Made by a program: the position numbers and the translations under genes. The notes beneath the pieces are model-generated. The model had not been told where the DNA came from. It saw nothing but the letters and a program-made list of their open reading frames with translations, and searched no databases. From Gammaproteobacteria bacterium (GTDB lineage Bacteria > Pseudomonadota > Gammaproteobacteria > JBCCGL01), in assembly GCA_965277715.1 (NCBI GenBank), contig OZ255836.1:3648001-3712000 (forward strand): DNA of 64,000 nucleotides, in the 5' to 3' direction. This document shows, in pieces, positions 1 to 64,000 of this stretch; the first letter of the stretch is position 1; every line of letters starts with the position of its first letter.

Positions 1-879
1 AGCGAGCACAACGTGGTCAACATTGTCGTGACTGCCCGCAGAGAAGAAAAATTGTAAAAACCGACTGACCTGCTGCGCCATGGTTTGTTTAAAAGGTTCG
101 AGTATTTCGATTTCATAGTTTTCCGGGAGACCGCCATTGCGTTTTGCCCTGCCGGCATCCTCGTAGGACAAACCATAGCGACGCATAATATCCTCGGTGA
201 GCTGCCTGCCGCCAAATGGTTGTTCACGTGTGTAAATCAGGTTCCTGTCGTAGATAACATTGAGGCTTGTCATGGTGGCGCCCACATCGACAATCGCCAC
301 TGTTTTGCCAGCACCCTGGTTGTCGATCTGGTCGGCAAACAGCGAAAACGCGTGTTCGACGGTATAGGGTTCAATGTCCATGATTTTGGTTTTTAATCCA
401 CCGATATCAGCCGCTGCAGACCGGTCGTCGACATTTTCGCTTTTTGATGCTGCCAGCAGCACATCGACAGTTGATGTCGAGTCAAGCGTGGGGCCAAGTG
501 TTTGAAAGTCGAGATTGATTTCCTCAAGTGGGTAGGGAATATATTGATCCGCCTCAAGCTGAATCTGGATTTCCATTTCATTGTCGCTCAATGTGCTGGG
601 CATAGTGATTACTTTGGTTATCACCGCTGATCCGGGAACGGCAACGGCCGCCGTTTTTGCGCGTGTACCGGCAGTTTTCACCGCGTTGCGAACGGCTTCA
701 CCTACCGCCTCGATATCTTTCAGGCTTTTCTCCTGGATAGCGTCAACCGGTAATGGCGATACCGCATAACTTTCCACGCGATAACCATCACCCTTACGGC
801 TTAGCTCCAGCAGCTTCACAGAAGTAGAGCTGATATCCAGGCCCACCATCGGTGGGCTTTTTTTACTTAGGGAGAACAC
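1..879 (-). CDS. pilM: Type IV pilus assembly protein PilM (3' end outside window)
   Basis: Not in ORF track because it runs off the edge. Manual translation from GTG at 879 gives MFSLSKKSPPMVGLDISSTSVKLLELSRKGDGYRVESYAVSPLP, the actin-like PilM N-terminus. Divergent from mrcA, as is usual. Confidence 0.92.
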   Translation of the reverse strand, partial: MFSLSKKSPPMVGLDISSTSVKLLELSRKGDGYRVESYAVSPLPVDAIQEKSLKDIEAVGEAVRNAVKTAGTRAKTAAVAVPGSAVITKVITMPSTLSDNEMEIQIQLEADQYIPYPLEEINLDFQTLGPTLDSTSTVDVLLAASKSENVDDRSAAADIGGLKTKIMDIEPYTVEHAFSLFADQIDNQGAGKTVAIVDVGATMTSLNVIYDRNLIYTREQPFGGRQLTEDIMRRYGLSYEDAGRAKRNGGLPENYEIEILEPFKQTMAQQVSRFLQFFFSAGSHDNVDHVVLA

Positions 880-1121
880 AATGGGTTACTGGGCACCTGT
901 TTTTAGGGTAAACATCCCGGCCAATTGGCTGTAGGGTTACTAATATAGTGTATAGGATAGATGTTAATATACTTTAAATAATAGCTGCAAGTTTCTAATA
1001 ATACTCTAGATCACAATTTACTCATAGCGAACTGGTATACGTTTTATCATTGGTAAATGCTTTATAATCATATTTCTATTCACTGAGTATAATCCAACCA
1101 CCCTTAAAAACATGCCCGTTT

Positions 1122-3641
1122 ATGCCTAAGACAAAAAACACGACATTAATAAAACTGCTTAAATGGTTGTTTTCAATCGGTTTTTTAGGTGTGGTGCTGG
1201 CGCTGGGTGGTGTGTTTGGTCTGTATCTGTACCTGTCGCCGCAGCTTCCCCCAATCGATGTACTCAAGGATGTACGCTTGCAGGTGCCATTGCGGGTGTA
1301 CACCAGCGAGGGTGATCTTATTGTTGAAATTGGCGAAAAACGCCGTGAGCCACTATCCATCGATAAAGTGCCTGAACAGTTGAAGGCGGCTTACCTGGCA
1401 GCGGAAGATGACCGTTTTTATAGTCATCCCGGTGTCGATTATCAGGGTTTGCTACGCGCTGTAGTCAATTTGATCAAGACCGGGAAAAAAGGCCAGGGCG
1501 GTAGCACTATCACTATGCAGGTGGCACGAAACTTTTTTCTCACCCCTGAGAAAAGCTACAAACGTAAAATTAACGAGATATTTCTGGCATTAAGAATTGA
1601 AAATGAATTGTCGAAGGGCAAAATCCTCGAACTCTATTTAAATAAAATATTCCTGGGTAATCGTGCCTATGGGGTTGGGGCTGCATCAAAAGTGTATTAC
1701 GGCGTTGAGGTGCAGGATTTGACCCTGGCACAGATGGCCATGCTCGCAGCATTGCCCAAAGCACCCTCTGCAACCAACCCAGTGGCGAATCCAGAAGGGG
1801 CTCTGGGGCGTAGAAATTATGTGCTGGACCGCATGTTACACCTCAATATGATTGACGAGAAAGCCTGGCAGCAGGCACGCAATGCACCCATCAGCGCTAA
1901 AATCCATAGCGCCGCGCAGGAGGTGGATGCTGGCTATGTCGGAGAAATGGCGCGTGCCAAACTGGTCGAGTTGTTTGCGGATAACCCTTATACCGCTGGT
2001 TTAAAGGTCTATACCACGGTGAAAACTGCGCATCAGGAAGCCGCTAACCGCGCCTTGCGCAAGGCCTTGCTGGATTATGAACAGCGACGCGGATACCGTG
2101 GCGCAGTCGATACGCTTGACGCTGAGGTTTTGGCTGATGCTGAACGCATTGAATTGGCGTTAAAGGCTTACCCTACTCCAGGTGGGCTTCGTCCGGCAGT
2201 TGTTACTGTACTGGCGGAACAACAGGCCGATTTGTTTGTGCAGGGTAGGGAGAGTGCACAAATCCATTTTGAAGATCTGAAGTGGGCAGGTAAACGACAA
2301 AGGCGTGGTAAAGGGGCTGCGCCAAAGGTTATCGGTGATGTGTTGGCTGTTGGCGATGTTGTCTATCTGGCTGATGACCAGGGGCAGCTAAAGCTGGCGC
2401 AGATGCCTTTGGTCGAAGGGGCTTTTGTTTCCCTTGATCCGAGTGATGGGGCTATTCAGGCGCTGGTAGGTGGTTTCGATTTTTACCGCAGTAAATTTAA
2501 CCGGGTGATGCAGGCGGAACGCCAACCCGGTTCCAATTTCAAACCCATTATTTACTCGGCTGCACTGGAAAAGGGGTATACCGCTGCCAGGACCATTAAC
2601 GATGCGCCTGTCGTGCTTGATGACGTCTCGCTGGAAGGTGAATGGCGCCCGGAAAATTACAGTGGCAAGTTTTTTGGCCCCACACGGTTTCGCGAAGCGC
2701 TGGTTCGCTCGCGCAATCTGGTGTCCATCCGCCTATTAGATGATATGGGGCTGGATTATGTAATGGATTATGTCACCCGTTTTGGTATTGACCCAGGCAA
2801 TTTGCCGCGTAATTTATCGCTGGCGCTGGGGAGCGGCGGATTAAAGCCGATACAGGTGGTGAGAGCCTACGCGACCTTTGCCAATCAGGGTTTCCTGGTA
2901 GAGCCCTATCTGATCGACCGGATTGAAGATGTCGATGGTACGGTTTTGTTTAAAGCCAATCCAGCCATAGTATGTGATGGTGATTGCCCCAAAAGTCACC
3001 AGCAGGCCGGGCAGAGCGAGACAACTGTGGATAAACCAGATGCGAGTGACCCTGTTGCTAGTGAACCTGATCCGGTAAAAACGGATGAGTCGGGCAATCT
3101 GCAAAAGGCTGGCGAGGCGGCGGTAGTTAACTATGCTGAGCGCGTACTCGACCCCCGCAATGCCTATATTATGCGTTCTATTATGCGTGATGTCGTGCGC
3201 CGTGGGACGGCACGCCGGGCGACAGTGCTGGGTAGGCGGGATATTGGCGGCAAAACCGGCACCACTAATGATCAGCACGATGCATGGTATTCCGGCTTTA
3301 ACGATCAACTGGTTGCCACCGCGTGGGTGGGGTACGACCAACAAAAATCGCTTGGTGCACGCGAGACAGGTGGGCGTGCCGCGCTACCTATATGGATAGA
3401 TTATATGCGCGAAGCCCTACAGGGATTGCCTGAAAATAAAATAATCGAACCCGATGGCATGACCTCAGTATTGATCGATCCGGTGACCGGTGACGTGGCT
3501 GACGGTGGTAATAGCGATGCTATTTTTGAAATGTTTCGTGTTGAGTATGCTCCCACGCCCAGTGTTTCTGGCAGTGGTGATAGCGCTGTAACTACACAGG
3601 AAATCAAGCAACAGGAAGAAACAACCGAAGGGTTGTTTTAA
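1122..3641 (+). CDS. mrcA: Penicillin-binding protein 1A
   Basis: N-terminal TM, transglycosylase motifs EDDRFY and GGSTITMQ, transpeptidase motifs SNFK and KTG. Confidence 0.96.
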   Translation: MPKTKNTTLIKLLKWLFSIGFLGVVLALGGVFGLYLYLSPQLPPIDVLKDVRLQVPLRVYTSEGDLIVEIGEKRREPLSIDKVPEQLKAAYLAAEDDRFYSHPGVDYQGLLRAVVNLIKTGKKGQGGSTITMQVARNFFLTPEKSYKRKINEIFLALRIENELSKGKILELYLNKIFLGNRAYGVGAASKVYYGVEVQDLTLAQMAMLAALPKAPSATNPVANPEGALGRRNYVLDRMLHLNMIDEKAWQQARNAPISAKIHSAAQEVDAGYVGEMARAKLVELFADNPYTAGLKVYTTVKTAHQEAANRALRKALLDYEQRRGYRGAVDTLDAEVLADAERIELALKAYPTPGGLRPAVVTVLAEQQADLFVQGRESAQIHFEDLKWAGKRQRRGKGAAPKVIGDVLAVGDVVYLADDQGQLKLAQMPLVEGAFVSLDPSDGAIQALVGGFDFYRSKFNRVMQAERQPGSNFKPIIYSAALEKGYTAARTINDAPVVLDDVSLEGEWRPENYSGKFFGPTRFREALVRSRNLVSIRLLDDMGLDYVMDYVTRFGIDPGNLPRNLSLALGSGGLKPIQVVRAYATFANQGFLVEPYLIDRIEDVDGTVLFKANPAIVCDGDCPKSHQQAGQSETTVDKPDASDPVASEPDPVKTDESGNLQKAGEAAVVNYAERVLDPRNAYIMRSIMRDVVRRGTARRATVLGRRDIGGKTGTTNDQHDAWYSGFNDQLVATAWVGYDQQKSLGARETGGRAALPIWIDYMREALQGLPENKIIEPDGMTSVLIDPVTGDVADGGNSDAIFEMFRVEYAPTPSVSGSGDSAVTTQEIKQQEETTEGLF

Positions 3642-3816
3642 CCTAAATTCCGCAGTTGAATCTACTGCGAGCACCTAATGCACAGAATCTAAAGCGCTTT
3701 AACCAGCATTTCAGCTTCACCTGTAGAATCACGACAGGATGGCTAAAATGCGGGTAAAAACACTTCATCTTCAGCACCTTAGACGCCCTCGCTACGATTC
3801 AACTGCGGAATTTAGG
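3642..3816. mobile_element. 175-bp MITE-like element, copy 1
   Basis: Terminal inverted repeats cctaaattccgcagttgaatc / gattcaactgcggaatttagg; near-identical copy at 41499-41673; no transposase. Confidence 0.85.
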
Positions 3817-4951
3817 TTTGCCCGTCTTGTCCGTCATGGTACTGGGGGCTTAGCGTCTGTACGGCTTCCACCATCGCGGCGACGTGATCTGGGTTGATAC
3901 GCGGGTGAATGCCGTGGCCTAAATTAAATATGTGTCCACTGCCCCGGCCATAGCTGGCGAGTACTTTGCCTACTTCACGGTGGATTGTCTGTGGGTCGGC
4001 ATAGAGGACATTGGGGTCGAGATTGCCTTGTAATGCCACCCGGTCACCGGTGAGTTCACGCGCACGGGCGAGATCGGTGGTCCAGTCGACACCGAGTGCA
4101 TCACAACCTGTGTCCGCCATTGCCTGTAACCATTGCCCGCCATTTTTAGTGAATAACACAACAGGCACCTGGCGACCCTCATTGTGCCGGTTGAGTTGTT
4201 CAATAATGCGTTGCATATAATTCAATGAAAAATCGCGGTAGTTCTGTGGCGACAGCACACCGCCCCAGGTATCAAAAATCATCACTGCCTGCGCCCCTGC
4301 GGATATTTGTGCGTTTAGGTAGGCAGCGACGGTGTCGCTCAATTTCTCCAGTAGCGTATGCAGACAGTCGGCCTGGTTAAACAACATGGATTTAATCTTT
4401 GCGAATTCACGGCTGGACTGGCCTTCCACCATATAGGTTGCCAATGTCCAGGGGCTGCCGGAAAAGCCAATTAGTGGCACGCTGCCGTTGAGTGCGGTCC
4501 GAATGGTGCGTATTGCCTCCATCACGTAAGCTAAATCGGCATTGGGGTCTATTTTAGGCAGCTTATCGATATCGCTGCGGTTGCTCAGCCGTGTCTTAAA
4601 GCGCGGCCCTTCGCCTTCAGAAAAGTATAGCCCCAGCCCCATTGCATCCGGGATGGTGAGAATATCTGAAAACAAAATTGCCGCATCCAGCGCAAAGCGT
4701 GCCAGTGGTTGTAAGGTGACTTTGCAGGCCAGTTCCGGGGATTTGCACAGTGTCATAAAATCGCCCGCGTCGGCCCGGGTGGCGCGGTACTCAGGCAGAT
4801 AGCGGCCTGCCTGGCGCATAATCCATACGGGTGTACGGTCGACGGGCTGGCGCAGCATTGCACGCAGTAAACGGTCGTTTTTCAGGTCGTTTTTTACATT
4901 TTCCACTAAACGGCTCATATTAGGTTCGTTTGATTTCCTAGACTCATACAT
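3812..4951 (-). CDS. hemE: Uroporphyrinogen decarboxylase (start may be further downstream)
   Basis: [15 protein letters not shown] signature and C-terminal IFNLGHG. Confidence 0.96.
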
Positions 4952-4957
4952 CTAGGG

Positions 4958-6496
<1,539 letters not shown>

Positions 6497-6519
6497 CTAT
6501 GCCGAGGTGGCCACACTGA

Positions 6520-6972
6520 CTATGAAGTTAGGCGCGCCTTAATTTTTGCACTGACAGCAGCCATATCGGCACGGCCTTGAAGTTGCGGTTTAAGTTGTCC
6601 CATTACTTTGCCCATATCCTTTATCGTGCTGGCACTGCAGTTGTCGATAGCGTCATCGATTAGGCGATCAACGTCTGCATCACTCAAGGCTGTTGGCAGG
6701 TAATGCTGTAATACCTCAAGCTCGAAGATTTCCTGTTGCAATAAATCGTCGCGTGCTGCCTGCCGATACTGTTCCATTGATTCGCGGCGTTGCTTGGCCA
6801 TTTTATCCAGCACCGTAATAACAGCGGTATCATCCAGCGCGATACGCTCATCCACTTCGCGTTGCTTGATAGCGGCGTTGACCAGGCGAATAACGCCCAA
6901 CCGCCGTTTTTCGCCGCTTTTCATTGCGGCTTTCATGTCCGTATTGAGTTGTTGCTTGAGGTCGCTCATCAA
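6520..6972 (-). CDS. yqeY: GatB/YqeY domain protein
   Basis: MKAAMKSGEK...KDMGKVMG...GRADM pattern, directly downstream of rpsU. Confidence 0.9.
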   Translation of the reverse strand: MMSDLKQQLNTDMKAAMKSGEKRRLGVIRLVNAAIKQREVDERIALDDTAVITVLDKMAKQRRESMEQYRQAARDDLLQQEIFELEVLQHYLPTALSDADVDRLIDDAIDNCSASTIKDMGKVMGQLKPQLQGRADMAAVSAKIKARLTS

Positions 6973-7008
6973 AAACCGATGCCAAAAATACCGGGTTGCT
7001 GCGAACGT

Positions 7009-7224
7009 TTAGTACAAACGAACGCTACGAGCAGATTCTTTGGAGAGCTTTTTCTGGTGGCGTTTGACCGCAGCGGCCGCTTTGCGCTTGCGCTCGGTGG
7101 TGGGTTTTTCGTAAAACTCGCGACGGCGTGACTCGGTGACCACCCCGGCTTTTTCGCAGGCGCGCTTAAAGCGGCGCATGGCGATTTCAAACGGTTCATT
7201 TTCTCTGACGCGTACATCTGGCAT
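7009..7224 (-). CDS. rpsU: 30S ribosomal protein S21
   Basis: [21 protein letters not shown]...RREFYEKPT. Confidence 0.98.
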
Positions 7225-7409
7225 TGCGGTTCTACCTGACCTTATAAAAGTGCATAATTTATGAGCATCTGCTCAGCGAATCGACCATTATATCGTCCGG
7301 GCGCTGTGTTGCAATAATTTGTTTGTTTTATCTTAAGTGTGTCCGGCATCTGTTTCCAGGATCATCCTGGGCAGGTTCACGGGTACGCAATGTTGAAGAG
7401 TTTTAATCT

Positions 7410-8420
7410 ATGAAAGTCCTTGGTATTGAATCATCCTGTGATGAAACAGGTGTTGCTGTTTACGATTACCACGCCGGGTTGCTGGCCCATCAACTATACA
7501 GCCAGGTTGAAATGCACGCCGAATACGGAGGGGTCGTGCCTGAGCTGGCCTCGCGTGATCATGTGCGCAAGTTATTACCACTAATCCGTGAAACCTTAAG
7601 CGCTGCATCGTTGACACTCGACGACCTTGACGGCATAGCCTATACCAGTGGCCCAGGATTGGCCGGTGCGTTGCTGGTGGGTGCTGCCACAGGGCGGTCG
7701 TTGGCCTGGGCGTTGCGTTTGCCCGCCATAGGTGTTCACCATTTGGAGGGGCACCTACTGGCACCAATGTTGGATGCAGCGCCACAGTTTCCCTTTGTGT
7801 GTCTGTTGGTTTCAGGTGGTCATACACAGCTTATTCAGGTGGATCGGATTGGTGACTACCGGTTGCTGGGCAGTAGCCTGGATGATGCAGTCGGTGAAGC
7901 TTTCGATAAAACAGCGCAGCTTTTAGGTTTGGGTTATCCAGGTGGCCCGGCGCTGGCGAAGCTCGCCGAGTCGGGGCGGCCCGGTGTGTTCCGGTTTCCA
8001 CGACCCATGACTGACCGGGCAGGGTTGGACATGAGTTTTAGTGGTTTAAAAACGTTTGCGATCACCACTTACCGGAAATCTGGCCCGGATGACGCCGCCA
8101 ATATTGCCTGGGCGTTCCAGGATGCAGTTGTCGATACTCTGCTAATAAAAACGCGACGGGCGCTGGAGCAAACGGGCATTAAGCAACTGGTGGTTGCCGG
8201 AGGTGTCGGGGCCAATCAATGCCTGCGCGAGCGCTTTTCTCATGCGTTCAAAAAACAAAGTGTGCGGGTTAACTACCCGCGTATGGCATTTTGCACCGAC
8301 AATGGTGCGATGATTGCACTGGCTGGCTGCATTCGCCTGCAAGCGGGTGAAACAGCGTCTTTGGAAGTGGGGATTAGACCGCGTTGGCCTATGCAGGAAG
8401 TTCAACCATTGCCAGCGTAA
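7410..8420 (+). CDS. tsaD: tRNA N6-threonylcarbamoyltransferase TsaD
   Basis: [37 protein letters not shown]. Confidence 0.97.
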
Positions 8421-8480
8421 TTTCCCTGGTTTTCGTGTGCTTACCACAAGACAGTACATACATTCACGCTAAGCATCCAA

Positions 8481-9104
8481 TCAACCAGCTTTATGTGCGC
8501 CAATCCGGGGTTCTGTGCCTGCCATCAGGTTGCCAATATTACTGCGGTGGCGCCAAAACAGCAGCAGCGCAATACAGCAGAGTGTATAGATGATCACTGT
8601 CTTGCCACCGAGCAACCACAGATAAAGCGGCACCAGGCTAAATGTAGCCAGTGCAGCGACAGAGGAAATGCGAACACTCAGGCTTATAGCCAACCAGGTG
8701 GCGATGGCCAGCAGGCCACAAATCCACGATAGGCCCAGTAATGCACCGAGTGCGGTGGCGACTCCCTTACCTCCCTGGAAGCGGAAGAATAAGGGGTATA
8801 GGTGCCCTAAAAATGCCCCCAGCCCGGCAGCGGCCAATATACCGGCTTCGCTGTTGTCGTCTATATTGGCAAAGTGTACGGCGCAAACGGCCAGTAGGCC
8901 CTTGAGCATATCGCCTAATAGTGTGATGGCGGCGGCCTTTTTACCTGCGGAGCGAAGGACGTTAGTGGTGCCGGGGTTTTTTGAACCCGTGGTGCGCGGA
9001 TCCGGCAGTCGCATTAGCTTACAGGTTATGATTGCGGCTGACAGTGAGCCGAGTAAGTAGGCAGCGACGAATGCAATGCCCGTGAAAACAGTCAATGTAA
9101 CCAT
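8481..9104 (-). CDS. plsY: Glycerol-3-phosphate acyltransferase PlsY
   Basis: YLLGS, GSKNPGTTN, GGKGVAT, RHRSNI motifs. Confidence 0.95.
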   Translation of the reverse strand: MVTLTVFTGIAFVAAYLLGSLSAAIITCKLMRLPDPRTTGSKNPGTTNVLRSAGKKAAAITLLGDMLKGLLAVCAVHFANIDDNSEAGILAAAGLGAFLGHLYPLFFRFQGGKGVATALGALLGLSWICGLLAIATWLAISLSVRISSVAALATFSLVPLYLWLLGGKTVIIYTLCCIALLLFWRHRSNIGNLMAGTEPRIGAHKAG

Positions 9105-9221
9105 AAGGTATTTCTCAGCGACAATGCGTTATTGTAGCGAATTAGGGCTGATAGGCTCTAAATAATGTTTTAGTTAAGATTCTTTTTCTACGATGGCTGC
9201 GTAGAAAGTTGGGGGACTGGC

Positions 9222-10127
9222 GTGAATGAAGAAAGCTTTGCGCTGAGCAACCGTTCGGTGCGGCAGGTGTTTGACCGGGCGGCAGATACCTATGATGCGG
9301 CGGCGGTATTGCAGGCCGAGGTTGGCAGGCGATTACTGGAGCGCCTGGATTATCTGCGTATAAACCCGGCGTTGGTGGTCGACCTTGGTACGGGCACTGG
9401 TCTGGCACTCGATGCGTTGCGCGACCGCTATCCATCGGCTCATATCGTTGGTATCGATATTTCTGAGGGCATGTTGCGCCGGGCGCGCAAGCGTGGTCGG
9501 TGGTTGCGGCGGCCACAGGTGCTCGCCGCCGATGCGCGGGCATTGCCGTTGGCCGATCGCTCGGTCGATTTGTTGTACGCCAATTTATTGCTGCCCTGGT
9601 GTGTGCAAATAGACCAGGTGTGGGCAGAAATTTCGCGTGTTTTGCGCCCTGGAGGGGCGATGTTGTGTACCACACTTGGCCCGGATACATTGATGGAGTT
9701 GCGGGCTGCAACGCAGGCGTTAGACTCAGCCGCTGTTCATGTACACGCTTTTATCGATATGCACGATATTGGCGATGCCCTGATTCGCCACCGCATCGCT
9801 GAACCGGTTATGGATGCCGAGAAACTACAATTGAGCTACCCATCGGTAGAGGGCTTGATTCGCGATTTGCGTCAAACAGGTTCGGGTAATATCGCCGCTG
9901 GTCGGCGTCACGGCCTCAACCGGTATTTGACTGCCGGGTCGATTGCCCGGCACTACCCTGGTAGTGACTCGGCTGCGGGTATTTCAGCGACAATCGAAGT
10001 GGTTTACGGTCATGGTTGGGCGAGTGAAGAGAGCGGGCAAACAACCATGGGTGTAGAGACCTATGTACCTGTGGCGTCTTTGCAGCGGCGCAAGGTCGAT
10101 GCATATTCCGTTAAAAAACCGCTATAA
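9222..10127 (+). CDS. bioC: Malonyl-ACP O-methyltransferase BioC
   Basis: FDRAADTYDAAAVLQAEV, DLGTGTG SAM motif, HVHAFIDMHDIGDAL. Confidence 0.88.
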   Translation: MNEESFALSNRSVRQVFDRAADTYDAAAVLQAEVGRRLLERLDYLRINPALVVDLGTGTGLALDALRDRYPSAHIVGIDISEGMLRRARKRGRWLRRPQVLAADARALPLADRSVDLLYANLLLPWCVQIDQVWAEISRVLRPGGAMLCTTLGPDTLMELRAATQALDSAAVHVHAFIDMHDIGDALIRHRIAEPVMDAEKLQLSYPSVEGLIRDLRQTGSGNIAAGRRHGLNRYLTAGSIARHYPGSDSAAGISATIEVVYGHGWASEESGQTTMGVETYVPVASLQRRKVDAYSVKKPL

Positions 10128-10340
10128 GTTAAGGCATCATCTACAATTTGGCGCTATAGGTTGTTGATTGCGATATTCTGGCAGAATCAGGTGTTGGCAT
10201 GTGAACTGCAAGCCTCTGAGCCTCTAAATTGCTGTGCATTTCAACTGTTTGGGCTGTCGCTTGGGTGTAAAGTCGGCTTGAGCTGTATCATGGGGTGGGT
10301 TAGGATGCGCTCCCAGCGAGAATGGCCTGTTTATACGGCC

Positions 10341-10519
10341 TGGGAGCTTGCCGGGTTTAGGTGCTCGTAACGGGAAAAAACTGGCTTGAGTCATTTTTTG
10401 TGCACTATTGAGGAGCATAGTGGTTCTATTTGACGGGATAGTATGCAAAAAATGGGTGCGCAAAAAAGGGCCAAACCGGCTTTCCGCAGTAGAGCAGTTC
10501 TGAACCCGACAGGCTCCTA
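10341..10519. repeat. MITE-like element with GGAGCCTGTCGG-type terminal inverted repeats
   Basis: Left end ggagcttgccgggtttag matches the reverse complement of right end ctgaacccgacaggctcc; an isolated similar end (ccgacaggctcc) occurs near 51135. Confidence 0.6.
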
Positions 10520-10623
10520 AGTACAAGATTTTAAATAGACCGAAAATGATACCGGTTTAATTGAGCACCGCCGGTTTTAAGCGGTTGACAGAATTTATTA
10601 AATTGAAAGTGGAGTAACTAAAT

Positions 10624-11772
10624 ATGGGCTCAATCTTTTTTAGGGCGATAGCATGTTTACTTGGGGTGTTGATCGCAATCCCGGCTGTAGTGCAGTCGGA
10701 TGAGTACCCTGTACCCCTGAATTTGCCCGTTGGGGTCACTGAAATCAGCCAATCAGTTTATACCTTACATATGCTGATTTTCTGGATTTGTTGCGTTATA
10801 GCATTGCTTGTATTTGGTGTATTGTTCTACTCGGTGTATGCACACCGTAAATCCAAAGGTGCGGTTGCGGCAACTTTTCATGAAAGTACTACCGTCGAAA
10901 TTTTCTGGACGATTATCCCATTTATCATTCTGGTCGCGATGGCTGTGCCTGCCGCCAAGGTGTTGATTGCCATGGAACAAACCGGGGATGCCGATATGAC
11001 CATCAAAGTCACCGGTTACCAATGGAAATGGCACTATGACTATATAGGTGAGGATGTCGGTTTTTTCAGTTCAATCAACCCAGAGCACAACGCTGCCCGC
11101 CAGAAAAACTCAGGTATTGACGTTACCCAGTTTGAGCACTACCTGAAAGATGTCGACAACCCACTGGTCGTTCCCGTCGGTAAAAAGATTCGCTTTTTGC
11201 AAACCTCCAATGATGTTATCCACTCCTGGTGGGTGCCCGATCTGGCTGTGAAAAAAGACGCGATCCCCGGCTTTATCAATGAAAACTGGGCGCTGATCGA
11301 AAAGCCCGGTGTCTACCGGGGTAAGTGTGCTGAGCTGTGCGGTCGGGATCATGGGTTTATGCCTATTGTGGTCAAGGCTGTCAATGAAGAGGAGTACAAC
11401 ACCTGGTTGGCCGCGCAGAAAGCCGGGGTGACGGAAGATGCCCAGGCGGCTGGAAAAACCTGGTCAAAGGATGAACTGATTGCACGCGGTGAAGGTGTTT
11501 ATAATTCAACCTGTGTCGCCTGTCATCAGGCGGGTGGTCAGGGTATCCCTGGTGTCTTTCCCGCCATTACGGGTAGCCCGGTGGCAATAGGTGATGCCAC
11601 TGCGCATACACAACTGATACTTAATGGCGTTTCAGGTACTGCAATGGCGGCATTTGGCCAACAGTTGAATGATATTGATATCGCCTCGGTGATTACCTAT
11701 CAACGCAATGCGTTGGGTAACAGTGTTGGCGATTTAGTACAGCCCGCCGAAGTGGCCGCGATGCGCAAATGA
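10624..11772 (+). CDS. coxB: Cytochrome c oxidase subunit II with fused cytochrome c domain
   Basis: CuA motif DVIHSWW...CAELCGRDHGFM; C-terminal CVACH heme c motif. Confidence 0.97.
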   Translation: MGSIFFRAIACLLGVLIAIPAVVQSDEYPVPLNLPVGVTEISQSVYTLHMLIFWICCVIALLVFGVLFYSVYAHRKSKGAVAATFHESTTVEIFWTIIPFIILVAMAVPAAKVLIAMEQTGDADMTIKVTGYQWKWHYDYIGEDVGFFSSINPEHNAARQKNSGIDVTQFEHYLKDVDNPLVVPVGKKIRFLQTSNDVIHSWWVPDLAVKKDAIPGFINENWALIEKPGVYRGKCAELCGRDHGFMPIVVKAVNEEEYNTWLAAQKAGVTEDAQAAGKTWSKDELIARGEGVYNSTCVACHQAGGQGIPGVFPAITGSPVAIGDATAHTQLILNGVSGTAMAAFGQQLNDIDIASVITYQRNALGNSVGDLVQPAEVAAMRK

Positions 11773-11830
11773 TGACAATGCGCAAAACCACCCTAACCCT
11801 TTTTTCAAGATTTGACTTCAGGAGCACACC

Positions 11831-13417
11831 ATGACTGCAACAGCTGCGGATCTGGCGCACCACGACGACCACCACGAAGAGCATGCGTATGGGTGGAAGC
11901 GTTGGTTATTTACCACTAATCATAAAGACATAGGCACACTCTACCTGTGGTTTAGCTTGTTGATGTTTTTCGTCGGCGGGGCGATGGCCCTGATTATCCG
12001 CGCCGAACTGTTTGAACCGGGTATGCAAATCGCCGATCCAGATTTTTTCAACCAGATGACCACTATGCATGCGCTGGTGATGATCTTTGGTGTGGTGATG
12101 CCTGCCACAGTAGGGCTTGCCAACTGGCTGATTCCAATGATGATCGGTGGGCCGGATATGGCGTTGCCACGCATGAACAATTGGTCGTTCTGGATTCTCC
12201 CCTTTGCTTTTACGCTGCTGCTCAGCACGCTGTTTATGGACAGCGGCGGCCCGGCGGGTGGCTGGACACTGTATCCACCCCTGGTGCTTCAGGGAGGGGA
12301 TGGCTTTGCCTTCGCGATTTTCTCCATTCACTTTATGGGGCTCTCCTCGGTGATGGGGTCGATCAATATCATCGCCACTATCTTTAATATGCGCGCCCCC
12401 GGCATGACATTGATGAAAATGCCGTTATTTGTATGGACCTGGATGATCACCGCCTTCCTGCTAATTGCGACTATCCCGGTATTTGCCGGTGCGGTCACCA
12501 TGTTGCTGACGGATCGTTTCTTCGATACCAGCTTTTTTAGCGCCGCTGGTGGTGGTGACCCGGTGATGTACCAACATATCTTCTGGTTTTTTGGACACCC
12601 TGAAGTCTATATTTTGATCCTGCCTGCCTTTGGTATTGTCTCGCAAATTATCCCCACCTTTGCGCGTAAACGACTGTTTGGTTACGACTCAATGGTCTAT
12701 GCGACGGCATCGATTGCCTTCCTATCATTTATCGTCTGGGCGCACCATATGTTTACTGTGGGTATGCCACTGGCGGGCGAGCTGTTTTTTATGTTCAGTA
12801 CCATGATGATCGCCGTTCCAACTGGTGTGAAAGTGTTCAACTGGATTGCCACCATGTGGCGCGGTTCCATGACATTTGAAACTCCTATGCTGTTCGCGGT
12901 CGGTTTTGTTGTTATGTTCACCTTTGGTGGGTTTTCAGGGTTGATGATGGCGATTACGCCGGTCGATATTCAATACCACGACACCTACTTTATTGTGGCC
13001 CATTTTCACTACGTACTCGTTCCTGGGGCTATCTTCGCCACCCTGGGTGCCGTGTACTACTGGATTCCAAAATGGACTGGCAATATGTACGATGAAACAC
13101 TGGGTAAGTGGCATTTCTGGTTATCGACAATTTTTGTCAACCTGCTGTTCTTCCCTATGCACTTTGTTGGCTTGGCCGGTATGCCACGACGTATTCCCGA
13201 CTACCATATGCAGTTTGCCGACATGAATGCGGTGGCTTCCATCGGCGCGTTTGGTTTTGGTTTTGCGCAATTGTTATTTGTTTGGGTTGTATTCAAATGC
13301 ATTAAAGGCGGCGAAAAAGCCACCGATCAGGTCTGGGAAGGGGCTGAGGGCCTGGAGTGGACCTTGAGTTCGCCAGCGCCATACCATAGCTTTTCCACAC
13401 CGCCTGAGGTCAAGTGA
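11831..13417 (+). CDS. coxA: Cytochrome c oxidase subunit I
   Basis: TTNHKDIG, WFFGHPEVY, WAHHMF, VAHFHY. Confidence 0.98.
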   Translation: MTATAADLAHHDDHHEEHAYGWKRWLFTTNHKDIGTLYLWFSLLMFFVGGAMALIIRAELFEPGMQIADPDFFNQMTTMHALVMIFGVVMPATVGLANWLIPMMIGGPDMALPRMNNWSFWILPFAFTLLLSTLFMDSGGPAGGWTLYPPLVLQGGDGFAFAIFSIHFMGLSSVMGSINIIATIFNMRAPGMTLMKMPLFVWTWMITAFLLIATIPVFAGAVTMLLTDRFFDTSFFSAAGGGDPVMYQHIFWFFGHPEVYILILPAFGIVSQIIPTFARKRLFGYDSMVYATASIAFLSFIVWAHHMFTVGMPLAGELFFMFSTMMIAVPTGVKVFNWIATMWRGSMTFETPMLFAVGFVVMFTFGGFSGLMMAITPVDIQYHDTYFIVAHFHYVLVPGAIFATLGAVYYWIPKWTGNMYDETLGKWHFWLSTIFVNLLFFPMHFVGLAGMPRRIPDYHMQFADMNAVASIGAFGFGFAQLLFVWVVFKCIKGGEKATDQVWEGAEGLEWTLSSPAPYHSFSTPPEVK

Positions 13418-13422
13418 GCTAA

Positions 13423-13527
13423 ATGCAGCATGACCGTAAGCGGCGGCCACTGCGATTGGCGATAACACTGGGTGTGCTCGCCGTATCGTTTTATGTCGGG
13501 ACACTCGCTTACCACGTCCTGACCTGA
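13423..13527 (+). CDS. Small single-TM protein of the cox operon (34 aa)
   Basis: Manual translation MQHDRKRRPLRLAITLGVLAVSFYVGTLAYHVLT; basic N-terminus plus a TM helix; starts 5 nt after the coxA stop. Confidence 0.65.
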   Translation: MQHDRKRRPLRLAITLGVLAVSFYVGTLAYHVLT

Positions 13528-13607
13528 GTGAAGTGTGTGAGTGTTTTCAAGGCTTGTGATCTCAGTTTTGCTGGCAACTGCACTGCCAGGGGGATAGCGG
13601 AAAAGTA

Positions 13608-14150
13608 ATGAGTGAAGCACAAAAATCGACTGCGCAGATAGTGCGCAGGCTGGCGTTGGTAGTGGTTGCTATGTTTGGCTTCGGTTACCTGATGGTGCCG
13701 ATTTATGATGTACTGTGTGACATCACTGGCCTCAATGGTAAGACCGGGGTTGTCGATGCCAGTGAAATTGATGCCAATCGGGTCGACCTCAGCCGTGAGA
13801 TCACGGTAGAGTTTATTGCCAGCCTTAATCAAGGCGCGGGCTGGGAGTTTAAGCCGGATGTTGCGCGTATGAAAGTGCACCCCGGCAAAACGTATACGGC
13901 GACATACTATGCACGTAACAAAGTCAGCCGTGAGGTAATAGGTAAGGCGGTGCCCAGCGTAACACCACGCGAGGCATCAAAATACTTTAACAAGACAGAG
14001 TGCTTTTGTTTCAGCGAGCAACTATTTGCAGCAAACGAAGCCAGGCACATGCCGTTGACATTTATCATCGACGCGGACATACCGTCAACGGTGACGACGG
14101 TCACCCTGTCTTACACATTTTTTGATGCCGGAAAAACATCTGGGTCATAA
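13608..14150 (+). CDS. ctaG: Cytochrome c oxidase assembly protein CtaG/Cox11
   Basis: VPIYDVLCDITGLNG and YFNKTECFCF copper-binding motif. Confidence 0.95.
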   Translation: MSEAQKSTAQIVRRLALVVVAMFGFGYLMVPIYDVLCDITGLNGKTGVVDASEIDANRVDLSREITVEFIASLNQGAGWEFKPDVARMKVHPGKTYTATYYARNKVSREVIGKAVPSVTPREASKYFNKTECFCFSEQLFAANEARHMPLTFIIDADIPSTVTTVTLSYTFFDAGKTSGS

Positions 14151-14222
14151 GTGCTCGTCTGTTTTTGGACGCCCTTGATACATGAATATGAACGAACTTT
14201 TGATTTTAAGAGGATATAAACA

Positions 14223-15092
14223 ATGAGTGCAGCTTCAACGTACTATGTGCCTCACGAAGCCCGTTGGCCAATTATCGGCTCGATAGGCTTGATGGCGTTT
14301 TTTACCGGCTTTGCCATGATGCTCAACGGCAATAGTACGGGGCCTGCGGTACTCGGTGTCGGTGTCGCCATCGTTATCTTTATGATGGTTGGCTGGTTTG
14401 GTCTGGTTGTTGGTGAAAGTGAAGCCGGTGCCTACGACAAGCAGGTCGGTGTCTCGTTCCGTATGGGCATGATGTGGTTTATTGTCTCTGAAGTCATGTT
14501 CTTTGCCGCCTTCTTTGGCGCTTTGTTTTATGCACGGATCCTCTCTGGCCCTTGGTTAGGGGGTATTGGTGAGGGTGGTGCTGGCACCACCAATGAGTTT
14601 CTATGGGCGGGCTGGGAATATGTCTGGCCGAATAATGGCCCGGCGTTAATTGGCGGTGCTTTCAAGTCGATGTCCGCCTGGGGGTTACCGGCGATCAACA
14701 CCCTATTGCTGCTCAGTAGTGGGGTAACCTGTACTTTTGCGCACCACGCCATCAGGGCTAACCATCGTAAACCCTTTATCTGGTGGTTGCTGGCAACGGT
14801 TACGCTGGGCTTTGTGTTTGTTGGCCTGCAGGCGCTGGAGTATAGCCATGCGTATAGTGATTTAAACCTGACACTCGGTTCGGGTATTTACGGTTCGACT
14901 TTCTTTTTACTGACCGGCTTTCACGGTTTTCACGTAACGATGGGGGCAATTATTTTGACCATTGTGATGTTGCGCGGTATGAAGGGGCATTTCTCGGCGG
15001 ATAACCATTTTGCCTTTGAAGCGGCAGCCTGGTATTGGCACTTTGTCGATGTCGTCTGGCTGGGATTATTCGTATTTGTTTATTGGATCTGA
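14223..15092 (+). CDS. coxC: Cytochrome c oxidase subunit III
   Basis: SEVMFF, TGFHGFHV, WYWHFVDVVW. Confidence 0.97.
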   Translation: MSAASTYYVPHEARWPIIGSIGLMAFFTGFAMMLNGNSTGPAVLGVGVAIVIFMMVGWFGLVVGESEAGAYDKQVGVSFRMGMMWFIVSEVMFFAAFFGALFYARILSGPWLGGIGEGGAGTTNEFLWAGWEYVWPNNGPALIGGAFKSMSAWGLPAINTLLLLSSGVTCTFAHHAIRANHRKPFIWWLLATVTLGFVFVGLQALEYSHAYSDLNLTLGSGIYGSTFFLLTGFHGFHVTMGAIILTIVMLRGMKGHFSADNHFAFEAAAWYWHFVDVVWLGLFVFVYWI

Positions 15093-15121
15093 TCAGTAAA
15101 CGGCACAAAGAAATGTTGTAG

Positions 15122-15240
15122 CTATTCAGTTCACGCCTGCTTGATATGTCCAGTTTCGGCGTTAAGCGTGCTCATTTACACATGTAATAAAGTGTGCCCT
15201 CTTGGCTTGAACCCGAACAAATCAGGCGCAATCTGAACAG
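15122..15240. repeat. Palindromic intergenic (MITE-like) element
   Basis: Imperfect inverted ends ctattcagttcacgcctg / caggcgcaatctgaacag around a central gctcatttaca...tgtaa core. Confidence 0.45.
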
Positions 15241-15263
15241 TTGCAAATACCTTAAATAGTGGC

Positions 15264-15294
15264 AAGGGGGTGCTGTTAATAGCCCCCTTTTTTT
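15264..15294 (+). terminator. Rho-independent terminator after coxC
   Basis: aagggggtgctgttaatagcccccttttttt: GC stem followed by a T run. Confidence 0.7.
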
Positions 15295-15310
15295 GAAGTG
15301 TCTGTTTGTT

Positions 15311-15535
15311 TTACTGGCCAACACCGTGCGGTGAAATTAAACCCGTTGCAGCGGCAATCATCAGCAGAATAAAAGCGAATACCGAAAGACCGACCCGAAT
15401 GGATAACGCATTAACCGTTCGGTTGGTTTGCCCTTTGTCTTTCACCAGAAAGAATAAGCCGGAAAATAAACTGATAACAATTGCCAGCAGTAGGATAATG
15501 ACCAGCAGCTTAACAAGCATAAAATGGTGCCCCAA
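15311..15535 (-). CDS. Twin-transmembrane-helix small protein (DUF2909-like)
   Basis: Two TM helices, SLFSGLFFLVKD...ALSIRVGLS pattern; typical position between coxC and SURF1. Confidence 0.85.
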   Translation of the reverse strand: MGHHFMLVKLLVIILLLAIVISLFSGLFFLVKDKGQTNRTVNALSIRVGLSVFAFILLMIAAATGLISPHGVGQ

Positions 15536-15608
15536 ATAGTCGATATTTACTCATATCCAGATAAGTATACCGGGAGTTGGTTTATCGATCGATTAAAACA
15601 GGTGTGCA

Positions 15609-16364
15609 GTGTTATTTATCAGCGGGAAATATAGCTTTAAGCCAGGCATCTGGAGCACGCTTGCGGTTGTGCTGTTAGTGCCATTATTTGCCGCACTAAC
15701 GTATTGGCAGTTACAGCGCGCAGCGGAAAAACAATCGATTACTGCCCAGCGTGCCGAAGCTGAATTGCGGGCGCCTATCGCTATTTCAGGGAGGGAGACT
15801 GTGTCTGACCTGCACCTGAAAAAAGTACAGGTGAGCTGTAAGCTGGACGCACAAAGGCAATTATTATTAGATAACCGCATATACCGGCAACGCGCCGGTT
15901 ACGAGGCTTTGACTGTGTGTACGCTGGAAAATAACACCGCTGTGTTGATTAATCGTGGATGGGTTGCGCCAGGCTATTCGCGCCAACAACTGCCGGATAT
16001 TTCTATAGCGCATCAGTACACTAACGCCCATCAGGTTGTACTCAATGGGTATTTTGCGGTGCCCGGTAAAGGATTTAGCCTGGGTGAGGCACTGTCTGAG
16101 ACGCCGGGTATAAGCGGTGTCGAGTGGCCGCGCCGTGTACAGTACTATGATTACCAGGCTATTGGTGAGTTGCTGTCGCTGACATTGATGCCGGGGGTGG
16201 TTTATATCGACCCCGAATCACCGCTAGTATTGATATACAACTGGCGGCCCATCGCCTTTGGCCCAGAAAAACATTATGGCTATGCTTTGCAGTGGTTTGC
16301 ATTAATGATCACATTATTGGTGCTATACAGCGTTTTAAACAGTAAGCGGCGGGAAAATTTGTGA
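15609..16364 (+). CDS. SURF1 family cytochrome oxidase assembly protein
   Basis: WQLQRA, LLDNR, VLINRGW, HYGYALQWF. Confidence 0.93.
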   Translation: MLFISGKYSFKPGIWSTLAVVLLVPLFAALTYWQLQRAAEKQSITAQRAEAELRAPIAISGRETVSDLHLKKVQVSCKLDAQRQLLLDNRIYRQRAGYEALTVCTLENNTAVLINRGWVAPGYSRQQLPDISIAHQYTNAHQVVLNGYFAVPGKGFSLGEALSETPGISGVEWPRRVQYYDYQAIGELLSLTLMPGVVYIDPESPLVLIYNWRPIAFGPEKHYGYALQWFALMITLLVLYSVLNSKRRENL

Positions 16365-16999
16365 ACGATAGCGTGAACCCCCAACAACCTGGTCCAAAGC
16401 AAGTGCGCAATGCACGGATTAAACTGGTTGCCTTATTGAGTGTATTTTTGCTGCCGTTTATCGCTGCGATCATTACACACAGTCTCTACCGTGACAGCGG
16501 TGAACTATCTACATCCAGCTACGGCGAATTAATTTTACCTGCCGTGCCACTGACGGCGTTTTCCCTGCGCGATTCGCGTACACAAACCCCCGTGGATCTG
16601 TCGTGGTTAAAGCGGCACTGGACGTTGGTGTATCTGGTCGATGATGATTGCGCTGAAGTGTGCCAGCAAAATATCTACCATATGCGGCAAATTCACGCTG
16701 CACTGGGCAAGGAGGCACACCGTGTGCAACGGCTTGCAGTCGTCCGTGATGTGCCCCCTGTCATAGCGTTTATTGGCACAGAATACCCCAATTTAAGTGT
16801 CAGTACGGGTGATGTAGATAGCCTGGCGGTGTTTTCCCGGCAGCTTGAGACGGCGGTAAGCGGTCTGCCTGTACAACAGAACAGCCTTTATTTGATCGAC
16901 CCACTGGGCAATTTAATGATGCGCTTTCCTGCGGATATTAACCCCAAAGGGATTTTGAAAGACATCAAACGCGCTTTGCGCGCATCGAGAATAGGATAG
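16361..16999 (+). CDS. SCO/SenC-like cytochrome oxidase assembly protein
   Basis: N-terminal TM, CAEVC (CxxxC), YLIDPLGNLMMRF; cox operon context. Confidence 0.75.
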   Translation: MNDSVNPQQPGPKQVRNARIKLVALLSVFLLPFIAAIITHSLYRDSGELSTSSYGELILPAVPLTAFSLRDSRTQTPVDLSWLKRHWTLVYLVDDDCAEVCQQNIYHMRQIHAALGKEAHRVQRLAVVRDVPPVIAFIGTEYPNLSVSTGDVDSLAVFSRQLETAVSGLPVQQNSLYLIDPLGNLMMRFPADINPKGILKDIKRALRASRIG

Positions 17000-18028
17000 A
17001 TGAACAAGCGTTCCAACATTAACCGGCTTGCCGCTGCAGCGACAGTGTTGGCATTTTGCGTGGTGGTGCTGGGTGCGTTTGTGCGGCTTTCCGACGCGGG
17101 CCTGGGTTGCCCTGACTGGCCTGGGTGTTATGGTCAATTATTGGTGCCGCAAAGTGAGCAGGCGGTAAGCGCCGCAAATCAGGCCTACCCTGAGCGACCA
17201 CTGGAGCACAGCAAAGCCTGGAAAGAAATGGTGCACCGCTACCTGGCATCCCTACTGGGCCTGGTGATTGTTGCGATTGCGGTATTGACCTGGCGTACGC
17301 GAAAACACGGCTTTTCTGGGCAGCTTGCCTATTGGCTGGTAGTGTTGGTGATATTTCAGGGATTACTGGGCATGTGGACGGTTACCTTACTGGTTAAGCC
17401 CGCAATTGTGCTGCTGCATTTGCTCGGTGGTTTTAGTACCTTGGCATTGTTATTTTGGCTGTGGTTATCGACCCGTGTGGTTGATGGTGAGGTGCTACCG
17501 AAAAAATTGGGCACGCTGGCAAAAGCAGGTTTGTTGGTTTTGACGCTACAGATAATGCTCGGTGGCTGGACGAGTACCAATTACGCGGCCCTTTCCTGCC
17601 CGGATTTTCCCACCTGCCAAACCCAGTGGTGGCCATCGATGGATTTTGCCGATGCCTTTACCTTGTGGCGGGGCACAGGGGTTGATTACGAGGGCGGCGT
17701 GCTCGCCAATGCCTCGCGTGTCACCATCCACGTAAGCCATCGTATAGGAGCCATATTCACCACCGTGATGCTATTGGTGGTGGGTATCTGTGCGTTAAAA
17801 AACCGGACCGTGTCACCGGCGGCGGGCAGGGTGGGGTATGTATTGTTGGGTTTGTTAACGTTACAGCTTACACTGGGGGTTGGCAATGTACTCTTGCACC
17901 TGCCCTTGTCTGTGGCGACAGCGCACAACGGAGGCGCGGCGCTTTTGGTGCTATCATTGATTTACATCATCTATAAAAGCCGACCCGCAGCGAATTATTC
18001 TCTGAGGGTGCCGGAGAATACTGTATGA
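17000..18028 (+). CDS. ctaA: Heme A synthase (COX15/CtaA)
   Basis: [31 protein letters not shown]. Confidence 0.95.
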
Positions 18029-18927
18029 ATACCGAGGCTCAGCAAGTACCGGGCAATGTGTTCAGTCACTGGCGTGACTACCTTGAACTGTGTAAACCAA
18101 AGGTAGTGTTATTGCTGGTTTTTACCGCTATTGTCGGCATGTTGTTATCGACCCCCGGGTTTGTGCCAGTAGTGGAATTTGTTGTGGGTACCATCGGTAT
18201 TGGCCTGGCCTCGGCCTCGGCGGCGGCGCTTAATCACATCATTGACCAGCGTGCCGATGCGATGATGGCGCGCACTAAAAACCGGCCCCTGCCCAAGGGA
18301 CACCTGAGTACCCGGCAATGTTTAATGTTTGCATTGTCGATTGGTGTGCTGTCGATGGTGTTACTGGTGGTGTGGGTGAATACATTGACGGCCGTACTGA
18401 CGTTTTTTGCGTTGATAGGGTATGCGGTAATTTACACGCTCTACTTAAAGCGGGCGACACCACAGAATATTGTGATTGGCGGTGCCGCTGGGGCAATGCC
18501 ACCTGTACTGGGTTGGGCGGCCATTACCGGTGATGTGAGCGCTGAATCGTTATTGTTATTCTTGATTATCTTTACCTGGACACCGCCACATTTTTGGGCG
18601 CTGGCTATTCACCGCAAAGCTGATTATGCCAAAGTAGGCATTCCGATGTTGCCGGTGACCCACGGTGAAAAATTCACTCGTTTACAGGTGCTGTTGTATA
18701 CCATCTTGATGGTGCTGGTCACTTTGCTGCCGTATCTTATCGGTATGAATGGCTGGTTGTACCTGCTGGGTGCGGTGGCCTTGGGAATAGGGTTCCTTGT
18801 GAGTGCGATTAAAATGCTGGATGAAACACGCAAACAACAACCGATGAAAACGTTTGTTTTTTCGATTAACTACCTAATGGCATTGTTTGCGATATTGATG
18901 TTGGATCATTATTTGATTGCTGTGTAG
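18025..18927 (+). CDS. cyoE: Protoheme IX farnesyltransferase (heme O synthase)
   Basis: [36 protein letters not shown]. Confidence 0.96.
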
Positions 18928-18946
18928 TGAGTCATTCTCGCACCTG

Positions 18947-19792
18947 CTAACAACTAACCGGTGACCAAGCCTCATACACCAACAAACTTACTTCGGATAT
19001 TAATTTTTCAGCCATATTATCTGGGTCTTCTTCTTCATCTGGCATATCCCTGGTCATTATGCTGATCACCCATTCGGCGCCGTGCGCGACCACCAGCCCA
19101 CTCTCGGTGGTACAGTCCATTAGGTAGCCGGTTTTGCTGGCCACCCATACCGGCTCGGGCATGTTCCATTCACGCGCCCATGGGCTTGCTGGCAGGTGTT
19201 TTCTCAGTGGCTCAATGTATTTTTGAATGCGCAAAATATCCCAAAATAATTCACTGGCGTTTGAGCTAAGTAGTTCACCTTTTCTCATGCGCAATAGAAA
19301 ATGTGCAAACGCTTGTGGCGTGCTTTCCCCCAGGGTAAATGAATCCCTGTCAGAATCTTTGAAATTGCACCAGTTGCCAATACGGGTATGTTGCAGTGGA
19401 ATATCCGCAATCGCCTCGTTGATACAGCCGAGGCCAAGGTAATCAATCAGCAGGTTGGTGGCGGTATTGTCACTGATCATCATCATCAATGTCGCCAGGT
19501 CTTTAAGTGTCGGCTTTAACCCGCAATCGAGATGATTCATCACGCCAGAGCCAGGGGTAGAAAATCGGGCGGTATATTCAACCCGTTCGTGCAATGAAAT
19601 ACGGTGTTTATCCACCTCACTGAGTAAAGTGTAAAGTACGAATACCTTAATACTGCTGGCGGTTGGGTAGGCTGCGTTGGCGTTGATACTAAGGCGTTTG
19701 TCGGCATCTACTGTCTCTGCATAAACGCCTACCTGGCCAGGCATGGATTCGATAAGCTTGCCGATGGCTGCTTCAAGTTTACTATTGCTCAT
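18947..19792 (-). CDS. Serine hydrolase, class A beta-lactamase-like fold
   Basis: SxxK (ASSIK), SDN and KTG motifs; no obvious signal peptide. Confidence 0.85.
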   Translation of the reverse strand: MSNSKLEAAIGKLIESMPGQVGVYAETVDADKRLSINANAAYPTASSIKVFVLYTLLSEVDKHRISLHERVEYTARFSTPGSGVMNHLDCGLKPTLKDLATLMMMISDNTATNLLIDYLGLGCINEAIADIPLQHTRIGNWCNFKDSDRDSFTLGESTPQAFAHFLLRMRKGELLSSNASELFWDILRIQKYIEPLRKHLPASPWAREWNMPEPVWVASKTGYLMDCTTESGLVVAHGAEWVISIMTRDMPDEEEDPDNMAEKLISEVSLLVYEAWSPVSC

Positions 19793-20068
19793 AGTATCCT
19801 TTTTGGTTTATTTGTGTGGTGGCTCAGAGGCCAGTATATTCGCCGGTTTACCGGGTTAGTCAATCTAACCCTACGGCAATATATGAGTAAATTCTCATGG
19901 TTTGTATGAATAACTATCGTTTGTAGTGGCAGCCACCAACCCCTATTATTCTTCCATCGGCAACCGGCACCACTTAATCGGCGCCACCGGATTCAGACAG
20001 TGAACATTGTTTTGAATACGTTTTTTGCCATTGTAGTGAATCCTCCTTTGGTCTACACAGACCATTTT

Positions 20069-20099
20069 ATGCCGCTCTTTTAGAGCGGCATTTTTTTTT
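20069..20099 (+). terminator. Plus-strand Rho-independent terminator with no plus-strand gene upstream
   Basis: atgccgctct-ttt-agagcggcat stem running into a 9-T tract. Confidence 0.75.
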
Positions 20100-20137
20100 G
20101 CCCAAAAGCGCCACCCCTGGTTGCCTTGGTGTTACGC

Positions 20138-21961
20138 TCAGGCAATAAAACCACCCGATTGTCGCCGCCATAATTCTGCATAGAGTCCCTCTGTATTTGC
20201 AAGTGCCTGGTGTGTACCCTGCTGGATGATTTTTCCCTGTTCGATGACGATCAGTCGATCGAGTGCAGAAATTGTCGATAGCCGGTGGGCAATGGCGATA
20301 ACGGTCTTGCCTTGCATCAATTGCATTAAATTTTCCTGAATGGCGGCTTCGACCTCTGAATCCAGCGCGGAGGTGGCTTCATCCAGCACCAGGATCGGTG
20401 CATCTTTCAAAAACATGCGGGCAATGGCGATACGTTGACGCTGGCCACCGGATAATTTGACACCACGCTCGCCAACGTGGGCGTCATAACCTGCCCGACC
20501 ACTCATATCGCCAAGGCCGGGAATAAAGGTGTGGGCATTGGCGCGCCTGGCGGCCTCGATAATTTGCTCACGTGTCGCCTGTTGTTTACCGTAGGCGATA
20601 TTATCGGCGACTGAGCGGTGCAGCAGAGAGGTATCCTGGGTGACTACACCGATATTGGCACGCAATGAGTCCTGGCTGATATGTGCAATATCCTGCCCAT
20701 CGATCAGTATTCTGCCGCCTTCAAGATCGAACAGGCGCAGCAGCACGTTCATTAATGTGGTTTTACCCGAGCCTGAACGCCCGACAATACCCACTTTTTC
20801 ACCGGGCCTGATGTCGAGACTTAAATCATCGATAACCCCGCCCTGTTTGCCGTAATGGAAACGGATGTTTTCAAAGGTAATACGGCCCTGGGTTACTTTG
20901 AGGTCGCTGGCGTTATCAATATCGGTGACGGTTTGTACCTTGGCGAGGGTGCCCATGCCATCCCGGGCCATGCCGAGGTTTTCAAATAAGGCAGACATTT
21001 CCCACATAATCCAATGCGCCATACCCTGCAACCGCAGTACCAGACCAATGGCCACGGCAATACCCCCTATACTGGCCACGCCGTTTATCCATGAGGCTAT
21101 CGCCGCGAAGCCAACGCCAAACAGGAGCAGTTGGTTGAGTATATCGACAGAGACGCCCAGCTGGGTCGACAGACGCATCATGCGGTGTACCGTGAGCATA
21201 AACCCCTCCATGCTGTCTTTTGCGTAGCGCTCTTCACGCCCGGCGTGGGCGAACAGCTTTACCGTCATAATATTGGTATAACTATCGACTACACGACCTG
21301 TCATGGTGGAGCGCGCTTCAGCTTGCTCGGCGGATACTTTGCCCAGGCGCGGCAGAAAATAACAGAGCAGCAGGCTGTACATTATCAGCCAGGCAAAAAA
21401 GGGCAATGTCATCCAGAAGTCGAAGGTGCCTACTAAGATCAACGCACCAATAAAATAAACACCGACGTAAACCAACACATCGATCACCTTCATAATTGCT
21501 TCGCGCACGCCGAGCGCGGTTTGCATCACTTTGGTCGCAACGCGCCCTGCGAATTCATCCTGGTAAAAGCCAAAGCTTTGACGCAATAGGTAGCGATGCG
21601 CCAGCCAGCGAATACGCATTGGGTAGTTGCCGATAACGGTTTGATGCATTATCAGCGAATGCAGTGCCGCCACCAGTGGTAATGCCAACAACACGACAGC
21701 GCTTATCCCGATTAATTTGTCACCTTCTTTTTCAAGGAAGGTGTTTCTATCGGCGTCACCTAACCAATCGACAAGGCTGCCGAGAAAACCAAATAGCGCC
21801 ACTTCCAGCGCAGAAAAAGTGGCTACCAGAAATGCCATGGCAAATAACCACGGCCACACTCCCTGGGTGTAGTGTGAACAGAATGCGAAGAGTGTTGCCG
21901 GTGGGCGCGTTGGCGTTTGTGCTGGAAAGGGCGCCAGCAATTTTTCAAAGAAGGCGAACAT
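20138..21961 (-). CDS. ABC exporter, fused permease/ATPase
   Basis: TM domain plus GRSGSGKT, LSGGQRQR and LDEATSALD. Confidence 0.93.
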   Translation of the reverse strand: MFAFFEKLLAPFPAQTPTRPPATLFAFCSHYTQGVWPWLFAMAFLVATFSALEVALFGFLGSLVDWLGDADRNTFLEKEGDKLIGISAVVLLALPLVAALHSLIMHQTVIGNYPMRIRWLAHRYLLRQSFGFYQDEFAGRVATKVMQTALGVREAIMKVIDVLVYVGVYFIGALILVGTFDFWMTLPFFAWLIMYSLLLCYFLPRLGKVSAEQAEARSTMTGRVVDSYTNIMTVKLFAHAGREERYAKDSMEGFMLTVHRMMRLSTQLGVSVDILNQLLLFGVGFAAIASWINGVASIGGIAVAIGLVLRLQGMAHWIMWEMSALFENLGMARDGMGTLAKVQTVTDIDNASDLKVTQGRITFENIRFHYGKQGGVIDDLSLDIRPGEKVGIVGRSGSGKTTLMNVLLRLFDLEGGRILIDGQDIAHISQDSLRANIGVVTQDTSLLHRSVADNIAYGKQQATREQIIEAARRANAHTFIPGLGDMSGRAGYDAHVGERGVKLSGGQRQRIAIARMFLKDAPILVLDEATSALDSEVEAAIQENLMQLMQGKTVIAIAHRLSTISALDRLIVIEQGKIIQQGTHQALANTEGLYAELWRRQSGGFIA

Positions 21962-21981
21962 GTTACAGATCCTTAAAGTTG

Positions 21982-22743
21982 CTATTGTTTTAAACGGTAG
22001 CCCGTTTTAAACATCCACCATACCAACATCAGGCAGGCGAGGAGAAACAGCGCAATCACTGTTAAGCTCAGGCCCACACTCACATCGGCTACACCAAAAA
22101 AGCTCCAGCGAAACCCACTGATAAGGTAAACCACCGGGTTGAATAAGGTCACCGTCTGCCACACAGGCGGCAACATACTGACGGAATAAAAACTACCGCC
22201 GAGAAATACCAGTGGTGTAATAATAAGCAGGGGAATCAGTTGTAACTTTTCAAAATTATCTGCCCATATGCCAATAATAAAACCAAACAGTGAAAATGAA
22301 ATGCAGGTCAGTAGCAGAAACGCCAACATCCAGACCGGGTGGGCGATCTCCAGCGGTACAAACAAACCGGCGGTGGCCAGAATAATGGTACCAAGAATGA
22401 GCGATTTGGTCGCTGCCGCGCCGACATAACCCAGTACCACTTCAAGAAATGAAATCGGCGCGGACATTACTTCATAAATAGTGCCGGTAAACTTTGGGAA
22501 GAAAATGCCAAACGAGGCATTGGCGATACTCTGGGTTAACAGTGACAGCATCATCAACCCTGGCACTATAAACGAACCATAGGGGACACCATCCACCTGC
22601 TCAATGCGTGAACCAATCGCCGCGCCAAACACGACAAAATACAGCGATGTCGAAATAACCGGTGATGCGATACTCTGCATCAGCGTATTCCAGGTGCGCA
22701 GCATCTCGAATTTGTAGATAACCCGGACAGCTTGAAAATTCAT
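21982..22743 (-). CDS. ABC-2 transporter permease (YadH-like)
   Basis: Six-TM pattern, LYFVVFG...FIVPGLMM...[11 protein letters not shown]. Confidence 0.9.
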
Positions 22744-22759
22744 TGTGTGATGGCATCCA

Positions 22760-23683
22760 TTAGTGGGTGTTGACCAGATCGACAAAAATATCTTCCAGCG
22801 AACTTTGTGTGGTGTGCAGATCCTTTAATGTTAACCCCGCTGATCTTATTTGTTGTAACACCTCGGTAATGCCGGTGCGTTCGCTTTTTATATCGTAGGT
22901 ATAAGTAAGGCAGTGGCCATTGGCTGATAAGACTAAATCACATCCGGTGAGGGATGCCGGTAATGCATTCAGTGAATCCCGCAGTTCAATGGTCAATTGC
23001 TTTTTGCCGAGTTTTTGTACCAGTGCCGCCTTGTCTTCCACCAGTAGTAACTCCCCTTTGCTCATAACACCGACCCGGTCGGCAATCGCCTCGGCCTCTT
23101 CAATATAGTGCGTGGTGAGAATGATGGTGACCCCGGATTCACGCAGGCGGCTAACGATTTCCCACATATCCTTGCGCAACTCAACATCGACCCCAGCGGT
23201 TGGCTCATCGAGAAACAATACACTTGGTTCGTGCGAGAGCGCCTTGGCAATCAGCACGCGGCGTTTCATGCCGCCGGAGAGTGCGCGTATTTCACTATTT
23301 TTTTTATCGTACAGTGATAAATCTTTAAGCAATTGGTCGATATATCCGGGGTTGGGTTTTTTGCCAAACAGGCCACGGCTAAAGCTCACAGTATTGTGCA
23401 CTTTATCGAAGGTGCCGAGAGTCAGTTCCTGGGGGACTAAACCAATCCTGTCACGGGTAATTCGGTAATCGCTAATGATATCGTGACCACAGACACTCAC
23501 CGATCCGGTGCTTGGGGAAACGATGCCGCAAATAATCGAAATCAATGTGGTTTTACCCGCGCCATTGGGGCCGAGCAACGCGAGAATTTCACCGGGGGCA
23601 ATATCGAGATTGACCGTCTTGAGCGCCGGGTGACCGCTTGAATAAGTCTTGGACAGGTTTTTTATTGAGATTATTGGATCCAT
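22760..23683 (-). CDS. ABC transporter ATP-binding protein (YadG-like)
   Basis: [26 protein letters not shown]. Confidence 0.93.
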
Positions 23684-23770
23684 TAGGGAATTCTACTACA
23701 GCGTGGGGTGCCGCTTATATGTGTTTTCAGCGATAGCGCTACGCGTAGCGCGCAATAGTTGGGTAAAATC

Positions 23771-23868
23771 CCAGTACACCATCTACCTTATGATTGCGTA
23801 AAAACACCTTGCTCTGGCACGCTTGTGGGCTAACTGAACCCGACAATATAAAGTAGGCGGTGTACTGG
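23771..23868. repeat. ~98-bp element with 25-bp imperfect terminal inverted repeats
   Basis: ccagtacaccatctaccttatgattg versus caatataaagtaggcggtgtactgg. Confidence 0.55.
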
Positions 23869-23897
23869 CTTATAACGATTTATTATTTAATGGGGCG

Positions 23898-24341
23898 ATG
23901 ACTGTGCAACAACTTGACTGTCTGTCTGGTTTGGAAATTCTTCAGGGTATCGTCTGTGGTGATATTCCCCACCCCTCGATTGCAGCGACTATTCCAATGA
24001 AATTCGTCCTCGCCGAGCGGGGCAGGGTGGTGTTTGAAGCAATGGCGACAGCGCAGCACCTAAATCCTATGGGGGGGACACATGGCGGTTTTGCCTCGAC
24101 AGTAATGGACTCAGTGACAGGTTGTGCAGTACACACGATGCTGGAAGCGGGGGTGCCCTATGGCACTATTGAACTCAATGTAAAAATGGTACGGCCCGTG
24201 CCACGGGATACCCTGCTTATCGCCGAAGGTAAAATAATCAATATTTCCAAATCGCTGGGGGTTTCTGAGGGCACATTGAAAGATTCGGCGGGCAAGCTTT
24301 ATGCGCATGCAAGTTCAACGTGTATGATTATCAGGCGATAA
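23898..24341 (+). CDS. PaaI family thioesterase
   Basis: HLNPMGGTHGGFASTVMD hot-dog motif. Confidence 0.92.
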   Translation: MTVQQLDCLSGLEILQGIVCGDIPHPSIAATIPMKFVLAERGRVVFEAMATAQHLNPMGGTHGGFASTVMDSVTGCAVHTMLEAGVPYGTIELNVKMVRPVPRDTLLIAEGKIINISKSLGVSEGTLKDSAGKLYAHASSTCMIIRR

Positions 24342-24394
24342 CCCTTTTCAACCTAGACTGGACATCATGTATTTACTTGTGTGCAAGTTAATAC

Positions 24395-25282
24395 GTGGGG
24401 TCTGGACACACCGGATTAAACGTGGATAACTCACCCACAAATTACAAGGTAAAAACCGGCTGCTTTTTGACGGTATTGCTGGTCGCTGTCGTGTTACTCG
24501 GTTTTACACAACAACTCGATCAGCGTGCAGGTAAACCCGTCGATGACGCTTTTGAGCGGGCGCTGGTCACCTTTGCCGTGGTGCGCAGTATTAATGCGGT
24601 TGTATCGGTTGTGCAGGGTACAGAGTTGGCTATTGAGCCAGCCGGGGTTGGTGTCATTCTGACACCAGGGCAGATATTTGATCCGGTTAATGACCTTATT
24701 GAGCGATTTTCCTGGATTATGCTGGCGGCGAGCACTTCATTGGGTGCGCAAAAAGTGTTGATAGCGATCGGTGCTGCGTCGGTTTTTCAGGCGGCGTTAA
24801 TGGTGGCGGCGATGCTGTTGTTGGTATTGATTTGGCGTCCGGGCTGGTTAAGTGGCCGCTGGCGGGGCATTGCGTTACGGCTGGCGGTGTTGATTGTGTT
24901 TGTGCGTTTTGCCGTGCCGGTGATAGTGCTGGCTAACCAGGCGGTATACGATGCCTTTCTGGCGGATCGTTACCAGGTGTCTTATACGGCACTCGAAGTC
25001 ACACGTGACGAGGCCGAAGCGCTTCAGCAGGCGGAAAAAGACCCGGCTACCAGTGCGCAGAATAAGGGGCTGCTGGGTCGACTTGGGCACTGGTATGACC
25101 GTACAGCATTGCGCTTTGATGTCGATGCGCGTATTGACCGTTACAAACAGCAGTTTGCCCAGGCCAGTGAGCATATTATCCATTTGATTGTGGTGTTTAT
25201 GTTGCAAACTGTGGTGTTTCCATTGTTGTTTTTGTGGCTTGGGTTGCGTTTGTTGCGTAGTGTTGTGAGGGGTGGTGTTTGA
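24395..25282 (+). CDS. Hypothetical membrane protein
   Basis: Long ORF with several TM segments; no family recognised; start uncertain. Confidence 0.7.
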   Translation: MGSGHTGLNVDNSPTNYKVKTGCFLTVLLVAVVLLGFTQQLDQRAGKPVDDAFERALVTFAVVRSINAVVSVVQGTELAIEPAGVGVILTPGQIFDPVNDLIERFSWIMLAASTSLGAQKVLIAIGAASVFQAALMVAAMLLLVLIWRPGWLSGRWRGIALRLAVLIVFVRFAVPVIVLANQAVYDAFLADRYQVSYTALEVTRDEAEALQQAEKDPATSAQNKGLLGRLGHWYDRTALRFDVDARIDRYKQQFAQASEHIIHLIVVFMLQTVVFPLLFLWLGLRLLRSVVRGGV

Positions 25283-25729
25283 AGCGAGTGTCTGTAAAGG
25301 TGGAAAAATAAAAATAGCGATTACAGCGGCCAGCGGCCAGTGGCCAATTAGGATCAGCAATATTCAAAGCCACCGCTGCTTTGCTATCAACTGAAAATGT
25401 TATCGGGTTGGCGAGAACACCCGATAAAGTAAAGCATCCAGGTGTTGAAATAAGCCCCGGAGATTACAGGGTATTCGAGAGGGAAAAGCGAATTATCCCA
25501 GTCATTTTTATACGGCAACAGGTAGGGAACATGAAAGTTGGCAAGCTTATTTTGAAAACATTAAATCAAGCGGGCAGTAGAGAAGTATATTTTTCGAGCG
25601 TCTGTGAGTTCAACGTAGAGCAGTCCTGAATTCGACAAACTCCTGCAACGTAGTGGATTCAACGGATTAATTTAGGTTTAATACGGAACCTGTCCAGTCG
25701 TTTTTCTTCTGAATAATCAGGAAACAATT

Positions 25730-26719
25730 ATGCGCCCATCCCCCGTATCCGCCACTGTCGATTTTGAACGGGACGGTATCCAGCACGGCTTTCTAAAACT
25801 ACCCTGCTCCAGAGACGAATCCGCCTGGGGCGCGATTATGACGCCGATCAGCGTTATCAAGCGGGGCGATGGCCCCACCGCAATTCTCACTGGCGCCAAT
25901 CATGGGGATGAATACGAAGGCCCGGTGGCGTTGGTCAAGCTGGCCAATACCCTACAGCCTGAGGTGATCTGTGGTCGCGTTATTATCGTGCCATTTTTCA
26001 ATTACCCCGCGTTTAAAGCGGGGAAGCGTACCTCGCCATTGGATGGCGGCAATATGAATCGGGTATTCCCCGGCAGGCCAGACGGTACGGCCACGGAAAA
26101 AATGGCGGATTATTTTACCCGGCACTTATTGCCGATAAGCGATTTTGTGCTGGATATCCACGCCGGGGGCAAAACGCTCGATTTTGTGCCGTTTGCCGCC
26201 GCGCATATCCTTGACGATAAGCAACAGCAGGCGCAGTGTGTCGCCGCAATGCAGGCTTTTGGTGCGCCCTATAGCATGATGCTGCTGGAGATCGATGCGG
26301 TGGGTATGTATGACACAGCCGCCGAGTCGCTGGGTAAAGTGTTCCTTTCCACTGAGTTGGGCGGGGGGGGTAGCTCCACTGCCAGTAGCAATGAGATTGC
26401 CGAAACCGGGGTGCATAACTTCTTGGTGCACGCGGGTATCAGGCAGGGTGAAATCCTGCCACGTGACAGTGTGTTGTTGGATATGCCTGGTGATCAGTGT
26501 TTTATTACCAGTGAGCATGATGGTTTGTTGGAGATGTGCTGTGCGCTGGGGGAGAGGGTGATGCAGGGCGATGTGGTTGCTCGCATTTACGATACAACGC
26601 GTACTGGAGTTGCGCCGGTAGAGTATTGCGCTGGGTTGGATGGTATATTGGCGCAGCGACATTTTCCGGGGTTAATTGCTTGCGGTGATGCGTTGGCAGT
26701 GGTTGCCGTGCCGGGGTAG
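25730..26719 (+). CDS. doeB: N-alpha-acetyl-diaminobutyrate deacetylase (ectoine catabolism, DoeB/EutE)
   Basis: QHGFLKLPCSRDESAWG, GANHGDEYEGP, DIHAGG, TELGGGG. Confidence 0.88.
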   Translation: MRPSPVSATVDFERDGIQHGFLKLPCSRDESAWGAIMTPISVIKRGDGPTAILTGANHGDEYEGPVALVKLANTLQPEVICGRVIIVPFFNYPAFKAGKRTSPLDGGNMNRVFPGRPDGTATEKMADYFTRHLLPISDFVLDIHAGGKTLDFVPFAAAHILDDKQQQAQCVAAMQAFGAPYSMMLLEIDAVGMYDTAAESLGKVFLSTELGGGGSSTASSNEIAETGVHNFLVHAGIRQGEILPRDSVLLDMPGDQCFITSEHDGLLEMCCALGERVMQGDVVARIYDTTRTGVAPVEYCAGLDGILAQRHFPGLIACGDALAVVAVPG

Positions 26720-26827
26720 TGCTCTGTCTCCTGTATCCCTACCGATGTGCTCAAGCCCCCTTGCCTAAGTTTTGTCGGCAGAAAATAACCAAAAATTCGC
26801 TTATGCTAATTAATTCAAAATTGTAGA

Positions 26828-27535
26828 GTGAAATCAATGGATAACACCGCGAATGATTTGGGTAGGTTAAGTGATGTAAAAGCACTGCGTACTATTTTTA
26901 ACCCGCAGGGTTTGCGGCTGGTGGATGTCGGCTGTGGTGATGGCACGCTGGCGCGCAAGTTGGCGTATGTTGGGGCTACAGTTGTCGGTGTCGAGCCGGA
27001 TGCGGTTCAGGCGCAAAAGAATGCTCAGGCAGTGCCAACCGCTAATGTCACTTTTTTTGAAGCCCGCGCCAAGCATATTCCCGTTGATGATGCTTCGGTT
27101 GACGGTGTTATTTTTAGCCTTTCGTTACATCATGTACCGCGTGAGGAAATGCAGGCATCGCTTGAAGATGCCCGGCGGGTGATCAGGCCCGGCGGTTTTC
27201 TGGCCGTTGTTGAGCCACTGCCTGAAGGCTCGTATAACGATGCAATTCAACTGTTTCACGATGAAACGGAAGTGCGCCAATACGCAGTTGAAGCGCTGAC
27301 ACACTACGCCCGCCCACTGTTTACCCACTGGCAACACTATTTCTACACCACTGAAACGCGTTATGGCAGCTTTGACGATTTTGCTGATCGCTATGCCTCG
27401 ATCACCTACAGTGAATTTGATCCTGCTATTGTTAGATCAGATGCTGTGCGTGAGCGGTTTGAGGCGAGCAGCGATGGTGAGGGGTATTTGTTACTGCAAC
27501 CTATGCGGGTCGATTTTTATACCGACCCTCACTAA
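26828..27535 (+). CDS. Class I SAM-dependent methyltransferase
   Basis: VDVGCGDG motif I, SLHHV, IRPGG. Confidence 0.88.
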   Translation: MKSMDNTANDLGRLSDVKALRTIFNPQGLRLVDVGCGDGTLARKLAYVGATVVGVEPDAVQAQKNAQAVPTANVTFFEARAKHIPVDDASVDGVIFSLSLHHVPREEMQASLEDARRVIRPGGFLAVVEPLPEGSYNDAIQLFHDETEVRQYAVEALTHYARPLFTHWQHYFYTTETRYGSFDDFADRYASITYSEFDPAIVRSDAVRERFEASSDGEGYLLLQPMRVDFYTDPH

Positions 27536-27549
27536 AGCAAGGTAAGCGC

Positions 27550-28173
27550 ATGGCATTTGAGCTTTGGCTGGCTTATGCCATCGCCGCGACAATTATTATT
27601 GTGATCCCCGGGCCGACCATTTTGCTCGTTATCACCCAATCGTTAATTCACGGTAAAGCGGCCACTCTGCCGTTGGTGTTGGGGGTGATGTTAGGTGATG
27701 CGCTGGCACTGCTTCTGTCGCTGTTTGGGTTGGGTGCGATACTCGCCACCTCGGCATTTTTCTTTACCATTATTAAATGGGTAGGGGCGGGGTATCTTGT
27801 TTACCTGGGCATCAGTCTTTGGCGTAGCCCCAGTGTAATTGTCACCAGCGACGAGACGGTTGAGTACAAAGGTGCCTTTTCCCTGTTTATGCGTGTTTTT
27901 ATCGTGACAACGTTTAATCCAAAGGGGATTGTTTTCTTTATCGCCTTTTTGCCGCAGTTTGTCGATCCCGCGCTCGATGTTGTAGCGCAATTGGCGTTGC
28001 TCGGCGTCACCTTTGTCGTTATCGGTACGTTGAATGCGGCGATGTACGCTATTTTTTCAGGTGCCCTAAAACGCTTTCTGCAACGTGAAAAAGCCCGGCG
28101 GTGGTTTAATCGTTGCGGTGGAACGGCTCTGGTTGGTGCGGGTGTGTTTACTGCTGTGGCGCAGCGAGCTTAA
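27550..28173 (+). CDS. LysE/RhtB family translocator
   Basis: IPGPT, KWVGAGYLVYLG, NPKGIVFF. Confidence 0.92.
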   Translation: MAFELWLAYAIAATIIIVIPGPTILLVITQSLIHGKAATLPLVLGVMLGDALALLLSLFGLGAILATSAFFFTIIKWVGAGYLVYLGISLWRSPSVIVTSDETVEYKGAFSLFMRVFIVTTFNPKGIVFFIAFLPQFVDPALDVVAQLALLGVTFVVIGTLNAAMYAIFSGALKRFLQREKARRWFNRCGGTALVGAGVFTAVAQRA

Positions 28174-28199
28174 TTAAGGAACGTGCACGAAATAACTCA

Positions 28200-29126
28200 T
28201 CAATTGAACGTTGATGGCGTATTGGTGTAATGCGCAGTGAAACGGTCATAATTGGCGCCAATTAATACCAGCACAATGCCCAAGAAATGCACCCAGGTGA
28301 ATTGCTCCCCCAGAAATAAAACCGCCAATAACGAAGCGATGACCGGGATAAAGTTATAACAGATACCACCCATTGCAGGCCCGCCCAGGCGAATACCCTT
28401 GAGCCATAAAATCCCAGAAAAAATTGAGGGAAACACCGCCACATACGCCAACACACTGACGGTGTTTTGATTGAGCGGCCAACCGTTGCTGCCGGTATAC
28501 ACATCGTAGAGGTAGAACGGCACGATACCAACCCAGCCTATAACGATATTGACGAATAAAAAACCGCGAATAGAAAAGTGCCCCGGCAGGCGTTTTAAAT
28601 ACACAGAATAAAACGCAAATACAATAATCGACGTGAGAATCAAACCATCACCGGGAGTTAGCGAGGCCAGCACACCCACCCCAACCTTACCACCCGCGAC
28701 AATCACCAGCGCCACACCACTCAATGAAACCAGCAGACCAGTCAATTTGTTTTTGCCAATTTTCTCCACGCCGATGATCCACGACAGCAAAAAAATAAAC
28801 ACGGGTAATGATGCGGAAATGATGCCCACCTTGGTCGCACTGATCCACTGCATCGACCAGTATTGAAAGGTGTTGTAGAGGGTGATGCTGAAAAATGCCA
28901 GCAGGCCGATCAACCGCCAGTGTTTGCGGTAAAACGCCCGTTCGCGCCACACAATCGGCAGTGCAAACGGTGCCAGCAATACCCCGGCCAGTGTCCACCG
29001 CCAGAACGACAGTGAAAATGGCGGTATAGTGCTGACAATCGACTTGCCAACCACCGTATTGCCCGCCCAAAACGACACGGCAATTAACAGGCAGAAAAAC
29101 GCCAGCCGTGGATTTGTTGTATTCAC
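28200..29126 (-). CDS. DMT/EamA family transporter
   Basis: About ten TM helices; FWAGNTVVGK, FWRW, LFLGE. Confidence 0.9.
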   Translation of the reverse strand: MNTTNPRLAFFCLLIAVSFWAGNTVVGKSIVSTIPPFSLSFWRWTLAGVLLAPFALPIVWRERAFYRKHWRLIGLLAFFSITLYNTFQYWSMQWISATKVGIISASLPVFIFLLSWIIGVEKIGKNKLTGLLVSLSGVALVIVAGGKVGVGVLASLTPGDGLILTSIIVFAFYSVYLKRLPGHFSIRGFLFVNIVIGWVGIVPFYLYDVYTGSNGWPLNQNTVSVLAYVAVFPSIFSGILWLKGIRLGGPAMGGICYNFIPVIASLLAVLFLGEQFTWVHFLGIVLVLIGANYDRFTAHYTNTPSTFN

Positions 29127-29157
29127 GGTGTGAAAGAGGGGTGGGCGATTGGATAGT

Positions 29158-29505
29158 TTACTTTGCGGCGACTACGCCCACTTCAACCAGCAGGTCCGGT
29201 GTTGCCAGACGGGCTTCAATACAGGCGCGGGCGGGAGCGTGACCCTCGGGTACCCAGGCGTTCCAGACTTTGTTCATCTCGTCAAAATGCCCGATGTTTG
29301 CCAGCCAGATTTGCGCAGACAGCAAATGTGTTTTATCGCTACCGGCTTCTGCCAGGAGTGCATCGACTTTATCCAGCACCTGCTGGGTTTGTATACTCAC
29401 ATTGGCATTGGGGTCACTGGCAACCTGACCGGCGAGGTAAATCGTATCGCCGTGGATAACTATTTGGCTCATGCGTGCGTTGGTGTGGTGACGGGTGATG
29501 GTCAT
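29158..29505 (-). CDS. RidA family protein
   Basis: IYLAGQVA, FDEMNKVWNAW...PARACI, LVEV. Confidence 0.92.
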   Translation of the reverse strand: MTITRHHTNARMSQIVIHGDTIYLAGQVASDPNANVSIQTQQVLDKVDALLAEAGSDKTHLLSAQIWLANIGHFDEMNKVWNAWVPEGHAPARACIEARLATPDLLVEVGVVAAK

Positions 29506-29650
29506 AAGGGGGACTCCAGGGGGGGCGGATTAGAAAACGCATAGACTACAGGGAGTGAGGCAATTTATCGATCCATTCATGTTACGACTAAACAGATAGC
29601 TCACAAGCCGCACCGACATATTTTCATGCCGGGTCAATAACAATGTTCAC

Positions 29651-29680
29651 TTTACCGATTCACGCAATTATTATTATAAT
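29651..29680 (+). promoter_or_regulatory. Putative sigma70 promoter of the lasso cluster
   Basis: TATAAT at 29675-29680 with a weak -35 (tttacc) 18 nt upstream; ends 34 nt before the RRE start. Confidence 0.4.
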
Positions 29681-29714
29681 CGTTTAGTTTTTCACCAGTA
29701 TCGTCAAATTAACT

Positions 29715-29987
29715 ATGCTTCCTGGCCACATCAAAATCCCACCCCATGTATTACTCCAGGCTTTTGACGAAGAAACTGAAGCAGTTCTGCTTAATGTAGA
29801 GACCGAACATTACTATAGCTTGAATGAAGTAGCCTTACGGTGCTGGCGTTTGTTGGAGAACGACGGCAGCGTGGCGAACATAACCCAACAGCTACTGGCC
29901 GAATATGAAGTAGAAGAGTCATTATTGCGAGAGGATATCAAAAAAATTATCTCCCATTGGTTGGAAACCGGCCTGGTTGTCAACTGA
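29715..29987 (+). CDS. PqqD-family RiPP recognition element (lasso B1)
   Basis: 90 aa; EAVLLNVETEHYYSLNEVALRCWRLL...LLAEYEVEESLLREDI...GLV, the typical RRE pattern. Confidence 0.92.
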   Translation: MLPGHIKIPPHVLLQAFDEETEAVLLNVETEHYYSLNEVALRCWRLLENDGSVANITQQLLAEYEVEESLLREDIKKIISHWLETGLVVN

Positions 29988-30455
29988 ATGTCTGGCGTTG
30001 ATTTGATAAGGGCAAAGTGGCGTGATCTGCAAATTGCCTGTCAGATTCTGTTGGTGTTGCCGTTGGCGGTTTTGTTATTGAAGCTCAGAGGCTTTAAGTC
30101 GGCCTTTCACATCTTCGAGTGGTTGGCCGTCACATGCCCTGGTGGTGGCCATAATGATACGGTTTATATCGACCGCGCCAGCACAGGGATCCGTTGGTTC
30201 AAACGGCATTTCCCCTTGGGCAACTGTCTGTCACGTTCGTTAACGCTGTGGTTTCTGTTGCATCGGCGCAATATCTCCTCCGTAATCATTATCGGCACCA
30301 GAAGAATCAAGGGAGTATTCGCTGCCCATGCCTGGGTGGAATATCAGAACAAACCGTTGAACGCCCACAACAAAGTCAGGCAAAGATACGCCGCCTATGA
30401 TTTTCCATTTTCGCCAGCAAACCTCGTCACTGCTACATGGAAGGAGGATAGATGA
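29988..30455 (+). CDS. Lasso peptide leader peptidase (B2, transglutaminase-like)
   Basis: NCLSRSL catalytic Cys and FAAHAWVE catalytic His; lies between RRE and cyclase. Confidence 0.93.
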   Translation: MSGVDLIRAKWRDLQIACQILLVLPLAVLLLKLRGFKSAFHIFEWLAVTCPGGGHNDTVYIDRASTGIRWFKRHFPLGNCLSRSLTLWFLLHRRNISSVIIIGTRRIKGVFAAHAWVEYQNKPLNAHNKVRQRYAAYDFPFSPANLVTATWKEDR

Positions 30456-32338
30456 TCTTTGGTCTGTTTCGTACCGACAAGCAGCCGGTAACAACGGTAG
30501 ATCTGGCATCCATCCGGTTGGCAATGGCGTGTTTTCCCCATCACTGCGCGGAGGACTGGCGGCATGCATCCATCGGCTTTGGTCGTTTATTGCGTTACAA
30601 CACCCCGGAATCGATTTATGAAAATCTGCCCTGTGTAAGTAATTCGGGGCGCTATGTACTGGTAGCCGATGCCCGGCTTGACAACCGGGATGAGCTTTTC
30701 GATTTGCTGTCTGTTCCCTTACCCGAACGTAAGTTCATGCCAGATAGTAGTTTAATACTTAAAGCCTATGAGCGATGGGAGGAAGAGTGTCCCCACCACC
30801 TGCTGGGCGACTGGTCATTCGCACTTTGGGATCACCACCTACAGCAACTGTTCATTGCGCGTGATCAGATCGGAGCAGGCGCGCTGTACTATTACCAAAA
30901 CGCGCATTTTATCGTTTTTTCCAGCGCGCTCAAGGGTGTCATGGCTTTGCCTGGCGTGCCTTCACAGCTTAACGAGTTAGCGGTGGCACAACTTGCAGCG
31001 GGCCAACGGCGCGACGCCCAAACGTTTTATAAAGATGTTTACCAATTGCCCGCAGGCCAATGGATGGCGGTCAACGCCCAACGGACCGTTCGCCAATACC
31101 ACTGGCGGCCCCAGGATATACAGCCGGTGACCTTCGCCAACGATCAGGATTATCTGGATGCTTTTCTCGAAATATACACCCAGGCCGTGTCTTGCCGTCT
31201 GCGCAGCCACGGTGAAGTGGCGGTAACCCTAAGTGGCGGGCTAGATTCCGGCTCGGTGGCGTCACTGGCGGCCAGGCAGAGGGCGCAATCCGGCGAACGG
31301 CTGAGAGCAATCTCCTGGCGGCCGGCCGACGGGGCTAATCTGGAAGGCGTGCCGACCAACCGCAGGGCGGATGAAACATCACTGATAGAAGCTACTAGCC
31401 GCCACGCAGGCAATATTGACGTGAGCTATATTCAACACGCCTATTTCACCCCACTGTCTGCCATTGATTATATGCTGGACACGCTACTCCAACCCCCCTT
31501 TACCTTTTCCGCCTGGTATTGGTTTATGTCCTTGCTGAAAATGGCTCAACAGCAAAATATCGCTACACTGCTTACCGGCCAGGCGGGCAACTTTACCGTG
31601 TCCTGGCAGGGCAACCGCGACAGTTACCTATTGGGCCTGTTACGCAGTGGTCGGTTTGGCACATTGGCGCACGAAGTCCGTTTATGGGCGCAACACCAAC
31701 GAAGGCCACTTTGGTGTAGCATGGCCAGCCAGCTTATCCGCCCGTTGTTTGCACCGTTGCATCGCCCTCATGGGCGCGAAGGGCGGAGGTTCATTCGAGC
31801 AGAAGCCGCCGCGCCGGTGCTGCGGACGCAAGCGCCCTACGATGCCGAATTAATGGCCAGGCAAAAGCAGGCCGCCGAACCCCTGTGCAACCTGATAGCG
31901 ATGTTCCAGTCGGGCAAGCTATCTTTGTCCCCAGAACTGGGGAGGTGCTTCGGCGTTGATGAACGCGCTCCAGTGCTGGATAAACGCCTGGTAGCGTTCT
32001 GTTTCGGCATTCCCCAGCGGCAATACACCAGAGACGGGCAGGAAAAATTGCTGCTTCGCCAATCCATGCACGGTATTATGCCCGATGAGGTATTGTATAA
32101 CCGTCACCGTGGGTTAATAGCGGGTGATCTGGACAACTGGATGTGGACAAACCGAGCGGAAATAGTGGATATTCTCCAGCACCTGAAAAACTCCCCCACA
32201 GTACGGCACTGGCTGGATTTAGGGCTTTTAAATGATGCGCTCCAGCACTGTGAGATCAGAGGTGTTGAGCATTTACACCAGGGAGTTATCACGCTGCGGG
32301 GTATTCTAATCGGTCGTTTTCTTATGCAGTTTGACTAA
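30452..32338 (+). CDS. Lasso peptide cyclase (asparagine synthetase-like, C protein)
   Basis: ADARLDNRDEL, LGDWSFALWD, LSGGLDS ATP-binding motif; lacks the N-terminal Cys of true AsnB. Confidence 0.92.
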   Translation: MIFGLFRTDKQPVTTVDLASIRLAMACFPHHCAEDWRHASIGFGRLLRYNTPESIYENLPCVSNSGRYVLVADARLDNRDELFDLLSVPLPERKFMPDSSLILKAYERWEEECPHHLLGDWSFALWDHHLQQLFIARDQIGAGALYYYQNAHFIVFSSALKGVMALPGVPSQLNELAVAQLAAGQRRDAQTFYKDVYQLPAGQWMAVNAQRTVRQYHWRPQDIQPVTFANDQDYLDAFLEIYTQAVSCRLRSHGEVAVTLSGGLDSGSVASLAARQRAQSGERLRAISWRPADGANLEGVPTNRRADETSLIEATSRHAGNIDVSYIQHAYFTPLSAIDYMLDTLLQPPFTFSAWYWFMSLLKMAQQQNIATLLTGQAGNFTVSWQGNRDSYLLGLLRSGRFGTLAHEVRLWAQHQRRPLWCSMASQLIRPLFAPLHRPHGREGRRFIRAEAAAPVLRTQAPYDAELMARQKQAAEPLCNLIAMFQSGKLSLSPELGRCFGVDERAPVLDKRLVAFCFGIPQRQYTRDGQEKLLLRQSMHGIMPDEVLYNRHRGLIAGDLDNWMWTNRAEIVDILQHLKNSPTVRHWLDLGLLNDALQHCEIRGVEHLHQGVITLRGILIGRFLMQFD

Positions 32339-32395
32339 TGGAAAGAATACCATTAAATTTGCAACCGACAACGTTAACTCACTTAACAGGTAACT

Positions 32396-32548
32396 ATGAT
32401 GCAAGAAAAAACGCCAACACTAAACGCCACCCCTTCCGAAAAGAAAGCCTACCAAAGCCCGATAATGACGGATTTCGGTACGGTGAAGCAATATACTCAA
32501 GGTACAAACGGGGGTAATACAAATGCTGAGGGTAACGGCAATTCCTGA
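32396..32548 (+). CDS. Lasso peptide precursor (50 aa)
   Basis: Manual translation MMQEKTPTLNATPSEKKAYQSPIMTDFGTVKQYTQ-GTNGGNTNAEGNGNS; leader motif YxxPxxxxxGxxxxxT(-2); AGG 5 nt before ATG; directly after the cyclase. Confidence 0.88.
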   Translation: MMQEKTPTLNATPSEKKAYQSPIMTDFGTVKQYTQGTNGGNTNAEGNGNS

Positions 32549-32564
32549 GTAAACACTTGACACC

Positions 32565-33476
32565 TTGGCGTGTAAGCCAAATAGTTGTTTTTCCACGGGT
32601 GTGGCGAAACGGGGGGTTGAACGTTTTTTTCTGGTAGTAGGTATGCACCGCAGCGGAACCAGTTGTCTTGCTGGATGCCTGGCGAGAAGCGGTATGTATT
32701 TAGGTCCAGCTCCAGGTTCCAACCAATTTAACGCACCAGGCTATGGTGAGCTTCGTTCAGTAAAATGGCTGCATGACCAGATATTGGCTTTAAACAGAGG
32801 TGGGTGGTATAAACCGCCTGCCAATGTGGTAGTGCATGACTATCATCAAGCCGCTATGCGCCATATAGTCAACCAGCTTGCACGGAGACGCCTCTGTGGC
32901 GTAAAAGACCCTCGAACGCTGCTCATGCTTGATGCTTGGGAAACGATTATTGGTTCTCGGTGCCACCTTATCGGCACTTTTCGCCATCCTCTCGCGGTGG
33001 CGGCTTCTCTTAACCAGCGTAACGGTATTCCAGTTGAACAAGGTCTCACGCTTTGGCGGCACTATAATCAGCGGTTGGTAGAGCGCCACCAAAAAACCTC
33101 TTTTCCGCTAGTGGAGTTCAACTTGCACGATGTCAATGCCTATTGTGGCGTAGTTACCGAAGTTGCCACGCAATCTGGGCTTAAACCCCACTTTATGCAA
33201 TTGCGCCGTTTCGTTCGCCAACCCCTGGAGCACCATAAACTGAAAAAACAAGACCTGCCTGTGGATTGTGCTGAAACTTACGCCTATTTGATGGATAACC
33301 GTAAAGGTGGTTCGCCTGAGAGGGTTGCCGCACCTTCATTCCCTGGCGATAGACGTTGGCAGTCTGTTCAAGCGTATGGCAAAGAAGTAATTTTTAGAAA
33401 CCGCGACTTTTTGACGGCTCTATCCGAGCGCCTGCGACCGAAATACACCAAGGGAACTGCCCATGTCACAACTTGA
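32565..33476 (+). CDS. Sulfotransferase-family protein 1 (start uncertain, possibly GTG 32601)
   Basis: VVGMHRSGTSCLA PAPS-binding loop, GVKDPR, FRHPLAVAASL. Confidence 0.82.
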   Translation: MACKPNSCFSTGVAKRGVERFFLVVGMHRSGTSCLAGCLARSGMYLGPAPGSNQFNAPGYGELRSVKWLHDQILALNRGGWYKPPANVVVHDYHQAAMRHIVNQLARRRLCGVKDPRTLLMLDAWETIIGSRCHLIGTFRHPLAVAASLNQRNGIPVEQGLTLWRHYNQRLVERHQKTSFPLVEFNLHDVNAYCGVVTEVATQSGLKPHFMQLRRFVRQPLEHHKLKKQDLPVDCAETYAYLMDNRKGGSPERVAAPSFPGDRRWQSVQAYGKEVIFRNRDFLTALSERLRPKYTKGTAHVTT

Positions 33477-34269
33477 GGTGATCAAACGCGGCGAACGCTT
33501 TCTTTGCTCTGGCATCAAACCCAGAATCGCGACAGGTGAGTTGCGCAAGCAGTTCTCTGTGGCCGAACCATTCCCTCATTTAGTGCTGGACGACTTTCTT
33601 CCGACTGAGTTTATTCGTGCTATTGTCGATAATTTTCCTGCCAAAAGCGAAGCCAGCGTCTACCATACCGTCCCTCACCAGCAAGGCAAACGCGGTTACC
33701 GGCCACAGAATTTGGGTGACAACCCGTGCCGACATTATTTGCCACTCTTTAATTCACCACCCGTAGTAAAGTTTCTGGAAACGGTAACGGGGATAAAGCC
33801 CTTGCTTATCGACCCTTCTTTTCTGGGCGGAGGTCTGCATGAAATAGACCCCGGCGGTAAACTGGCCGTTCACTCAGACTTTAACCTGCATAAAGAGCTC
33901 AATCTGCAAAGACGCATTAATATGTTGATTTACCTCAACGAATCCTGGGAGGCGAACTACGCAGGCAATCTGGAGCTGTGGGACGGAGAATTGAGCCAGT
34001 GCGTAAAATCAATAGCACCCATTTTTAACCGTTGCGTAATCTTCGCCACAGACCTGAAGTCATTTCACGGGCATCCAGAAACCTTGTCCTGCCCTGAACA
34101 TATGACGCGCCGGTCAATCGCGCTATATTACTATACGGCTATTGAACCGGGAGACAAACTCAATACCACCAGCGTCTGGAGACCGCGGCCTGGTAGCCAC
34201 GATCTTGTGCCATCCGGCAGAAAATCGGTTGCCCGGCGGGTGTTTAACAAGCTTAAGCGTTGGAATTAA
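33463..34269 (+). CDS. 2OG-Fe(II) oxygenase (prolyl-4-hydroxylase-like)
   Basis: PFPHLVLDDFL, HSD...H facial triad (VHSDFN, SFHGHP), RRSIALYYY. Confidence 0.9.
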   Translation: MSQLEVIKRGERFLCSGIKPRIATGELRKQFSVAEPFPHLVLDDFLPTEFIRAIVDNFPAKSEASVYHTVPHQQGKRGYRPQNLGDNPCRHYLPLFNSPPVVKFLETVTGIKPLLIDPSFLGGGLHEIDPGGKLAVHSDFNLHKELNLQRRINMLIYLNESWEANYAGNLELWDGELSQCVKSIAPIFNRCVIFATDLKSFHGHPETLSCPEHMTRRSIALYYYTAIEPGDKLNTTSVWRPRPGSHDLVPSGRKSVARRVFNKLKRWN

Positions 34270-35126
34270 ACTTGCCTGGATTAACGGCATTTCCAGGCCG
34301 TATCATATCGTACCTTCAAAGCTGGAGGCTGGCGTTTACCACTGACCTCAGCCGCCTGCAATACTATCTTATGCTCGTCGGCAACCCAAGCTCGGGAACT
34401 ACGTTAACACGCACGTTACTGAATGCGCACCCAGAAATCGTAGTAAGTGTTGAATTGAATATCCTGAAAGAGATCGAAGCGAACAAAAGCTGGCGTTCGA
34501 TAGTGGGGCGTATTTTGTATAACGCACAGCGCTTTGACAACAACCCTTTTTGGACCGGCATCAACTATCGGATAGCAAAACTCTCAGGGCGAGGTAAAAA
34601 GCCGTTGCGGGTTATTGGTGACAAACGCGCGGCAGATACGGCGGCATATCTGGCGCGAAATCCCGCGCTGTTATTCGCATTACACCAGTGGTCACCGGTA
34701 CCGGTGCGGTTTATCCACTGCGTGCGTCATCCCTGTGACGTAATCGCCACCAGAATCCGCCGTGGCAAGCTGGACCGCTACGGTAGGTTGGACGCGACGT
34801 ATAATCTGCACAAGTATGTCGAGCTGGAAAAAATCGCTGCGCAACTGTTTTCCGTATTGGGTGAACGCCGTTGTCTGCGGTTCTACCATGAAGAGCTAAT
34901 TGAGGATCCTATACCGGTATTGCAACAGTTGACCACTTTTCTGGGCGTGCAGGCAGGACAGGCCTATTTTGACGCCTGCCGCTCCCTTATCTATAAAAAG
35001 CCCAATAAAAGCCGTTTACAGCGACAATGGACTACGCAGGAGAGGCAAATGATCGAACGTGAAACCGCAAGTATTCCTCACCTGGCGCGTTATTTTGACA
35101 ATGGGCACCTATCCTTTGATGCATAA
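34260..35126 (+). CDS. Sulfotransferase-family protein 2
   Basis: VGNPSSGTTLTRTLLNAHPEI, VIGDK, VRHPCDVI, YHEELIEDP. Confidence 0.85.
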   Translation: MELNLPGLTAFPGRIISYLQSWRLAFTTDLSRLQYYLMLVGNPSSGTTLTRTLLNAHPEIVVSVELNILKEIEANKSWRSIVGRILYNAQRFDNNPFWTGINYRIAKLSGRGKKPLRVIGDKRAADTAAYLARNPALLFALHQWSPVPVRFIHCVRHPCDVIATRIRRGKLDRYGRLDATYNLHKYVELEKIAAQLFSVLGERRCLRFYHEELIEDPIPVLQQLTTFLGVQAGQAYFDACRSLIYKKPNKSRLQRQWTTQERQMIERETASIPHLARYFDNGHLSFDA

Positions 35127-36204
35127 ACCAACCAAGCGCGCCCCGCTATTTGAAACGCTACAATTCACTATCATCTACACCCCCGGTACAGTTTATTTTC
35201 TTACCTGGATGGTGACCAGTCTGCTTAAGCATTCGCCCTGTTCGTTCCGTCTAGTGTCTAACGGGTGCATGGTGCCAGAGCAACGCTACCTGGAACATTT
35301 TTGCCGCCGGGATCAACGCCTGAGTTTTCTGGCGCTCTCTACCGATCACTACCTACCCCACGGTGAGATACTGGATTATCTGCAAGCCATCCATACCGAC
35401 GAATGGTTCTGCTTTTTGGACTCGGATATGTTTGCTACAGCGGACTTTCTGGCAGAGTTTACTGTCGATATCCCCCGCTACGCAGCCGTATTCTCTGGTG
35501 CGCCAGTCTGGGCGACCGCCTCAGATCAGATACTGCCGGAAAATTTCAAAATCATCAGCGGTCATCATACCGATAGTGACCGGCAACATTGCCTGGGCTG
35601 CACTTATTTTGCCGTATACAACAACGCCCTGCTGGGTGAACTGCGGTCCCGTACCGGGCTTAGCTTTAAAACTGCGTATTGGAACGACATCGCGGAACAA
35701 CATCAGCAAAAATTAATTGCCCTCGGCCTGAAAAAGAAATTCTACGATACTGCACGGCTACTGAATCTGATGCTGGTCTACGAAGGGCACGCACTGTGCT
35801 ATCAGGATTTACCTTCGCTGACCCATATAGGCGGGTTTAGTTATATCCCCGGCAGGGAATTCTCAAGTAGTTTGGCAGGTCGAATATACAGGGCTTTGTC
35901 GATAGTATTTCATCGTAACGTTTTGGTGAAAAAACTGGAAAAATGGCGTCGGCGTCGCAGTTACCGACACCTGCAACCTATCGATAACGAAGAATTGGAG
36001 GCGGTTATTGCGCAACGGATCGAGCAGCGCGACCCTGTGCGCAATTATTTTTACAGCTTGTTTAAAGCCTTGCCGACAAAATCACCTTTGCCACCATTAC
36101 CCAGGGTAAAAAACCGGGAAGTTGACCAACGTCTACGCACAGCGGCGTCTGCGGTACAGCTTCTATACCAGGAATACGAGACCGAGGGTCAGAAGAAAAC
36201 ATGA
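35119..36204 (+). CDS. Glycosyltransferase-like (GT-A) protein
   Basis: LVSNG followed by FCFLDSDMF (DxD motif); start overlaps the upstream stop; family assignment tentative. Confidence 0.55.
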   Translation: MHKPTKRAPLFETLQFTIIYTPGTVYFLTWMVTSLLKHSPCSFRLVSNGCMVPEQRYLEHFCRRDQRLSFLALSTDHYLPHGEILDYLQAIHTDEWFCFLDSDMFATADFLAEFTVDIPRYAAVFSGAPVWATASDQILPENFKIISGHHTDSDRQHCLGCTYFAVYNNALLGELRSRTGLSFKTAYWNDIAEQHQQKLIALGLKKKFYDTARLLNLMLVYEGHALCYQDLPSLTHIGGFSYIPGREFSSSLAGRIYRALSIVFHRNVLVKKLEKWRRRRSYRHLQPIDNEELEAVIAQRIEQRDPVRNYFYSLFKALPTKSPLPPLPRVKNREVDQRLRTAASAVQLLYQEYETEGQKKT

Positions 36205-37220
36205 CAACACCAATTCACCGTTATACGGTTTACGGCATGCCCATTGAGGCCAATGCGCCAGTGCGGCATCTCAACACCAGCGATGAACCGGCTGTTGCGA
36301 CAAACCATGACATATTGGCACAACCGTTACAAATTACCTACCAGGGTTTGACGACGCCTCAGCTAACACCACCGGATGGTGAAATTTTATATAGCTCACC
36401 GGCTCAAACCAAAGAGGGTCGCGGCTTTTTTGAAGTGTGGAAACACGCCGGGGGGTTGTGGTTGTGTCATCACAACCACAACACAGATGACAGTGGTGTA
36501 CGCGCAGCTTATTTTGATGTCGACCCAAGTGGGCATACGCTGGATATAAGCTGGACTGCCGCGTTTAATGTCGACGATTTATCCGGGTATTTACTCGGCC
36601 CTGTACTCGGTTGCATTTTACGCACCCGGAGAGTAACACCACTACATGCTTCGGTATTAAATATCGGCGAAAAAGCGATCATCGTTACGGGTGCGAAAGG
36701 GGCTGGCAAATCAACCCTTGCGGCATTTTTCGCACGCAATGGCCACCGTGTTCTGGCGGACGATATTGCGTCACTGGTACGAAGAGAAAACAGCTATTGG
36801 GTGCATCCCGGCTACCCACACCTGCGTCTTTGGCGGGAAACGCTGGATGAATTGGGTTGTCGTGATGCACTACCGCCGGTATCAGTCGGCATTGACAAGC
36901 GATATCTGGCTTTGACCGGGTCAGCGGATCAAGCCACCGCAGGATTCCAGCGTAAAGCATTGCCGCTTGCCGGCATTTTCGTATTGGAAAATTTCAATGC
37001 AAGCTGTTCGGTTTCAATAACCCCTCTAGTACGTGCCGAAGGCCTTATAAATCTGGTCAGAAATACCTATGCTGATTACCTGTTGGATGCCACAGGGAGA
37101 GGCCGGGATTTTGATTTTCTGACTGGATTGCTGGCGGATACTGCCGTCTATAAAGTCTCCCGACCTCGGGATCTGGCCCTTCTGCCCGAGGTGATTGAGG
37201 CTATCGTCGGCATCTGCTAA
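36201..37220 (+). CDS. HPr kinase-like serine kinase (lasso peptide kinase type)
   Basis: PLHAS, Walker A GAKGAGKST, VLADD, HPGYPHLRLW; last gene of the lasso operon. Confidence 0.85.
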   Translation: MTTPIHRYTVYGMPIEANAPVRHLNTSDEPAVATNHDILAQPLQITYQGLTTPQLTPPDGEILYSSPAQTKEGRGFFEVWKHAGGLWLCHHNHNTDDSGVRAAYFDVDPSGHTLDISWTAAFNVDDLSGYLLGPVLGCILRTRRVTPLHASVLNIGEKAIIVTGAKGAGKSTLAAFFARNGHRVLADDIASLVRRENSYWVHPGYPHLRLWRETLDELGCRDALPPVSVGIDKRYLALTGSADQATAGFQRKALPLAGIFVLENFNASCSVSITPLVRAEGLINLVRNTYADYLLDATGRGRDFDFLTGLLADTAVYKVSRPRDLALLPEVIEAIVGIC

Positions 37221-37271
37221 ATGAGGTGTTTTTTTGTGATAGAGGTCGTTCCACCCTATCAGCCCCTTCAA

Positions 37272-37434
37272 CCTAGAAAACGCAGTTGAGTGCGAAAAAG
37301 CTGTGCAAGGCATTGGTGTGCATGGGACCGTTAAAAAATGCGTGGTCACCTTATTGGCGATGAGCAATTTTTACACTTTTCCAGGTGCGCCAAGGGCTTG
37401 TGCAGACTTTCGTGAGGCAACTGCGGAATTTAGG
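37272..37434. mobile_element. Diverged MITE-like element sharing ends with the 175-bp family
   Basis: Ends cctagaaaacgcagttga / caactgcggaatttagg; internal dyad ctgtgcaaggcattggtgtgca / tgcgccaagggcttgtgcag. Confidence 0.65.
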
Positions 37435-37506
37435 TTCAAATCTGGCTTTACTATAGAGACGCCAGTTTGCGATAGGCTTTTATCAGGGGCTGATAAAACC
37501 CTGTTG

Positions 37507-38256
37507 TTAACAGGTGTAGTTCATCGCCAGCCGACCACCGTCAATGTAAATAGTTTCACCGGATATATAGCTGGCTTTATCACTGGCCAGAAACGCCACC
37601 ACATCACCGACTTCCCGGGGTTTACCAATACGTTTAAGGGGGGTGCGTGACATAACCATTTTCATTGCCTCGGCATCGGGATTGACGCTCGCCATCATTG
37701 CTGTATCGATAGATCCCGGCCCCACCGCGTTAACGCGAATGCCATGTGTTGCCAATGCGACAGCAGCGGCTTTGGTCAATTGCATTACGCCGCCTTTCGA
37801 GGCGCAGTAGGGGGCGATAGAGGGGATGGCGACGCGCTCGTTAATGGATGACATGTTGACAATCGCGCCCTGAATGTTATGCGTTACCATGGATTTCGCT
37901 GCGCGCTGTAATGCCAGGAATGTCCCGGTCAAATTGACATTGATGACTGCCTGAAAGGTTTCCAGCGTGGTCTCCAAAAAATCACAGGGATAGGAAATAC
38001 CCGCGTTGTTGACCAAAATCGATACCGGGCCAAGTGTGCTTTCAATCTGATCGAACATTGCGTTGATTTGCACGGGGTCACCCATATCGCAGGTAATCGC
38101 CTGTGTTTTACTACCTAATCGATTCGCCGCCGCGTTAACATTTTCAGTATTGATATCCGCCAGGACAATGTGCGCGCCGTCTTCGGCAATGGCCTCGGCG
38201 CAAGCGTAGCCGATGCCCTGGGCGCCACCGGTAATTAAAGCGATAGGTTTATTCAT
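37507..38256 (-). CDS. SDR family oxidoreductase
   Basis: TGGAQGIG, NNAG, YCASK. Confidence 0.93.
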   Translation of the reverse strand: MNKPIALITGGAQGIGYACAEAIAEDGAHIVLADINTENVNAAANRLGSKTQAITCDMGDPVQINAMFDQIESTLGPVSILVNNAGISYPCDFLETTLETFQAVINVNLTGTFLALQRAAKSMVTHNIQGAIVNMSSINERVAIPSIAPYCASKGGVMQLTKAAAVALATHGIRVNAVGPGSIDTAMMASVNPDAEAMKMVMSRTPLKRIGKPREVGDVVAFLASDKASYISGETIYIDGGRLAMNYTC

Positions 38257-38332
38257 ATCTGTTGGTTTCCGCAGTGTGTGGTCAGAGAATTATCAGTATC
38301 AAGATCGTTTTATAAAATAGAGCCCGGTGCCG

Positions 38333-39091
38333 TCACTGTCCATAATCCAGCGGATCGCGGTTCCACGATTTATAGATTAAATACCGGGCGTTGGTTTTAC
38401 CTATGGCGCCAAACCATTGGGCGCTATACGGCCCCATCCAAATAACATCATGTTTCTCTACGGGATACCAACGGTCATCCAGCCGGTAGATGCCACCACC
38501 AGCCAGCATAAGCAGCCCGTGCTCCATAAAATGCGTCTCTACATAGGGAAGTGATGCACCGGGTGAAAAATCCATCGTGTTTATCTGCAGGTCGTAGATG
38601 TCATCCTGCGGGATGAGTTTTTTAAGTTGGATGTCCTCGTCGCCATTCATTGCGACACTGTCAATACCCTGGGTGCTGCCGATGATAAAGGGGGGTGTAT
38701 CAGTAAGGTTTGGCAGTGGGGTGTATTGGCGCTCAAGCACTGAAATGCGAGCGCTTGTGTTGGTTTTAATCGTGTGGGGTGTACCCGCAGGTATATAGGC
38801 ATATCCTTCGTTACTGAGTACGCGGGGCTGATCTTCAATGGTCAGTGTTAGCTCCCCTTCAAGTATAAATATAAACCGTTCGATTGCCTTCACATAGGGC
38901 ATATCTCCCACACTTTGTGTCGATAAGGTAGCAAAGTATTGCGTGAACCCCGCGCCCATTTGCGGGGCGATAACAACGATAATTTCTGTGTTGCGCCAGT
39001 GCGGCAGTGTTGTTCGTTCAAAACTGTCGGGCGATACCAGCGCGTGGTTTCTCTGGATTGAAGACCGCGTTTCTCCAAGGTGGCGTCTCAT
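38333..39091 (-). CDS. allE: (S)-ureidoglycine aminohydrolase (bicupin, AllE/YlbA-like)
   Basis: ERFIFILEGE, YVETHFMEHGLLML, GIYRL, YLIYK..NR. Confidence 0.82.
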   Translation of the reverse strand: MRRHLGETRSSIQRNHALVSPDSFERTTLPHWRNTEIIVVIAPQMGAGFTQYFATLSTQSVGDMPYVKAIERFIFILEGELTLTIEDQPRVLSNEGYAYIPAGTPHTIKTNTSARISVLERQYTPLPNLTDTPPFIIGSTQGIDSVAMNGDEDIQLKKLIPQDDIYDLQINTMDFSPGASLPYVETHFMEHGLLMLAGGGIYRLDDRWYPVEKHDVIWMGPYSAQWFGAIGKTNARYLIYKSWNRDPLDYGQ

Positions 39092-39158
39092 GGGTATTTT
39101 CCTCGATGGCTTTTTACGTTTTGGTGTGCGTTTCCACACACGGACACCCGATAAATCG

Positions 39159-40223
39159 TCACGATTTATCCACTAATGCCACTGCATCTGCAATAGCCGT
39201 CAAAAGTTGATCAATTTCTGCGATAGTCGTGTTCCAGGCGGTAACGAAGCGAGGTGGCGCTGTGCCGTCCAGCTCTCCCTCAGTCACGCTGAAACCACAC
39301 GCATTGAGCCTCTCTATCACTGCTTGGGGGAGGTGTACAAAAACCTCATTCGACTGTGTTGGGTAGGCCGGTTTTACTCCAGGAATCGATGCCAGCCCGT
39401 TGCTCAGGCGGGTGGCCATTGCATTGGCATGGCGGGCATTGCGCAGCCAGACATCATCTTTTATATACGCTTCAAGCTGTGCTGAGATAAACCGCATTTT
39501 GGAAATCAGTTGCCCGGAGCGTTTATGCAGGAAAGGAAAAGACTGAATAAGCGCCGGTTTAAAAAAAACCACTGCTTCCGCCACAAGGCAGCCATTTTTT
39601 GTGCCACCAAAAGATAAAACATCGACACCGGCTTTCCAGGTCATCTCTGCCGGACTGGTGTTCAGGGTAACAAGCGCATTGGCGAACCGGGCGCCATCCA
39701 TATGGACGTTTAACCCATGGCGATGGGCCGTTTCCCCGATGGCGGCTACTTCGCCCAGTGTGTACACAGTGCCCAGCTCGCACGATTGGGTAATGCTCAC
39801 TGTTGTGGGTTGCGCTGAATGTACATTGCCGGTGCCACGGATAACATCGCCAAGGCTTTCGGAGGTGATTTTGCCGTTATCACTGGCGATGGGGATAAGC
39901 TTGGCACCACCGGTAAAAAACTCGGGCGCGGCGCACTCATCGGTATTGATGTGTGACATTTCGTGGCAGAACACCTTGCCGAATCGCGGCGTTAATGCAG
40001 ACAGCGCCAAGGCGTTGGCTGCCGTGCCAGAGAGCACCGGAAAAACCTTCACCGCCGTTTCGAAGACATCAGAAAATATCGCGTCTAAATTAAGCGAGTG
40101 TGCATCGTCACCGTAGGACGAAGTGATGCCTGCATTTGCGGCGATAACAGCGTCCATTATTTCCGGGCAGGCGCACGAGGTGTTATCTGAAGCGAGGCTG
40201 TTTAACAGGGCATTTCCTGACAT
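39159..40223 (-). CDS. Low-specificity L-threonine aldolase family
   Basis: ASDN, GTAANAL, HMDGARFANA, SFGGTKNG (PLP lysine). Confidence 0.9.
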   Translation of the reverse strand: MSGNALLNSLASDNTSCACPEIMDAVIAANAGITSSYGDDAHSLNLDAIFSDVFETAVKVFPVLSGTAANALALSALTPRFGKVFCHEMSHINTDECAAPEFFTGGAKLIPIASDNGKITSESLGDVIRGTGNVHSAQPTTVSITQSCELGTVYTLGEVAAIGETAHRHGLNVHMDGARFANALVTLNTSPAEMTWKAGVDVLSFGGTKNGCLVAEAVVFFKPALIQSFPFLHKRSGQLISKMRFISAQLEAYIKDDVWLRNARHANAMATRLSNGLASIPGVKPAYPTQSNEVFVHLPQAVIERLNACGFSVTEGELDGTAPPRFVTAWNTTIAEIDQLLTAIADAVALVDKS

Positions 40224-40254
40224 TATTGTTACCTATTGAGGTTGTTTTGATCGG

Positions 40255-41439
40255 TTAATTGGGGATAGTGATTAATTCGCGGGCGACATGGCTCAAGCGC
40301 TCGCCACCGTGTTGTGTCACGACAAAAGGCTCTGAAATCGCCGCGCCAAAGTCATCCAGCCACATGCCGGACTGGAAATGAAAACACATACCTTCCTGGA
40401 GTACGGTGGTGTCTCCTGGGCGTAGGCTTGCTGTGCGCTCGCCCCAATCGGGTGGGTAGTTGAGGCCGATGGAATACCCGACCCGGCTGTCTTTGCTGTA
40501 ACCGTGGCGTTTGAGCACGCCTTGCCAGGTTGCCTCAACTGCTTCGCAGGTGACCCCCGGTTTGGCCATAGCGAGCGCTTTGTCTCCCCCTTCAATAATA
40601 ACATCGGCTAGCCGGGCAATTTCGTCTGGTGGCGTGCCGATGTACATCGTGCGGGTCAGTGGTGCGTGGTAGTGCCGCCGGGCGGCGCCGATTTCCATCA
40701 CCACCAGGCCACTCTTGGGCAGGGGTTCATCGGTCCAGGTTAAATGGGGTGTGCTGGTGCCTTCCCCTACCTGAATGAGTGGGCATAGGCTGGTGTAGTC
40801 ACCAAACTTATTATCACAGCCGGTAACCTGTGCATGGTAGACATCGGCGATCACTTCAAACTGGCGAACCCCCGGCTGGATTCTGGCGATGGCCGTGTTC
40901 ATGGTGTCGGTGATGATACGCCCCGCCTCGCGCATATAGACTAGCTCGGCGTCTGACTTTACCAGTCTGGCCCAGTTGACGATTTCATGGTTGTCGGCAA
41001 TGTGGGCATTGGGTAGGCCTTTTGTCAGGTGTTGATGCGCCCGTGCGGTGTAGTAATGGGCATCGAGCTCGACACCAATTCGCGATGCCCCCCAGCCCCG
41101 TGCAATCAACAGCGCGCATAGCTCATCGAAAGGGTGTTGGCTTGGGTGGTGTACCAGCGACTCAGAAAACCCGATGATATTGTCGTCGGGTATGTCGGTG
41201 GTAATGCGGGCTGACTTTGCATCCTGTGCGCGACCAAACCAGATGGGTGATGCTTCCTCCAGGTGTAAAATAACGGCCTGAGGGGTGTAGAAAGACCAAC
41301 CGTCAAACCCGGTCAGCCAGCCCATACTGGCGGGGTCCTGGCATACCAGCAGGTCGAACCCCGCCGCTACCATGCGCCTTTTTACTTTTTCGACACGTTG
41401 CGCGTATTCATATTTTTCAAAGGGTTTGTTGTAGTGCAT
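40255..41439 (-). CDS. doeA: M24 family hydrolase, ectoine hydrolase DoeA/EutD-like
   Basis: WLTGFDGWSFY, NWARLVKS, GYSIGLNYPPDWGERTASLR. Confidence 0.75.
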   Translation of the reverse strand: MHYNKPFEKYEYAQRVEKVKRRMVAAGFDLLVCQDPASMGWLTGFDGWSFYTPQAVILHLEEASPIWFGRAQDAKSARITTDIPDDNIIGFSESLVHHPSQHPFDELCALLIARGWGASRIGVELDAHYYTARAHQHLTKGLPNAHIADNHEIVNWARLVKSDAELVYMREAGRIITDTMNTAIARIQPGVRQFEVIADVYHAQVTGCDNKFGDYTSLCPLIQVGEGTSTPHLTWTDEPLPKSGLVVMEIGAARRHYHAPLTRTMYIGTPPDEIARLADVIIEGGDKALAMAKPGVTCEAVEATWQGVLKRHGYSKDSRVGYSIGLNYPPDWGERTASLRPGDTTVLQEGMCFHFQSGMWLDDFGAAISEPFVVTQHGGERLSHVARELITIPN

Positions 41440-41498
41440 GTTTCGCGTTCTCTTTCCGGTATTCTCTTCTTTGGCAATAAACGCCCCCTGGACATAAT

Positions 41499-41673
41499 CC
41501 TAAATTCCGCAGTTGAATCTACTGCGAGCACCTAGTGCACAGAATCTAAAGCGCTTTTACCAGCATTTCAGCTTCACCTGTAGAATCACTACAGGGTTGC
41601 TAAAATGCTGGTAAAAACACTTCATCTTCAGCACCTTAGACGCCCTCGCTACGATTCAACTGCGGAATTTAGG
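41499..41673. mobile_element. 175-bp MITE-like element, copy 2
   Basis: Near-identical to 3642-3816; flanked by ATAAT on both sides. Confidence 0.85.
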
Positions 41674-41712
41674 ATAATGCATGGGGTCCAGGCAAAGGGA
41701 GGCATTAGAAAA

Positions 41713-42234
41713 TCAATTGATGGCCTGTAACCTATCTGAATATATTTTTCGCTTGGCAATATAAGCATCGGCTGCATCGCGCAGCAATTGGGCCGCTGCC
41801 GGGCCAACAGCACGTTTAATTCTTGCCGGTGACCCCAGCACCATACTGCCATCGGGTACTTGCATGCCCTCGGTAACCAGTGCATTGGCACCGATAAGGC
41901 AGTCTTTACCGATTATGGCGCCATTGAGCACGACCGCGTTGATGCCGATCAGCGTGCCATCGCCAATGCGACAACCGTGCAGCATGGCTTTGTGGCCGAC
42001 GGTGACTCTTTTACCGATCACCATTGGCCAGCCGGGGTCGACGTGGAGTACGCACCCGTCCTGAATATTAGAACCGCGACCGATAATGATGCTGTCGTTA
42101 TCGGCGCGCACCACCGCCTGAAACCAGATAGATACCTCTGGCGCCAGTGTTACATTGCCAACCAGCGTGGCTGTGGGGGCAATATAACAATCTTCGGCAA
42201 TGTTGGGTGTGAGATTGTCCAGTTGATAGATCAC
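41713..42234 (-). CDS. Gamma carbonic anhydrase family protein
   Basis: Hexapeptide repeats, NIQDGCVLH, VGHKAMLHGC; start reassigned to GTG 42234 (MIYQLDNLTP). Confidence 0.9.
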   Translation of the reverse strand: MIYQLDNLTPNIAEDCYIAPTATLVGNVTLAPEVSIWFQAVVRADNDSIIIGRGSNIQDGCVLHVDPGWPMVIGKRVTVGHKAMLHGCRIGDGTLIGINAVVLNGAIIGKDCLIGANALVTEGMQVPDGSMVLGSPARIKRAVGPAAAQLLRDAADAYIAKRKIYSDRLQAIN

Positions 42235-42383
42235 GGTGGGGATTCCAGTCAGTGGTTGTTGGGTTGAGACTTGATCTGGCGATCGGTCGAATTGTAGCGG
42301 GAGTACATTAGACATTTGTAGTAGATTAGACGGATTATTAGGATAATACAGGTTAATTTCCAGAGACGAGAACAGGTGTAGCG

Positions 42384-42650
42384 ATGGCAGGTGGTTGGGC
42401 GCGTGATGGGGCGGTACAGGATCAAATCGATGCCAGTGTTGCGGATGCGGTAAAACGCGCCCGCAGCCAGCTACCACTCGGGGAGGGGTTAAGTGACTGT
42501 GAGGAATGTGGTGTGGAAATTCCTGAAGCGCGCCGCAATGCCATTCCCGGTGTCCGTTTATGCGTTAACTGCCAGGCCGAAGTGGATGAGCAGCAAAAGG
42601 CGCACAGCGGTTATAACCGCCGTGGCAGTAAAGACAGCCAGTTACGGTAA
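42384..42650 (+). CDS. ybiI: DksA/TraR family C4 zinc-finger protein (YbiI-like)
   Basis: MAGGWARDGAVQDQID, CEECG...CVNCQ, YNRRGSKDSQLR. Confidence 0.9.
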   Translation: MAGGWARDGAVQDQIDASVADAVKRARSQLPLGEGLSDCEECGVEIPEARRNAIPGVRLCVNCQAEVDEQQKAHSGYNRRGSKDSQLR

Positions 42651-42898
42651 ATTCTGAGTGAGCTGTGAACGCTTAATACAAGTAATGGTGCTTGCAGCAG
42701 TTACTTAATAAGCATTATGGTATACCTGTATACCGTATAAAGATTACTGTAAATGAGTAAGCAGTACGTATTCCCGATAAAACTTACGCACGATTGTAGG
42801 CGCTGGCAGCACAAAGTGGTGCTTGTTGTACGCATTGGAAACCGATCAGGTATATACCAATAGCCCCCTTTTCGCTTTATTTCTGAGCTCCCTTGTAA

Positions 42899-44071
42899 CT
42901 ATGGGTACGTTTTAACCGACGCTTTGGCGAGCAGGTGCACCACTGTTTCAAAATGATGGGTGCCTGGGAACATATCCATCAGGATTACACTTTCGATTGT
43001 AAAATGCTCGGTAAGTTGTGCCAGGTCACGCGCCAGGGTGGCCGGGGCGCAGCTTACGTAAACCATTTGCCTGGGGGTGAAGGCCCGCGCCCATTCGTGC
43101 AGGTTTTTGAACCCTTTGCGCGGTGGGTCGAGCAATAACAGGTCAAAGGAATTGCGCTGATGGTCTCTACGAAATTTTGTCAGCGCATTCTCTTTAAAGA
43201 GGTCGATCTGGACAAAATCGGCGTGCCTGCTCGCGGCAACCGAATCGATCATGATCCTTTTGCAATCCTGAGCGGTAGTATATTCCGACGATAAATTTCC
43301 ATCACCAGAAAACAAATCCAGCACCGACTTTGGTTTTGCGTCGTTGAGCAGTTTGTTCACATAAGTGCATAACAGCGCATTGATCTCTTCATGCACTTGG
43401 GTGAAACCACTGTGGGCATAGGGTTTATCCCATTCGATAGCGATCTCGCCCTGTTTAAAATAGAGCTCACAGTGGCCCTGGTCGTTGTGTGATTGTTGCC
43501 AATCGGGATGGGTATAGAGTGTGTCGAGCGCAGGGCGCAGTTCTTCGCGAATAATCTGGCAATGGGGGATTTCCACCAGCTTATCGTGCAGGCCATCGAC
43601 TAAACCAATCTGGCCGTTTCGGTAGTGAAGCTGGATACGGTTTCGGTAGGCGCTACGCTGTGGTGCCGGGACTACGCTGAGAGTCGTGGTGTCGAATGGC
43701 AGCTTTTGAAGGGCGCGCACCAGGGCGGTTTTTTTGTAGCTTAGCTCGCTGGCGTAATCGGTGTGCAGGTAGTGGCAGCCAGGGCATTGGTCGAAGTGTT
43801 CACAGAGTGGCTCTATGCGGTTTTCGGCAGGAGTGTCGAGTGATGCGAGCTGCGCAAATCGCACACCTTTTTTTGATTTTCGCAAGGTGGCGGTGCCACG
43901 CTCGCCCGGCAGGGTTTTTTCGATAAAAGTAATCGAGTCAGCCTGTTTGCAAACACCCTGACCTAGAGGGTCCATGTGTTGGATGTCGAAGTCGATGGGG
44001 GTATCGAGAAGCTGGGTACGTTTGCGTGCAGGTTTGATGATGTGTGCTCCGTTGACGATTGATGCGATCAA
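42899..44071 (-). CDS. TrmA/RlmD-family RNA m5U methyltransferase
   Basis: TRAM-like N-terminus, CEHFDQCPGC, FTQV, DPPRKG, YVSC, DMFPGTHHFE; start uncertain. Confidence 0.87.
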   Translation of the reverse strand: MIASIVNGAHIIKPARKRTQLLDTPIDFDIQHMDPLGQGVCKQADSITFIEKTLPGERGTATLRKSKKGVRFAQLASLDTPAENRIEPLCEHFDQCPGCHYLHTDYASELSYKKTALVRALQKLPFDTTTLSVVPAPQRSAYRNRIQLHYRNGQIGLVDGLHDKLVEIPHCQIIREELRPALDTLYTHPDWQQSHNDQGHCELYFKQGEIAIEWDKPYAHSGFTQVHEEINALLCTYVNKLLNDAKPKSVLDLFSGDGNLSSEYTTAQDCKRIMIDSVAASRHADFVQIDLFKENALTKFRRDHQRNSFDLLLLDPPRKGFKNLHEWARAFTPRQMVYVSCAPATLARDLAQLTEHFTIESVILMDMFPGTHHFETVVHLLAKASVKTYP

Positions 44072-44121
44072 CTAAGTGTAGGTAGCCGCGAAGTGTAACA
44101 TTTGTTTGCGGCTGTTTAGGG

Positions 44122-45450
44122 TTAACACACCAAATCGAGTAACCTGGCTGAGTTAAATGTGTCAGTGGTGACGGTGTGCACCATATGCTCAATGGCATCG
44201 GCACGCGCCTGGCCAAGCACCGGCACGGTAAACATCTGGTATTTATGGTGGATTTCCTCGTCGCTCAGTGGGTTATCCGGGTCACCTTTTGGGGTGCGTG
44301 GTGCCGATTGAATTTCCCGTCCGTCGTGTAAATACAGGGTGACATCGGCCCAGCGCGCTCCCTTGGATATGGCATTGTAATGCGCGGTTTCGACCAGTTC
44401 AGTGGCGTGGCTGAGGCGCAGGATCTCTTTATCTTGCAGTACTTCTTCACGCAATTCCTCTACGCCAATTTGTCCCCGCACGGCCATCATGGCCGCCGGG
44501 AAGGCGATGGCGTAGGTGAGTTCGTCGATATTTTTGGGTGCGTGCCCGGCCAGCCGGGTGGCTTCGTGGAATGTTTGAATGCGCATGCGCGCTATGTCGC
44601 TACTGGTTAGCTGGTGGGTTTTCATCAGGTCTTGAATTGCATCCAGTGATGAGTGCGCCCAGCGGCATACCGGATAGGCTTTGTAGTGGGTGCGCTCAAT
44701 TTCCCAGTGTTGGCCGAGTGTCTTGGCGTGTTCGGCTTCGATGGTGATGGCCGGTGCGCCGGTAAACCCCAGTTGCGCCATATAGGCCGCGCTGACGCCT
44801 GTGGGGGCGCCCCAGCCGACGCCATCGCGCAGCATAGTAGGGTGGTCGATGCAGCGCATCATTTGGCTGCGCGGGCCGTGGTATTCGGCGATACCCATCG
44901 CGTGCAGGGTTTGGCTTGCGTCGAGTTTTAACAGGCGTGCAGCGGCGGCGGCAATGCCAACGGCGGTCCAGGCGCCGGAGGTGTGGTAGTCGGCAACGGT
45001 GGCGTGCTGAGTCACCCCAGAACGGTAGGCAATTTCGTAGGCGACGGCCAGTGTTGTCAGCAGTTCTGTGCCAGAGATTGTGTGTCCTTCAGTGTTTAGC
45101 GCGTCGATAATGGCCAGCACCGAGGGCAGCACGGCTGAACCGGCGTGTCCTTTGCAGTCTGAATTGCCATCGTGGGCATCGATTGAATCGATGGTGAATG
45201 CACCGGCCATACTGGCGCCCATTGGACTGACGATTCGACCATCAAACAATAGACGCGATTTAGGGCCTGTCGCCGATGCGGCCATATGGCTGTTGGCAAA
45301 TTCACGCACAATCGATGAAATTTTGCTTTGGCTACCAATTGCAGCAACGCCAAGGGTGTCGAGTAAGCTGCGCTGCATAATATCCTTAACGGATTGTGGG
45401 AGTGCAGCGTAATCGAGCTGGTGGATAAAATGGATAAGGGTGTTTTGCAT
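44122..45450 (-). CDS. MmgE/PrpD family protein
   Basis: LLDTLGV, DAHDG..GH, YKAYPVCRWAH, KGDPDNPLS. Confidence 0.88.
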   Translation of the reverse strand: MQNTLIHFIHQLDYAALPQSVKDIMQRSLLDTLGVAAIGSQSKISSIVREFANSHMAASATGPKSRLLFDGRIVSPMGASMAGAFTIDSIDAHDGNSDCKGHAGSAVLPSVLAIIDALNTEGHTISGTELLTTLAVAYEIAYRSGVTQHATVADYHTSGAWTAVGIAAAAARLLKLDASQTLHAMGIAEYHGPRSQMMRCIDHPTMLRDGVGWGAPTGVSAAYMAQLGFTGAPAITIEAEHAKTLGQHWEIERTHYKAYPVCRWAHSSLDAIQDLMKTHQLTSSDIARMRIQTFHEATRLAGHAPKNIDELTYAIAFPAAMMAVRGQIGVEELREEVLQDKEILRLSHATELVETAHYNAISKGARWADVTLYLHDGREIQSAPRTPKGDPDNPLSDEEIHHKYQMFTVPVLGQARADAIEHMVHTVTTDTFNSARLLDLVC

Positions 45451-45634
45451 GGCGCGCTAATGAGGAGGCCTGTGATGGGGGCATCTAAACAGTTTCAGTT
45501 ATCGCCGGGCTGCCTGGCTTCGTCGCGCCTTGTTCAACAGGCGGCAGGCATAGCCGCCTGTCTGTTTGGAGAAATGGTTTCGATAGAGCAAGGGCTGGCT
45601 CCCTCTCTTTTTATACAGAGAGGGAGCGGGGTGT

Positions 45635-46921
45635 TTACGCCGGGTAGTCGCGGTGTGTCGGGCCGGTATAAATTTGTTGTGGCCGACCGATACGGGCCTC
45701 TGGATCCGTTTGCATTTCCAACCAGTGGGAGATCCAGCCAACGGTGCGCGCCATGGCAAAGATCACTGTGAACATATTCAGTGGCAACCCCATTGCACGC
45801 AGAATCAACCCCGAGTAGAAATCCACATTAGGGTACAGTTTGCGTTCTTGAAAATAATCGTCTTCAAGGGTTTTTTGCTCCAGCTCGACGGCCATTTCAA
45901 ACATGGGCTGGTCACCGCCCATTTCCGCCAGCAGTTCGTGGCACATTTCACGGATTATGGTGGCGCGGGGGTCAAAGTTTTTGTAAACGCGATGACCAAA
46001 ACCCATCAACCGGAAGGGATCGTTCTTATCCTTGGCGCGGGCGATGGTGCTGTCGATGGTTTCACCGGAAGCGGAGATAGCGTTGAGCATATGAATAACT
46101 GCTTCGTTGGCGCCGCCGTGTGCCGGCCCCCAGAGTGTGGCGACCCCGGCGGCAATGCAGGCAAATGGGTTGGCGCCAGAGCTACCCGCCAGGCGCACCG
46201 TCGAGGTCGAGGCGTTTTGCTCATGGTCGGCGTGCAGAATGAGGATAAGTTCAAGCGCTTTTGTCATGGTAGCTGAGGGTTGGTAATCCTTATCTGGGCG
46301 CACGCCAAACATCATATGCAGAAAGTTGGCCGAATAGTCGAGGTCGTTACGCGGGTACATAAACGGCTGACCGAGGTAATGTTTGTAGCAGTAGGCAGCC
46401 AGTGTTGGCATTTTGGCGATGAGCCGGTGGGCGGCGATTTTGCGGTGTTCGGGGTTATTGATGTCGAGCGAATCGTGGTAGAAGGATGACATGGCCCCAA
46501 CGACGCCGCATAACATCGACATTGGGTGGGCATCATAGTGAAAACCGTTGAAAAACTCTTTGATACCTTCGTGCACCATTGTGTGGTGGGTGATCGTATT
46601 GTCGAACCCTGACATTTGATCTTTATCCGGTAGCTCGCCGTAGAGCAACAGATAACACACTTCGAGGTAGGTGCTGTGTTTGGCGAGTTGTGCTATTGGG
46701 TAGCCACGGTATAACAGTTCCCCCTTATCACCATCGATGTAAGTGATGGCACTGCGACAACTGGCGGTTGATGCGTACCCCGGGTCGTAAGTAAAGTACC
46801 CCAGCCCGCTCTTGAGCTTGCGTACATCAATGGTAGGCGCCCCCAGAGAACCTTGTTCGACGGGTAATTCTACCTTCTTGTCGGCATTTTTATCGTGGAT
46901 CGTTATCGATTGCTTCGTCAT
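45635..46921 (-). CDS. gltA: Citrate synthase
   Basis: [45 protein letters not shown]. Confidence 0.97.
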
Positions 46922-46987
46922 GGTTTTTACTCCGAACAGAGGGTCTTGATGTGTTGCAAACAAATCATACAAGGCAGTTGTTTATCT

Positions 46988-47230
46988 TTACATAGCCTGT
47001 GTAAACGATTGATCTGGATCGGGTTGTGGCATTTTCATTGTGTTGTGCAGTATTAACCGGGCTGACTCGAACTCCGCTTTCGCCACTTTCAGCGCATACT
47101 CGTAAGGCCCCCGGTTAGGGATGCTGCGGTGCTTATTTTTTCTGTACAACGAAAGTGAACGCTTGAGAATAGCGAGGCGTTCTTCGTAGTGTTTGCGAGC
47201 GGACTCAAGCTCAACGGAGTGAACGGCCAT
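46988..47230 (-). CDS. Hypothetical protein (80 aa, helical)
   Basis: ATG-started ORF filling the gap upstream of gltA; no family recognised. Confidence 0.5.
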   Translation of the reverse strand: MAVHSVELESARKHYEERLAILKRSLSLYRKNKHRSIPNRGPYEYALKVAKAEFESARLILHNTMKMPQPDPDQSFTQAM

Positions 47231-47507
47231 CGTCTAATACTTTCGCAATTGAGGGGCTGGTAATGACATAGGCAAAAAAGGCAACCAGTTTCCAGTTATT
47301 TTATCTTTAGGAATATATCAAAAAAACAATGCGTTGGCGATTGCTCCAGCAGTTGGTATGCGCGGTATTTTGATGGCAAATCCAGCTCTTAATATATTAT
47401 ATATAGACAAAAAACGCTCAAAATAATAGCTAAATTTCGGCATATTTCGGTTTGTGGCGGTGGACTCTAGCGTAAAATACTTACCCTCCTGATCCACGGA
47501 GTTACCT

Positions 47508-48719
47508 ATGTCATCAATCAATAAAGTCGTGCTCGCCTATTCGGGTGGGCTGGATACGTCGATTATTCTCAAGTGGCTGCAAGATGAGTACCAGTGTGAG
47601 GTGGTTACTTTTACAGCGGATATTGGCCAGGGCGAAGAAGTAGAGCCCGCGCGCGCCAAAGCGACGGCGATGGGCGTTAGCGAGATTTATATCGATGATC
47701 TACGCGAGGAGTTTGTGCGTGATTTTGTGTTTCCGATGTTTCGCGCCAATACCCTGTACGAGGGCGAATACCTGCTGGGTACCTCGATTGCCAGACCATT
47801 GATTGCCAAGCGTCTTATTGACATTGCCAATCAGACAAATGCCGATGCCATTTCTCACGGCGCGACGGGTAAGGGTAACGACCAGGTGCGCTTTGAGCTG
47901 GGTGCCTACGCATTGCGGCCCGATATTCGCGTTATCGCCCCGTGGCGGGAGTGGGATATGAGCTCGCGTGAATCGCTAATGAGCTATGCCGAAAAACACC
48001 AGATTCCCATCGAAAAAAAGCAGGGCGGGAAGTCGCCGTATTCGATGGATGCCAATTTACTGCATATCTCTTACGAAGGCGGGGTGCTCGAAGACCCCTG
48101 GTGTGAAGGTGAGGAGGCCATGTGGCAGTGGACAGTCTCCCCGGAACTGGCCCCGGATACGCCGCGCTATATTGAGCTTGGCTATCTGAACGGTGATATT
48201 GTCACTATCGATGGCGAGGTGATGTCCCCTGCCACCGTATTGGAAACCCTTAATAAGGTCGGTGGGGAGCACGGTATTGGCCGTGCGGATATTGTCGAAA
48301 ACCGCTATGTTGGCATGAAGTCACGCGGTTGTTACGAGACACCGGGGGGGACCATTATGCTTAAAGCACACCGCGCAATGGAGTCGATAACGCTGGATCG
48401 CGAAGTGGTGCACCTCAAGGATGAACTGATGCCACGTTACGCAAAGGTTATCTACAATGGCTATTGGTGGAGCCCGGAGCGGCGCATGTTGCAGGCGGCG
48501 ATTGATCAATCGCAGGCGTATGTCAACGGTGTTGTGCGCTTGAAGTTGTACAAAGGCAGTGTGACCGTTGCCGGTCGTCATTCCGACGATTCACTGTTTG
48601 ATCAGAACATTGCCTCGTTCGAGGAAGACGATGGCGCCTATAACCAGGCCGATGCCGAAGGCTTTATCAAACTTAATGCATTGCGTTTGCGTATTGCCGC
48701 ACGTCGACGCAGTATGTAG
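47508..48719 (+). CDS. argG: Argininosuccinate synthase
   Basis: [37 protein letters not shown]. Confidence 0.97.
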
Positions 48720-48754
48720 GTTTACCCCCACCGATTTATATAGTAGAGATACCC

Positions 48755-49672
48755 ATGACCGAATTCAATTTACATGCCCGTGGCGAAAAGGGTAACACCC
48801 CAACATTGAGTGAGTGGGGCGCCGACAGTGATTACGGTGTATTGCGCGATATTTTACTGGGGCCAGTGGCGCATTATCAGTGGCTGAAAACCAGTTCGGT
48901 GTCGAAAAAGAGCATTCGTCGTGGCTATCAGTTTGACAGTGACGTGGCCTGCGCCCAGCATGCCGAGATGGTGGATGCCTACCGGTCGGCGGGGGTCAAT
49001 GTGCATTTTCTCGAAGCCGATCCGCAGTTGCCGTATCAGGTGTTTGCGCGGGATTCCTCGGTAATGACACCCTATGGTGCGTTTATTACCAACATGTCGC
49101 AGTGGTGGCGGCGAGGGGAAAATTTCCGCGCTATTGAGACGTACCAGAAATTAGGCATCCCCGTTTACGATTATGTGACCGCAGGTTGCTTTGAAGGGGG
49201 AGACTTCGACATTATCGAGCCGGGCTGTGTACTAATTGGTTGGGAAGGGGAAGAGGGGCGCTCGCAGGAATCAGCCGCGCTGCAAATCAAATCCTGGTTT
49301 GACCAGGAGGGTTGGGAGGTCAAGTTGATTGATATTGACCCCTTCTACGTGCATATCGATTTAATGGTAGTGATGGTTGCCCCCAAACTGGCAGCGGTTT
49401 GTCTGGAGTGCACCGACCCGGATGTGGTTCGTTGGTTGCGGGATAAAAATATCGAGATTATCCCCGTGCCGTTTCAGGATACGCTGGCCCTGGGGTGCAA
49501 TGTTGTCGCGCTGGGGAATGACCGTGTGTTATTACCGGCCAAAAGCCAGTATTTGAAAGAGCAACTGCGCGCACGCGGTTTTGAAATCTACGACCCGGAT
49601 GTCGAGATGATTACCTTTGGTGGCGGTGGTGTGCACTGTATGTGCCAGCCTTTGCGCCGGGACCCAGGGTAG
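48755..49672 (+). CDS. Amidinotransferase / dimethylarginine dimethylaminohydrolase (pentein) family protein
   Basis: VFARDS, FEGGD, YVHID, GGGVHC catalytic motifs. Confidence 0.87.
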   Translation: MTEFNLHARGEKGNTPTLSEWGADSDYGVLRDILLGPVAHYQWLKTSSVSKKSIRRGYQFDSDVACAQHAEMVDAYRSAGVNVHFLEADPQLPYQVFARDSSVMTPYGAFITNMSQWWRRGENFRAIETYQKLGIPVYDYVTAGCFEGGDFDIIEPGCVLIGWEGEEGRSQESAALQIKSWFDQEGWEVKLIDIDPFYVHIDLMVVMVAPKLAAVCLECTDPDVVRWLRDKNIEIIPVPFQDTLALGCNVVALGNDRVLLPAKSQYLKEQLRARGFEIYDPDVEMITFGGGGVHCMCQPLRRDPG

Positions 49673-49673
49673 A

Positions 49674-49808
49674 GGGTGAAGGGTGAAGGGTGAACTTTAA
49701 TGTAACGAACTAATAGCAATCCTCACCAAAATCTGCAAAAAACTAAAAGAAAAACGCAAATAACAGCCCCCCACCAAATATCACCCTTCACCCCTCACCC
49801 TTCACCCT
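49674..49808. repeat. Inverted heptamer arrays (GGGTGAA)3 ... (TCACCCY)4
   Basis: Visible directly at 49674-49694 and 49781-49808. Confidence 0.85.
49701..49763 (+). pseudogene. C-terminal remnant of a four-helix-bundle (23S rRNA IVS protein-like) gene
   Basis: Reads CNELIAILTKICKKLKEKRK-stop, resembling the last helix of this family; enclosed by heptamer arrays. Confidence 0.6.
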
Positions 49809-49841
49809 TTAAAATACCTACCCCAAAACAGAGTCACCGCA

Positions 49842-51125
49842 ATGCGTGCCGCCACTGAAGTAACCAATAACGACGTATACCATTACATGCAGAGGCTTGG
49901 CGCACGCGCACGCGTGGCCAGCCGTGCTATCGCCAGTGCCAGCACGGCAGATAAGAACGCTGCGTTATTGGCCATCGCCGAGGCTATCGAAAGTAACCGC
50001 GCAGTATTGCGCCGAGAAAATGCGCGTGATCTCGACACCGGGCGCCGCAATCAACTTGCGGCTGCGTTGCTGGATCGTCTGGAGCTGAACGATGCGCGCA
50101 TTGCGGGCATGGCCAATGGGTTGCGCCAGATTGCCCAGTTGCCTGATCCGGTGGGCCAAATCAGTGATATGAGCTACCGACCCTCGGGGTTGCAGGTGGG
50201 GCGTATGCGCGTACCGCTGGGCGTGATTGGTATTATTTATGAATCGCGGCCCAATGTTACCGCCGATGCGGCGGCGCTGTGTTTGAAATCGGGTAATGCG
50301 ACGATTCTGCGAGGGGGGTCTGAGGCCATTCACTCCAACCGCGCTATTGCCGCCTGTATTGGCGAGGGTTTGCAAAATGCCGGTTTGCCTGCCGACAGTG
50401 TGCAGGTGGTGGAAACCACCGAGCGCGCCGCAGTTGGTGAGTTGATTTCGATGAACGATTACATCGATATTATTATCCCGCGTGGCGGTAAAGGTTTGAT
50501 CGCACGGATTAGCCGCGAGGCCACCGTACCGGTGATCAAACACCTCGATGGTATCTGCCATGTTTATATCGATGCATATGCCGACCCGGAAAAAGCCGTG
50601 GCCGTCGCCGTTAACAGCAAAACCTATCGTTACGGCATTTGTGGTGCGATGGAGACGTTGCTGATCGATGGGGCCGTGGTCGAACAGGTATTGCCCGCCA
50701 TCGCCGAACAATTGCACGCGCTGGGTGTCGAGCTGCGAGGGTGTCAGCGCTGCTGTGCACTTATCGACGGTATGGTAAAGGCCGATGCGCAGGACTGGTG
50801 CACCGAGTACCTTGCACCCGTACTCTCGGTGCGGGTGGTCGACGGTATTGAGGCGGCGATGCAGCATATCGCGCAGTATGGCTCTGGACACACCGATGCC
50901 ATTATTACGGACAACCTCAACCAGGCGCAGCGGTTTATGCGGGAGGTGGATTCCAGTTCAGTGATGGTCAATGCCGCCACTTGCTTTGCCGATGGCTTCG
51001 AGTATGGTCTCGGTGCAGAAATAGGCATCAGTACCGATAAACTGCATGTGCGCGGCCCGGTAGGTGTCGAGGGTTTAACGACACAAAAATATATTGTGAT
51101 TGGCCAGGGCACGGTTCGCCGTTAA
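49842..51125 (+). CDS. proA: Gamma-glutamyl phosphate reductase
   Basis: [38 protein letters not shown]. Confidence 0.97.
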
Positions 51126-51198
51126 ACTAGGAATCCGACAGGCTCCTGGCAAGCAGTCAGTCGTTAATCTATTTACCTTACAGTTCAGGAGAGCTTTT

Positions 51199-51417
51199 AT
51201 GAGTACACAACAAAAACGCACCGCGCAGCAACGGCGGGAAGTATTGAACAGCCCCCTGTTGCGCAAGTCTGGTGTCCATCAAAAATCCCGAAAGGTAGTG
51301 CGCCGGGACGATAAAATGGCATTGCGACGTCAGTACTGCCCGCAAAGCACATGGCAGTGTGCTTTGCGGGCAGTATTGGTTTTGTTGGTGGTTACCGCGA
51401 GCCAAGCCCGCTTTTAA
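51199..51417 (+). CDS. Small basic protein (72 aa), candidate ArfA-like ribosome rescue factor
   Basis: RBS AGGAG before ATG 51199; MSTQQKRTAQQRREVLNSPLLRKSGVHQKSRKVVRRDDKMALRRQ... with hydrophobic tail; function inferred only. Confidence 0.6.
   Translation: MSTQQKRTAQQRREVLNSPLLRKSGVHQKSRKVVRRDDKMALRRQYCPQSTWQCALRAVLVLLVVTASQARF
51331..51386 (+). terminator. 21-bp hairpin inside the small basic ORF (terminator or RNase III-type site)
   Basis: cagtactgcccgcaaagcaca-tggcag-tgtgctttgcgggcagtattg followed by gttttgtt. Confidence 0.7.
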
Positions 51418-51418
51418 T

Positions 51419-52072
51419 ATGCCACTGCAACGTATTGGTGTGCTGGGGGGCACGTTCGATCCGGTGCATTTTGGCCATTTGCGTTTTGCGGTCGAGTTTC
51501 GCGATAGGCTTTTTGCCGATGGAGGCGACAGTTGTATCCACTTAATTCCCTGCCATATTCCACCGCACCGCGATCAACCTATCGCAACCGCACAGCAACG
51601 CCTGGAAATGTTGCGGCAGGCGATTGGTGGGCGGCCCGGTTTTCGTGTTGATTCACGCGAGCTGGATTCACAGCGACCCTCTTTCTCAATCGACACGCTG
51701 TTGTCATTGCGCAATGAATTTCCCGCTGCGCAGCTAATATTGGCGATTGGTATGGATGCGTTTGCCGGTTTTCGCCGCTGGCACCGCTGGCAGGATATTT
51801 TGCAGGTGGCCTGTTTGTTGGTGAGTACCCGGCCCGGCGTGCATGGGACGCTGGAGAATAGTGTGATCCGGGAGAATGAATGGGCGCGGCAGCGCCTGGT
51901 CGCACCAGAGCAACTGCACAAAGCGGGGCAGATTGCTGTACTGGAGATGACACCGCTGGCCATTTCATCGAGCGCAATCCGGTCTGTTATTGCAGCGAAC
52001 GGCTCGGTGGATTTTTTATTGCCGGCGTGTGTCGCCGCGTATATCACTGCACATAACCTTTATCGGTGTTGA
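51419..52072 (+). CDS. nadD: Nicotinate-nucleotide adenylyltransferase
   Basis: GGTFDPVHFGH, PPHR, IGMDAF, ISSSAIR; start reassigned to ATG 51419. Confidence 0.95.
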   Translation: MPLQRIGVLGGTFDPVHFGHLRFAVEFRDRLFADGGDSCIHLIPCHIPPHRDQPIATAQQRLEMLRQAIGGRPGFRVDSRELDSQRPSFSIDTLLSLRNEFPAAQLILAIGMDAFAGFRRWHRWQDILQVACLLVSTRPGVHGTLENSVIRENEWARQRLVAPEQLHKAGQIAVLEMTPLAISSSAIRSVIAANGSVDFLLPACVAAYITAHNLYRC

Positions 52073-52105
52073 TACAATGCCGGGAATCGTTACATCAAGG
52101 GCTTT

Positions 52106-52486
52106 ATGAACACAGAACAACTCACCTCACTCGCCAGGCAGGCGCTGGATGACCTCAAGGGGCTCGATATCAGTGTGCTGGATGTGCGCGAAAAAACCAG
52201 CGTTACGGACACGATGGTTATCTGTACAGGCAGCTCGGTACGCCATGTTAAATCGCTCGCCAACGAAGTGATCGTCAACTCCAAACAGGCCGGTTTTACC
52301 CCGCTGGGCAGTGAGGGCGAAGATCAGGGTGATTGGGTACTGGTCGATCTCGGCGATGTGGTGGTGCATGTGATGACAGAGAAAACGCGCAATTTCTACA
52401 GCCTGGAGAAACTGTGGAGTATCGGCGGCGACGATACTGATAACCAAAACGTATTGGAACCCAACCGCATACACCAGCAAAGATAA
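52106..52486 (+). CDS. rsfS: Ribosome silencing factor
   Basis: [23 protein letters not shown]...FYSLEKLW. Confidence 0.96.
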
Positions 52487-52492
52487 CCCCTA

Positions 52493-52638
52493 ATGGAGGA
52501 TGCCTTAAAACCACTGCGCCCGGTGATGCGGCGTTGGGAATCGACAAAAAATGCGTATTTACTCCGTGTAAGCGGCGTTTTTTTGTCAATTTCCACCTCG
52601 CCTCACCTTCGCTCGTGACGTTTTAAGACACCCGCCAT
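52493..52638. repeat. Long palindromic (MITE-like) element between rsfS and rlmH
   Basis: atggaggatgccttaaaaccac versus gtgacgttttaagacacccgccat; inner dyad gacaaaaaatgcg / cgttttttgtc. Confidence 0.6.
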
Positions 52639-53131
52639 GCGTGTGCACCTGCTGGCAGTCGGCCAAAAGATGCCCCGTTGGGTCAGTGATGGCTACCTCG
52701 GGTACGCCCGTCGGCTGCGCGGTGAGTTACAACTTGAGCTTAAAGAAATTGCACCGGGAAAGCGTACCCGTACTACCAGCGGTAACATGGTGTCACGCCT
52801 CGTTGAACAAGAGGGTGAGCGGCTGCTCAATGCGATTCCACGCCGTGCGCAGGTGATCGCGCTCGATGTCACGGGGCGCCACTGGTCTACCGAACAGTTG
52901 TCGCTGGAGGTGGCGCGCTGGTTGTCGAGTGGCAATGATACTGCGCTACTTGTCGGCGGGGCGGATGGCCTGTCACCCGCCTGCCTGGCACGGGCAGATG
53001 CCCGTTGGTCCTTGTCGGCGATGACATTTCCCCACCCGCTGGTGCGTGTGATTGTGGCTGAGCAACTCTACCGTGCGGTCAGTTTGTTGCACAACCATCC
53101 TTATCACAGGGCGGGTCACCGGGTGGATTGA
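52637..53131 (+). CDS. rlmH: 23S rRNA pseudouridine-1915 N3-methyltransferase
   Basis: LAVGQKMPRWV, VGGADG, LSAMTFPHPLVRV, HPYHR. Confidence 0.96.
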   Translation: MRVHLLAVGQKMPRWVSDGYLGYARRLRGELQLELKEIAPGKRTRTTSGNMVSRLVEQEGERLLNAIPRRAQVIALDVTGRHWSTEQLSLEVARWLSSGNDTALLVGGADGLSPACLARADARWSLSAMTFPHPLVRVIVAEQLYRAVSLLHNHPYHRAGHRVD

Positions 53132-53784
53132 TGGCACTGGTATTGGCTTCAGCGTCACCCCGACGACAGGCATTGTTGTCACAGCTTGGACTTAGCCATC
53201 GCGTATTGCCGGTCAATATTGACGAAACGGTCAACGACGGCGAAACCGCCGAGGTGTATACGCAGCGCCTGGCGCGTGAAAAGGCCCAGGCTGGTTTATC
53301 CCAGTTTAATTTATCCCGGGTTGATTTATCCCAGGTTGATTTATCCCGGGTTGATTTATCCCGGGCAGTTTCAGACAAGAACGATAATTGCGTGGTTATC
53401 GGTGCCGATACGGTGGTTTGCCTCGATGGTAATATTCTGGGTAAACCGGTGGATAAGGCGCACGCGTTAGCTATGCTGGGCGCACTTTCGGCCCGTAGAC
53501 ACTGTGTTATCACCGCGTTTACGGTCATTTCTGCGGTGCGTGAAATCAGCGGCTGTTGCAGTACAGATGTCTGGTTGGCAAATATAAGCCCTGCGCAACG
53601 CGAAGCGTATTGGTACAGTGGTGAACCTTGTGATAAAGCGGGTGCCTATGCGATACAGGGGCTTGGTGGCGTATTTGTCGAGCGTATTCAAGGTAGCTAT
53701 TCAAATGTCGTGGGCTTACCACTCCACGCGCTATCGACGGCATTGCAGGCTTTTGGGGTTGATGCACTGCGATCGAAACAATAA
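53131..53784 (+). CDS. maf: Maf family nucleotide pyrophosphatase (YhdE-like)
   Basis: LASASPRR, IGADTVV, GEPCDKAGAYAIQG, YSNVVGLP. Confidence 0.95.
   Translation: MALVLASASPRRQALLSQLGLSHRVLPVNIDETVNDGETAEVYTQRLAREKAQAGLSQFNLSRVDLSQVDLSRVDLSRAVSDKNDNCVVIGADTVVCLDGNILGKPVDKAHALAMLGALSARRHCVITAFTVISAVREISGCCSTDVWLANISPAQREAYWYSGEPCDKAGAYAIQGLGGVFVERIQGSYSNVVGLPLHALSTALQAFGVDALRSKQ
53296..53365 (+). repeat. 15-bp tandem repeat (about 4.7 copies) in frame within maf
   Basis: ttatccc(a/g)ggttgat units encoding LSQFN LSRVD LSQVD LSRVD LSR. Confidence 0.9.
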
Positions 53785-53800
53785 TTCTAATGGTTGAGTG

Positions 53801-55288
53801 ATGAGCGAAGAACTACTGATCAATGTAACACCCCAGGAAACGCGTGTGGCGACCGTCGAGAACGGTGTATTGCAAGAGGTGTGGGTTGAGCGTGCCAGTA
53901 AACGCGGCCTGGTTGGCAATGTATATAAAGGGAAGGTGGTGCGTGTACTGCCGGGGATGGATGCCGCTTTTATTGAAGTGGGCCTGGCACGTGCGGCATT
54001 TTTGCATGTTGCCGATATTGCCGATAAAGACAAATTTGACGTGGGTGAGAACGGCGAGCGACGGCAGAAACTGATTGGGGAAATTCTACGCACAGACCAG
54101 GAAGTGCTGGTGCAGGTGGTAAAAGACCCTCTTGGCACCAAAGGCGCCCGTTTGACTACGCACTTGACCATACCCTCGCGCTATCTGGTGTATATGCCCT
54201 ACGAAACGACACTGGGTGTCTCTGGCAAAATTGAAGGCAGCGTTGAGCGCGAACGCCTCAAGGCAATTTTGCACAGCGTGGTGGAAGCAGGCGAAGGGGG
54301 TTTTATTGTGCGTACTGCCGCAGAGGGGGTCGATGAGGCCGCGTTGAAACACGATATTACTTTTTTGCGCAAAATCTGGCGTTCACTGCAAAAAAGAGCC
54401 AACTGTACCTCGCCCGGAAAAGCGAAGACACCGGGGTATGTTGTGCATGAAGATCTGCCACTGGTGCTGCGCACCCTGCGCGATCTTGCGGGTGATGCCA
54501 TTGAGCGCATTCGTATTGACTCGCGTGAAAACTACCAAAAAGCACTGGCATTTTGCCACGACTTTTTACCGGGCATGAGCAGCACCATCGAACACTACCC
54601 CGGTGAGCGACCAATTTTTGATATCTACGCTATCGAAGATGAAATTCAAAAGGCACTGGGTAACAAGGTACAACTCAAATCCGGTGGTTACCTGATTATC
54701 GATCAAACCGAATCAATGACCACTATTGATGTCAATACGGGTGCTTTTGTGGGCTATAGCACCCTGGAAGAAACCATTTTTAAAACCAACCTCGAAGCGG
54801 CGCAAGCCATTGCGAGGCAGCTACGGCTGCGCAATCTCGGCGGTATTATTATCCTCGATTTTATCGATATGATCGAAGAGGGGCATAAGCAACAGGTATT
54901 GCGGGCGCTGGAAAAAGCCCTGGAACGGGACCGTGCACGCTTTCAGATTAGCCCGGTGTCTTCGTTGGGTCTGGTGGAAATGACCCGCAAGCGCACGCGT
55001 GAAAGCCTTGAACATGTGCTGTGTGAGGTGTGCAATGTATGCAGCGGGCGCGGCACAGTAAAAACCGCCGAGACCGTTTGCTATGAAATTCAGCGTGAAA
55101 TTATCCGCCAGGTGCGCCAGTTTGATGTGCGCTCGCTGACGGTTCTGGCCTCTCAGGAGGTTGTCGATATGTTGGTCGATGAACAGTCCACGGCGCTCGC
55201 TGAGCTGGAGGCGTTTATCGGAGTGCCGGTTCGCTTGCAGGGCGAGTATATGTATAACCAGGAACAGTACGACGTAGTGCTGGTCTGA
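53801..55288 (+). CDS. rng: Ribonuclease G
   Basis: EELLINVTPQETRVA, S1 domain, TTIDVNTG, LRLRNLGGIIILDFIDM. Confidence 0.96.
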   Translation: MSEELLINVTPQETRVATVENGVLQEVWVERASKRGLVGNVYKGKVVRVLPGMDAAFIEVGLARAAFLHVADIADKDKFDVGENGERRQKLIGEILRTDQEVLVQVVKDPLGTKGARLTTHLTIPSRYLVYMPYETTLGVSGKIEGSVERERLKAILHSVVEAGEGGFIVRTAAEGVDEAALKHDITFLRKIWRSLQKRANCTSPGKAKTPGYVVHEDLPLVLRTLRDLAGDAIERIRIDSRENYQKALAFCHDFLPGMSSTIEHYPGERPIFDIYAIEDEIQKALGNKVQLKSGGYLIIDQTESMTTIDVNTGAFVGYSTLEETIFKTNLEAAQAIARQLRLRNLGGIIILDFIDMIEEGHKQQVLRALEKALERDRARFQISPVSSLGLVEMTRKRTRESLEHVLCEVCNVCSGRGTVKTAETVCYEIQREIIRQVRQFDVRSLTVLASQEVVDMLVDEQSTALAELEAFIGVPVRLQGEYMYNQEQYDVVLV

Positions 55289-55314
55289 TAACGTTATCGA
55301 TAACCCTCTCCCTT

Positions 55315-58300
55315 ATGTTGCGTAAATTCCGACAGGTTCTATGGCTGACCGCCGCCGTGTTGCTGATCGTGTTTGCAGCGGCGTTGGCGCTGGTGCGCCT
55401 GGCCTCGCCGCTGGTCTCCAATTACACCGCGCAGCTCGAAATGCTGGTAGCGGAAAACCTTGGTACGCCTGTGCGTATTGGTGAGATGACGGTTCAATGG
55501 CGCGGTTGGGCGCCGCGCATGAAGTTGCGCAATGTGGTCTTAACCGGGCCAACCGGCGAGGGGGAACTGCTGCGTTTAAAGGAAGTATTTTTCACAGTGC
55601 AGCTAAGTCGGCTATTGTCTGGTGAGCGTATGCAAATCGCCGATATTCGCTTCGATGGCCTTCACGTTGTTGTGCGGCGTGACCCCAATGGCCGTATTGC
55701 GGTGAGTGGGATATACACAGACACGCAGGTGGGCACTATTGCTCAAACACCCACTCAGGATGATGGGCTTGCCGATGTATTGAGCGCTCTGTTATTGCTC
55801 GGCCGCATCGATTTCACCAACGGGTCGATTGTGTTTAATGATGCGGTGCGTGGCATCGATTACACTTTCCCCAAGACGAATATTCACCTGCAAAACACAG
55901 GTGACCAACACCAGGTTTACGCCCATATCGCGTTGCCCCCCGCGTTGGGCGAACAACTGGATATTCACCTGGATTTGATCGGTGGTGGCACCGATTTCAA
56001 CCGTTGGCACGGTGCTGCGTATATCGCTGGGCGCGGGCTGCAATTGACCGAGTGGCTCGATGTTATCCCTGATAATCCGGTGGCGCTGCACAGCGGATCA
56101 TTGGACTTCTCACTGTGGGGCGACTGGCGTGAAGGTCAATTACAGTCAGTCCTTGGACAGTGGGATAGCGGGCAAATTGCCCTGGCTGCGGGAGACAGCC
56201 AGATGGACAACAGCCAAACGGGTAATGAACAAGCTGATCACAACGATAGCCGTGTAGCGCCCTGGCGTATCGACCAACTGACGGCATCGGCACATTGGCA
56301 GCGCAAGGCGTGGGGCTGGGACCTCGCCGTCAGTGATATTGCCGTTCAGCGTGAACAGCAGATATGGCCCCGCAACGCCATGCGTGTGGTAGCCAGAGAT
56401 AACGAAAAAGGCGAACAGGTGATAGAGGGCAACGGCCATTTTGTGCCTGTGGCTGATTCCGTTAGCCTGGTGTTGGCGACTGTGCTGAGTGATACCCCAC
56501 CAGCTCAGCAACTAAAGGCTATGCAACCCCAGGGGATGCTGAATAACTGGCAGTTTGAATACAACACGGCGCTGCCGGTAAAAACGGGGATAAAAATAGC
56601 CAGTGATTTTACCGGTGTAGGCTACCGGGCAGACGGGGATATTCCCGGTGTCGAAGGTTTACACGGGGTGTTTCGCGGTGTAGGTGAAACGCTGGAGCTG
56701 GATGTCGATAGCCGCAATGTCGTGGTTGACGCCCGCCCCCTGTTTCGCCATGTCATGCAGCTTGACACGCTCGCAGGCCTTACCCAGGTACGCCTGCTGG
56801 AAAAGGGGGTGAGAGTAATCGCTGAACACCTGGTGGTTGAAAACGCCGACCTCAAATCGAGCGCCCGATTTGATATTGACTACCGCGAGGGCGCACCGTT
56901 GCTAATGGATATACAGGCCAATTTTCACGATGGTCAGGGCCACAATGGCTACAAATACCTGCCCGTTGGCATTATGGATGACGAACTGGTCGAATGGATT
57001 GATACGGCGGTGGTCGGTGGTATGGTGACGCAAGGTTCACTATTGTTGCGGGGTAGTGCAGAAGACTTCCCCTATGCCAATGGCGAAGGTGTATTTGAGG
57101 TTGAGAGTGATGTGCAGGACGTAACACTGAACTATGACCCCGATTGGCCGATAGCGTCGGGTGTCGATGCCAAACTGCATTTTTCCGGCCCCTCATTCAG
57201 TGCCCAGATACGTAAAGGCCAGGTGCAGGAATCGTCTATCGATAATGTGCTGGGGTACATTGAAGATATGGAAAACCCCGTGGTTGAGGTCAAGGGCACA
57301 TTGAGTACACAGGTGCCCAAGCTAATCGATTTTGCGGTGACAGGCGCACTGTCAGACCACCTATACGCAACGTTTAACACCTTTAGTGGGAGTGGGCGCG
57401 CAGGTGTGGCGGTCGATATTAATTTGCCGATAGGGGAAGGCACACCCCCGGTCAGCGTTAAGGGTGGGGTTACCTTTGATGATGCACATTTTTATCTCAC
57501 GGGTATTGATACGAAACTTTCCGCCGTGAACGGCACGGTTAAATTTACGCAGAAAGGGGTGAGTGCAGAAAACCTTCAAGTGGTCGCTCTCGATACGCCG
57601 CTATCGGTCGATGCCGCATCACAGCCCCAGGCAAATGGGCAGCACAATACCCTGATCAGTATTCGCGGTGATATACCCGTAAGCCGTGTGCTGGAGAGGC
57701 TGGACATTCCATTTGGCCATTATTTTAAGGGGCGATCGGCGTGGTTGGTGGAATTGAATATCGCCCCGCCGCGCTCGCGAACTGAAGCGGGTGAAATCGA
57801 TTTGACGGTGCACAGTGACCTTGTTGGTACGCATATCGATTTACCGGCTCCGCTGTGGAAGCCGGTAAAACAAACCCGGCCATTTTCTTTGTCGGTGCGG
57901 GTTGCAGGGCCGCGTCGGCTTGAGCGCTGGCAGGCCCGTTACGCAGATATTCTCAGTGTTGCGGCGAAAACGCCCGCCGCACGGCCAACCCCCCAAAGTG
58001 TCATGCTTAACTTTGGTGGGGGTGAGGCCAAACTGCCCAAAACGGATGGCTATTATGCTAAGGGCAATGTCGATATAGTCGATTTTGACGCCTGGCGTGA
58101 CATGTTGTTCAAACTGGCAGAGGATAAGACTATGCCAGAGCGCGTATTTGGCGCATTGATCAATACGCAACTACACATTAACCGCCTGCACGTTTTTAAT
58201 TCACACATTAATGCTATCGATCTAACCATTGAGAGTGAAAGCAATGCCTGGCAGATCAATGCCAATAGCGATCTGTTGAGTGGTTACGCACGCCTGCCGC

Positions 58301-59232
58301 GCCCTTTCGATTCTGCCAATGCGTTCAAGGTTCACTTCTATAAGTTCGACTACGATGCACTGAAGGCCAATTATATTAATCCACTGGAAGAAGTGCCTTT
58401 ACTCGATCCGCGTACAATACCGCCGTTCAGTATCACCATGGACGAGCTGTTATGGCAGTCTTACCTGCTCAAACAAGTCAATATTGTCGCTCAACCACGC
58501 AAGAATGGCCTGTTGCTGTCCCCAATCAGTGTCGATAACGAGTACATGCATATGAGTGGAACGGGCTTGTGGTCTTATCAGCCAAAAGCCGATGAGCACA
58601 ATACGTTTTTGGGGTTGCGCTTCGGCAGCAAAAATATCGGCAAAGCGCTGGAAGAAATGGGTAAGGAATCAGTGATTGGTGAGGGGCATGGTTATATTAA
58701 GGTCGATCTTAACTGGCCAAATACGCTATACAGCCCAGATACGGAAAGCCTTATCGGATCACTGGATCTGCGCTTCAAAAAAGGCCGTGTTTTAACAGTC
58801 GACCCAGGGGCGGGCCGCCTGGTGGGTTTGCTGGCGCTCCAGGAACTGCCGCGCCGCCTTTTGTTCGACTTCAGTGATGCGACAGAAGAGGGTACTGAGT
58901 TTGATAACGTCGCTGGCGGTATGACAATCACTGCTGGCCAGGTGCGCACCGCGCTGGTGCGCATGCAAGGGCCTATTGGTGTAATTGATATGCGCGGCAG
59001 TTCCAACCTACTGGATAAAACCTATGATTACGATATTGCCGTTCTGCCGCAATTGGGATCTACCCTACCCGTGCTGGGAGCAATCGCAACGGGAGGGCTG
59101 GCGGCGGGTGTGACGGTATTCCTGACGGATAACCTGTTAAAAGGGCTGGGCATTAATATAGATGCGTTAATCAAGCGCGATTACACATTAACCGGGAGTT
59201 GGGATGCCCCTGTCTTTGAGAGAGTCGATTAG
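55315..59232 (+). CDS. yhdP: YhdP / AsmA-like protein
   Basis: 1305 aa with N-terminal anchor, YLPVGIMDDELVEW, LPRRLLFDFSD, YTLTGSWDAP; sits between rng and tldD. Confidence 0.9.
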   Translation: MLRKFRQVLWLTAAVLLIVFAAALALVRLASPLVSNYTAQLEMLVAENLGTPVRIGEMTVQWRGWAPRMKLRNVVLTGPTGEGELLRLKEVFFTVQLSRLLSGERMQIADIRFDGLHVVVRRDPNGRIAVSGIYTDTQVGTIAQTPTQDDGLADVLSALLLLGRIDFTNGSIVFNDAVRGIDYTFPKTNIHLQNTGDQHQVYAHIALPPALGEQLDIHLDLIGGGTDFNRWHGAAYIAGRGLQLTEWLDVIPDNPVALHSGSLDFSLWGDWREGQLQSVLGQWDSGQIALAAGDSQMDNSQTGNEQADHNDSRVAPWRIDQLTASAHWQRKAWGWDLAVSDIAVQREQQIWPRNAMRVVARDNEKGEQVIEGNGHFVPVADSVSLVLATVLSDTPPAQQLKAMQPQGMLNNWQFEYNTALPVKTGIKIASDFTGVGYRADGDIPGVEGLHGVFRGVGETLELDVDSRNVVVDARPLFRHVMQLDTLAGLTQVRLLEKGVRVIAEHLVVENADLKSSARFDIDYREGAPLLMDIQANFHDGQGHNGYKYLPVGIMDDELVEWIDTAVVGGMVTQGSLLLRGSAEDFPYANGEGVFEVESDVQDVTLNYDPDWPIASGVDAKLHFSGPSFSAQIRKGQVQESSIDNVLGYIEDMENPVVEVKGTLSTQVPKLIDFAVTGALSDHLYATFNTFSGSGRAGVAVDINLPIGEGTPPVSVKGGVTFDDAHFYLTGIDTKLSAVNGTVKFTQKGVSAENLQVVALDTPLSVDAASQPQANGQHNTLISIRGDIPVSRVLERLDIPFGHYFKGRSAWLVELNIAPPRSRTEAGEIDLTVHSDLVGTHIDLPAPLWKPVKQTRPFSLSVRVAGPRRLERWQARYADILSVAAKTPAARPTPQSVMLNFGGGEAKLPKTDGYYAKGNVDIVDFDAWRDMLFKLAEDKTMPERVFGALINTQLHINRLHVFNSHINAIDLTIESESNAWQINANSDLLSGYARLPRPFDSANAFKVHFYKFDYDALKANYINPLEEVPLLDPRTIPPFSITMDELLWQSYLLKQVNIVAQPRKNGLLLSPISVDNEYMHMSGTGLWSYQPKADEHNTFLGLRFGSKNIGKALEEMGKESVIGEGHGYIKVDLNWPNTLYSPDTESLIGSLDLRFKKGRVLTVDPGAGRLVGLLALQELPRRLLFDFSDATEEGTEFDNVAGGMTITAGQVRTALVRMQGPIGVIDMRGSSNLLDKTYDYDIAVLPQLGSTLPVLGAIATGGLAAGVTVFLTDNLLKGLGINIDALIKRDYTLTGSWDAPVFERVD

Positions 59233-59257
59233 GGGGCGCTTTCGCCCGTATTTTTTG

Positions 59258-59605
59258 ATGAAAAAGTCGATACAAAACCCCATTATTTGCCTGCTATTAT
59301 CCGGTGTACTTTGCCCTTTAGTCACGGCAGCAGATAGCTATACGCTGAGTGCGGATGAATGGGCGCGGCCACGCAGAGGTGATGTGGTGGTACAGTTACC
59401 CGCCGTTCGGCAAATGGTTGAAAAATGGATGCAAAGCGAACAGGCAGTGATTGATATTCGCTATCCGGGCGGTGAGGCGGGCAGTTTGTGGGCGTCTGAA
59501 CTGCACGACTGGCTGGTCGCGCTGGGTATACCGTCCAGTCTTATTACCTCGCAGGCGGGCAGCCCCAATGGTGATGAATTGATTATGCACATTGTGCAGA
59601 AGTGA
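59258..59605 (+). CDS. Hypothetical exported protein
   Basis: Signal-peptide-like N-terminus; protein-like segment IRYPGGEAGSLWASELHDWLVALG. Confidence 0.7.
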   Translation: MKKSIQNPIICLLLSGVLCPLVTAADSYTLSADEWARPRRGDVVVQLPAVRQMVEKWMQSEQAVIDIRYPGGEAGSLWASELHDWLVALGIPSSLITSQAGSPNGDELIMHIVQK

Positions 59606-59733
59606 CTGTTCAGCGTGTTTGACTTATTTAGGGTTACACGATGGTAGTGAAACATAAGTATGAAAACGGTTCTTACAAGGTACACTGGCAGTCAAGTGAT
59701 CGGTGATTTATTTTATAGGGTGGATATAACTAA

Positions 59734-61182
59734 ATGGCAAATGTAGATGCAATGGCAGTGGCGAAGGCGCGTATCCTCGACCCGGCAGGGCTGGGTGAAG
59801 CTGAACTGAGCCGGGTGCTGGAGAGTATGCTGGCGTATAAGGTCGACGCAGGTGATATGTATTTCCAGCTTGGCCAGCATGAATCCTGGGTACTTGAAGA
59901 CGGCATTGTCAAAGAGGGTACCCACAGCATTGAGCAAGGTGTCGGTGTGCGCGCTGTCAGTGGAGAGAAGACGGGCTTTGCCTACTCGGATGAAATTGTC
60001 CTGCCCGCTTTGCTGAGCGCTGCAGAGTCGGCGCGTGCCATCAGTCGGGCGGGCCAGCAGGGGCAGGTGTGTGCCTGGCGTGCCTCACCGACAACCGGCT
60101 TGTATCAGCCTGTTGACCCAATAGGTAGCCTCAGTGCCGATGAAAAGGTGGCATTATTGCGGCGGGCCGATGCTGAAGCGCGCAAGCAGGATGTTCGGGT
60201 TAAACAAGTTATCGCGAGTATCTCCGCGAGCCACGATGTGATTTGTGTGGCCGCCACCGATGGCACGCTGGCCGCTGACGTACGCCCCTTAGTGCGCATC
60301 AATGTAATGGTGGTGGTTGAGGATGGCAACCATCGTGAACAGGCCAGCGCTGGCGGCGGCGGGCGCTATAGCCTGTCGGCGTTTAATGCCGATGACACTG
60401 TTGAAACCTACGCACGTGAGGCCGTGCGCCAGGCATTGGTTAACCTCGATGCGGTAGCGACCCCGGCGGGCACCATGAATGTCGTGCTCGGCCCCGGCTG
60501 GCCGGGGGTATTACTGCACGAGGCAATTGGTCACGGTCTGGAAGGGGATTTTAATCGCAAGGGCACCTCGGCATTCTCGGGTCGCATCGGCGACAAGGTT
60601 GCCTCTGAGCAATGCACCATTGTCGACGATGGGACGCTGGCGGATCGGCGCGGCTCGCTGACAATCGACGATGAAGGGGTTCCCGCAGAAAACACCGTAC
60701 TGATCGAAAACGGCAGGCTTAAAGGCTATATGCAGGACAAAATGAACGCACGTTTAATGGGGGGGCAATCGACTGGTAATGGTCGGCGCGAATCTTACGC
60801 CCACCTGCCGATGCCACGGATGACCAACACCTACATGCTCGCGGGCAAATACGACCCCGAAGAGATTATCGCCTCGGTTGATAAAGGCTTATACGCGGTT
60901 AATTTTGGCGGTGGCCAGGTCGACATTACGTCTGGAAAGTTCGTTTTTTCTACCTCTGAGGCGTATTTAATTGAAGGGGGTAAGATCACCCGGCCAGTTA
61001 AAGACGCCACGCTGGTGGGAAATGGCCCGGATGTACTGACCCGCGTATCGATGGTTGGCAATGACCTGGCCCTGGATACCGGTGTCGGTGTGTGCGGTAA
61101 GGAAGGGCAGAGTGTGCCGGTGGGTGTGGGCCAACCGACTTTGCGGGTGGATGGCTTGACGGTAGGTGGTACGGCGGCGTAA
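59734..61182 (+). CDS. tldD: Metalloprotease TldD
   Basis: [49 protein letters not shown]. Confidence 0.97.
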
Positions 61183-61200
61183 TGATCCTCGTTGTCAGGG

Positions 61201-61905
61201 CTATGCGAGATATTTCACCCATTCATCGGGTGTGGCGCGCTCTGTGATAAGCGCGTTTTCAATCGCTGCGCCATCTGCATAGCCCACTGCCAGCCCACAC
61301 ACAACCACCTCCTCTTCACTGAGCGACAGCACCTGGCGAATTGGCCGGTGAAAATCGGCCCAGGCTGCCTGTGGGCACGTGTGCAGCCCCTGCTCGCGTG
61401 CCAGCAACATCATATTCTGTAAAAACATCCCGTAGTCGAGCCAACTGCCGGTGGCAAGTGCGCGGTGAATCGTAAAAATCACCCCTACCGGCGCATCGAA
61501 AAATTGAAAATTGCGGCGGTGCTGGGCGTGCATCTTATCCCGTTCCGCTTTGCCGATGCCGAGTAAGCCGTACAAATCCCAACCCACTTTCCTGCGCCGT
61601 GAGATATACGGCTCAAACCACTTTTCAGGGTAGTAACGCTGCTCGCCCTGGTGCTGCCCCCGCTCGTTATCAAAGGCGTGACATACCGCCTCGCACAGCC
61701 GTTGCCGGGTATCACCTTTCACCACATAGGCCTGCCAGGGTTGCATATTCGTGCCGCTGGGCGCTCTTGCGGCTTTTTCCAGGAGTGATGCCAGTTGCTC
61801 ATCGCTGACGTCAGTCGGTAAAAATGCACGCAGTGAACGGCGTGTGATAACTGCCTCACTGACAGTTTCGGCGGCGGTGTAACTGATGGTGCCCGGTTGA
61901 CTCAT
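61201..61905 (-). CDS. Nitroreductase family protein
   Basis: RRSLRAF, APSGTNMQPW, FFDAP, GLHTCPQ. Confidence 0.92.
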   Translation of the reverse strand: MSQPGTISYTAAETVSEAVITRRSLRAFLPTDVSDEQLASLLEKAARAPSGTNMQPWQAYVVKGDTRQRLCEAVCHAFDNERGQHQGEQRYYPEKWFEPYISRRRKVGWDLYGLLGIGKAERDKMHAQHRRNFQFFDAPVGVIFTIHRALATGSWLDYGMFLQNMMLLAREQGLHTCPQAAWADFHRPIRQVLSLSEEEVVVCGLAVGYADGAAIENALITERATPDEWVKYLA

Positions 61906-62060
61906 AGGTCTCTACTTTGCAGGAACTGGTGAACCGAAGAGTGCCAGAAGAATAACCATTCTGCCAATGGTTGTTGACAGCCCTGTCTATTGTCAACTGA
62001 AACTTGACAGCGTCGTCTGCCTCTAAGCCATTTTCAATGGCGGCTATAGTGATAAATACG

Positions 62061-63422
62061 ATGTTAAAAAAACCTTTGCAATTATGCCTATTACTCACAT
62101 TGCTACAGCCAGGTATCGCTGCTTTTGCGAGTGATGAGGAGGCTAAACGTGATTCCGCTCAGCAGTTTGTGCAGTTACTGTTTCTGCCGCAGAGCCTCTG
62201 GAACAATCGTTTTGCCGGTATATCAGACGACTGGCAGCCAGGCAATACACCCATGGCAATCGAAATGTTGTCATTGTCACATGATGATCTGGCTTACCAC
62301 TTTGTTGATCTTTTACAGAAAAAAACGGGCCAGGAGCTGGGTTATGACGTTAACCAGTGGTTTACCTGGTGGTGGAAACAGGATGAAAGCCTGTTACAGA
62401 ATTACCCACTGTTTAAATCAAAATTGTATGGATTAATTGATAAAACATTTGAGGGGTACTTCTCGGTTGAGCGCACAGCCCGCATCCGGCTCGATGAAGT
62501 GCGCTGGGGTGGGGTAAAGCAGGATGGCATTCCACCGTTGCGCCAGCCAAAGATGATTACTGCAAAGGAAGCCGACTACCTCGATGACGATAACATTGTG
62601 TTTGGTATTGAAATTAATGGTGACGCCCGCGCTTACCCCAAACGCATTCTCGCCTGGCACGAGATGTTTGTCGATCAAATCGGTGGTATCGATTTTGCCG
62701 GGGTTTACTGCACCTTGTGTGGCGCGGTTATTTTATACAAAACCCGGCATAACGGGGTGCACCACCACCTTGGTACGAGTGGTTTTTTATACCGCTCAAA
62801 CAAATTGATGTACGACAAGAATACCCAATCACTCTGGAACACTACATGGGGTGAGCCGGTTATTGGGCCACTGGCGGATAAAAATATTCGCCTCGAACGG
62901 AGTTATCTGGTGACAACCACCTGGGGGGAATGGAAGCGCCGACACCCCGATACAACGGTGTTATCACTGGATACCGGCCATCGGCGCGATTACGGTGAGG
63001 GCATTGCCTACAAGCAGTATTTTTCAAGCGACGAACTTATGTTCAGTATCTCGACATCAGACGACCGATTGCAAAATAAAGACGAGGTACTGGCGCTGAC
63101 GTTTCCACAGCACAGCGCAAAAACGATGGCTATTGCGGCAGATTTTTTGCGCAATAAACCGGTTTATAAACAAAAGCTGGGCGAATTGGCATTTGTTGTA
63201 TTAACCGATGCCAGTGGTGCAAACCGGGTTTTTGAAACCGGCGGTGTCGAGTTTGTCTCTTACGATCAAAATGTGACGGTAACAGACAGCCTGGGCAAGC
63301 AGTGGCATATGTCAGAAGACAGGTTGTCAACCGGGGATAATGCGCTTGCCCGGCTGCCCGCGCATCGTGCATTTTGGTTTGGCTGGCACTCGGCGTTTCC
63401 GGATACAGTGCTGATCAAATAG
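62061..63422 (+). CDS. Exported DUF3179-like protein
   Basis: Signal peptide, GGVKQDGIPPL, RAYPKRILAWHEM, YCTLC, SGFLYRSNKLMYD, FWFGW. Confidence 0.8.
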   Translation: MLKKPLQLCLLLTLLQPGIAAFASDEEAKRDSAQQFVQLLFLPQSLWNNRFAGISDDWQPGNTPMAIEMLSLSHDDLAYHFVDLLQKKTGQELGYDVNQWFTWWWKQDESLLQNYPLFKSKLYGLIDKTFEGYFSVERTARIRLDEVRWGGVKQDGIPPLRQPKMITAKEADYLDDDNIVFGIEINGDARAYPKRILAWHEMFVDQIGGIDFAGVYCTLCGAVILYKTRHNGVHHHLGTSGFLYRSNKLMYDKNTQSLWNTTWGEPVIGPLADKNIRLERSYLVTTTWGEWKRRHPDTTVLSLDTGHRRDYGEGIAYKQYFSSDELMFSISTSDDRLQNKDEVLALTFPQHSAKTMAIAADFLRNKPVYKQKLGELAFVVLTDASGANRVFETGGVEFVSYDQNVTVTDSLGKQWHMSEDRLSTGDNALARLPAHRAFWFGWHSAFPDTVLIK

Positions 63423-63519
63423 CCAAAGAGGGAGTGGGGGTGTTTGGCAGCAAAGCCACAAAGCCAAACACCGCCGCTTTCCCCCGGTAGTTTTCCGGCA
63501 CCTTTCAAATGGAAAGCTG

Positions 63520-64000
63520 TTATTCAATAATAATTACCTGGCCGGTAATCACCCCTTCCACACTTTTGCAGTAGGCGAGCCCGACCCTCTCTGAAGAAAC
63601 AGGTTCGTGGCCGGGGAAAAAGCCATCGTAGCGATCAACAGAAGCCTGTAGTAGCCCAGGGCTGACAGCATTGATGCGAATACCTCTGGGCATATCGACC
63701 GCAGCACCGATGATAAATCCGTCGAGCGCGCCGTTGGCGGCCGCTGCGCAGGCACCGCCTTTAATCGGGTCGCGGTTTAACACGCCGCTGGTCAGTGTAA
63801 ATGAACCGCCGTCATTCATATGCTGAATGCCTGCTAATACCAGGTTTACCTGTGGCAGTACTTTGTGGTCGATGCCTTTCATAAATTGTTCGCCGGTCAT
63901 GGTGTCGACAGGGCCAAAATGCCCGTGCCCTACGGCGCTTACCACTGCGTCGACTTTGCCAACTTGTTGATACATGGTGCGAACGCTCTCAATATCTTCG
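63520..64000 (-). CDS. Short-chain dehydrogenase (5' end outside window)
   Basis: VGKVDAVVSAVG, GGSFTLTSG, RGIRINAVSPG. Confidence 0.85.
   Translation of the reverse strand, partial: EDIESVRTMYQQVGKVDAVVSAVGHGHFGPVDTMTGEQFMKGIDHKVLPQVNLVLAGIQHMNDGGSFTLTSGVLNRDPIKGGACAAAANGALDGFIIGAAVDMPRGIRINAVSPGLLQASVDRYDGFFPGHEPVSSERVGLAYCKSVEGVITGQVIIIE

Follow-up and report, generated by a model that had tools for sequence, protein, structure and literature searches.

Gene content of the locus

The window analysed here, the whole 64,000-nucleotide stretch of a gammaproteobacterial contig (OZ255836.1), carries on its forward strand a set of genes assigned to lasso peptide biosynthesis (Table 1). The three genes by which a lasso cluster is recognised, B1, B2 and C, are all present, intact and adjacent, and the precursor gene (A) lies directly after them. 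The B2 peptidase scores 69.1 bits on NF033537 (lasso_biosyn_B2), over the cut-off of 33, and its translation contains Cys80 and His114, which on our reading would be the catalytic residues. B1 reaches 45.8 bits on lasso_PqqD_Bac (cut-off, 80) and the cyclase 351 bits on NF033535 (lass_lactam_cya), under the cut-off of 525, and the latter is therefore a divergent member; the cyclase, B1, the kinase and the precursor each fall under their curated NCBIfam cut-offs. The SGGLDS motif of the cyclase (residues 261–266) is invariant across a 40-sequence alignment. There are 1,009 cyclase homologues at E <= 1e-20, and those nearest to the window protein are 51% (P0003, the top non-self match), 45% (P0005) and 43% (P0004) identical to it. 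As for regulatory signals, promoter-like sites show no clear excess (8 in 4 kb vs 3.9 ± 2.1 in shuffles), and terminator-like sites are not enriched (4 vs 4.1).

Table 1. Features of the lasso-type gene cluster, with positions in the window
Feature	Position	Strand	Details
Sigma-70-like promoter match upstream of B1	29651..29680	+	TTTACC, 18 nt, TATAAT; 10/12, consensus match only
B1, PqqD-like leader-recognition protein (RRE), 90 aa	29715..29987	+	Pfam PqqD E 6.2e-18, above cut-off
B2, transglutaminase-like leader peptidase, 155 aa	29988..30455	+	NCBIfam NF033537 lasso_biosyn_B2; Pfam Transglut_core3 E 5e-15
C, asparagine-synthetase-like lasso cyclase, 628 aa	30452..32338	+	Pfam Asn_synthase E 3.4e-33 and GATase_7, above cut-offs
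A, precursor peptide gene	32396..32548	+	ATG start, TGA stop, 50 aa plus stop
Leader, residues 1–35	32396..32500	+	Tyr19 (-17), Pro22 (-14), Met24 (-12), Gly28 (-8), Thr34 (-2), Gln35 (-1)
Predicted core, residues 36–50, 15 aa	32501..32545	+	First Gly36, last Ser50
GAG codon of Glu45 (core position 10)	32528..32530	+	Sole core acid; predicted isopeptide acceptor
Codon of C-terminal Ser50 (core Ser15)	32543..32545	+	Predicted phosphorylation site
Weak terminator-like hairpin and T-rich run just after precursor gene	32565..32580	+	5-bp stem; hint only
Sulfotransferase-like protein	32565..33476	+	Pfam Sulfotransfer_3 E 0.0078, below cut-off; listed from TTG 32565
2OG-Fe(II) oxygenase, 268 aa	33463..34269	+	Pfam 2OG-FeII_Oxy_3 E 4e-17
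Sulfotransferase, 288 aa	34260..35126	+	Pfam Sulfotransfer_3 E 4.2e-14
381-aa protein, no family assigned	35059..36204	+	No Pfam/NCBIfam match
HPr-kinase-like peptide kinase, 339 aa	36201..37220	+	Pfam Hpr_kinase_C E 1.6e-6, NCBIfam HprK_rel_A E 3.2e-12, both below cut-off

Downstream of the precursor gene lie putative tailoring genes. The sulfotransferase-like gene that comes first, whose true start may be a GTG near 32601, and the later sulfotransferase gene do not encode close paralogues. The 381-aa protein returned nothing meaningful from Pfam at E <= 5, from NCBIfam or from a PDB sequence search; its predicted fold (pLDDT 38) is unusable, it is unrelated to the NTP_transf_5 protein of a second lasso cluster (L005), and its Atlas clusters are mostly unnamed, one of them having Glycos_transf_2 on 76% of members (a lead only). 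Against the kinase-like gene product of L005, the kinase shows 30% identity (E 2e-22), and its His149, Gly164/167/169, Lys170, Ser171, Asp187 and Asp188 correspond to the lasso-kinase motif as listed in PMC10368454. Two marks of the kinase-tailored class, the HPr-kinase motif and a serine-terminated precursor (Ser50), are found at the locus.

The precursor peptide

The preliminary description of this DNA had proposed an unannotated lasso precursor of 50 aa, and the ORF is real, with a translation identical to that given earlier; at this length it lies below the default 60-aa ORF listing size. The term "unannotated" no longer applies, because the exact peptide already has a predicted-protein record with 1 member sequence and 2 contigs. 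When the 1,890 stop-to-stop frames that the window contains at a length of 20 aa or more were scanned with a family HMM of 94 related precursors from which the window peptide had been left out, this frame matched at E 4.5e-15 (52 bits) and no other did (runner-up, E 6), a result qualified by the fact that the 94 relatives had been gathered by profiles that contained the window peptide. The NCBIfam model NF033528 (lasso_cyano) aligns to residues 16–40 (E 4.5e-4, 20.1 bits, under the 33-bit cut-off), and a word search with the window peptide alone found no peptide other than itself.

In contigs from runs X4, X5 and X6, which belong to three studies besides the likely source, the ORF is complete and free of indels, and their sole difference (32413 G>A) is synonymous in the Thr6 codon, leaving the peptide identical; the GAG codon of Glu45 is the same in the contigs of X3–X6. 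This agreement across three further studies shows that the precursor is not a sequencing error. Background divergence in X4 and X5 amounts to 5 differences per kb, vs this one synonymous change in the ORF. DNA of the window organism is present in sequencing runs labelled sponge metagenome.

The leader agrees with the motif Y-x2-P-x5-G-x5-T-x described earlier at Tyr19, Pro22, Gly28 and Thr34. The published YxxPxL motif, which PMC10368454 describes as always lying at -17 to -12 with Thr at -2, is found here at that spacing with Met24 in place of Leu at -12. A cut after Thr34-Gln35 would release a 15-residue core whose sole acid, Glu45, is at position 10, as had been noted; Asp and Glu are absent from core positions 7, 8 and 9. 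The tail after Glu45 consists of five residues, all of them Gly, Asn or Ser, with no bulky residue and no Cys. These features, read together with the neighbouring genes, support the assignment of the peptide, at the level of sequence, as a lasso-type precursor within a complete B1/B2/C cluster.

The position of the acid departs from what is described for lasso peptides. The isopeptide acceptor is given as Asp or Glu at position 7, 8 or 9 (PMC10368454, PMC6993621, PMC8498205, PMC12214591, PMC13352647), and the structurally characterised natural lasso peptides covered in a JACS 2026 review (PMC13352647) all have 7-, 8- or 9-residue rings. LassoPred, as presented in PMC12214591, excludes sequences without Asp or Glu at positions 7–9 and requires at least a loop of 3 plus a tail of 2 residues after the ring. 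The literature collection searched mentioned no natural 10-residue lasso ring, the only one mentioned being an engineered fusilassin variant.

The acceptor position in related precursors

All but one of the 96 short family peptides have the canonical leader spacing. Among the 95 parsed precursors, counting from position 6 onwards, the first Asp or Glu is at position 7 in 2, 8 in 30, 9 in 27, 10 in 29, 11 in 1 and 13 in 1, and five have none; the share with an acceptor at position 10 (29/95) is inflated, because the relatives were gathered with a profile built from acceptor-10 peptides. These 29 precursors form 19 leader clusters, and within them position -2 is always Thr (29/29) and position -1 almost always Gln (26/29). 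Core position 1 is small in 26/29 (S15, G5, A4, T2), as it is in the acceptor-8 and acceptor-9 groups, whereas position 2 varies; FG, GG or LG comes directly after the acid in 19/29, as in the acceptor-9 group. The acid thus stands in a conserved context at any ring length. A C-terminal Ser occurs in 20/29. One identical leader is found with 14-aa cores carrying Asp10 (e.g., P0123–P0130) and with a 13-aa core carrying Asp9 (P0131), all of which end in the same four residues.

Sampling anchored on the cyclase, limited to the matches listed, yielded a recognisable precursor at 22/40 loci, and the acid lies only at position 10 in no more than 2/22 (L003 and L011), plus the window, a low share that counts against the 10-residue reading. 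In L003, the acceptor-10 precursor adjoins a related cyclase, which is followed by a sulfotransferase ORF that shares 54% identity over 57 aa with the sulfotransferase-like protein at 32565–33476. The metagenome scan with the cyclase gave, among the matches listed, only loci at 24–41% cyclase identity, and from the genome contigs a single distant locus was recovered, L001 (33%), where no precursor was recognised. Fifteen plasmid records match the cyclase at 24–32% identity, and the two plasmid loci that were read have ordinary acceptors (Asp8 in L039, Glu9 in L040).

The position-10 acceptor predicted for the window is thus shared by a widespread group of related precursors. The refuting condition set in the preliminary description, a degenerate or mis-sequenced copy among homologues with an ordinary Asp or Glu at 7–9, is contradicted both by the 29 of 95 relatives that likewise lack an acid at 7–9 and have their first usable one at position 10, and by the independent contigs with the same peptide. 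Position 10 lies outside the 7–9 rule, but the precursor is not a lone oddity.

Relation to known lasso systems

The window cluster resembles SyanA/SyanK of Sphingobium yanoikuyae ATCC 51230, a kinase-type proteobacterial lasso cluster (Zhu et al. 2016, FEBS Lett, via PMC8498205 and PMC9266682): as far as these reviews, through which the comparison is made, describe it, both have B1 and B2 as separate genes, together with a cyclase, a homologue of HPr kinase and a precursor whose last residue is Ser. The SyanA product is termed "putative" in PMC8498205, and a SyanK-type kinase is reported to add one or more phosphates ahead of leader removal (PMC8498205, PMC9266682). In contrast to that type, the window cluster has a 2OG oxygenase, a second sulfotransferase and the 381-aa protein. 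The Sphingomonadales peptides P0123–P0131, three of which bear the NCBI name "lasso RiPP family leader peptide-containing protein", are probably members of the SyanA/SyanK group. They have in common with the window the leader spacing and a sulfotransferase next to the cyclase; however, leader and core of the window peptide are only 23–29% identical to theirs, its core is rich in Asn and Gly with Glu instead of Asp, and its tail has five residues vs four.

Lasso kinases are described as modifying the C-terminal Ser (PMC8498205, PMC9266682), as is the HPr-kinase homologue of the Firmicutes peptides paeninodin and pseudomycoidin (PMC8498205, PMC6993621), and the same is predicted for the window. 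According to these sources, phosphorylation of paeninodin was shown on the linear precursor, and the authors of the pseudomycoidin study proposed that the tail is kept within the ring with the help of the bulky C-terminal group (PMC6993621). Unlike the window peptide, both have an Ala1-Asp9 ring and long tails (PMC6993621), and their leaders, which have Trp at -15, belong to another type that also occurs in L009, L010 and L012. Closer in leader type is BsfA/BsfK of Bradymonas sediminis, in which, as presented in PMC10368454, YxxPxL occupies -17 to -12, the kinase has the same His/Gly-x-x-Gly-x-Gly-Lys-Ser/Asp-Asp motif as that of the window and B1 assists the kinase; BsfA differs in having Ile at -2, a Gly1-Asp8 ring, phosphorylation at Ser3 and a C-terminal Asp. 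The gene set of L005 (K, B1, B2, C, A, ABC transporter and nucleotidyltransferase) equals that of BsfA/BsfK.

A precedent for ring size is the fusilassin variant that was engineered to contain ten residues in its ring (DiCaprio et al. 2019, via PMC8498205 and bioRxiv 10.1101/2020.11.25.399105). Like the product predicted for the window, it is a 10-residue macrolactam made by a B1/B2/C system, and a lasso cyclase is therefore able to close such a ring; as these sources describe it, however, that ring is unnatural and was formed in vitro from a mutated precursor, whereas the spacing in the window is natural and recurs in relatives.

Predicted product and alternative readings

On balance, we think it marginally more likely than not that the gene encodes the precursor of a kinase-tailored lasso-type RiPP with a 10-residue Gly36-Glu45 macrolactam and a 5-residue phosphoserine tail. 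The 10-residue ring is the best supported of the three options put forward in the preliminary description, by the leader spacing and by the relatives with an acid at position 10. Given the genes and family assignments observed, the leader spacing, the position of the sole acid and the position-10 pattern in relatives, we infer the cleavage site, ring, phosphorylation and other modifications as follows: B1 would bind the Tyr19-x-x-Pro22 motif of the leader, the HPr-kinase-like enzyme would phosphorylate Ser50 on the linear precursor, B2 would cleave after Thr34-Gln35, and the cyclase would adenylate the side chain of Glu45 and link it to the amine of Gly36. The resulting 10-residue macrolactam, with its 5-residue tail bearing phosphoserine, could be decorated further by the two sulfotransferase-family proteins, the 2OG oxygenase and the 381-aa protein. 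Because the tail has five small residues, lacks a steric plug and is at the LassoPred minimum, a threaded lasso is doubtful; the product may instead be branched-cyclic or locked by a bulky C-terminal group.

The other options for this core change either the cleavage site or the fate of the peptide. Cleavage could be shifted such that Thr37 becomes the -2 residue and the cut falls after Asn38, producing a 12-residue core with a Gly1-Glu7 ring and the same 5-residue tail. The sequence Thr37-Asn38-Gly39 is indeed present and makes Glu45 residue 7, rings of 7 aa are among those structurally characterised according to PMC13352647, and the 12-mer with its five post-ring residues would just reach the LassoPred minimum; L011 is equally ambiguous, since canonical spacing puts its first acid at 10 and an internal Thr-Asn-Gly would give Gly1-Asp7. 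The shifted cut would, however, place Tyr19 at -20, vs -17 in 95 of 96 family peptides and in PMC10368454, even though Thr34-Gln35 sits exactly where the family has its conserved Thr-Gln. An alternative Thr(-2) site leading to a ring of 7–9 exists in only 3 of the 29 acceptor-10 peptides, and shifted cleavage therefore cannot explain that group; P0174, whose leader is the nearest within it (12/20 identical), has no core Thr and has Asp only at 4 and 10. The leader of P0158, with Asp9, is nearer still to that of the window (13/20 identical). The shift is thus conceivable for the window sequence but would be peculiar to it, and we consider it unlikely.

If B2 were instead to cut after Thr-Gln-x throughout the family, rings would be of 7, 8 and 9 residues and the window would have a Thr1-Glu9 ring. 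Such an offset of one residue, which speaks against the 10-residue ring, would turn the 30, 27 and 29 precursors with acids at 8, 9 and 10 into the accepted 7, 8 and 9, and drops only two peptides to 6 (P0160 and P0219), both with other acids. Against this, a small residue (S, G, A or T) directly follows Thr-Gln in 28/30 acceptor-8 and 25/27 acceptor-9 peptides, as in the acceptor-10 group (26/29), whereas the N-terminus that the offset creates is far more variable (Asn, Val, Phe, Arg and Asp among others). A third of the family would acquire 7-residue rings, the rarest ring size known among natural lasso peptides. The offset would also place Thr at -3, contrary to the Thr(-2) rule given in PMC10368454, and we rate this reading as rather improbable, slightly below the shifted cut.

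That no ring forms at all, either because the peptide is cleaved and phosphorylated or sulfated without cyclisation or because the cluster is a silent relic, would fit an acceptor beyond the 7–9 range, a tail too short and small for a classical lasso and a few family matches without any core acid (P0177, P0208 and P0211). Yet every gene is open with its motifs kept, three other studies hold the identical peptide, with its one synonymous change against the divergence in X4 and X5, and the position-10 acid keeps its context over 19 leader clusters; we hold this outcome to be quite improbable. Asn43, which does occupy core position 8, had also been put forward as an acceptor; transamidation would then close a ring of eight residues. 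Its carboxamide, however, cannot be adenylated, and position 8 is no conserved Asn in the acceptor-10 group (A7, G6, N5, L3, others). Lasso cyclases, which are asparagine-synthetase homologues, activate a side-chain carboxylate with ATP as described in bioRxiv 10.1101/2020.11.25.399105, and the Asn8 option is rejected on this chemistry as having virtually no likelihood.

Ring size and product detection

Returning to the 10-residue ring, we propose tentatively, and with slightly less than even confidence, that a widespread kinase-associated clade that includes the window organism and Sphingomonadales routinely closes rings of this size. The 7–9 rule would then be an artefact of the peptides that have been isolated and of mining tools for which an acid at 7–9 is mandatory, and the short-core members (i.e., those with four to five residues after the ring, a Ser end and no side-chain plug) would yield either an unthreaded lariat or a product locked by a phosphate, sulfate or sugar placed on the C-terminal Ser before cyclisation. 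If this is true for the window and roughly twenty related precursor clusters, current mining discards a whole group of products, and the ring-size limit of the cyclase needs revision; the very short Gly/Asn/Ser tails would also make one ask whether the role of a steric plug can be taken by a post-translational group.

The three cleavage options are separated by 57 to 272 Da. Computed monoisotopic masses are 1344.529 Da for the dehydrated 15-mer with a 10-residue ring (linear core, 1362.540 Da), 1287.508 Da for the 14-mer with a 9-residue ring and 1072.417 Da for the 12-mer with a 7-residue ring, dehydration accounting for -18.011 Da and each phosphate for +79.966.

The precursor and its position-10 acid

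The window's precursor gene (50 codons, ATG start, TGA stop) encodes a leader in which Tyr19, Pro22, Gly28 and Thr34 are spaced Y-x2-P-x5-G-x5-T-x, followed after Thr34-Gln35 by a 15-residue core built exclusively from Gly, Thr, Asn, Ala, Glu and Ser and ending in Ser50. The sole acidic core residue, Glu45 (codon GAG, 32528-32530), stands at core position 10. Re-translation reproduced the peptide of the preliminary description exactly, with the leader spacing and the position of the lone acid as claimed there; because this exact peptide is on record as a predicted protein, the label "unannotated" holds at most for the ORF track used in that description. When all 1,890 stop-to-stop frames of the window with a 20-aa minimum were searched by a family HMM built from 94 related precursors, the window's peptide omitted, the precursor frame alone matched (E 4.5e-15, 52 bits; the runner-up had E 6). 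The 94 relatives had themselves been collected with profiles in which that peptide was included. The NCBIfam lasso_cyano precursor model aligns to residues 16-40 (20.1 bits, under its cut-off of 33).

Contigs from sequencing runs of three other studies (X4, X5, X6) encode the same peptide, spanning the entire ORF with no indels and a single synonymous difference (32413 G>A, Thr6 codon), so mis-sequencing, which had been raised as a possible cause of the odd core, is excluded. DNA of the cluster (29700-37300) is present in runs of four studies (68-100% of sampled words), several labelled sponge metagenome; around the precursor gene, contigs from three of those studies show 5 differences per kb from the window. 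An overlapping ATG ORF of 59 aa in another frame, whose first nucleotide is also the final one of the cyclase stop codon, does not match the family HMM and was taken as spurious.

[quoted passage not shown] Judged by the present definition of the family, the window's precursor lacks one defining feature, an acid at 7-9, and its tail is no longer than the accepted minimum. The literature searched yielded no natural 10-residue ring, only an engineered fusilassin variant (PMC8498205, bioRxiv 10.1101/2020.11.25.399105); a ring may already have been assigned to the S. yanoikuyae peptide, termed "putative" in a review (PMC8498205), in earlier work on the proteobacterial clusters.

The gene cluster

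Features of the window in and around the lasso-type cluster
Feature	Position	Strand	Evidence or remark
MsbA/HlyB-like ABC exporter	20138-21961	-	beside ABC-2-type genes
ORF, 295 aa	24395-25282	+	no family match
LysE gene	27550-28173	+	upstream of cluster
EamA transporter gene	28200-29126	-	upstream of cluster
ORF, 131 aa	29149-29544	+	between EamA gene and B1; no family match
B1, PqqD-like	29715-29987	+	Pfam E 6.2e-18
B2	29988-30455	+	NF033537, 69 bits, over cut-off
Cyclase	30452-32338	+	Asn_synthase E 3.4e-33; lass_lactam_cya 351 bits, under 525 cut-off
ORF, 59 aa	32338-32517	+	taken as spurious
Precursor	32396-32548	+	translation, family HMM
Sulfotransferase-like	32565-33476	+	weak match
2OG-Fe(II) oxygenase	33463-34269	+	Pfam
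Sulfotransferase	34260-35126	+	Pfam
381-aa protein, no family	35059-36204	+	no Pfam, NCBIfam or PDB relative
HPr-kinase-like	36201-37220	+	Pfam and NCBIfam, both under cut-offs

The cyclase retains an SGGLDS stretch that is invariant among 40 homologues, B2 has Cys80 and His114, and the kinase carries His149, Gly164/167/169, Lys170, Ser171 and Asp187-Asp188, the motif given for lasso-peptide kinases in PMC10368454. At the enzyme level the cluster has every feature of kinase-type lasso systems and would work like them. The first 68 bases of the 381-aa ORF (35059-35126) also belong to the gene before it, and a start site further downstream may be the true one; its language-model look-alikes are mostly unnamed, one cluster having Glycos_transf_2 on 76% of members. 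No ABC exporter adjoins the cluster. The MsbA/HlyB-like exporter, about 8 kb upstream, might be the missing one. Elsewhere the window carries Gram-negative proteobacterial housekeeping genes (MrcA, RNase G, YhdP, TldD, aa3 oxidase, citrate synthase).

Recurrence among related precursors

The window's peptide was aligned with those of two cyclase-homologue loci, L003 and L005, and a word search based on this alignment recovered nine Sphingomonadales-type precursors (P0123-P0131), three of which (Parasphingorhabdus, Sphingopyxis) bear the NCBI name "lasso RiPP family leader peptide-containing protein". A 12-sequence profile run against 1.84 billion cluster representatives gave 92 matches at E <= 0.001: 5 long proteins and 87 peptides of 35-97 aa. 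Parsing by aromatic-x-x-Pro plus 13 further leader residues, so that -17 is the aromatic residue and -2 is Thr or, in its place, a small or aliphatic one, fits 95 of 96 short peptides, the exception being the L005 peptide, one residue short. If acids before position 6 are disregarded, the earliest Asp/Glu in these 95 falls at position 7 in 2, 8 in 30, 9 in 27, 10 in 29, and 11 and 13 in one each, with none in 5; 36 thus have no acid at 7-9. The preliminary description had allowed that homologues might show an ordinary acid at 7-9, which the 29 acceptor-10 peptides contradict. Grouped by their last 17 leader residues they form 19 clusters; the pattern is common to about twenty related precursor clusters. 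Among cluster representatives only, 22 of the 87 short matches are acceptor-10 (a hand count that includes the window's own); all these shares are inflated because the search profile was built from acceptor-10 peptides, and the sample anchored on cyclases gives an estimate with less bias. The relatives closest to the window's peptide in their leaders have acceptors at 9 (P0158), 8/9 (P0202), 8 (P0217) and 10 (P0174), indicating that ring length varies among close kin.

Three peptides (P0208, P0177, P0211) combine a canonical leader with a core devoid of Asp/Glu; that of P0208 is a 20-residue Gly/Asn repeat ending in Ser, resembling the window's tail, and P0211, with merely 7 residues after the cut, may be truncated. 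The 382-aa P0133 has five tandem lasso-leader-like motifs (Tyr-x-x-Pro-x-Leu-x-Asp-His-Gly...Thr), each with a conserved spacer, ahead of a C-terminal domain of another kind. P0135 and P0140 appear to be unrelated repeat proteins, matched by chance.

Cyclase homologues number 1,009 at E <= 1e-20, the majority metagenomic and the best non-self 51% identical. Scanning metagenome contigs with a cyclase alignment yielded at least 37 loci (24-41% identity among the matches listed), completed by one genome and two plasmid loci to a total of 40, of which 22 contain a recognisable precursor. Precursors beside homologous cyclases, whose alignment had been proposed as a check, were read by canonical leader spacing, which leads to an ordinary acceptor in most of the 22, namely Asp8 (L002, with three peptides, L004, L015, L039), Glu8 (L016), Asp9 (L009, L010, L012, L020, L021-L025, L027, L028), Glu7 or Asp9 (L029) and Glu9 (L040), while L005 has Asp8 and Asp10, L017 is not clear, and two of the 40 loci, L003 and L011, have an acid only at position 10. 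The L003 precursor has a 14-residue core with a C-terminal Ser; behind this precursor and its cyclase lies an ORF that shares 54% identity across 57 aa with the first of the window's sulfotransferase-like genes. The L011 precursor (7948-8085, +) has the second type of leader, marked by Trp at -15 and also seen in L009, L010 and L012. Its core begins with Leu, the earliest acid from position 6 onwards is Asp10, and the tail has 15 residues. L005 comprises K, B1, B2, C, A, an ABC transporter and a nucleotidyltransferase, its kinase being 30% identical to the window's. In L002 (3012-4070, +), three tandem precursor genes lie behind one cyclase, their first core residues, by eye, being Ala, Asn and Phe.

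Cleavage site and ring size

A cut after Thr34-Gln35 places Tyr19 at -17, Pro22 at -14 and Thr34 at -2, the spacing shared by 95 of 96 relatives and, according to PMC10368454, always found with YxxPxL leaders, Thr being at -2. Directly behind Thr-Gln stands Ser, Gly, Ala or Thr in 26/29 acceptor-10, 28/30 acceptor-8 and 25/27 acceptor-9 peptides, the next position being variable. In 19 of the 29 acceptor-10 peptides Phe-Gly, Gly-Gly or Leu-Gly comes right after the acid, pairs that also lead in the acceptor-9 group. Moreover, one identical leader precedes 14-residue cores with Asp10 (P0123-P0130) and a core of 13 residues with Asp9 (P0131), all of which share their last four residues. Together, these patterns show that the cut site and the acid with its context are both conserved, at a spacing that ranges from 8 to 10, and we give the canonical cut with a predicted 10-residue Gly36-Glu45 ring an even chance of being correct.

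The shifted cut after Thr37-Asn38 offered in the preliminary description, with a Gly1-Glu7 ring, is unlikely: it would move Tyr19 to -20, and a second such site occurs in only 3 of the 29 acceptor-10 peptides, but an internal Thr-Asn-Gly in L011 would likewise yield a Gly1-Asp7 ring, and this shared ambiguity keeps the shifted cut alive for both peptides. Moving the cut one residue later throughout the family would turn acceptors 8/9/10 into 7/8/9, but conflicts with Thr at -2 and with the conserved small residue right after Thr-Gln, making it a rather poor prospect. That the peptide is not cyclised at all seems improbable, and use of Asn8 as acceptor, also offered earlier, is almost certainly wrong. 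Computed product masses are 1344.529 Da for the canonical cut, 1287.508 Da for the cut one residue later and 1072.417 Da for the shifted cut.

Predicted pathway

From the gene set, motifs, leader spacing, position of the only acid and recurrence among relatives, all seen directly, we infer a pathway in which B1 would bind the leader, the kinase would phosphorylate Ser50, B2 would cleave after Gln35, and the cyclase would link Gly36 to Glu45, giving a 10-residue ring with a 5-residue tail; the sulfotransferases, oxygenase and 381-aa protein would attach further groups. In Firmicutes and Proteobacteria, HPr-kinase homologues act on the linear precursor and phosphorylate its C-terminal Ser, sometimes several times (PMC8498205, PMC9266682), and the authors of the pseudomycoidin study propose that a bulky C-terminal group may lock the tail (PMC6993621). 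The residues behind the ring, only Gly, Asn and Ser, offer no steric plug, and the product may be either a branched-cyclic lariat or a form whose tail is held by the C-terminal modification.

Follow-up and report, generated by a model that had tools for sequence, protein, structure and literature searches.

A small basic gene between proA and nadD

The sequence analysed here, referred to as the window, is a 64-kb stretch of gammaproteobacterial DNA. The ORF list and its translation placed a 72-codon ORF on the plus strand (51199 to 51417, including the TAA stop codon at 51415 to 51417), which opens with an ATG. A Shine-Dalgarno-like AGGAGAG, read directly from the sequence, is located 5 nt 5' of this ATG (51187 to 51193, plus strand). 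The ORF sits in a 293-nt gap after its 5' neighbour proA, which ends at 51125. On the other side, nadD (51419 to 52072, plus strand) starts 1 nt past the ORF stop codon and is followed by rsfS and rlmH; we regard nadD as a neighbour outside the system. We take these four genes to be proA, nadD, rsfS and rlmH on the basis of their translations and a tblastn match to a related locus, L087.

The product is basic in its first 45 residues, in which we counted 14 Lys or Arg residues on the translation against 3 Asp or Glu residues. Codons 12 to 46 (51232 to 51336, plus strand) encode the basic core RREVLNSPLLRKSGVHQKSRKVVRRDDKMALRRQY, which the family alignments described below showed to be conserved. 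This core is predicted to be the active part of the product, its activity being inferred. The remaining codons, 47 to 72 (51337 to 51414, plus strand), encode a tail that is not conserved, as the tails of the family members differ, and that includes the hydrophobic segment LRAVLVLLVV at residues 56 to 65. We predict that this tail lies outside the active product; its dispensability is likewise an inference. Inspection of the 72-aa product revealed no KGKGS motif, and an HMM search of all six frames found a single copy of the ORF in the window. Because it has family homologues and a good ribosome-binding site, the ORF is a real gene.

A first-pass annotation, made without database searches, had described a good ribosome-binding site, a Lys- and Arg-rich start, a 21-bp hairpin, a T-rich run, a hydrophobic tail and the flanking genes. 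These sequence features held in every point.

A stable hairpin inside the reading frame

An inverted-repeat scan located two complementary arms within the ORF, at 51331 to 51351 and 51358 to 51378. RNAfold lengthened the stem to 23 pairs closed by a 4-nt loop (51330 to 51379, plus strand), so that the hairpin spans codons 44 to 61. Its centroid energy was -41.7 kcal/mol, with a z-score of -5.7 to -6.0, and none of 200 shuffled sequences was equally stable. Among the 23 inverted repeats in the window it is the strongest near-perfect one. A repeat check found that the stem sequence is no repeated element. No Rfam family reached its gathering score in the window, and only sub-threshold matches of the microRNA type fell over the stem.

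An interrupted T-rich run, TATTGGTTTTGTTGG, lies at and after the 3' arm of the stem (51374 to 51388, plus strand), as seen in the sequence and in a terminator consensus scan. The loose consensus scan called the site terminator-like, but the T-run is interrupted and nadD begins 40 nt downstream of the stem. With an interrupted T-tract and the nadD start so close behind the stem, some read-through must occur in the window. We infer that the hairpin is an RNase III site, a terminator stem or both, predicted to yield a non-stop mRNA; no RNA data bear on this inference.

Sponge-metagenome contigs with near-identical copies of the window differed from it at four positions between 51000 and 51600. 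One difference (51032) falls in proA, and another (51204) is synonymous in codon 2 of the ORF. The other two, 51376 T>C and 51379 G>A, are located at the base of the stem, and each replaces a G.U wobble with a Watson-Crick pair. The organism that carries the window seems to be an as yet uncultured associate of sponges.

An undescribed family of small basic proteins

A word-indexed protein search with the window protein returned only the protein itself. A phmmer search of 1.84 billion representatives at E<=0.001 returned 14 proteins, namely the query, 10 small homologues of 48 to 75 aa and 3 long proteins. The small homologues matched residues ~6 to 60 of the query, with single-sequence E-values down to 2e-11. 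The long, repetitive proteins (P0003, P0004 and P0006) matched only the low-complexity tail and were excluded. Searching with a family profile built from the remaining 11 sequences gave 5659 candidates, of which 1299, with lengths of 47 to 128 aa, passed at E<=0.01. We listed 120 of these; none had a Pfam domain, the only name given was 'hypothetical protein', and the named sources were mostly Candidatus Thiodiazotropha and unclassified Gammaproteobacteria. In the genome samples, many members of which are incomplete, the profile matched 34 of 399 at class level and 4 of 401 at phylum level.

Family alignments confined the conservation to residues ~12 to 46, with the pattern R..L..PLLRKGGVHEKS.KA.RR..K..LRK.W. 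Columns R12, P19, K23, H27, K32 and R35 were invariant, and K29, K39 and W46 nearly so; the window protein carries Tyr where the family has W46. After W46, the tails were unrelated in sequence and varied in length, the stop codon lying 22 to 103 codons past the conserved His. Some distant members bear acidic tails, which ArfA does not, and these members may do something else.

Searches against known families gave no identity. NCBIfam contained no family for the window protein or for the scanned members. A profile search of the PDB returned no ArfA or BrfA chain at E<=10, the only hit being a chance integrin peptide at E 0.42. A metagenome scan with the alignment of the window's own subgroup gave 143 pattern matches, of which none was confirmed. 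The window protein itself has no entry in the ESM Atlas; there, the homologue P0082 led to 'hypothetical protein' clusters and to a weak DUF7230 lead (score 0.83, 10% of members). No scan bore this lead out: DUF7230 was missing from the hits at E<=10 for 11 members and the window protein, and from those at E<=1 for 10 distant members. No description of the family was found in the literature searched, which excluded supplements, among them the ArfT family list of PMC6514570. The existence of the family and its pattern of conservation are shown by these data. These small basic proteins, the ORF product among them, make up a hitherto undescribed family present in some Gammaproteobacteria.

Conservation of the hairpin across the family

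We scanned 87 loci for hairpins: 30 from the sample of 399 class genomes, 56 from metagenome contigs, and the window. Nine were left out, four without the anchor motif (L164, L149, L150 and L171), one running off the contig end (L131) and four identical duplicates. The 78 non-redundant loci that remained were anchored on the invariant His27, and a hairpin qualified if its dG was <= -10 kcal/mol and it started within 46 codons of this His. Because the finder selects the best stem within each 240-nt stretch and the loci share ancestry, the counts below are not those of independent events.

A qualifying hairpin was present soon after the core in 68 of the 78 loci and missing from 10. Its median start was 18.7 codons past His27, which is the W46 codon. 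In 57 of these 68 loci, the in-frame stop codon lay beyond the 3' arm; 9 had it within the hairpin, and 2 had it ahead of the hairpin. Together with the 10 lacking a qualifying hairpin, the latter two groups make 21 of 78 loci that deviate from the clean design. From the core end through the hairpin, the coding frame was open in 57 of 68 loci, and the two alternative frames in 27 and 33 of them. Short forms with the stop codon inside the hairpin (for example L122, L124, L125 and L128) may possibly be made constitutively, like ArfT.

As a positive control, we applied the detector to five arfA genes matching PF03889. It placed a hairpin inside the ORF in four of them; no hairpin is present in the fifth (L117), which stops early.

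The hairpins were of more than one kind. In 22 of the 57 loci with the stop codon beyond the hairpin, four or more consecutive T immediately followed the stem, resembling an intrinsic terminator. Clear terminators with T5 to T7 were seen in L146, L156, L168, L169, L170, L094 and L096, among others. Terminator T-runs read in frame explain the recurrent peptides '...SFF', '...HFF' and '...DFF'. A stricter terminator detector, applied to 74 family genes, found a site inside the ORF in 16 and after the stop codon (within 160 nt) in 3. In 169 long control ORFs of the same loci, it found 6 sites inside the last 150 nt and 13 after the stop codon. This detector is crude and overlooks terminators in which the T-run is paired to an A-run further upstream.

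The subgroup of long stems, to which the window belongs, showed strong folding. In 16 of 18 members the z-score was -4.0 to -10.2, with none of 200 shuffles as stable; the weaker members were L088 (z -1.8) and L129 (z -2.5). The long stems have unrelated sequences, and all of them start at the W codon. Stems in the window's subgroup measure 17 to 25 bp and are mostly without a clean T-run; L087 has none.

In the short-stem subgroup, RNAalifold predicted a common helix for 25 sequences, with compensatory changes at 5 of 6 pairs. When a 10-pair helix was specified for these 25 members, 84.4% of the cells paired, compared with 33-59% when the partners were slid. The covariation score was 0.414 against 0.201 for shuffled alignments, and none of 500 shuffles reached the observed value. 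Relatedness inflates these covariation numbers, but the slid-partner controls retain the relatedness. The hairpin or terminator inside the ORF is conserved and covarying, and it is the structure rather than the sequence that is under selection.

The first-pass annotation had proposed examining whether only the N-terminal ~45 residues and the position of the hairpin are conserved among homologues. This expectation held, with conservation running from R12 to W46 and the hairpin placed at W46. It had also named homologues stopping before the hairpin as an outcome that would refute its reading, and this was seen in only 2 of 68 loci.

Genomic context of family members

The order proA-X-nadD-rsfS-rlmH, in which X is the small ORF, was shared with only one of the 86 other family loci. 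This locus, L087, belongs to genome G266, whose ProA is 74% identical to that of the window. Its layout is as in the window, with a GTG 10 nt past the stop codon of the small ORF. At the other 85 loci, the family gene stands in other contexts without nadD. A tblastn search with the ORF protein against 80 nadD loci of other genomes gave no match near nadD.

Comparison with ArfA, BrfA and ArfT

The gene design resembles that of two known ribosome-rescue factors. ArfA (YhdL, PF03889), found in beta- and gammaproteobacteria, is small and basic, as is the window product, and in E. coli has the same length of 72 residues (PMC8012679). A stem-loop in E. coli arfA causes premature termination or RNase III cleavage; ArfA is made from the non-stop mRNA and removed by trans-translation (PMC8012679). 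The 17-18 hydrophobic residues at its C-terminus show little conservation and are dispensable (PMC8012679). The Bacillus subtilis factor BrfA (YqkK) is also encoded by a 72-codon ORF, with a rho-independent terminator preceding the stop codon; trans-translation regulates it, and it acts together with RF2 (PMC8012679). In ArfA and BrfA, as in the new family, a hairpin or terminator lies inside the ORF, upstream of the stop codon and past the conserved active part. This regulatory class is characterised by a conserved basic N-terminal portion of ~50 residues followed by a variable tail. The family meets this feature, although the dispensability of its tail is inferred. Size, the hydrophobic tail, and the order of hydrophobic motif, basic stretch and dispensable tail are also alike (PMC8012679).

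In spite of this shared design, homology to ArfA was not detected. The new family has the core RN.LH.HPLLRKGGVHEKS.KAKRR..K..LRK.W in place of the ArfA KGKGSY, a motif that was invariant in the 8 ArfA sequences compared and absent from all listed family members. PF03889 did not match the window protein or 11 members at E<=10, or 10 distant members at E<=1. As a control, the same profile found 5 genuine arfA genes in the 399 genomes, as well as E. coli arfA in the control set. Alignment of the family to ArfA with hhalign gave a probability of 0.73% (E 0.078), and alignment of the trimmed cores gave 0.37% (E 0.16). The ArfA side of this comparison comprised only 8 sequences, 5 of them diverse, and a weak link is not excluded. 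An ArfA HMM run with --max scored real cores at a best E of 0.095 and shuffled cores at 0.21.

BrfA differs from the new family in its Gram-positive host, the family being found in Gammaproteobacteria. Many members of the family likewise have the BrfA type of hairpin and T-run within the ORF. The window hairpin, with its 23-bp stem and broken T-run, is closer to an RNase III substrate than to a terminator of the BrfA type.

ArfT of Francisella is another small basic gammaproteobacterial factor, and its KKGGSTNKK motif resembles the RKGG.H.KS.K of the family. However, its gene lacks both a terminator and an RNase III site ahead of the stop codon, and its control differs from that of arfA (PMC6299226); the new family, in contrast, has the in-ORF hairpin. 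ArfT belongs to a broad KGG-type family (PMC6514570). The Pfam KGG profile (PF10685) gave no match at E<=10 at the family loci of five genomes (G266, G154, G350, G103 and G136) or in 11 members. The example of ArfT illustrates that rescue factors unrelated to ArfA exist.

Overall, the new family has the same gene design as ArfA and BrfA, and we lean towards the view that it works like them while being a member of neither. The first-pass annotation had noted the lack of the ArfA motif, and its statement that the protein is no recognisable ArfA was borne out by the PF03889 searches, hhalign and the absence of the motif. The ArfA-like regulatory architecture that it proposed was supported by comparative sequence evidence only; truncation, tagging and rescue remain inferred. 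Of the options it offered, that of a distinct rescue factor is the one we favour, by a modest margin.

Proposed function and mechanism

From the comparative sequence analysis we infer, with the balance tilting slightly in favour, that these proteins form a new family of release-factor-dependent rescue factors, produced from non-stop mRNA and restrained by trans-translation. No sequencing run recorded as RNA contained the locus, there are no experimental data, and mRNA truncation, tmRNA control, ribosome binding, release-factor recruitment and rescue activity are all inferred.

In the model we propose, the mRNA of the window's subgroup would be cut within the long in-ORF hairpin, a putative substrate of the RNase III type, leaving a message with no stop codon. 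In the other subgroups, transcription would end at the in-ORF intrinsic terminator, again giving a stop-less message. Endonucleolytic cutting is favoured for the window's subgroup because its long stems are mostly without a clean T-run and nadD lies directly downstream. For the window gene, we therefore favour cutting of the stem, perhaps with some premature termination at the broken T-run, and the mRNA would end at around codons 47 to 65. Ribosomes would then stall at this 3' end, and a working tmRNA would tag the product of ~47-65 aa for degradation. When tmRNA-SmpB is saturated or lost, an untagged, truncated basic protein of ~50 aa would accumulate. Its K/R-rich C-terminal half (H.KS.KAKRR..K) may enter the empty mRNA channel of stalled ribosomes, while the N-terminal hydrophobic motif (LLH.HPLL) may recruit a class-I release factor, by which the peptide would be freed.

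A bolder reading, which might as easily prove wrong as right, is that the family has spread through environmental and symbiotic Gammaproteobacteria, in which a recognisable ArfA is rare, and has converged on translation from a self-limiting stop-less mRNA. In that case, it is conceivable that the recognition motif, RKGG.H.KS.KAKRR, and the preference for a release factor differ from those of ArfA.

Alternative explanations

The alternative that survives best is orthology: the family would share both ancestry and function with ArfA but be highly diverged, with RKGG.H.KS.KAKRR in place of KGKGSY. This remains possible. A look-alike stretch, LLH[ND]HPL[LM]RK in the family and LLHDKLFRQ or VAQPLFRSR in ArfA, is followed by a basic stretch in both, although we regard it as a lead only. 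The order of the elements is identical and their spacing to the hairpin similar, and it was exactly this stretch that hhalign aligned. ArfA and the family also share their regulatory design and their host class, Gammaproteobacteria. Against this explanation, the hhalign probabilities were only 0.4-0.7%, with E-values of 0.08-0.16. The ArfA HMM scored real and shuffled cores about alike, PF03889 did not match, and KGKGSY was absent.

A second alternative is that this small basic protein binds RNA or ribosomes but serves in another process, such as hibernation, assembly or stress, and that the overlap of the 3' end with a terminator or processing hairpin merely reflects the tiny size of the gene. 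Non-stop translation would then be a side effect or would not occur at all. In favour of this explanation, no homology to any rescue factor was found in the Pfam, PDB, hhalign and KGG comparisons. The stop codon falls inside the hairpin in 9 of 68 loci and before it in 2, and no qualifying hairpin was found in 10 of 78. Some members have acidic tails, and the window gene adjoins the ribosome-related rsfS and rlmH region. However, 57 of 68 loci place the stop codon past the hairpin, the opposite of what ordinary genes show, the long control ORFs having 6 terminator-like sites inside and 13 after the stop codon. Although the tail lacks conservation at the protein level, the coding frame runs uninterrupted through the hairpin in far more loci than either alternative frame. 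The rsfS and rlmH context recurred in only 1 of the 86 other loci. We consider this explanation unlikely.

Much weaker is the explanation that the ORF encodes a leader peptide or attenuator for nadD-rsfS-rlmH, translation of the short ORF modulating the hairpin and read-through into nadD. Only 1 nt separates the ORF stop from the nadD ATG, no clear Shine-Dalgarno sequence precedes nadD, and the hairpin is 40 nt upstream of nadD; the layout at L087, with its GTG 10 nt past the stop, is alike. In leader peptides, conservation is limited to a few regulatory codons and does not extend over a basic core of 35 residues. In this family, the sequence is conserved over more than 1000 proteins, 85 of 86 other loci have no nadD context, and members in other contexts keep the same hairpin. 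These observations make a leader peptide very unlikely.

Finally, a chance ORF running across a proA terminator would fit its place in the 293-nt gap after proA and the terminator-like hairpin that it contains, but is all but excluded by homologues with E-values down to 2e-11, the 1299 proteins found by profile, the good ribosome-binding site, and the synonymous and conservative variation among strains.

Implications and rescue factors of related genomes

We return to the preferred reading, a new family of rescue factors controlled through non-stop mRNA. ArfA is the least conserved of the rescue routes surveyed in PMC11633108, being limited to Gammaproteobacteria, some Betaproteobacteria and a few Bacillus. 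To our knowledge, no studied member of the Proteobacteria is able to dispense with both trans-translation and an Arf protein. If the preferred reading is true, the family would account for some of the back-up rescue that seems to be missing from many uncultured and symbiotic lineages. It would also be a third independent case of control via non-stop mRNA, and scanning small ORFs for a conserved in-ORF terminator would be a workable route to rescue factors. The expected breadth of trans-translation inhibitors would be affected as well.

Among the 399 sampled class genomes, PF03889 was found in 5 and the new family in 34. No genome had both, but the expected overlap was only ~0.4.

The nearest relative genome, G266, is the sole genome of its order in the collection. 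It also contains a second, weak family match (L192, E 3e-5) with no obvious hairpin. The first-pass annotation had suggested checking whether the genome lacks arfA and arfB. In G266, a tmRNA was detected at 200 bits, a profile search gave no PF03889 match, and only two RF-1-domain genes were present, which we take to be RF1 and RF2, with no match to ArfB. The inventory of G154 was the same. In the other family-positive genomes tested (G350, G103 and G136; 3 of 5), there was a third RF-1-domain ORF of ArfB-like size, a distribution without discriminating power.

Junction of the small ORF with nadD

A single nucleotide separates the TAA of the small ORF (51199-51417, + strand) from the ATG of nadD (window 51415-51421). 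No obvious Shine-Dalgarno sequence was seen for nadD when the window sequence was read. In G266, the nearest relative genome, nadD starts with GTG, 10 nt past the stop of the family ORF at L087, the locus in the same gene order. The 1-nt spacing, the lack of an obvious Shine-Dalgarno sequence and the position of this GTG hint that nadD translation may be coupled to the small ORF on the rare occasions when the latter is translated to its end.

Second family match and RF2 gene in the relative genome

Besides L087, G266 contains another locus that matches the family, though only weakly (L192, C13:41866-41961, E 3e-5). Its sequence includes …VLQSPLLKKSHAHQSGRDYDR…, the tail is acidic or helical, and no in-ORF hairpin was evident. 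This locus may be a diverged paralogue. In the RF2 gene (L185, on C3), a short frame opening at ATG lies upstream of position 895 and is followed by the main frame. Judged from sequence alone, the gene appears to carry the usual programmed +1 frameshift, and the RF2 sequence that we took from this gene is the post-shift portion only.

Near-identical DNA in sponge metagenomes

Three further studies include runs labelled sponge metagenome whose contigs carry DNA nearly identical to window 49800-53200, with 0.75-0.89 of the sampled words present. When one run per study was compared at 51000-51600, contigs covered this segment in all three runs with only 3-4 differences. The window probably comes from a gammaproteobacterium that lives in association with sponges and belongs to a sparsely sampled order.

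Neighboring features

A 305-aa ORF (48755-49672, + strand), flanked by argG and proA, ends in …GGGVHCMCQPL at its C-terminus; it is reminiscent of amidinotransferase or DDAH-type enzymes, a tentative assignment. The inverted-repeat scan of the window revealed a repeat between rsfS and rlmH (52535-52595), with arms TGGGAATCGACAAAAAA and TTTTTTGTCAATTTCCA that are 88% complementary and 27 nt apart. Within the Maf-like ORF (53128-53784, + strand), a run of pentapeptide repeats at about 53300-53400 reads …LSRVDLSQVDLSRVDLSRA…, and resembles a short tandem repeat inserted into a conserved enzyme.
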